NCBI GenBank assembly: GCA_046758705.1
Contig: JBHIAT010000052.1
Span: forward strand, 1 to 20,553
Direction: 5' to 3'
Length of the DNA: 20,553 nucleotides
Source: Candidatus Bipolaricaulia bacterium
Lineage (GTDB): Bacteria; Bipolaricaulota; Bipolaricaulia; JBHIAT01
Positions 1 through 20,553 of the stretch are shown here, piece by piece; positions within the stretch are counted from its first letter, which is position 1, and each line of letters begins with the position of its first letter. Both the position numbers and the translations under genes were made by a program. The notes beneath the pieces were generated by a model that searched no databases, was not told where the DNA came from, and saw nothing but the letters and a program-made list of their open reading frames with translations.

Positions 1-186
1 GTTGCAAAACTTGACCCGATAAGGAGGGGATTGTAACTTTACTTCAAGTCCAGCCACGCAAAACTGGACCGAAGCTTGCAAAACGTGACCCGACGAACAG
101 GGGATTGAAACTACGTCGTGTCCAGCGTGTAGTCGATCTGGAGCTGTACGTTGCAATGGGCGACCCGATGAAGAGGGGATAGCGAT
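1..186 (+). CRISPR. Degenerate CRISPR array fragment: 3 repeats of 37 nt (1-37, 75-111, 150-186) and 2 spacers (38-74, 37 nt; 112-149, 38 nt)
   Basis: Repeats are GTTGCAAAACTTGACCCGATAAGGAGGGGATTGTAAC, CTTGCAAAACGTGACCCGACGAACAGGGGATTGAAAC and GTTGCAATGGGCGACCCGATGAAGAGGGGATAGCGAT. Period is a regular 74-75 nt, and repeat 2 has the ATTGAAAC 3' end typical of class 1 repeats. No cas genes are in the window, and the array may continue beyond position 1. Confidence 0.85.
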
Positions 187-214
187 AGCCAAAGCCAAGC
201 CTAAAAGGAAGCCG

Positions 215-493
215 TTGCCCGACTTCGAGAAGATGAGTTTGGGAGAGATCGCCGAGTTTTGGGACACTCATGACTCAGCAGATTATTGGGACCAGATGGT
301 AGATGTGACCGATCAGATCCGCTTCAAGCGCCCCACCGATAAGATCGTATCAGTGCGGATCGCGGAAGAAGATCTCAAGCAGCTCAAGCAGATCGCACAC
401 GAGAAGGGGCTGGGACACACAACGCTCATCCGCACCTGGATCAAGGAGAGGCTGCACGAGTTGCAAGCGCAGAAAGGCGGACCATCAACGTAA
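215..493 (+). CDS. CopG/BrnA-like antitoxin (type II TA, C-terminal RHH), no cognate toxin adjacent
   Basis: EIAEFWDTHDSADYWD motif followed by an RHH-like VSVRI...LKQIA..KGLGHTTLIRTWIKERL. The frame extends upstream to ATA at 185 (AKAKPKRKPLP), so the start is uncertain (185, 215 or 233). Confidence 0.8.
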   Translation: MPDFEKMSLGEIAEFWDTHDSADYWDQMVDVTDQIRFKRPTDKIVSVRIAEEDLKQLKQIAHEKGLGHTTLIRTWIKERLHELQAQKGGPST

Positions 494-502
494 AGTCCAG
501 GG

Positions 503-539
503 CTTGCCGCGTCTGATCTGATAAATAGTGGATTGAAAG
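503..539 (+). CRISPR. Fourth, highly degenerate CRISPR-like repeat downstream of the antitoxin gene
   Basis: CTTGCCGCGTCTGATCTGATAAATAGTGGATTGAAAG aligns ungapped to repeat 1 at 23/37 positions. It has the same length and keeps the TTGC start and GGATTGAAA end. Confidence 0.6.
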
Positions 540-625
540 TTATCGACATGTCGATATTCGTTATTGAACATTGAAATTAAGATAACTAACCCCTGCAAGG
601 AGATACGGATACGAACGACAGATGC

Positions 626-654
626 TTGACCTCTCACCCGATTGAACATATACT
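626..654 (+). promoter_or_regulatory. Sigma70-type promoter of the TA operon
   Basis: TTGACC (626-631) - 17 nt - TATACT (649-654). Confidence 0.65.
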
Positions 655-663
655 AGATATGCT

Positions 664-685
664 TGGTATGACCAAATTCATACCA
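664..685. promoter_or_regulatory. Inverted-repeat operator, likely for antitoxin autorepression
   Basis: Perfect 8-bp inverted repeat TGGTATGA-ccaaat-TCATACCA between the -10 box and the RBS (GAGGAGG) of the RHH antitoxin. Confidence 0.65.
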
Positions 686-697
686 TGAGGAGGGATC

Positions 698-961
698 ATG
701 GCATCTCAAACGGTTAAGGTTGCAGTGAGTTTGCCCAAAGAGGAGTTCCAGGCGGTGGAGCAGTTGCGCAAGCAGCTTGAGATCTCCCGCAGTGCTCTCA
801 TCACTGAGGCTATCCGCTACTGGTTGAACGCTAAGCAGAAGGAAGAGGAGATTCGCCACTACATCGAGGGCTACCAAAGATATCCGGAGACTGCGGAAGA
901 GATCAGCGAAGTCGCCACCATCGCTCAGAAGACCCTGATGGCAGAGGAGTGGGAGGAGTGA
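698..961 (+). CDS. Ribbon-helix-helix (CopG family) antitoxin
   Basis: KVAVSLP...ISRSALITEAIRYWL RHH pattern, acidic C-terminus, strong RBS. Its stop overlaps the toxin start (GTGA). Confidence 0.85.
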   Translation: MASQTVKVAVSLPKEEFQAVEQLRKQLEISRSALITEAIRYWLNAKQKEEEIRHYIEGYQRYPETAEEISEVATIAQKTLMAEEWEE

Positions 962-1272
962 AGCGAGGTGAAGTCTGGTGGGCAGATATCCCACCACTCG
1001 TAAGACGTAGACCCGCGGTGCTCGTCTCCCGCGATGAAGCATATCGCGTTCGGGCTCTGGTGACGATTGCTCCTGTGACCACCCGGATTAGGGGCATCAA
1101 AGTGGAGGTGGAGTTAGGGCCAAAGGATGGGCTGCCCCGCAAGTGTGTCGCTAACTGTGACAGCTTGGCCACCATCCCCAAGGCTTGGTTACAGAGCCGG
1201 ATCGCGATGCTGGATGTAGTCAAGGTGCAGGAGATCAACGAGGCGATTAAGTTTGCCCTTGATCTGCCTTGA
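958..1272 (+). CDS. mazF: MazF/PemK family endoribonuclease toxin
   Basis: MKRGEVWWAD, RRPAVLVS, VTIAPVTT and final INEAIKFALDL motifs. GTG start at 958 is coupled to the antitoxin stop. Confidence 0.9.
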   Translation: MKRGEVWWADIPPLVRRRPAVLVSRDEAYRVRALVTIAPVTTRIRGIKVEVELGPKDGLPRKCVANCDSLATIPKAWLQSRIAMLDVVKVQEINEAIKFALDLP

Positions 1273-1291
1273 AACGGAGAGGAGGTAGGCG

Positions 1292-1981
1292 ATGCGACGC
1301 CAACAGCTGGCGCAGATGATCGATCACACCCTAATCGGTCCCGAGACCTCGGCCGATGGCATCCGCAGACTTTGTAAAGAAGCAATCCAATATGGGTTCG
1401 CCTCTGTCTTGGTCAACCCCCGCCATGTAGCATTGGCGGTGGAACAGGTCCGCGAGCATCCGATCAAGGTCGCGACCGTTATCGGGTTTCCTCAAGGGGC
1501 GAATGCCGCCGCAGTCAAGGCGTTCGAGGCGCGGATCGCACTCGATGACGGGGCTGAAGAGCTTGACATGGTCATCGACATCGCGGCCCTCAAGGCGATG
1601 GACTACCGGGCTGTTCTCAACGAAATCCACGCAGTTGGTGAGGTCCTGGAGAAGCGACCGGCGGGCGGTGTGCTGAAGGTCATCCTGGAGACGGCGTTGC
1701 TGAGCGACGAGCAGATCGTGGCCGGGTGCATCCTGGCGGTCGGCGCCGGGGCCGATCATGTCAAGACCTCGACCGGCTTCGGTCCGGGTGGGGCGACGGT
1801 CGAAGCGGTCCGGTTGATGCGAAAGACCGTCGGAACGGAGTTCGGTGTGACGGCGGCCGGGGGAATCCGAGACTACGAGACCGCCGTCCAGATGATCGAT
1901 GCAGGGGCGACCCGGATCGGGACGTCCTCGGGTGTTGAGATCATCGAGGGTGCACCCGAACCCGAATCGTCGAGCGGTTAA
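1292..1981 (+). CDS. deoC: Deoxyribose-phosphate aldolase homologue with atypical active site
   Basis: IDHTL, VIGFP.GA, GAEELDMV, LKVILET, VKTSTGF, AAGGIR and GATRIGTS motifs, with RBS GGAGGT. The second catalytic Lys position is Thr. Confidence 0.88.
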   Translation: MRRQQLAQMIDHTLIGPETSADGIRRLCKEAIQYGFASVLVNPRHVALAVEQVREHPIKVATVIGFPQGANAAAVKAFEARIALDDGAEELDMVIDIAALKAMDYRAVLNEIHAVGEVLEKRPAGGVLKVILETALLSDEQIVAGCILAVGAGADHVKTSTGFGPGGATVEAVRLMRKTVGTEFGVTAAGGIRDYETAVQMIDAGATRIGTSSGVEIIEGAPEPESSSG

Positions 1982-2057
1982 GCCAAGGCAAGGAGCTGGC
2001 TCTAGAAATAACGGTTGGTAAGAGGCGTTAAGACCAGAAGTTGGGCAGGAAACTGGG

Positions 2058-2189
2058 TCAGCGGGTGAGGTACCAATTGTCGAAGAGCATCAGGATCAAT
2101 AAGAAGGCGAGGAGAGCGAAAAAGACGATCGGGGAGTATGGCTCCACCGTCTCCCAGATCTGCTTCAGACTCTCTATTGGGGTATCCAT
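2058..2189 (-). CDS. 43-aa single-pass membrane microprotein (not in ORF track)
   Basis: GGGGAGGT RBS 6 nt before ATG. Translation MDTPIESLKQIWETVEPYSPIVFFALLAFLLILMLFDNWYLTR has one clear hydrophobic segment. It lies 37 nt downstream of the PilX-like copy A stop, on the same strand. Confidence 0.65.
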   Translation of the reverse strand: MDTPIESLKQIWETVEPYSPIVFFALLAFLLILMLFDNWYLTR

Positions 2190-2226
2190 CTCTTGACCTC
2201 CCCAGAGAGATCTTCACTCGGCCGGT

Positions 2227-3351
2227 TCAAAGCTCTTTCCACGATATCCTCTGCAGGTCCGCATCGAAATCGATCCCCGTGAGCCCGATCTCCTCTAACC
2301 TGGCCGTCAGATTAGTATCATGGGTCACGGTCACATCCCCCTGCAGATCGACGCCGAACCCGACCAACACCCCGTAGATCTCGGGCGTTCCGCTTGACGC
2401 GATCTCGATCGCGCTCTCCGGCGCATAGATCGCCCCACGAATCTCGGCGGTCCCCCCGACGCTCACGTCGATGGTCACGCTCCCCGACCCTATGATGTAG
2501 ATGACCAGCGAACAGTTACCGGAGTCGGAGATGTCCATCGCATCGGCACAGCGGCCGAGCTCTGCGCTTCCTGAGAGTTCCATATCCCCGCTCACGAACA
2601 GCTGGACGTCTCCGTCGATGATGATCTCCTTGTTACCGGTTAAGTCGATCGCATCGTAGAGGTAGGTGGTCGCCGTGTCGGGATCGCCGTTGGTATCGGA
2701 AAGAGTGATTGTTGAGCTGAGGGTCTGACCGCTGTTATCGAAATCGTAGGAAGCAGGCTCGACGACCGGGGGGAGTGTCGACAACAGCCGGGTATCCCCG
2801 TTGATGGTGACATTGCCGGCCGTTTGGATTCCCCCGTCATAATCGGCAACGACCGCGTCCGAGAAGAACCGATCGGCAGCCGAGAAGGCTGCGAACATGA
2901 TCTCCTTCAGTATCCGCTCCGTCTGCCGAAACTCATTTCGGGAGAGGATATAGTAGACATCAGGCTCCAGCTCGACGACGAACACCTCAGCACCGCTCAC
3001 CTGATCGTCGAGGTCGGGGATGCCTTCGTTCGCCAACAGGTAGCCGGAGATCTGATACTCAGGGGGAACCCAATCTGGAGCGTTGACCTGCGCCGAAGTG
3101 AATTCGCCCTGTTGGGAGATGATGTACCCTTTAGCACGCTGGATACCGGATTCGGCGTTGTACAGGGTCTGTTCAAAGTCCTGTATCAGGGTGCTGTACC
3201 GCTGACTGTCAACAGAGATCTGCAGGTAGCCGTTGTTGACCAGCGTGATGATCAGCAGGGCGAATAAGGTGATGACCAGCACCGACCCTCGTTCGCCCCG
3301 TTGCCCGCTAAGATGCCTCCGTCTCAGCCCGTTCCACCCATGCATGTGCAT
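2227..3351 (-). CDS. PilX-like minor pilin / pilus assembly protein, copy A
   Basis: Basic leader, then ERG^SVLVITLFALLIITL class III signal without Glu5. PilX-N motif TLYNAESGIQRA, Gly/Asn/Thr-rich beta-repeat C-domain with GAIYAP, terminal WKEL, RBS GGAGGT. Confidence 0.8.
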   Translation of the reverse strand: MHMHGWNGLRRRHLSGQRGERGSVLVITLFALLIITLVNNGYLQISVDSQRYSTLIQDFEQTLYNAESGIQRAKGYIISQQGEFTSAQVNAPDWVPPEYQISGYLLANEGIPDLDDQVSGAEVFVVELEPDVYYILSRNEFRQTERILKEIMFAAFSAADRFFSDAVVADYDGGIQTAGNVTINGDTRLLSTLPPVVEPASYDFDNSGQTLSSTITLSDTNGDPDTATTYLYDAIDLTGNKEIIIDGDVQLFVSGDMELSGSAELGRCADAMDISDSGNCSLVIYIIGSGSVTIDVSVGGTAEIRGAIYAPESAIEIASSGTPEIYGVLVGFGVDLQGDVTVTHDTNLTARLEEIGLTGIDFDADLQRISWKEL

Positions 3352-3493
3352 AGCGCACCTCCATCAAGCGGTGTGGTCGCGCTGAAGCCCGTTCCAATTC
3401 AGCTTTAGGAGTCGAATCGGTCTGGGCCTGCAATAGTGGGTTGTACGGCTGACTTGTGAAGGCCTGACTGTGCTCAGAAGTTAAACTGTGCAT

Positions 3494-3584
3494 CGTCCTT
3501 CGGCAGCCCAGCCACCCTCGGCTTTACGTTAGGGCCTGTGGCTTTGTGCCCCTCCCTTTCGGAAGGTTTACCCGTTCAGGACCG
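3494..3584 (-). ncRNA. c-di-GMP-I (GEMM-I) riboswitch aptamer A3, gene-proximal
   Basis: Minus strand reads GTCCTGAACGGGTAAACCTTCCGAAAGGGAGGGGCACAAAGCCACAGGCC...GGTGGCTGGGCTGCCGAAGGAC. It shows a GAAA-capped P2, the CAAAG junction and P1 GTCC/GGAC. Confidence 0.85.
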
Positions 3585-3587
3585 ATT

Positions 3588-3677
3588 GACACCTCCTTCG
3601 GCAGCCCGGCTATCCGTTTGGATCCGTGGCTTTGCGTCCCCACCTTTCGATGGGTTTGCCTTTGTCGTGGACGTGTC
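3588..3677 (-). ncRNA. c-di-GMP-I riboswitch aptamer A2
   Basis: Minus strand reads GACACGTCCACGACAAAGGCAAACCCATCGAAAGGTGGGGACGCAAAGCCACGGATCC...TAGCCGGGCTGCCGAAGGAGGTGTC. This is the canonical GGCAAACC...GAAA...GACGCAAAGC...GCCGAA consensus. Confidence 0.92.
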
Positions 3678-3706
3678 TTAGGGGTTTACCGAATGGAGTG
3701 AAAATT

Positions 3707-3796
3707 GACACCTCCTTCGGCAGCCCGGCTATCCGTTTGGATCCGTGGCTTTGCGCCCCCACCTTTCGGTGGGTTTGCCTTTGTCGTGGACGTGTC
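3707..3796 (-). ncRNA. c-di-GMP-I riboswitch aptamer A1
   Basis: Near-identical copy of A2 (GGCAAACCCACCGAAAGGTGGGGGCGCAAAGCC...GCTGCCGAA) with extended P1 GACACGTCC/GGAGGTGTC. Confidence 0.9.
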
Positions 3797-3812
3797 TTAG
3801 GGCTTCACTTTA

Positions 3813-3818
3813 ATTATA
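3813..3818 (-). promoter_or_regulatory. -10 box for the riboswitch/PilX-like copy A transcript
   Basis: TATAAT on the minus strand 16 nt upstream of aptamer A1, conserved at the same position in unit B. No consensus -35 at 17 nt. Confidence 0.5.
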
Positions 3819-3893
3819 CCCTAAAAGTCAAACCTTCATACTTGAACGGGCTAACTGAGTGGATCGCCTCGGAGAGATCTTCACTCGACTGAT

Positions 3894-5003
3894 TCACAGC
3901 TCTTTCCAATCGACCCGCTGCAGCTCCGGACCGAAATCGATCCCCACGAGCCCGATCTCCTCCAACCTGGCCACCAGAGCAGCTTCGTAGGTCACTGTCA
4001 CATTCCCCCGCAGATCATCGCTGAACCCGACCAACACCCCGTAGATCTCGGGCGTTCCACTCGAGGACACGATCGTGGTCTCCGGCGCATAGATCGCCCC
4101 ACGAACCTCGGAAGTCCCCCTGATGGTCACGGTCCCCAACCCCAGGACGTAAATGATCAGCGAACAGTTCCCGGAGTCGGAGATGTCCAACGCATCGACA
4201 CACCGGCCGATCCTCGCATTTCCTCCGATGGTCACATCCCCGTTCACGAACAGCTGGACGTCTCCGTTGACGATGACCTCGTCGTTGCCGCTTAAATTGA
4301 TCGCATCGTAGCGGTAGGTCGTCGGCCCGTTGGGATTGGTATCGGAGAGAGTGATTGTTGAGCTTGGGTTAAGGGTCTCGCCACTGTGATCCTCATCATA
4401 GGGGTTGGGCGCGGTGATTGGAGAGAGTTGCGGCAACAGCTGGGTAGTCCCGTTGATAGTGGTATTGCCGTTCGTTTGGATCCCTCCGTCATCATCGGCG
4501 ACGACGGCGTCCGAGAAGAACCGATCGGCAGCCGAGAAGACCGCGAACATGATCTCCTTCAGTATCCGCTCCGTCTTTCGAAACTCATTTCGGGAGAGGA
4601 TATAGTAGACATCAGGCTCCAGCTCGACGATGAACACCTCAGCACCGCCCACCTGATCGCCGAGGTCGGGGATGCCTTCGTTCGCCAACAGGTAACCGGA
4701 GATCTGATACTCGGGGGGAACCCAATCTGGAGCGTTGACCTGCGCCGAAGTGAATTCACCCTGTTGGGAGACGATGTACTCTTTGGCACGCTGGATACCG
4801 GATTCGGCGTTGTACAGGGTCTGTTCAAAGTCCTGCATCAGGGTGCTGTACCGCTGACTGTCAACAGAAATCTGCATATAGCCATTGCTGACCAAGGTGA
4901 TAATCAGCAGGGCGAATAAGGTGATGATCAGCACCGACCCTCGCTCGTCCCGTTGCCCGCTAAGATGCCTTCGCAACAGCCCGTTCCACCAATGCATGTA
5001 CAT
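3894..5003 (-). CDS. PilX-like minor pilin / pilus assembly protein, copy B
   Basis: Paralogue of 2227-3351. Start placed at ATG 5003 (MYMHWW) from the AGGAGGT RBS and alignment to copy A, rather than at 5102. Confidence 0.8.
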   Translation of the reverse strand: MYMHWWNGLLRRHLSGQRDERGSVLIITLFALLIITLVSNGYMQISVDSQRYSTLMQDFEQTLYNAESGIQRAKEYIVSQQGEFTSAQVNAPDWVPPEYQISGYLLANEGIPDLGDQVGGAEVFIVELEPDVYYILSRNEFRKTERILKEIMFAVFSAADRFFSDAVVADDDGGIQTNGNTTINGTTQLLPQLSPITAPNPYDEDHSGETLNPSSTITLSDTNPNGPTTYRYDAINLSGNDEVIVNGDVQLFVNGDVTIGGNARIGRCVDALDISDSGNCSLIIYVLGLGTVTIRGTSEVRGAIYAPETTIVSSSGTPEIYGVLVGFSDDLRGNVTVTYEAALVARLEEIGLVGIDFGPELQRVDWKEL

Positions 5004-5149
5004 CAGGCACCTCCTGAGATTCAGCGGTGTAGTTGTACAGAAGCCCGTTCCAATCGAGCTTTGGGAGTCGAATCGGTCTGGGCCTGCAATGGTGGGTTGC
5101 ACGGCTGGCCTGGGAAGACCTGAGTGTGCTCAGAAGTTAAACTGTGCAT

Positions 5150-5240
5150 CGTCCTTCGGCAGCCCAGCCACCCTCGGCTTTACGTTAGGGCCTGTGGCTT
5201 TGTGCCCCTCCCTTTCGGAAGGTTTACCCGTTCAGGACCG
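5150..5240 (-). ncRNA. c-di-GMP-I riboswitch aptamer B3, gene-proximal
   Basis: Same sequence as A3. Confidence 0.85.
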
Positions 5241-5243
5241 ATT

Positions 5244-5333
5244 GACACCTCCCTCGGTAGCCCGGCCATCCTTGTGGATCCGTGGCTTTGCGTCCCCACC
5301 TTTCGGTGGGTTTGCCTTTGTCGTGGGCGTGTC
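5244..5333 (-). ncRNA. c-di-GMP-I riboswitch aptamer B2
   Basis: Minus strand reads GACACGCCCACGACAAAGGCAAACCCACCGAAAGGTGGGGACGCAAAGCCACGGATCCACAAGGATGGCCGGGCTACCGAGGGAGGTGTC, the canonical consensus. Confidence 0.92.
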
Positions 5334-5348
5334 TTAGGGATTCACTGA

Positions 5349-5401
5349 GTGGCTTTGCATCCCCACCCTTTCGATGGGTTTGCTTTTGCCGTGGATGTGT
5401 C
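5349..5401 (-). ncRNA. Truncated c-di-GMP-I aptamer B1 (5' half only)
   Basis: Minus strand reads GACACATCCACGGCAAAAGCAAACCCATCGAAAGGGTGGGGATGCAAAGCCAC, then homology stops. P3 and the 3' strand of P1 are missing. Confidence 0.7.
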
Positions 5402-5417
5402 TTAGGGCTTCACTTTG

Positions 5418-5423
5418 ATTATA
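5418..5423 (-). promoter_or_regulatory. -10 box for the riboswitch/PilX-like copy B transcript
   Basis: TATAAT on the minus strand, positionally equivalent to 3813-3818. Confidence 0.5.
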
Positions 5424-5472
5424 CCCAAAAAAACCAAACCTCTATACCTGAGCGGAGTTGTCAGGGCAACTG

Positions 5473-5501
5473 TTGACAAACAGGGGTTGACAGGGTATAA
5501 T
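5473..5501 (+). promoter_or_regulatory. Consensus sigma70 promoter of the ArsR-rhodanese operon
   Basis: Perfect TTGACA (5473-5478) - 17 nt - TATAAT (5496-5501). Confidence 0.8.
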
Positions 5502-5519
5502 TCAAGGAATCTATTGAAT
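5500..5519. promoter_or_regulatory. Probable ArsR-family operator
   Basis: Inverted repeat ATTCAA-N8-TTGAAT overlapping the -10 end and predicted +1, directly upstream of an ArsR-family gene. Confidence 0.65.
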
Positions 5520-5548
5520 ACTATAGAGGGGAGGCCATTGTCAATCTC

Positions 5549-6214
5549 ATGATGAGCGAGAAACGGCAGCACAAAGAGCGACTCTACCACCTGTTTGCTC
5601 AGGTGGCCAGTGCCATGGCCAACCCTCACCGTCTGGAACTGCTAGACCTGCTGGTACAGGCGCCGCGCACCGTGGAGGAGCTGGCCCGCGAGGCAAGTAT
5701 GAGCGTGGCCAACACCTCTCAACATCTGCAACGGCTCAAGCAGGCCCGGCTGGTGGTGAACGAGCGTGACGGGCTGTATGTTCGCTACCACCTGGCCGAC
5801 CCGGCCGTCGCCCGTTTGTGGCTGAAACTGCGCGCTGTGGCCGAGCGACAGCTGGCAGAGGTGGAGCAGGCCCTCGATGCCTATCGCAACCGGCGGCACG
5901 AGTTTGAGTGGATTTCGGCCGACGAGCTGCGGACGCGGCTGCGCAACGGTGAGGTCGTGTTGCTGGACGTGCGACCCGGGGTGGAGTATCAGGCAGGCCA
6001 TCTGCCCGGAGCGATTTCTATCCCCCTGGATGAGCTGGAACACCGGCTGAGCGAGCTTCCTCAGGACCAGACGATCGTTGCTTACTGCCGCGGCCCCTAC
6101 TGTGTCTACGCCGATGAGGCGTTGGAGCTGCTGGCCGAGCGGGGGTGGAACGTCGCCCGCCTGGAGGAGGGGGTGGCCGAATGGCAACAGACGGGTTACG
6201 TCCTGGAGGAGTAA
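5549..6214 (+). CDS. ArsR/SmtB family regulator fused to a rhodanese domain
   Basis: HTH ANPHRLELLDLL...SVANTSQHLQRLKQARLV. Rhodanese motifs LLDVRP..EY..GHLPGA, active-site loop YCRGPYC, and LEEGVAEW. Confidence 0.92.
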   Translation: MMSEKRQHKERLYHLFAQVASAMANPHRLELLDLLVQAPRTVEELAREASMSVANTSQHLQRLKQARLVVNERDGLYVRYHLADPAVARLWLKLRAVAERQLAEVEQALDAYRNRRHEFEWISADELRTRLRNGEVVLLDVRPGVEYQAGHLPGAISIPLDELEHRLSELPQDQTIVAYCRGPYCVYADEALELLAERGWNVARLEEGVAEWQQTGYVLEE

Positions 6215-6235
6215 CCGTGTAGAAAGGAGGTAGAG

Positions 6236-6352
6236 ATGCAGGTGGTATCGGTTCGGGAGAATCGACAGTATGGGTTTCTTTCCGAGTCAGCACAGGAGAC
6301 CAGCGAGGATTTTGGCGTCAAGAGCGTCTCTCTGGTTGCGGAAAAGGTGTAA
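6236..6352 (+). CDS. Putative 38-aa small protein (not in ORF track)
   Basis: AAAGGAGGT RBS 4 nt before ATG. Translation MQVVSVRENRQYGFLSESAQETSEDFGVKSVSLVAEKV. It fills the gap between two co-oriented genes. Confidence 0.45.
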   Translation: MQVVSVRENRQYGFLSESAQETSEDFGVKSVSLVAEKV

Positions 6353-6396
6353 AGCCTTACAATTCGTAAAATTCGAAATTTGAAAGGGAGCATACC

Positions 6397-7125
6397 ATGT
6401 ACTTTCGACAGATCCTTCATGAAGAGAAAGCCTGTATCTCATACCTTGTCGGCTGTCCGACGTTTGGTCCGTGTGCCGTGGTGGATCCTCAGGGCGATCC
6501 GGAAACCTACATCGATCAGGTTAAGAAAAACGAGTTGGAGATCAGCGTGATCATCGAGACACACGTACACGCGGATCACCTCTCGTGTGCCCGAGAGCTG
6601 GCGGCGCTGACCGGCGTGCCACTGTACCTCGGCCCGGGCGCCGACGTGCGCTACGAACACGTACCGCTGGCCGACGGGCAGGTATTGGAGGTGGGCAACC
6701 GACTCATCCAAGCGATCCACACACCCGGCCACACCCCCGAGCACATCTGCCTGCTGGTAGACGATTGGTTCGTCCTCACCGGTGACACGCTGTTCGTCGG
6801 TGACGTGGGGCGTGTGGATCTGGCGTTGAACGATGTATCCGCCGACGAGATTCGCGCCCGCGCTGTGCAGCTCTACCACGGCCTGAACCGCTTGTTGGAG
6901 CTGTCGGATTGGACCGAAATCTATCCCGGTCACTATGAGGGATCGGTGTGCGGACGCGGCATAGACGGCAAGACGATCTCGACCATCGGCTACGAGCGAC
7001 GCAGCAATCCCGCACTGCAACTTTCAGCCGATGCCTTTGCGGACTTCCAGATCGAGGGCCTGCCGCCGTTGCCGGCTGACTTTCACATCATCAAACGTCG
7101 GAACCTGGGATATGAGGGGTCTTGA
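6397..7125 (+). CDS. MBL-fold metallo-hydrolase, persulfide dioxygenase (Blh/CstB/ETHE1)-like
   Basis: ETHVHADHLS, HTPGHTPEH, LTGDTLFVGDVGR, IYPGH..GSVCG and STIGYERR.N motifs. Confidence 0.9.
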   Translation: MYFRQILHEEKACISYLVGCPTFGPCAVVDPQGDPETYIDQVKKNELEISVIIETHVHADHLSCARELAALTGVPLYLGPGADVRYEHVPLADGQVLEVGNRLIQAIHTPGHTPEHICLLVDDWFVLTGDTLFVGDVGRVDLALNDVSADEIRARAVQLYHGLNRLLELSDWTEIYPGHYEGSVCGRGIDGKTISTIGYERRSNPALQLSADAFADFQIEGLPPLPADFHIIKRRNLGYEGS

Positions 7126-8386
7126 GCACCCGAAAGATGCGGTGAGATTGGGTCTGCAGGCCAACTGGCAACAGTTTACACTGCTTGTGATCGTCAACGC
7201 GTTCGTCGGGGCGATGGTCGGGTTGGAGCGTACCGTCGTCCCGCTGATTGCCGAGGCCGACTTCGGCCTGGTCTCGAAGTCGGCTGTGCTGTCCTTCCTG
7301 ATCAGCTTCGGGGTGGCCAAGGCAGGGGTCAACCTGCTTGCCGGACGCCTGTCCGACCGGCTGGGGCGCAAGCGTATCCTGATCACCGGCTGGCTGTTCG
7401 GCCTGCCTGTGCCGCTGCTGATCATCTTCGCGCCCAGCTGGAGCTGGGTGGTGTTCGCCAACGTGCTGCTGGGGATCAATCAAGGTCTGTGCTGGTCTAC
7501 GACCGTGATCATGAAGATTGACCTGGTCGGGCCGAAGCAACGCGGACTGGCGATGGGGCTGAACGAGTCCGCTGGCTATCTGGCCGTCTCCGCCTCGGCG
7601 CTGGCGACCGGCTACCTGGCAGCCACTTATGGCTTGCGACCCGGGCCGTTCTACCCCGGCATCGCGTTCGCCTTCCTGGGCTTGCTGTTCTCCATCTTCT
7701 TCGTGCGTGACACGCGCCCCCACGCCCGTTACGAGGCGCAGTTGACTGCGGCGGAACCTATCGCGCAAAACGACAACTCGGAGAAACCGTCGTTTGCCCA
7801 GATCCTGTGGCTCACCAGTTGGAAAGACCGGGCGTTGTTCTCCGCCAGCCAGGCGGGGATGGTCAACAACCTGAACGACGGGCTGTTCTGGGGGCTGATC
7901 CCCATCTTCCTGGCCGCTGCCGGGCTGCCTCTTGAACAGATCGCCATCATCGCCGCGATTTATCCGGGTGTATGGGGTCTGGGTCAACTCATCACCGGTG
8001 CGCTCAGCGATCGCTGGGGCCGCAAGTGGATGATCGCTGCCGGCATGTGGGTGCAGGCGGTCGGCATCGGGCTGTTTGTCGTCGGCCAAGGCTTCTGGAC
8101 GTGGATCGGCGCCGCGGTGCTGCTGGGCCTAGGCACGGCGCTGGTGTACCCGACACTACTGGCGGCCGTCTCCGATGTGGCCCATCCCGAGTGGCGGGCT
8201 TCCGCTGTTGGCGTCTACCGCCTGTGGCGTGATGGGGGACTGGCGGTGGGCGCGCTCACCGCGGGGTTGCTGGCCGACGCGCTCGGTATTCCGGCCGCCA
8301 TCGCCACCGTCGGCGCACTGACGCTCGTTTCGGGCGTGATTGTCGCCCGGACGATGTACGAGACACTGCCCGCACGACGGGCTTGA
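7112..8386 (+). CDS. MFS transporter
   Basis: Many hydrophobic segments and two motif-A copies (GRLSDRLGRK, GALSDRWGRK). Start placed at ATG 7112, overlapping the end of the MBL gene. Confidence 0.92.
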   Translation: MRGLEHPKDAVRLGLQANWQQFTLLVIVNAFVGAMVGLERTVVPLIAEADFGLVSKSAVLSFLISFGVAKAGVNLLAGRLSDRLGRKRILITGWLFGLPVPLLIIFAPSWSWVVFANVLLGINQGLCWSTTVIMKIDLVGPKQRGLAMGLNESAGYLAVSASALATGYLAATYGLRPGPFYPGIAFAFLGLLFSIFFVRDTRPHARYEAQLTAAEPIAQNDNSEKPSFAQILWLTSWKDRALFSASQAGMVNNLNDGLFWGLIPIFLAAAGLPLEQIAIIAAIYPGVWGLGQLITGALSDRWGRKWMIAAGMWVQAVGIGLFVVGQGFWTWIGAAVLLGLGTALVYPTLLAAVSDVAHPEWRASAVGVYRLWRDGGLAVGALTAGLLADALGIPAAIATVGALTLVSGVIVARTMYETLPARRA

Positions 8387-8411
8387 CAGCGCTTCACCGA
8401 CCTATTAGAAT
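8383..8411 (+). promoter_or_regulatory. Sigma70-type promoter for the URO-D family/ribokinase pair
   Basis: TTGACA (8383-8388, containing the MFS TGA stop) - 17 nt - TAGAAT (8406-8411). Confidence 0.55.
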
Positions 8412-8454
8412 GCCTTTATCGGATTAAACACCAGAAACAAATAAGGACACAAAA

Positions 8455-9651
8455 TTGGCACAGGCAAACGAGAAACATATGAGTCCCCGTGAACGGGTAA
8501 AGACCGCTCTGCGTCATGAAGAGCCGGACCGAGTGCCGGTGGACTTCTTGGCCACCCCTGAAATATGGCAAAGGTTGGTTGAGCATGTTCAACCTGATAC
8601 CAGCACAGTGGGCGATTCTGATTTCTTTGACCCAGCTTGGGAAGCCATTCTGCACCACTTTGAAGTCGATTGCCGGGTTTTATCTTATGACCAATTCTTC
8701 AATGCGCCTGATTCGATCATGCATCAGGGAGCTTGCATTGAATGGTGGGATGCCTTGAGCCGATCAACTCCCAACCGGATGTGGCGTCAGCGCACCCCTG
8801 AGGGAGATTATTATGACCTGTGGGGACACCACCTCCGCATCGTCCAGAATCCGAGCGGTGCCCACGAACAGTTTGCGAGCTGGCCCCTCCGTGCAGCTAC
8901 TTCTGTTGCAGATCTCAAAGACCATCCCTGGCCGGAGCCGGATTGGTGGGATTTCAGCCCGTTGCCAGACGTCGTCAAGCAACTGGACGCTCATAAGGAA
9001 TATCATCTCCGGTTTCGAATCGGCTCGGTCTTTGAGATCGCCTGGCAACTGCGCAGCATGCAGGAATTCCTCATGGACCTGTCCCTCAAGCCGGAAATCC
9101 CCATGTACATTATGGAGCGATTGACTGATGTCTACGTAGAAAACACCCGTCGGGTTCTGGATTTGGTGGGCGATCGTCTGGATATGGTTTACTTCTACGA
9201 TGATGTTGCCACCCAGATTTCTCTGATGATTTCTCCAAGGATGTGGCGTGAGTATGTTCGTCCGCACCACGTAAGCATCATTGAAGTCGCCAAAGCGTAC
9301 CATATGCCCGTGATGTATCACTGCGATGGGGCGATCTACCCCCTCATTCCTGAACTGATTGAGATGGGGGTCGACTTGCTCAACCCGATTCAGGCCGATG
9401 CCACAGACATGGATCCGCAGCGACTGAAACATGAATTCGGCGACCTTCTCTGTTTTCACGGCGGTATTGACATCATCAAAACGCTGCCTCGGGGCACGGT
9501 CGATGATGTCAGAGCCGAAGTCGCAGAGCGTATTCAGGTTCTGGGAAAAAGTGGAGGCTACATTTTAGCCAGTTCTCACCATATTCAATCCGACACACCC
9601 CTTGAAAACGTCTTTGCCATGTATGATCTATCAAATCGCTACTTGAGTTAA
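8455..9651 (+). CDS. Uroporphyrinogen decarboxylase / MtaA-CmuA methyltransferase superfamily protein
   Basis: MSPRERV..AL.HEEPDRVP N-terminus, DDVATQ, LMISP.MWRE, YHCDG, LNPIQ, FHGGID and GGYILASSH motifs. Start is TTG 8455 (AAGGA RBS) or ATG 8479. Confidence 0.88.
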   Translation: MAQANEKHMSPRERVKTALRHEEPDRVPVDFLATPEIWQRLVEHVQPDTSTVGDSDFFDPAWEAILHHFEVDCRVLSYDQFFNAPDSIMHQGACIEWWDALSRSTPNRMWRQRTPEGDYYDLWGHHLRIVQNPSGAHEQFASWPLRAATSVADLKDHPWPEPDWWDFSPLPDVVKQLDAHKEYHLRFRIGSVFEIAWQLRSMQEFLMDLSLKPEIPMYIMERLTDVYVENTRRVLDLVGDRLDMVYFYDDVATQISLMISPRMWREYVRPHHVSIIEVAKAYHMPVMYHCDGAIYPLIPELIEMGVDLLNPIQADATDMDPQRLKHEFGDLLCFHGGIDIIKTLPRGTVDDVRAEVAERIQVLGKSGGYILASSHHIQSDTPLENVFAMYDLSNRYLS

Positions 9652-9657
9652 ATACCG

Positions 9658-10578
9658 ATGTCAGCGAAAATCGCCGTGGTCGGAAGCTACAATGTGGGTC
9701 TGACGGTGCAGACGTCGCGCCCGCCTTCCATCGGGGAGACTGTGCTCGGTGGCAATTTTTCCGAAGGCCCCGGTGGGAAAGGGTCGAACCAGGCGATCGC
9801 CGCCGCCCGGTTAGGTGCAGAGGTGCACTTTATCGGGTGTGTCGGCACGGACCGTTTCGGCGACGATGCGCTGAGACTTTGGGACGAGGAAGGCGTTCAC
9901 GCCCACGTCCGTCGTGACGACGTCCCCACCGGCGCGGGAGTGATCTTGCTGTTTTCGCAAGGCGACAACGCCATCGTCGTGGCACCGGGCGCCAACGCGA
10001 CGTTGACCCCTGATGACATCGATCGGACCGAAGAAGCGATCGCCTCGTGCCACGTATTGTTGTTGCAGTTGGAGATTCCCGCAGAAACGGCCTTATACGC
10101 CGCCCAGGTGGCCAAGGCTCACGGCGTCACGGTGATCCTCAACCCCGCTCCGGCACAAGCACTGCCCCGGGACGCCTATCGACACATCGACGTCCTGACG
10201 CCCAACGAAAGCGAAGCTCATCTCCTGCTGGGCGAAGCACCGGACGCCGGATGGGGGCCGGAGCACCTTACCCGCCACCTGCATCAGTTGGGCACGCAAA
10301 CCGTGGTCTTGACCCAAGGCAAGGCCGGAGCGTTGATTGCCACCGCCGAAGGGCTCGAGTCCGCGCGCGCGCCGACGGTCAGAACCGTGGATCCGACCGG
10401 CGCAGGCGACGCGTTTAACGGAGCGTTGGCCGTGGCGTTGGCCGAGGGAGAGCCGCTGTCGGCAGCGGTACAGTGGGCTTGCTATGCCGGCGCGTACTGC
10501 GCCACAAAGATGGAAGTGATTCCCGGGCTGGCGCATCGGGATCAACTCGAAACCTTCATCCACAAACGAAGGTTGTGA
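9658..10578 (+). CDS. rbsK: Ribokinase (PfkB family)
   Basis: VVGSYN, PGGKGSNQAIAAARLG, LQLEIP, ILNPAPA, TPNESEA and DPTGAGDAFNG motifs. Exact substrate is uncertain. Confidence 0.85.
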   Translation: MSAKIAVVGSYNVGLTVQTSRPPSIGETVLGGNFSEGPGGKGSNQAIAAARLGAEVHFIGCVGTDRFGDDALRLWDEEGVHAHVRRDDVPTGAGVILLFSQGDNAIVVAPGANATLTPDDIDRTEEAIASCHVLLLQLEIPAETALYAAQVAKAHGVTVILNPAPAQALPRDAYRHIDVLTPNESEAHLLLGEAPDAGWGPEHLTRHLHQLGTQTVVLTQGKAGALIATAEGLESARAPTVRTVDPTGAGDAFNGALAVALAEGEPLSAAVQWACYAGAYCATKMEVIPGLAHRDQLETFIHKRRL

Positions 10579-10713
10579 GGTCTGAGGTCTATCCCCACTT
10601 AATTAACCCGTGATGTGAAATCCTGAACCAGACAGAAGGTGTCCAGACGTATCCCGTTTATGACGGAGGTGATCAGCAGACATTGCGTCCGGTTGGACAC
10701 TTTCCTGACCGCG

Positions 10714-10742
10714 TTGACAAGAGGTACTTCCAGAGGTAAGCT
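10714..10742 (+). promoter_or_regulatory. Sigma70-type promoter for hsdR'-radC
   Basis: TTGACA (10714-10719) - 17 nt - TAAGCT (10737-10742). Confidence 0.55.
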
Positions 10743-10812
10743 TGAAAGCGAGCCTTGAGCGGCTCTGTTCTAAGGATTGCAGGACATTTCCTTATCTTGT
10801 GGGAGAACCTTC

Positions 10813-11766
10813 ATGGGGCGCGCTGAGAAAGAAACCGATGCGCGGATCATTGTGGATCGTCTGCTGCGGGAGTCGGGTTGGGACCCAGAAGATAAATCTC
10901 AGGTACTGACGGAGGAGCCGGCGGCAGATGGATCGGCTGACTACGTCCTCCTGGACAGCCGTGGTCGACCCCTTGCAGTAGTGGAAGCCAAACGCTTTTC
11001 CAAGGATCCCTATTCCGCCCGACAGCAGGCCAGGGATTACGCGGAAGCTCTTGAGGCCCCCTTCATCTTCCTTTCTAACGGTGAGACCACCTATTTCTGG
11101 GATTACACCGTGACTGACGCGCGCCAGGTGGTAGCATTTTTCCCACGCCGAGACCTCGAACGCATCATGACACTTCGCCGGTTCCGGAAGCCCCTCTCGA
11201 CCGTTCCCATTCCTGAAGAGGTCTTCATCCAAGGTGAGGAGAAACGGGTACGCCCTTATCAGAAGCAATGTCTTCAGGCTATGGATGCTGCCATTGAAAC
11301 GGGGAAACGGCGACTCTTGATCGAGATGGCCACAGCGACGGGAAAGACCCTCACGATAGCGATGGCTCTGAAGCGGTTCTTTCAGGCGGGAGTCACTCAG
11401 CGAGTGCTTTTCCTGGTGGACCGCTTAGAATTGGCAAATCAGGCCAAAGAGGTGTTCAACGATCACCTCAAGGACTTTCCGTCTGTGGTCCTATACGGAG
11501 GTCGGCGAAGCAAAGAGGGGCAGATCGTCATCGCACTATACTGGCAGCAGATAGTTTTGCATAAGCAAGGCGCAGCGCAGCCTAATGTCAATAGCCGAAG
11601 GCTTAAAACCATCCGCCTCTATCTGCCCCCACTTCCTGTCCAGCAGCGTATCGTGGCCAAACTCGACCACATTGAACGTGCTCTGAAGTTCCAGCAGGAA
11701 GGGCTCAAGAAGATGGAGACCCTGATGCAGACAGCACTCCATAGGGCGTTTCGGGGAGAGTTATAA
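10813..11766 (+). pseudogene. hsdR: In-frame chimera: type I restriction subunit HsdR N-terminus fused to the C-terminal tail of HsdS
   Basis: HsdR features are E.DARI.VD.LL...GW, nuclease ADYVL...VVEAK, FLSNG, RPYQ, MATATGKT and LFLVDR..LA.Q. After about 11535 the frame becomes GAAQPNVN...LPPLPVQQRIV...AFRGEL, an HsdS C-terminus. There is no DEAD/DECH motif and no hsdM. Confidence 0.8.
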
Positions 11767-11768
11767 AC

Positions 11769-12461
11769 ATGGAGGAGAGATCCCACTACATCGGCCATCG
11801 GGAACGCTTGCGAAAGCGTTTCCGCCAGGCAGGAGTTGAAGGATTCCAGGATTACGAAGTTCTTGAACTTCTTTTGACTTACGCCATTCCCCGCAAGGAC
11901 GTCAAGCCCATCGCCAAGGCGCTAATCGCCCACTTCGGCTCTCTTTCCGGTGTGCTGGACGCCAGTCTGAGGGAGCTTGAAGACGTCCCCGACCTTGGTC
12001 CGGCATCGGCCACGCTCATCCGTCTGGTGAAGGAAACCTGCGAGGCCTACCTTGCTGAGAAGATGAAACGCAAAGATGTTCTGAGTTCGCCCCAGGCCGT
12101 GGTGGATTTCTCCCGGATGAAACTAGCCGGACGCCCTAATGAGGCGTTCATGGTCATCTATTTAAATACCAAGAACGAAGCCATTGACTATGAAGTTATC
12201 CAGGAAGGCACCATTGACCGGGCGGCAGTCTATCCCCGCCGCGTCTTGGAAGGGGCGTTAGCCCACCGTGCCTCGGGCCTGCTACTTGTGCACAATCATC
12301 CCAGTGGGCACCCCGAACCCTCCTTTGAGGACAAGCACCTCACAAAAGCTGTTATAGAGGCGGTGCAACCCATAGACATTCGGGTCCTGGATCACATCAT
12401 TATCGGTAAAGATGGCCACTTCAGTTTTTTAGAGAACCATCTGTTAGAAGGTTTGATATGA
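11769..12461 (+). CDS. radC: RadC (UPF0758) JAB-domain protein
   Basis: GHRERLR, DYEVLELLL..AIPRKD.KPIAK, EGTID...VYPR, VHNHPSG...PS.ED and VLDHIIIG motifs. Confidence 0.93.
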   Translation: MEERSHYIGHRERLRKRFRQAGVEGFQDYEVLELLLTYAIPRKDVKPIAKALIAHFGSLSGVLDASLRELEDVPDLGPASATLIRLVKETCEAYLAEKMKRKDVLSSPQAVVDFSRMKLAGRPNEAFMVIYLNTKNEAIDYEVIQEGTIDRAAVYPRRVLEGALAHRASGLLLVHNHPSGHPEPSFEDKHLTKAVIEAVQPIDIRVLDHIIIGKDGHFSFLENHLLEGLI

Positions 12462-12530
12462 CATCCTCCGCCAGGGGTAAATCGTACTTGATGAAGTGGT
12501 TTTTCATGGTGCTATGCCACTCCCACCGGC

Positions 12531-13160
12531 TCAGGAGAACCATTGCTGGAGCAGTCGGCATAATTTCTGGAATGCCCGATCTGAGCAACTTCTTAGACTC
12601 GCTCTCCGGGAAATTCCTCTATAAATGGAGGATGAACGAGGTATCCTCGCTTCTCTCAGAAGAGTCTCGAAAACCTCCTTAGGGCTAGGAGGTTTAATCC
12701 GTACAGGGGCCAAATAACCTTGCGCTCGCAGCCATTGAGACAATCTTTCCGGGGTCCAGCCGATCCTCCGACAAATGTGAGAAGGTTTAACACCCCAGAC
12801 CCAGGTCTCTAACTCAGGAGAGATCACGATAACACCTGCTTGATCTCTCCATCCTAGCCTCCATAGTTCTTCTTCGATATCATTCTCGATGTCTGTCGGA
12901 GTGTCTCTGTCCCTTCCTGAACCATGATGATCGAATATCAGGAGACAGTGGGTATAACTTTGAGATAGTTGCAGTTCTCGGGAAAATTCAATACCTCTAA
13001 AGCAGACTCCTGGATCCCGCTCCTGATGCCTAAAAGTTCGATAAGTAATACGGGCGATTCCTAAACTCTCCGGTCTTGATAGAATGGTATTGATCACCGT
13101 TTCGATGTCTAAATCCGGAACAATAATTGCCAGATCTGGCTTTTCGTGATCATTGGACAT
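12531..13160 (-). CDS. MAD4-like (methylation-associated defence system) TOPRIM-type protein
   Basis: DL.I.V.D, LSRPESLGI, H.ERDPG, FDHHGSG, I.PELETWVW, KP..PKE, PRSSSIY and C.D.AF.KL...LQQWF match my recollection of the MAD4/DUF4276-like family. Coupled to the ATPase by a TAATG overlap. Confidence 0.65.
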   Translation of the reverse strand: MSNDHEKPDLAIIVPDLDIETVINTILSRPESLGIARITYRTFRHQERDPGVCFRGIEFSRELQLSQSYTHCLLIFDHHGSGRDRDTPTDIENDIEEELWRLGWRDQAGVIVISPELETWVWGVKPSHICRRIGWTPERLSQWLRAQGYLAPVRIKPPSPKEVFETLLREARIPRSSSIYRGISRRASLRSCSDRAFQKLCRLLQQWFS

Positions 13161-14443
13161 TAATCCAGTACTCCTGAAGCATACAGCACACCCAGGTTCT
13201 TCTTACCTCTCCAGCCCTTCAGACCTGGATGTTGATTTCCACGGATGATCCGGCTATCTCCCTCCGCTCCCTTGCGAAAGCAGAGCACCTGATCTGGTTT
13301 CGCAACACTCAAAATCACAGGAGAGTGAGTTGCAACCAATATCTGGTTATCATAAGCGGAAGATAGTGACTGAAAGACCGTTTCTATCGCTTTAGGATGG
13401 ATCCCGTTTTCGGGTTCCTCGACCAAGAAAATACGCTCTTTCTCAGGAAGATAGGCCAGCAAAGTCAACGCCATCATCCGGAGTGTGCCGTCGGAGATGC
13501 TCCAGGAGGGCACCTTTAATCCGCTAGTGTAGGTAATGACGATATAGAGATGCTTGTCCTCAGGCCGTTCTTTAACGTTTACATTCTGGATGTCATAAAG
13601 TGATGTTTGAAGATGCTTCACCCACCGTTTGAATTGTTTAGGATCTTCTCTCTTGAGTTTCTTAATCACAATGGGTAAGTTGCTGCCGTCCGGCTCAAAT
13701 GTATCCGGGCTCAGGGGGGAGCATGGACGACGCATAGCTTCACTATTGAGTGCCAGGATATCTATTCCTTCCATGAGCAACTCCCTTGCCCAGGAGGAGA
13801 CAGGGAAACGCTCCTCTTCTGCCGGGACATTGGCCAGGGCCATCTTGCGAGGTCCTAGGCTAAACGGAGCGTTCCATCCGGTCGTTTCACTGATGAAATA
13901 ATCCTTCCCTGAAGAACTTACTTTATTGACCGTTTTTCGCCATCCTGGAGGGGTTCTTTGCCGATGAGGATAATCTTTTGGTAAAGTAGTCCCATTTTCG
14001 AACAGGTTTAACTGATTAAAGTCTTCTTGCCCTTGAGGAGTGAGTGTAGCCGGATCTTCTGGTTTGAGCCAGAGTGTTTCATCAATGATTTGAACTTTGC
14101 CAGTAGCCTCTTTACCGATCACAACCTCGTAGCGAAATCTTACGTATTCCCTGCCGAAATGCTTGAGTTTCATCAGATTCTTTAATCGTTCGGGCAACTC
14201 TACTTCGATAACCAGGGCAAACCATCTCCTTTTTCCTAACCAGGCTAGATCCGAGAAATTCTGTGCTCGTTTCTTAATTGCTTTATCGAGTCCCTCTTGT
14301 ACCAAGTCACCTAGTAAGCCTACCACATCAAGAAAAGTGCTCTTCCCAGATGCATTAGGACCTACAAGGATTTGGAAGTTATCCAGAGGGGTCCAGATGC
14401 GCTTTAAGCATTTGTATCCGTATGCCTCGATGAGACGGATCAT
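13160..14443 (-). CDS. AAA_21/ABC-type ATPase, MAD3-like
   Basis: Walker A GPNASGKS, signature ISDGT, Walker B LVEEPENGIHP and H-loop ATHSP. Strong RBS. Confidence 0.85.
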   Translation of the reverse strand: MIRLIEAYGYKCLKRIWTPLDNFQILVGPNASGKSTFLDVVGLLGDLVQEGLDKAIKKRAQNFSDLAWLGKRRWFALVIEVELPERLKNLMKLKHFGREYVRFRYEVVIGKEATGKVQIIDETLWLKPEDPATLTPQGQEDFNQLNLFENGTTLPKDYPHRQRTPPGWRKTVNKVSSSGKDYFISETTGWNAPFSLGPRKMALANVPAEEERFPVSSWARELLMEGIDILALNSEAMRRPCSPLSPDTFEPDGSNLPIVIKKLKREDPKQFKRWVKHLQTSLYDIQNVNVKERPEDKHLYIVITYTSGLKVPSWSISDGTLRMMALTLLAYLPEKERIFLVEEPENGIHPKAIETVFQSLSSAYDNQILVATHSPVILSVAKPDQVLCFRKGAEGDSRIIRGNQHPGLKGWRGKKNLGVLYASGVLD

Positions 14444-14540
14444 AACGGTCCCTCCCTCTCCTCGGCCTTCTCCTGCTACCGCTCCTCCGGGACCAAGTTA
14501 TTGTATAGAAACGAGCAGTCCGGATGCAACTGGGCTTCGT

Positions 14541-16214
14541 TCATCTCGGATCGAGATCGTAGATGTCGATAGCGTGTTCGGCGGAGATCTTCTCCTGTTG
14601 GTAATCCTTGTGGATTTGCTGTTCCGGGCGTTGTGTGGGATCTCCATAACCCCCACCTCCAGGCGTCCTGACGCTCACCATCTCGCCCGGTCCGAGCGTG
14701 GCCGAGCCCTTGCCCCCCATCGGTCTCTCCTCGCCGCCGACGATCAGAAAGTTCTTGCCTCCGGCGCCCGCCTTCCCGCCGAACAGCCCGTAGGGCCGGG
14801 TGGCCCGCCGCTCCCCCAATAGGGAGAGCCGCGCCTGATGGTCGATCACCCGGATGTCCCGGCGGATGCCGAGCCCGCCCCGGTGGCGGCCAGCGCCTCC
14901 GCTATCGGGCCGCAGCTCATACCGCTCTACCCGAAGCGGATACGCGGTCTCCAACGCCTCGATCGGTGTGTTCATGGTGTTGGTCATGTGTGAGTGGACT
15001 CCGTCGATCCCGTCTCGGTTGAACCGTCCTCCGAAGCCACCTGCGATTGTCTCATAAATGGTGTAGGGCTCCCCGGTGCGCGGATCGATGCCGCCCAAGG
15101 TCAGATTGTTCATCGTCCCCTGGCAGGCAGCGATCGCCTTTTCAGGAATGACCTGGGCCAGCGCCGCAATGAGCACGTCGACGATCCGCTGAGAGGTTTC
15201 CAGGTTGCCCCCCACGACCGCGGCCGGGGGCGTGGCGTTGACAATGCTGCCCTCGGGCGCCTCGATCTGGATCGGACGGTAACAGCCGTGGTTCGGGGGG
15301 ATGCCTGGATCGGTGAGGCACCGGATCGTATAATAGCTGGCCGAGGCGGTTACCGCATAGACGGCGTTGACCGGGCCCTCGACCTGGGGGGCGCTTCCCG
15401 AGAAGTCGATTTGGATCTCATCTCCGCTGATGTGGACCGCCGCCTGGATCTTCACCCGGTTACGGCCGATCCCGTCGTCATCCAGATCGTCTTCGTAGTG
15501 GTAAACCCCATCCTTGAGCCGTTTGATCTGCTCGCGCATCCGTCGCTCAGAGTAGTTCATGATCTCATCCAGGATCTCAAACAACGACTCCCGCCCGTAT
15601 CGTCCCATCAGTTCCAGCAACCGCCGTCTGCCGGTCTCGTTGGCCGCCTGTTGCGCGCGGAGATCCCCGATCCGTTCTTTGGGGGTTCTGACGTTCGCCA
15701 GGATCACCGCCATGATTCCCTCCTGAACTTTCCCGCTCTCCCACAGCTTGACCGGCGGAATTCGCAAGCCCTCCTGATAGATCTCGGTCGCATCCCCGGC
15801 CACGCTTCCCGGCGTCTTGCCGCCCACATCGGCATGGTGGGCCCGGTTCGCAGAGAAGCCGACCAGCTCACCGTCGTCGAAGATCGGGGTGACGAACGTG
15901 ATATCGGGGAGGTGGGCACCTCCATGGAACGGATCGTTGAGCACGATCGTGTCCCCGGGTTCCAGGGTTTCCTGAGGAAACGCTTCCAGAGCGCTTTTCA
16001 CCGAAAACGGCATCGCGCCCAGATGGACCGGCATATCGTCCGCCTGGGCGATCATCCGGCCGTGGTGATCGAACAGCGCCGATGAGCAGTCCCGCCGTTC
16101 TTTGATGTTCGGGCTGTAGCTGCTACGGATCAGGTTCGCGCTCATCTCCTCGGCGATCCCTGCCAGCGCGTTTCGAACGACCTCCAGGGTGATTGCATCC
16201 ACATCCACACTCAT
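14541..16214 (-). CDS. hyuB: Hydantoinase B / 5-oxoprolinase family subunit
   Basis: DAITLEV, SPNIKERRDCS, PVHLGAM, NDPFHGGAHLPD, AHHADVGG..PGS, EIYQEGL and TPGGGGYGDP motifs. Confidence 0.92.
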   Translation of the reverse strand: MSVDVDAITLEVVRNALAGIAEEMSANLIRSSYSPNIKERRDCSSALFDHHGRMIAQADDMPVHLGAMPFSVKSALEAFPQETLEPGDTIVLNDPFHGGAHLPDITFVTPIFDDGELVGFSANRAHHADVGGKTPGSVAGDATEIYQEGLRIPPVKLWESGKVQEGIMAVILANVRTPKERIGDLRAQQAANETGRRRLLELMGRYGRESLFEILDEIMNYSERRMREQIKRLKDGVYHYEDDLDDDGIGRNRVKIQAAVHISGDEIQIDFSGSAPQVEGPVNAVYAVTASASYYTIRCLTDPGIPPNHGCYRPIQIEAPEGSIVNATPPAAVVGGNLETSQRIVDVLIAALAQVIPEKAIAACQGTMNNLTLGGIDPRTGEPYTIYETIAGGFGGRFNRDGIDGVHSHMTNTMNTPIEALETAYPLRVERYELRPDSGGAGRHRGGLGIRRDIRVIDHQARLSLLGERRATRPYGLFGGKAGAGGKNFLIVGGEERPMGGKGSATLGPGEMVSVRTPGGGGYGDPTQRPEQQIHKDYQQEKISAEHAIDIYDLDPR

Positions 16215-18280
16215 GCGCGCGTCCTCACCTCCCGCTCGATGATCAGGTCCCCCAGGGGATCCATGCGAGCCCGCTGACCGGGAAACACGGTGACCGTCGA
16301 CTCTGTCCCTTCGATGATCGCGGGGCCTGGGATCGGCACATCAACCGGTAACCGGTCTCGAGAGAAGATTTTACATAATACCCAGCCGGTCTCGCGGAAG
16401 TAGACGTCTCGAGGTGGTGTTTCGGCCCGTTTGAGACGGCGGCTCCCGGTCCGCTCCATCTCTCTCAATAACGGCTTGGGGATCTCCCCTCTGGCCTCCA
16501 GCCGGAGGTTCACCACCTCGAGAGGTTCTCCGGGCGCGGCATATCCGTAACTCATGCGGTGTGCTTCATCGAACCTCGCTGCGATCTCGCTCAGATCGTC
16601 CGGGGATAACTCGCGATTGGGGAGCGGCAGGTTCAACTCGTAGGACTGGCCTTGATAGCGGAGGTCCAAAGACGGGAGAAATGAGATCCGTCCCGGGTCG
16701 GTGACGCCACCCTCCTTGAGCGTTTGCCTCCCCGCCCGCTTAAACCGGCGGTAGATATCGTTTGTAAGATCCAGATCGAGATCCTCAACCCTTCTGAGGA
16801 TCGATTGCACAAAGTGATGAACCAGATCGGCGGCCAGCAGACCCAAGCTCGACAGGACACCGGCGCTGTTTGGGATGATGACCGTCGGAATCTCCAACTT
16901 GTCGGCCAGGTGACCTGCATGCAGGGGACCAGCTCCGCCGAAGGCCAGCAGTACAAAATCTCGGGGATCGTAACCTCGTTCCACCGATATCACTCGAATC
17001 GCTCTCTCCATGGCGGCATCGGCCACATCCAATATCCCCTGGGCTGCGACCTCCAACTCCATCCCCAAAGGCGTTGCGATCCGCTCTTCGATAACTTGTT
17101 GGGCCGCGTCCAGGTCTAATCGGTCCATCCCCCCCAACGGGTGCTCCGGGTTGAGTCGGCCGAGGACCAGATGGGCATCGGTCACCGTCGGTTCCCCTCC
17201 GCCCTTACCATAGCAAACGGGACCGGGATCAGCTCCGGCACTCCGGGGTCCAACCCGCAATGCCCCGCCCGCATCCCGCCAGGCGATACTTCCTCCCCCA
17301 GCTCCGATCGTGTGGATATCCACCATCGGGATCCGCAGGGGACGCCCGTCGATCTCCCCTTCGTTGGTTATCGTGGGTTTTCCGTCTACGATCAACGAAA
17401 GATCGCAGCTCGTCCCGCCCATATCCAAGGTGATGAGGTCGTTGAAGCCGGCCAGCTTTCCGACGAACTTCGCGCCTTCCACACCGGCTGCAGGTCCTGA
17501 GAGCACGATGGTGGCCGGGTTGTGCCTTGCGATTTGGCTGCTGCTGATCCCGGCATTCGATCGCATGATGCGCCAGTCTCGGGCGATACCCAACGCCCGA
17601 GTCCTTTCCTCCAGCCTTTTGAGATACCGATCCACGACCGGTTTGAGCGCCGCGCTGATGGCCGTGGTCGAGGTCCGTTCATACTCACGAAACTCGGGCA
17701 GGACTTCACAGGAGAGCGTGATCGGCACGGAGATGCTGCGCCGCAACGCCGCTTTCACCCTCCGCTCGTGCTCCGGGTTGAGGTAAGAGAACAGGAAGGA
17801 GACCGCCACGGAATCCACACCTCTCTGGTTTAATACCTCGGCGATCTCATCCAATTGTCCCTCATCTAGCTCGTGGATGATCTCGCCTCGATAGTCCAGC
17901 CGTTCGGGGACTTCGAAGCGCAGATCCCTGGGGACGATGGGATCAGGTCTTTCGGTGAGCAGGTTGTAGAGTTCCGGTCGGTTCTGCCTGCCGATCTCCA
18001 GTACGTCCCGGAACCCCTCGGTCGTGATCAGAGCGGTCACCGCCCAGTTCCGTTCCAGAATCGCGTTGGTGGCGACGGTGGTCCCGTGAACCAGCTGGAT
18101 CACCGACTCGTATCGAAATTTTTCCTTCAGTCTCAGCTGCAGCCGCTTCAACCCATCGATGACGCCTTGCTCCAGCTGGTTTGAGGTGGAGGGGACCTTA
18201 AGAACCTCCACCCGGTTCGTTTCAGGATCGATGAGGACGATATCGGTAAATGTGCCGCCTATATCGATCCCGATCTTCAT
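16211..18280 (-). CDS. hyuA: Hydantoinase A / 5-oxoprolinase family ATP-binding subunit
   Basis: Start at ATG 18280 (MKIGIDIGGTFTD), overlapping the permease stop. HGTTVATNA, EFREYERTST, SGPAAG, DMGGTS and FGGAGPLH motifs. Confidence 0.92.
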   Translation of the reverse strand: MKIGIDIGGTFTDIVLIDPETNRVEVLKVPSTSNQLEQGVIDGLKRLQLRLKEKFRYESVIQLVHGTTVATNAILERNWAVTALITTEGFRDVLEIGRQNRPELYNLLTERPDPIVPRDLRFEVPERLDYRGEIIHELDEGQLDEIAEVLNQRGVDSVAVSFLFSYLNPEHERRVKAALRRSISVPITLSCEVLPEFREYERTSTTAISAALKPVVDRYLKRLEERTRALGIARDWRIMRSNAGISSSQIARHNPATIVLSGPAAGVEGAKFVGKLAGFNDLITLDMGGTSCDLSLIVDGKPTITNEGEIDGRPLRIPMVDIHTIGAGGGSIAWRDAGGALRVGPRSAGADPGPVCYGKGGGEPTVTDAHLVLGRLNPEHPLGGMDRLDLDAAQQVIEERIATPLGMELEVAAQGILDVADAAMERAIRVISVERGYDPRDFVLLAFGGAGPLHAGHLADKLEIPTVIIPNSAGVLSSLGLLAADLVHHFVQSILRRVEDLDLDLTNDIYRRFKRAGRQTLKEGGVTDPGRISFLPSLDLRYQGQSYELNLPLPNRELSPDDLSEIAARFDEAHRMSYGYAAPGEPLEVVNLRLEARGEIPKPLLREMERTGSRRLKRAETPPRDVYFRETGWVLCKIFSRDRLPVDVPIPGPAIIEGTESTVTVFPGQRARMDPLGDLIIEREVRTRA

Positions 18281-19113
18281 TCCGCCGCCTCGTTGAGGGT
18301 GATCCCACGGATGAACTGTCGCTGAGCGAGGAAGAAGAGCGCCAGCATCGGGAGGACGATCATCACGTTCGCCGCCATCAGCACCGGCCAATCGCTGCCG
18401 AACTCCGTCCTGAGGGACGCGATGCCGACGGGCAGCGTCCGCATCGAGGCACGTTGGGTAACGATCAGCGGCCACAGGAAGCTGTTCCACTGCCAGATAA
18501 AGATGAAGATCGCCAGCGTCAGGAGCGTTGGTCTGACAAGCGGGAGCATGATCCGAACCAGGACCTGAAAGCGTGTCGCGCCGTCGATCCGCGCCGCATC
18601 CTCAAACGACCGCGGGATCTCCAGAAACGCTTGTCGCATCAGGAACGCCCCGAACGCCCCGGCCAGGAACGGGAGGATCAACGCCGGATAGGTGTCAATC
18701 AGGCCGAGCCACTTCAAGATCAGGAATGACGGGATCAAGGTGACATGATGGGGAACCATCATCGAGCTCAGGTAGAGATAGAACAGTAGGTTGCGCCCCG
18801 GGAATCGGAGTCGGGCGAACGCGTAACCGGCAAGCGTACCGCTGAACAACTGTCCGACGGTCACCGTCGCAGCAATGATCAGGCTGTTCAGGTACAGTCT
18901 GGCAAACGGAAGCTCCTCCCAAACCGACCGGTAGTTAGAGAGCCGCCAGGTCGTCGGCAGCCAACGAAACGGGTAAGAGAACGCCTCCGAACCTTCCTTA
19001 AATGAGGTGAACACCATCCACAGGACCGGGAGCAGCATGATCAGTCCGAGACCGATGAAAGTCAGGTGGTAAACGGCCGTCCGGGTATGACGTTCGATCT
19101 TTCCTGTTTTCAT
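18277..19113 (-). CDS. Carbohydrate ABC transporter permease (MalG/UgpE-like)
   Basis: LAGYAFARLRFPGR, EAA loop FEDAARIDGA, WNSFLWPLI and QRQFIRGI motifs. Confidence 0.92.
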   Translation of the reverse strand: MKTGKIERHTRTAVYHLTFIGLGLIMLLPVLWMVFTSFKEGSEAFSYPFRWLPTTWRLSNYRSVWEELPFARLYLNSLIIAATVTVGQLFSGTLAGYAFARLRFPGRNLLFYLYLSSMMVPHHVTLIPSFLILKWLGLIDTYPALILPFLAGAFGAFLMRQAFLEIPRSFEDAARIDGATRFQVLVRIMLPLVRPTLLTLAIFIFIWQWNSFLWPLIVTQRASMRTLPVGIASLRTEFGSDWPVLMAANVMIVLPMLALFFLAQRQFIRGITLNEAAE

Positions 19114-20015
19114 CGGATCGCTCCCTCCCGCTTCCAGCCTCGTCCTCTCCGTCCGACGGTGCGCAGTTGGATGAAAGACAGGACAAAAATAATTAAAAAC
19201 AGCACCCAGGCGATCGCCGACGCGTATCCCATCCTGAAGAACTCAAACGCCTCCTGATATAGGTAGTGGACGACGACGCTGGTGCTACCCATCGGTCCAC
19301 CGCCGGTCATCACGTAGATGAGTCCGAAAACCTGGAACGACTGGATGGTAGCAACGACCAGCACGAACGCGGTCGTCCGTCGCAGCAGCGGCAGTGTGAT
19401 GCTCCACAGCCTGCGCACCGGCCCGGCACCGTCAATGGCCGCCGCCTCGTAGTAGGCCCGGGGGATCCCCTGAAGACCGGCGACGAAGATCACCATGTAG
19501 TAGCCGACATACTTCCAGAGCGTGGTCAGGATCACCGCCGGCATCGCCCAGCGCGGGTCGGCCAACCAACCGGGACCGCGCACCCCAACCCGACTCAACA
19601 GGTGGTTAAACAGGCCAAAGTGTGGATCGAAGACCCACGACCACAGAAGGGCGACGACGACACTGGAGAGAACCGCCGGGGTGAACAGGACGGTTCGGTA
19701 GAGTTCGACACCGCGTCGTCTCCCCTGGAGCAACAGGGCGAGCCCGAGGGAGACCGCTGCCAGGAGCGGCACCGCGCCCAACGAGTAGTAAAGCGTGTTC
19801 TTGAGCGCGAGCCGCGTCTCTCGAGAGGTGAACACCTCCCGGTAGTTATCGAGACCGACAAACGATTTGCCCGGGGACAGGAGCGACCACTCATGGAAGC
19901 TGAGGTAGAGTGAATAGAGGATCGGAAACGCGATGAAGACTAAGAAGATGATGAGCGACGGGACGAGGCTCAGATAGGCTGCCTTCGACTCCTCGTTCCA
20001 AAGTTTCCCGTTCAT
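19110..20015 (-). CDS. Carbohydrate ABC transporter permease (MalF/UgpA-like)
   Basis: FVGLDNY, YEAAAIDGA, ITLPLL, FQVF..IYVMTGGGP and GYASAIA motifs. Start is ATG 20015 or TTG 20027. Confidence 0.92.
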   Translation of the reverse strand: MNGKLWNEESKAAYLSLVPSLIIFLVFIAFPILYSLYLSFHEWSLLSPGKSFVGLDNYREVFTSRETRLALKNTLYYSLGAVPLLAAVSLGLALLLQGRRRGVELYRTVLFTPAVLSSVVVALLWSWVFDPHFGLFNHLLSRVGVRGPGWLADPRWAMPAVILTTLWKYVGYYMVIFVAGLQGIPRAYYEAAAIDGAGPVRRLWSITLPLLRRTTAFVLVVATIQSFQVFGLIYVMTGGGPMGSTSVVVHYLYQEAFEFFRMGYASAIAWVLFLIIFVLSFIQLRTVGRRGRGWKREGAIR

Positions 20016-20553
20016 TTCACACCCCAATCTTCCCTAGGATAACCCCGGTTACAGGTTGCGGCAACCCTTGCATGTATAGGCCCTAGTAACTGGCCATTAC
20101 AGCACTGAAGATCTTATTTGGAACCTGGAACACCTTACCCCCGAACTATTGCGATTTTCGATGAGAGCTGTCATCTGGATTTTATCGACCAACCTTGAAT
20201 TCATCAGTATCAATGAATATAATGAAGGTGATCCCAATGGTATTAACCAATCACCAGGAGCCCAGGTTTGACAGCCCCACCCCCAATCACTGTAATTTTA
20301 ACATTTCGTGGCCAGAAGTCCCCTTCCAAACCGAAGGTTTGGTGGAGGCCAATGACCCAGGTTTTGACCTTGACATAGTTGCTCTATTGGGTTACGTTAA
20401 CCTAGGTAAACCCCAAGATGACTAATGCCACCTCAAGCTATGACTTTGATACCGCAAGCCACACCGTCTAGACAGAACGGGGCGATGAACCCAACACGAC
20501 CATGAAAACGATCAAAGCCCTTTCCTTCAAGGTGATCGATCCGAACCCCGGCA

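Follow-up and report, generated by a model that had tools for sequence, protein, structure and literature searches.

In a Candidatus Bipolaricaulia genome, a small orphan CRISPR array has probably recombined, at its decayed trailer end, with a toxin-antitoxin (TA) locus of the brnT-brnA type, leaving a deletion scar in which an antitoxin gene without its toxin stands between two degenerate repeats. The stretch of DNA analysed here (the window) is the initial 20,553 bases of contig C52. The locus lies at its very beginning, and the repeats, spacers and genes given below with window coordinates are on the + strand. The arrangement is most readily understood as a new instance of known processes, a consequence of array decay combined with TA erosion and not a new mechanism. 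The exact layout may be undescribed; full-text searches of a collection of open-access papers gave no earlier case in which CRISPR repeats flank the gene of a protein antitoxin.

The source is a metagenome-assembled genome of 3.7 Mb in 319 contigs (93.9% complete), with Bipolaricaulota/Acetothermia as its named relatives. The genomes available for comparison belong to the "same class" only, so the state that preceded the rearrangement lies out of view. The window opens inside a CRISPR array, at a 37-nt repeat. Contig C115, read as its reverse complement, has this same repeat plus 18 nt of spacer at its end (a 55-nt overlap) and contributes a 530-nt unique leader and three identical repeats, R1 to R3 (GTTGCAA...ATTGTTAC). 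Because C115 adds these three ahead, the repeats of the window are R4, R5, R6, and R7, and the order is leader, R1, S1, R2, S2, R3, S3, R4, S4, R5, S5, R6, 316 bp, R7. An earlier note on this DNA gave correct coordinates and counted too few repeats, since the array is longer than the window reveals; its repeat 3 is our R6 and its repeat 4 our R7. The leader contains a sigma-70-like site oriented into the array, identified by consensus match only.

R1 to R6 have the properties of a CRISPR array (at least three direct repeats of 23-50 nt, separated regularly by unique spacers of similar length), with 37-nt repeats, spacers S1 to S5 of 35 to 39 nt, and start-to-start distances of 72 to 76. R4 (1-37) is identical to the copy on C115 and matches R1-R3 at 36/37 positions. 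It is followed by the 37-nt spacer S4 (38-74), which contains a GTCCAG...CTGGAC hairpin (fold -10.3 kcal/mol, z=-3.63), by the variant repeat R5 (75-111) with its 3' end ATTGAAAC, and by the 38-nt spacer S5 (112-149) between R5 and R6. R6 (150-186) is degenerate, matching R1, R4, and R5 at 26/37 positions each, and its 3' part appears to merge into TA-derived sequence; it is the sole non-array sequence in the genome at the 26/37 level. Identity to R4 drops rightward, from 36/37 in R1-R3 to 30/37 in R5, 26/37 in R6, and 23/37 in R7, and the 3' end of the repeat changes stepwise from GTTAC (R1-R3) to GTAAC (R4), GAAAC (R5), and GAAAG (R7). A fold with paired termini is present in R1 and R4 (-9.8 kcal/mol, z=-2.45) and is gone from R6 (z=-0.6) and R7 (z=-0.3). 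The trailer end of this small orphan chromosomal array is decayed, with R1-R4 intact and R5-R7 progressively degenerate.

Repeats resembling R5, with other spacers, are present in low-depth community contigs from the same sequencing runs. In the 183 other genomes of the class, the repeat family (at most 3 mismatches) gave single scattered matches in 4 and no array. Two repeat cores had no match among viral contigs, and Rfam searches of L026 and L016 gave no match at E<=1.

Assembly chimerism can be ruled out as the origin of this arrangement, because runs X1-X3 each yield a contig (1687, 1700, and 1687 nt) that crosses positions 5-1300 unbroken and with 0 differences, ATA185 (see below) included; as all three belong to a single study and are possibly the samples behind the assembly, they do not confirm it independently. 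The join at 150-540, which the earlier note had left to a read-level check, is thereby intact in the same contigs. In run X4 a related strain is represented over 585-1300, with no sequence placed on 309-572.

The isolated repeat R7 (503-539) begins with CTTGC and ends with GGATTGAAA, as does R5. We scanned both strands of the genome with a log-odds matrix built from the four distinct repeats (R1-3, R4, R5, and R6). R7 scored 16.6 bits. Eight positions come up to this level, namely the seven array repeats and R7 itself, and the remaining 7,373,858 all fall below it. An ungapped comparison of R7 with R5 gives 24/37 identities, and only two other non-array places in the genome reach at least 24. 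The earlier note had described this 37-mer as a fourth degenerate repeat, and its standing as the best non-member site among 7.37 million positions bears out that description. On an alternative view, R7 is a chance look-alike, with the antitoxin gene lying in ordinary flanking DNA beyond R6 as the last degenerate repeat. This reading can point to the mere 22-23/37 identities between R7 and an intact repeat, to about ten unrelated genome sites that match R4 at 23/37, and to a cruder local alignment, blind to the in-register ends, in which 229 of 20,000 random 161-nt genome windows equalled R7's score. We consider it highly improbable in view of the matrix result for a same-strand site at a distance of 317 nt from R6, the register of both ends (CTTGC...GGATTGAAA), and the states that R7 has in common with R5 where R5 departs from R1-R4. 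Judged by these sequence comparisons, R7 qualifies as a genuine relic repeat, beyond chance. Further relic repeats were not found beyond chance in 540-700, where 15% to 66% of random windows scored as well.

Nine nucleotides, AGTCCAGGG (494-502), separate the antitoxin stop codon from R7, and an 8-mer within them, AAGTCCAG, also occurs in spacer S4. Directly after R7 lies a perfect 16-nt palindrome, TATCGACATGTCGATA (541-556). The region 494-585 folds no better than shuffled sequence (z=0.76), and a terminator after R7 was rejected on this fold value together with the lack of a + strand terminator pattern.

The gene between R6 and R7 encodes a BrnA/CopG-type antitoxin (185-493). Its product matches the CopG_antitoxin family PF12441 with E=7.3e-13 and 49.5 bits (the cut-off is 28), covering positions 1-78 of the 79 in the profile, and a search of the whole genome for the family also recovers it; the 316-bp interval (187-502) thus does hold a CopG-type antitoxin, as the earlier note proposed. 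The reading frame is open from 89 to a TAA at 491-493, and the first in-frame ATG, GTG, or TTG is TTG215, which would give 92 aa; ATG233 is a further alternative. GAGGGG at 173-178 stands six nt (ATAGCG) ahead of an in-frame ATA at 185. The earlier note's coordinates for the repeat at 150-186, for GAGGGG, for ATA185, and for the 37-mer at 503-539, 9 nt past the stop, all agree with ours. In an alignment with 19 homologues (57-79% identity), the ATA185 column is the start Met in 18, which identifies ATA185 as the ancestral start-codon position and upholds the suggestion that it marks the natural N-terminus; in the window, the ORF carries no canonical start there. Its AKAKPKRK lines up with the Lys-rich N-termini of the homologues, and both the EFWDTHDSADYWD motif and a C-terminal RHH-like part are present. 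Without frameshift or internal stop, the ORF departs from the family at 4 of 46 conserved columns (M1I, E44V, V50I, and K94R in alignment numbering), within the homologue range of 0-6. Such preservation would be expected of a recent event and of continued selection alike.

The boundary between R6 and the gene reads like the end of a toxin gene. The junction zone AAG AGG GGA TAG CG ATA (171-187) can be read as the last three codons and stop of a brnT-like gene, a 2-nt gap, and the former start codon. At homologue locus L042, BrnT ends in ...R-E-K-G-G-stop (AAG GGA GGA TAG), followed by CC and the antitoxin ATG; the window has the equivalent KRG-TAG, CG, and ATA in an identical frame and at an identical 2-nt distance. 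Another locus, L032, has AAG GGA GGA TAA, then GAA, then GTG. Counted by hand over 16 nt, the window agrees with L042 at 13/16 positions and with R1, in register, at 11/16; L042 stands in for the ancestral TA sequence and is only 67% identical at the protein level. Loci L029, L042, and L043 have a brnT 3' end upstream where the window has R6. Upstream of the junction AAG, no BrnT similarity was detected. An intact repeat contains a Shine-Dalgarno (SD)-like AAGGAGGGGAT, which overlaps the junction zone in R6 and is nearly identical to the brnT end that acts as the antitoxin SD in homologues. Repeat and brnT 3' end would accordingly, on the evidence of these alignments, have recombined within their common SD-like motif. 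The resemblance of R6 to a brnT end could also be a coincidence of two SD-like sequences; a repeat resembling R6 (4-5 differences over 36 nt) flanks another spacer in community contigs from the same runs, so R6 could be a complete sister-variant repeat. The breakpoint is placeable only within 171-187. AAGAGGGGAT upstream of the antitoxin at locus L031 was considered as a further conserved brnT end and dismissed, as it is part of a different ORF.

Contexts of related antitoxin genes were compared at 49 homologue loci from public genomes and metagenomes, using four BrnT sequences as tblastn queries; these loci do not extend to the genomic surroundings of the nearest homologues, P0002-P0007 (73-81% identity). 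BrnT lies directly upstream in at least 20 of the 49, a lower bound set by tblastn, which for instance missed the BrnT of L043 even though a brnT 3' end is evident there in the DNA alignment. The remaining 29 of 49 are PF12441 genes with no BrnT detected upstream by tblastn, a number that includes stretches too short to judge, because in some records the sequence hardly extends upstream of the gene; L041 and L077 apparently represent one record entered twice. The statement that this antitoxin family normally follows BrnT therefore stands for at least 20 of 49 loci and is, as a rule, only roughly true. Neither an array nor a repeat match above 22/37 was found beside any of the 49 loci, so the repeat-gene-repeat layout, whose recurrence the earlier note had put in question, occurs in 0/49. 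Locus L035 had been flagged as an array; its repeat is a 75-nt tandem repeat and not a CRISPR array.

In the genome itself, the toxin family is represented by four BrnT (PF04365) matches, on C261, C167, C3, and C146, each with an antitoxin-like gene directly downstream. PF12441 copies follow BrnT-like genes on C167 and C146, a short antitoxin follows another BrnT on C3, and C261 carries a BrnT with a BrnA of family PF14384. The window antitoxin is only distantly similar to these paralogous antitoxins. The earlier note had suggested looking for an orphan BrnT-type toxin elsewhere in the genome; all four BrnT have an antitoxin-like partner, so no toxin clearly needs the window antitoxin. Within window positions 1-700 no BrnT remnant was found (best E-value 0.6), in agreement with the claim that the toxin is absent from the locus. 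At three other places an N-terminal brnT remnant of the first 25-45 codons is fused to the antitoxin region: on C97 of the same genome (E=1e-5), at L030 (E=8e-6), and at L040 (E=5e-15). Because of these cases, loss of the toxin with retention of the antitoxin can be regarded as a recurrent fate in the PF12441 family.

The deletion scar that we favour had been put forward in the earlier note as its alternative, a join between the array and a TA remnant, and has gained from the brnT-like junction, the ATA at the ancestral start position, and the toxin losses on C97 and at L030 and L040. Its course may be envisaged as follows. A TA cassette would once have lain within or between old repeat units. 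Illegitimate recombination or deletion would then have joined a repeat to the last few brnT codons, probably at the SD-like motif common to the repeat (AAGGAGGGGAT) and the brnT 3' end (AAGGGAGGAT). The same event would have removed the toxin gene, the TA promoter, and anything between, and would have spared the antitoxin ORF except for its start codon, now ATA. Any expression would presumably depend on transcription running on from the array leader and on weak initiation at ATA185 or TTG215. The anatomy, the homology, the missing toxin, and the repeated toxin loss at other loci are observed; the microhomology mechanism, the order of events, and low or absent expression are what we infer from the arrangement; the route by which the TA cassette reached its position upstream of R7 has left no trace that was seen. 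If this scenario is true, the locus would be a clean natural example of CRISPR repeats taking part in illegitimate recombination, with a junction in an SD-like motif common to the repeat and the end of the toxin gene, and it would show TA loci losing the toxin while the antitoxin persists. It would also be of use in the annotation of array ends and of orphan antitoxins.

Other explanations have to account for the same arrangement. The earlier note preferred to regard the gene as a giant spacer transcribed within the pre-crRNA, in which Cas6 cuts R6 and R7 to yield a defined mRNA, so that the supply of antitoxin would mirror CRISPR processing and serve as an addiction module or an anti-CRISPR sensor. 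The gene is indeed bracketed by two repeat-derived sequences in array orientation, a Cas6 gene is present in the genome, and CRISPR-controlled TA modules (CreTA and CreP) are known. The interval nevertheless lacks the properties of a spacer, measuring 316 bp against 35-39 bp and having flanks that are not sister repeats. R6 and R7, the two most degenerate repeats, lack the R1/R4 fold and agree at 21/37 positions, the lowest value of all repeat pairs and the level of random genome sites; since they have just these positions in common, they do not look like two copies of one integration event, which would have been identical at the outset. On the favoured reading, the antitoxin gene is not a spacer acquired by Cas1-Cas2. 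No cas gene adjoins the array, either upstream on C115 or downstream in the window, and the genome's single cas1 and cas6 matches lie on C3 beside arrays of a different, unrelated 30-nt repeat. Cas6 cuts canonically 8 nt from the 3' end of the repeat. Such a cut in R6 would fall at 178/179, between GAGGGG and ATA, and would strip GAGGGG from the ORF, so that a ribosome-binding site within the repeat and cleavage by Cas6 are in conflict. With no cognate toxin, the layout in 0/49 homologue loci, and the repeat family forming an array in 0/183 other genomes of the class, coupling through Cas6 is extremely unlikely, and that part of the earlier interpretation is not supported.

A mobile element carrying brnTA might instead have inserted in the array and then been almost wholly deleted, leaving the antitoxin gene. 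Array-targeting Tn7-like transposons that insert in CRISPR arrays are described by Chacon Machado and Peters (2025). Just upstream of the leader, C115 carries a 563-aa TnpB-family gene, which does not reach the TnpB subfamily cut-off, falls far short of Cas12f2, and has named homologues that are called transposases; a second tnpB copy, whose upstream DNA is 86% identical, lies on C90 at a distance from any array. We had also considered a type V (Cas12f-like) array and rejected it because this tnpB-like neighbour is an IS copy. TA genes are a common cargo of mobile elements, a further point in favour of an insertion. The tnpB gene is, however, on the opposite side of the array, and no transposase, terminal inverted repeat, or target-site duplication was seen in or around 187-502. 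As a full account, insertion and near-complete deletion of an element is improbable; it is compatible with the deletion scar as a possible first step of it, and the two are indistinguishable here.

A further possibility shares the origin proposed for the scar and differs in the fate of the gene, which would have been kept. Leader read-through, followed by translation from ATA185 (with a repeat-borne or hybrid SD) or from TTG215, would supply an antitoxin that acts in trans on the BrnT of paralogous loci or of incoming mobile elements, in an anti-addiction or buffering role. The intact ORF, with its family-conserved residues, is consistent with this, as is the SD-like pairing with a generic anti-SD at ATA185 (-8.2 kcal/mol, 5-nt spacing); the corresponding values are -5.6 kcal/mol at TTG215, which has AAGGAAG upstream, -3.0 at ATG233, and -12.8 and -13.4 at real genes nearby. 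The gene has the orientation of the array, and the + strand of 1-1400 shows no terminator-like site. Orphan PF12441 genes are also common, on the count of 29/49 loci given above with its short upstream stretches. Against retention, the native promoter and ATG are lost and ATA is a poor initiator codon, the four BrnT of the genome are each followed by an antitoxin-like gene, and the protein resembles the paralogous antitoxins only distantly. We therefore regard a retained function as possible and, on balance, unlikely.

Were the antitoxin retained, a candidate target may be the BrnT on C3. There, an array of 17 repeats stops at a distance of 57 nt from a convergent brnT and its C-terminally shortened antitoxin, and the pair lies between cas1 and cas6. 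This antitoxin is short, lacks the RHH half, and was not recovered by the PF12441 model, which speaks somewhat for a retained window gene. The C3 toxin might thus be incompletely regulated. With the window locus, array ends abut clipped BrnTA-type genes twice in this genome. A more elaborate proposal is that the orphan array was co-opted as an expression platform, in which the leader transcript and a repeat-derived SD would allow low-level non-ATG translation of a toxin-less antitoxin that buffers BrnT elsewhere, notably the cas-locus BrnT of C3, and array transcription would thus be tied to the control of a cas-associated toxin. This is very unlikely; if the antitoxin were indeed expressed from the array transcript and acted on that BrnT, it would constitute a new link from CRISPR transcription to toxin control.

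The deletion scar that we consider probable can be set beside several known systems. Type II TA modules of the BrnT/BrnA type (PF04365 with PF12441 or PF14384) are the nearest on the side of the gene, the window ORF being a clear PF12441 member whose close homologues directly follow brnT; unlike them, it is not directly downstream of BrnT, has neither toxin gene, TA promoter, nor canonical start, and has a CRISPR repeat as its upstream neighbour. Orphan antitoxins left after toxin loss have been associated with the concept of anti-addiction. Like those on C97 and at L030 and L040, the window antitoxin is kept without a toxin; those three retain the toxin 5' end and presumably its promoter, whereas in the window the whole toxin is gone and the array lies upstream. 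CreTA consists of a repeat-like pair around a spacer of about 30 bp, next to a toxin, with an RNA that is partly complementary to the toxin promoter and guides the effector to repress it. The CRISPR-repressed toxin modules CreTA and CreP, in which a mini-array acts as guard, resemble the window in having a TA-related gene physically tied to repeat-like sequences. In contrast to CreTA, the window has no toxin belonging to the interval and no effector genes nearby, and the 316 bp enclosed are coding DNA for a protein antitoxin.

On the side of the repeats, arrays often have standalone or degenerate repeat-like sequences close by, which Shmakov et al. (2023) attribute to the tendency of repeats to recombine. 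The trailerward decay and the isolated R7 beyond the regular array agree with that portrayal; 316 bp of coding DNA between R6 and R7, not of spacer size, and the lack of target complementarity set the locus apart from those cases. Arrays interrupted by mobile DNA, such as IS or Tn7-like elements (Chacon Machado and Peters 2025), likewise have non-spacer DNA between repeats, and differ in that the window holds no transposition genes or element ends and only one short gene is left.

The surroundings of the locus are chromosomal on both sides. Besides the tnpB gene, C115 carries trp/aro-type housekeeping ORFs and a mutY-like gene upstream of the array. Contig C268 was considered as a second-strain version of the locus and set aside, since it holds only a 299-nt deoC fragment. 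The "same class" genomes contain homologues of mazEF and deoC; these show no synteny with the window, and no array accompanies them. Downstream of R7, a sigma-70-like promoter match (TTGACC-17-TATACT, 626-654; 10/12 matches, by consensus match only) precedes a separate and complete TA pair. This consists of an RHH antitoxin gene (CopG-family, MazE-like; 698-961; PF01402, E=3.3e-6) with a strong SD of -12.8 kcal/mol, and an overlapping gene for a PemK/MazF-like toxin (949-1272; PF02452, E=9.5e-16). Past the RHH/PemK pair lies deoC, followed by ordinary chromosomal genes.

A TnpB-family gene adjoins the leader of the orphan CRISPR array on contig C115, about 530 nt upstream of the first repeat, R1 (C115 reverse complement 9426-11117, corresponding to L026:807-2498; minus strand). 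Its 563-aa product matches PF07282 (E=3.7e-13) and scores 91.8 bits against the NCBIfam guided_TnpB model, below the cut-off of 100. Contig C90 of the same assembly has a second, internally shortened tnpB copy. The DNA upstream of that copy is 86% identical to that of the C115 copy, which identifies the C115 gene as an IS-type element and not a type V effector.

A cas region and two arrays are present on contig C3 (30691-35714 and 55406-55702). The first of these arrays has 17 copies of a 30-nt repeat, CTTCTAATCGAACCAAGATGGTATTGAAAC, and is placed after cas4-like and cas1 genes. Just 57 nt past its last repeat lie a convergent brnT and an antitoxin gene lacking the RHH half, followed by cas6 and further large cas-like ORFs. 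The second array has a repeat near-identical to the CTTCTAATCGAACCAAGATGGTATTGAAAC type and runs off the contig end. Outside C3, a paralogous PF12441 antitoxin, the top-scoring copy in the genome, is on contig C97 (841-1489, minus strand), where the upstream brnT is reduced to its first ~25 codons and the antitoxin ORF extends past its usual end to 192 aa. C97 thus holds a second toxin-less PF12441 copy within this genome, in addition to the one enclosed by the degenerate repeats R6 and R7.

Two spacers of the array portion in the window contain inverted repeats. Spacer S4, after R4 (38-74), has a 6-bp hairpin (GTCCAG-N10-CTGGAC, z=-3.63), and S5, after R5 (112-149), has TCCAG-N12-CTGGA. An 8-mer from S4, AAGTCCAG, recurs at 493-500, in the 9-nt gap directly 5' of R7; this match may reflect related spacers or chance. 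When four sequencing runs (X1-X4) were compared with window positions 1-186, short community contigs were found with R1-type repeats beside other spacers, as well as R5-like (1-5 differences) and R6-like (4-5 differences) repeats bordering different spacers. The depths of the contigs do not match that of the genome. Such repeat variants are therefore carried at the site by sister arrays or by variant strains.

Directly after R7 lies a perfect 16-nt palindrome, TATCGACATGTCGATA (541-556), ~70 nt upstream of a promoter-like site of the RHH/PemK toxin-antitoxin pair. The palindrome showed no terminator behaviour in folding, and may be an operator. The PF12441 antitoxin gene (370-384, AGATCTCAAGCAGCT) and the neighbouring RHH gene (771-785, AGCAGCTTGAGATCT) share a 15-nt stretch in inverted orientation (93% match); both halves fall in sequence encoding RHH-type helices, and the match is probably due to chance.

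Farther along the window are two tandem DUF7305 genes that are 85% identical (2205-3500 and 3872-5156, both minus strand). At least seven further contigs (C82, C48, C271, C68, C145, C190, and C97) carry additional copies (68-82%), so the family is expanded in this genome. A 299-nt fragment on C268 (1545-1843), in an unrelated context, matches the 3' third of deoC at 93% identity (window 1662-1960) and represents either a duplicated fragment or a second-strain contig in the bin (contamination 4.7%). Among otherwise metabolic genes, the window also encodes a 427-aa AAA_21 ATPase (13160-14443, minus strand; PF13304, E=8e-29) of a type that occurs in AbiEii/OLD-like defence genes.

Follow-up and report, generated by a model that had tools for sequence, protein, structure and literature searches.

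The leader of a PilX-like gene in a genome of Candidatus Bipolaricaulia raises the question of how three closely packed c-di-GMP-I (GEMM-I) aptamers can act on a single gene. Tandems of this class are classified as series of switches that work independently, but in this leader two of the aptamers appear to share one platform. A first-pass annotation of the locus had described the three as a stack with no expression platform between them. We analysed the whole stretch of 20,553 nt that holds the locus (from here: the window), in which the gene and its leader occur in two copies, A and B. Coordinates without a contig label refer to the window and to its minus strand unless stated otherwise.

The identity of the aptamers held up in covariance-model searches. 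Over the whole window Rfam gave five matches at gathering score, three in the leader of copy A (~3789-3716, ~3670-3597 and ~3582-3499) and two in that of copy B. The three of copy A had been annotated as complete aptamers, and with RF01051 scores of 74.8, 76.4 and 63.5 bits they all exceed its gathering cut-off of 35. With extended P1 helices, A1 (3707-3796) and A2 (3588-3677) belong to one type, here called alpha, and A3 (3495-3582) to a second, beta; the leader of copy B holds one alpha (5253-5326) and one beta aptamer (5155-5238), both found by Rfam and RF01051. All five lie within 3499-5326, in keeping with the earlier count of five intact aptamers in less than 2 kb. The P2 GAAA tetraloop of the RF01051 class is present, and A1, A2 and A3 carry the pocket residues G, A and C at positions that we take to be equivalent to Vc2 G20, A47 and C92, including the G that had been read at the first of these. 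The GGC variant model (RF03167) gave 80.6, 80.9 and 63.1 bits for A1, A2 and A3; its label presumably denotes a G at the A47 position, and because all five matches in the window have A and not the model's G at position 47, the label is a scoring effect and this assignment was rejected. A reading as cGAMP aptamers was rejected on the G at position 20; the G/A rule at this pocket position is given in PMC9481103 (Fig. 3 legend). A1 to A3 are ordinary RF01051 members by score and pocket and are predicted to bind c-di-GMP; the genome has nine GGDEF matches.

The close packing was likewise described correctly. Between model ends the gaps are 45 nt (A1-A2) and 14 nt (A2-A3), and the reported spacing of about 29 and 3 nt holds when it is counted between the extended P1 helices. 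A scan of positions 1500-8000 returned no terminator-like site on the minus strand, in agreement with the claim that no U-tailed terminator lies between the aptamers or before the start codon; the two sites on the plus strand are P2 hairpins read in reverse. Contigs from three vent runs reach over both flanks, and among the pieces listed none spans the triple. The sequencing runs listed as carrying the stretch are vent metagenomes from a single study, with no RNA run among them. An assembly echo is argued against by the A1-A2 linker (29 nt, 3678-3706), which is unique in the genome, together with the differences between A1 and A2 at 3 of 99 sites.

What did not stand is the absence of an expression platform, as a ribosome-binding site is interleaved with the aptamers and a leader ORF comes after it. 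The linker between A2 and A3 is a strong Shine-Dalgarno sequence (SD, 3590-3598; a 9-nt match to the 16S 3′ end on contig C39), and the same stretch forms the 3′ strand of A2's P1. An AUG follows at 3493, 1 nt after A3's P1. The first-pass annotation had noted neither this SD nor the AUG, and had likewise missed the -10 box at 3813-3818 and a decayed sixth unit at 5349-5411. The linear distance between SD and AUG is about 97 nt, versus a summed spacing of 9 + 1 = 10 nt across A3; SD and start codon are therefore at working distance only across the folded insert, an arrangement that we call a split ribosome-binding site. Summed spacings of 8-10 nt occur in seven loci of four families and additionally at G011:C58, and the commonest GGAGG-ATG spacing in the source genome (G000) is 8. 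The lower P1 of A3 covaries among 13 aligned loci, with two pairs showing two-sided changes. A2 and A3 thus have the layout of adjacent like aptamers on one platform, with a single SD and start codon that would serve both. The suggestion that several aptamers act on one platform is supported for these two, while the platform itself, held to be absent, is there. Folding in the window without ligand gives a cost of 5-7 kcal/mol at 37 °C and 3-5 kcal/mol at 55-70 °C for opening the linker SD; it is costly to open even in the ligand-free state, and the leader ORF may therefore be weak. The linker SD and the foot start codon probably constitute the ancestral platform, and we lean slightly towards its still operating in copy A through the leader ORF.

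The order SD, aptamer, start codon recurs in relatives. The sample comprised 27 matches from the source genome and 181 of the 183 matches listed for 20 relatives (two were dropped for too little flank), the relatives having been hand-picked for many matches or for likeness to the window. Filtering for at least 40 bits, an intact 3′ end and enough flank left 147 aptamers. A foot start, taken as a start codon within -1 to +8 nt of the aptamer, opened at least 140 codons in 37 of them; an ordinary ribosome site downstream is absent in 28 of these 37 and present in 70 of the remaining 110. Among the 28 loci, eight have an SD of at least 6 nt that precedes the aptamer by 7-11 nt (against a mean of 0.8 in shuffles, p 0.0005), and four control bins gave 1, 2, 3 and 1; without the source genome the count is 7/25 versus 4/90 (p 0.002). 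At a threshold of 5 nt the control window equals the test window (8/22 each). The positives, spread over five families of the phylum (f1, f6, f7, f9 and f10), stand at the head of secreted-protein genes; the eight fall into two gene families and are not independent of one another, one gene family encoding an unnamed secreted protein of ~175 aa and the other a reprolysin-like protein (below cut-off). The upstream SD is missing in 20 of the 28 loci, including the orthologues G023:C18, G027:C37, G007:C21 and that in G004, and is thus not obligatory. A signal-peptide-like start was seen in 22 of 131 foot ORFs, and in one family all eight aligned members begin at the foot codon. The SD is kept where the alpha aptamer is decayed or absent, though the flanks diverge.

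The recurring unit consists of an alpha aptamer, 12-14 nt and a beta aptamer. Six model-scored doublets with this gap were found in the source genome, and G086, G105 and G106 have doublets whose gaps measure 12-18 nt. The view that adjacent aptamers are unique to the source genome was rejected once such doublets had turned up in G086, G105, G106, G022 and G030 by BLAST and model searches; a strict adjacent-aptamer pattern occurs in the source genome alone among 184 genomes of the phylum. In GTDB the strict pattern returned ten stretches, none of them with an Rfam match, and two metagenome pattern scans returned no match. Stripped beta aptamers, devoid of the A-rich bulge and the tetraloop and missed by RF01051, are located at C190:4500-4580, C97 and C112 of the source genome.

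The searches brought up two further arrangements in the phylum. One is the nesting of c-di-GMP-I aptamers: the P3 of an outer aptamer carries a complete second one in its apical loop, with the outer P3 and P1 closing behind it and a secreted-protein gene next (G022:C43:46009-46172, G101:C2:37669-37802, G005:C169:160-296, G017:C87:28908-29044, G030:C9:40055-40236, G026:C15, G001:C44, G028:C5 and G086:C49:4551-4693). The motif, recognized by the outer 3′ strand, is present in 11 of 18 model pairs of the type half plus full, in six families, and in none of the source genome. A search of the open-access literature at the level of search results found no nested c-di-GMP-I aptamers, which may be more unusual than the split site. 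In several single aptamers P1 pairs the start codon itself (G086:C15:8950, G011:C65:1391, G011:C36:11731, G027:C62:43303, G007:C5:37937 and G106:C7:33055); these often stand directly behind a -10 box, without any SD, and one of the genes has a cyclic-nucleotide-binding domain.

In the window, the AUG at the foot of A3 opens a putatively translated leader ORF of 61 codons (3308-3493), which lies in another frame than the PilX-like gene and overlaps its first 44 nt. The leader ORF of copy B has 42 codons (5021-5149), and its stop lies 6 nt upstream of gene B's SD. A foot start was present in 10 of 12 loci of the source genome, of which two open long genes directly (C55, C82c) and eight open leader ORFs. 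Five of these eight leader ORFs, in differing frames, end no more than 10 nt short of the following SD or overlap the start that comes next, against 0.63 expected, with the stop window set after the data had been seen and the loci being related. Copy B is among the five; copy A overruns, and the leader ORFs at C190 and C97 stop early.

The genes themselves, of 374 aa (copy A, 2227-3351, from the ORF list) and 369 aa (copy B, 3894-5003), share 77% protein identity. Both pass for DUF7305 (PF23981), and the N-terminus is weakly PilX-like, PilX_N staying under its cut-off with E values of 0.05 and 0.0011, so that the earlier term stand-alone pilins was loose. NCBIfam gave nothing above cut-off, a homologue search returned only four proteins of near length, and a single-sequence fold was unusable (pLDDT 35.7). 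The SD of gene A (3358-3362) lies within a hairpin whose opening is predicted to cost 6.1 kcal/mol at 37 °C, whatever the folded state. Conserved stretches follow each pilX-like stop (3856-3890 and 2190-2225), with a possible hairpin and no U tail, and there may be read-through from gene B into leader A.

Our preferred reading, tentative and at slightly less than even confidence, is a double lock of A2 and A3 on a single initiation site, by which the PilX-like gene would be switched off at high c-di-GMP by way of the leader ORF. A ribosome would dock on the linker SD and, A3 being looped out, reach the AUG in the manner of the T4 genes 38 and 25. Binding of c-di-GMP to A2 would lock the SD in P1, binding to A3 would lock the foot of P1 beside or onto the AUG, and either aptamer alone would suffice to shut initiation. 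The leader ORF, possibly the remnant of the 5′ end of an ancestral secreted-protein gene, would pass the signal on, as ribosomes translating it would open the hairpin over the pilX-like SD. Once these ribosomes are missing, pilX-like translation would be off and the bare leader exposed to Rho, a possible back-up for which the factor is present in the genome; the net effect would be a sharpened shut-off of the PilX-like gene at high c-di-GMP. We commit to this direction, which we hold to be moderately likely, because the SD would be hidden at saturating ligand whether A3 acts as a lock or as a bridge. In favour of this reading, folding of the paralogues C190, C97 and C112 predicts that binding closes the downstream SD in most settings, by up to ~4 kcal/mol. 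Such an OFF cassette would run against two single-aptamer loci that are predicted to be ON (C14a and C14b), and in copy A the leader ORF, overrunning the pilX start, could repress instead.

The bridge just mentioned is the alternative in which c-di-GMP on A3 forms P1 and so brings SD and AUG to working distance (ON), with A2 hiding the SD at higher ligand (OFF). A natural aptamer would then be a ligand-gated bridge within a split site, the pair with A2 would be a band-pass filter, the lone beta aptamers of relatives would be ON switches, and the device would be spread over several families and relayed here by the leader ORF. We consider this rather unlikely. The spacing of 8-10 nt is true only with P1 formed, the start codon is unpaired in P1 in most SD-positive loci, intervening structure aids initiation in the T4 genes 38 and 25, and the other riboswitches of the regulon look ON (from folding, with terminator types judged by eye); yet in family f8, and at several loci of the source genome, the start codon itself can be paired within P1, and a three-way junction only 0-2 nt away from the P site on its upstream side would be far bulkier than a T4 hairpin. 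An earlier model of ours, now kept as a rival, regards the split site as vestigial and places control in strand S (3408-3422), which is complementary to the A2-A3 linker plus the 5′ strand of A3's P1 and can alternatively form the 5′ arm of hairpin H1 (3′ arm 3401-3394). Strand S would pair with the linker without ligand and flip into H1 when A3 (and A2) bind, altering access to the pilX SD. It is invariant at 13 of 15 columns versus 13 of 57 in the spacer (six paralogues), and is kept exactly at the linker-complementary columns also in C112 and C23, where the 3′ arm of H1 is altered or lost. In constrained folding with the beta aptamer held folded, it switches from linker to hairpin in five of five loci; alpha-beta coupling of -2.5 to -4.1 kcal/mol (secondary structure only) appears in C190 and C97, the two whose leader ORFs stop early. 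Against this model, two-sided covariation of strand S was not found, its duplex energies lie barely beyond shuffles (p 0.07, 0.26, 0.07, 0.025 and 0.33; 0.75 for C149), and for the window's two copies, where the model, with its anti-SD and pilX SD, failed, folding predicts neither coupling nor any ligand effect on the pilX SD. The same folding method does detect switches at C14a and C14b, both of them predicted to be ON. Strand S as the seat of control is in our estimate unlikely. A further helix, P0, between a heptamer of the 5′ leader (3800-3806) and 3390-3384 is predicted in all states; it is invariant, with no covariation.

Both the double lock and its rivals leave A1 to be accounted for. 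It duplicates A2 almost exactly (96 of 99 sites identical), and no canonical start codon stands behind its SD-like strand. The A1-A2 linker resembles a collapsed upstream or promoter stretch of the cassette, which would hint at its origin. The counterpart in copy B is a decayed first alpha unit (5349-5411) that has lost P3, has A at position 20 and gives no Rfam match. Surplus, incomplete or decayed units are present at C52 copy B, C97, C14, C55, C66, C68, C183 and C207, and C97 has a second promoter with half an aptamer. Since extra first units come and go, A1 would most simply be a surplus copy, and we are largely confident that the doublet A2+A3 is the working unit and A1 a spare. In the extreme form of this argument the stack is mostly duplication debris, left as copies of a promoter-aptamer cassette arose and decayed; no more than one aptamer would matter, with the others neutral or buffering c-di-GMP. 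The many extra units at loci of the source genome agree with it, and for A1 it is probably right. Doublet, gap and SD are kept across families, and A3 is identical between copies A and B despite diverged four-fold sites (coding four-fold sites of the two copies differ at 8/67 and 19/78), which gene conversion could also explain; for the stack as a whole debris is improbable. At the other extreme, the annotation's purpose-built cooperative stack of three is not supported, given the duplicate nature of A1, the broken equivalent in copy B and the folding of the window, in which A1-A2 and A2-A3 show no positive coupling (-0.1 to +0.4 kcal/mol). A1 is intact and folds at low cost, and its coupling with A3 amounts to +2.9 kcal/mol at 37 °C but only +0.3 at 60 °C; that all three act together, cooperatively or with A1 opposing A3 through pairing of the A1-A2 linker with the 3′ arm of H1, is very improbable, the linker being unique. 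The proposal of a c-di-GMP sponge found positive evidence for no aptamer except A1.

Doublets and triplets of c-di-GMP-I aptamers as such are already known: a survey counted 347 doublets and 12 triplets and placed the class under multiple platforms (PMC9481103), and in a study of contiguous riboswitches it was enriched among tandems with separate platforms (PMC12452182). In the latter, the limit for adjacent aptamers is 20 nt, under which the 14-nt gap between A2 and A3 falls; the supplementary tables of both papers may list close c-di-GMP pairs. The closest precedent in number is Bc3-5 of Bacillus thuringiensis, where each unit is complete with its own terminator, independent and ON (PMC4759541). 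Like Bc3-5, the present leader has three class I aptamers; unlike it, no terminator was found on the minus strand, the P1 gaps of 29 and 3 nt leave no platform of its own to each aptamer, A2 and A3 share one ribosome site, and A1 is apparently surplus. With the glycine and guanidine-II dual-aptamer riboswitches (PMC9481103, Table 1) the locus shares two like aptamers and one output, whereas here no aptamer-aptamer contact is evident, and the platform is not behind the aptamers but interleaved, with the SD in the first P1 and the start at the foot of the second. The T4 genes 38 and 25, in which structure shortens the SD-AUG distance from 22 to 5 and from 27 to 11 nt (PMC3014915, PMC7297116), resemble it in that structure between SD and AUG cuts the distance to a working one, here from ~97 to 10 nt. 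The T4 elements are plain ligand-free hairpins proven by mutation, while the present insert is a ligand-binding three-way junction in a putative initiation site. No natural aptamer inside a split ribosome-binding site was found in a search of the open-access literature at search-result level.

The proposed shared split-site platform is new, and the aptamers themselves belong to a known class. Standard searches would miss such a platform because its SD lies upstream of the last aptamer. An aptamer of ~88 nt within a ribosome-binding site also raises the question of how much structure between SD and start codon an initiating ribosome can accommodate. The layout could serve as a compact sensor part, and the triple itself carries little weight.

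The source genome contains at least 27 RF01051 matches (150 of 230 candidates scored), plus partial units. The cassette promoter of copy A has a -10 box (TATAAT, 3813-3818), with transcription probably starting near 3806, and a -35 region that is not consensus, which is why the promoter scan did not list it; for copy B a hexamer search placed the -10 box at 5418-5423. In 18 of the genome's 19 riboswitch loci, a -10 hexamer with at least 5/6 matches precedes the first aptamer by 17-51 nt. Window positions 3813-3850 share one promoter type with 18 other loci: its -10 box is good, its spacer is T-rich and then G-rich, and a GTAT-like upstream element replaces the consensus -35; it may belong to an alternative sigma factor. 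On contig C14 of the same genome, single aptamers at 2004-2077 and 4298-4371 carry an anti-SD in the 5′ strand of P1 and are predicted to be translational ON switches. On the plus strand of the window a perfect TTGACA-17-TATAAT promoter (5473-5501) diverges from cassette B, and downstream of it follow genes for an ArsR-rhodanese protein, a metallo-beta-lactamase-fold protein and an MFS transporter. Positions 215-1272 hold toxin-antitoxin-like genes, namely a CopG-type antitoxin, a ribbon-helix-helix protein and a PemK/MazF-like toxin. The ORF at 10777-11766 looks by eye like a fusion of the start of a type I restriction subunit with the end of a specificity subunit and is probably a deletion remnant.
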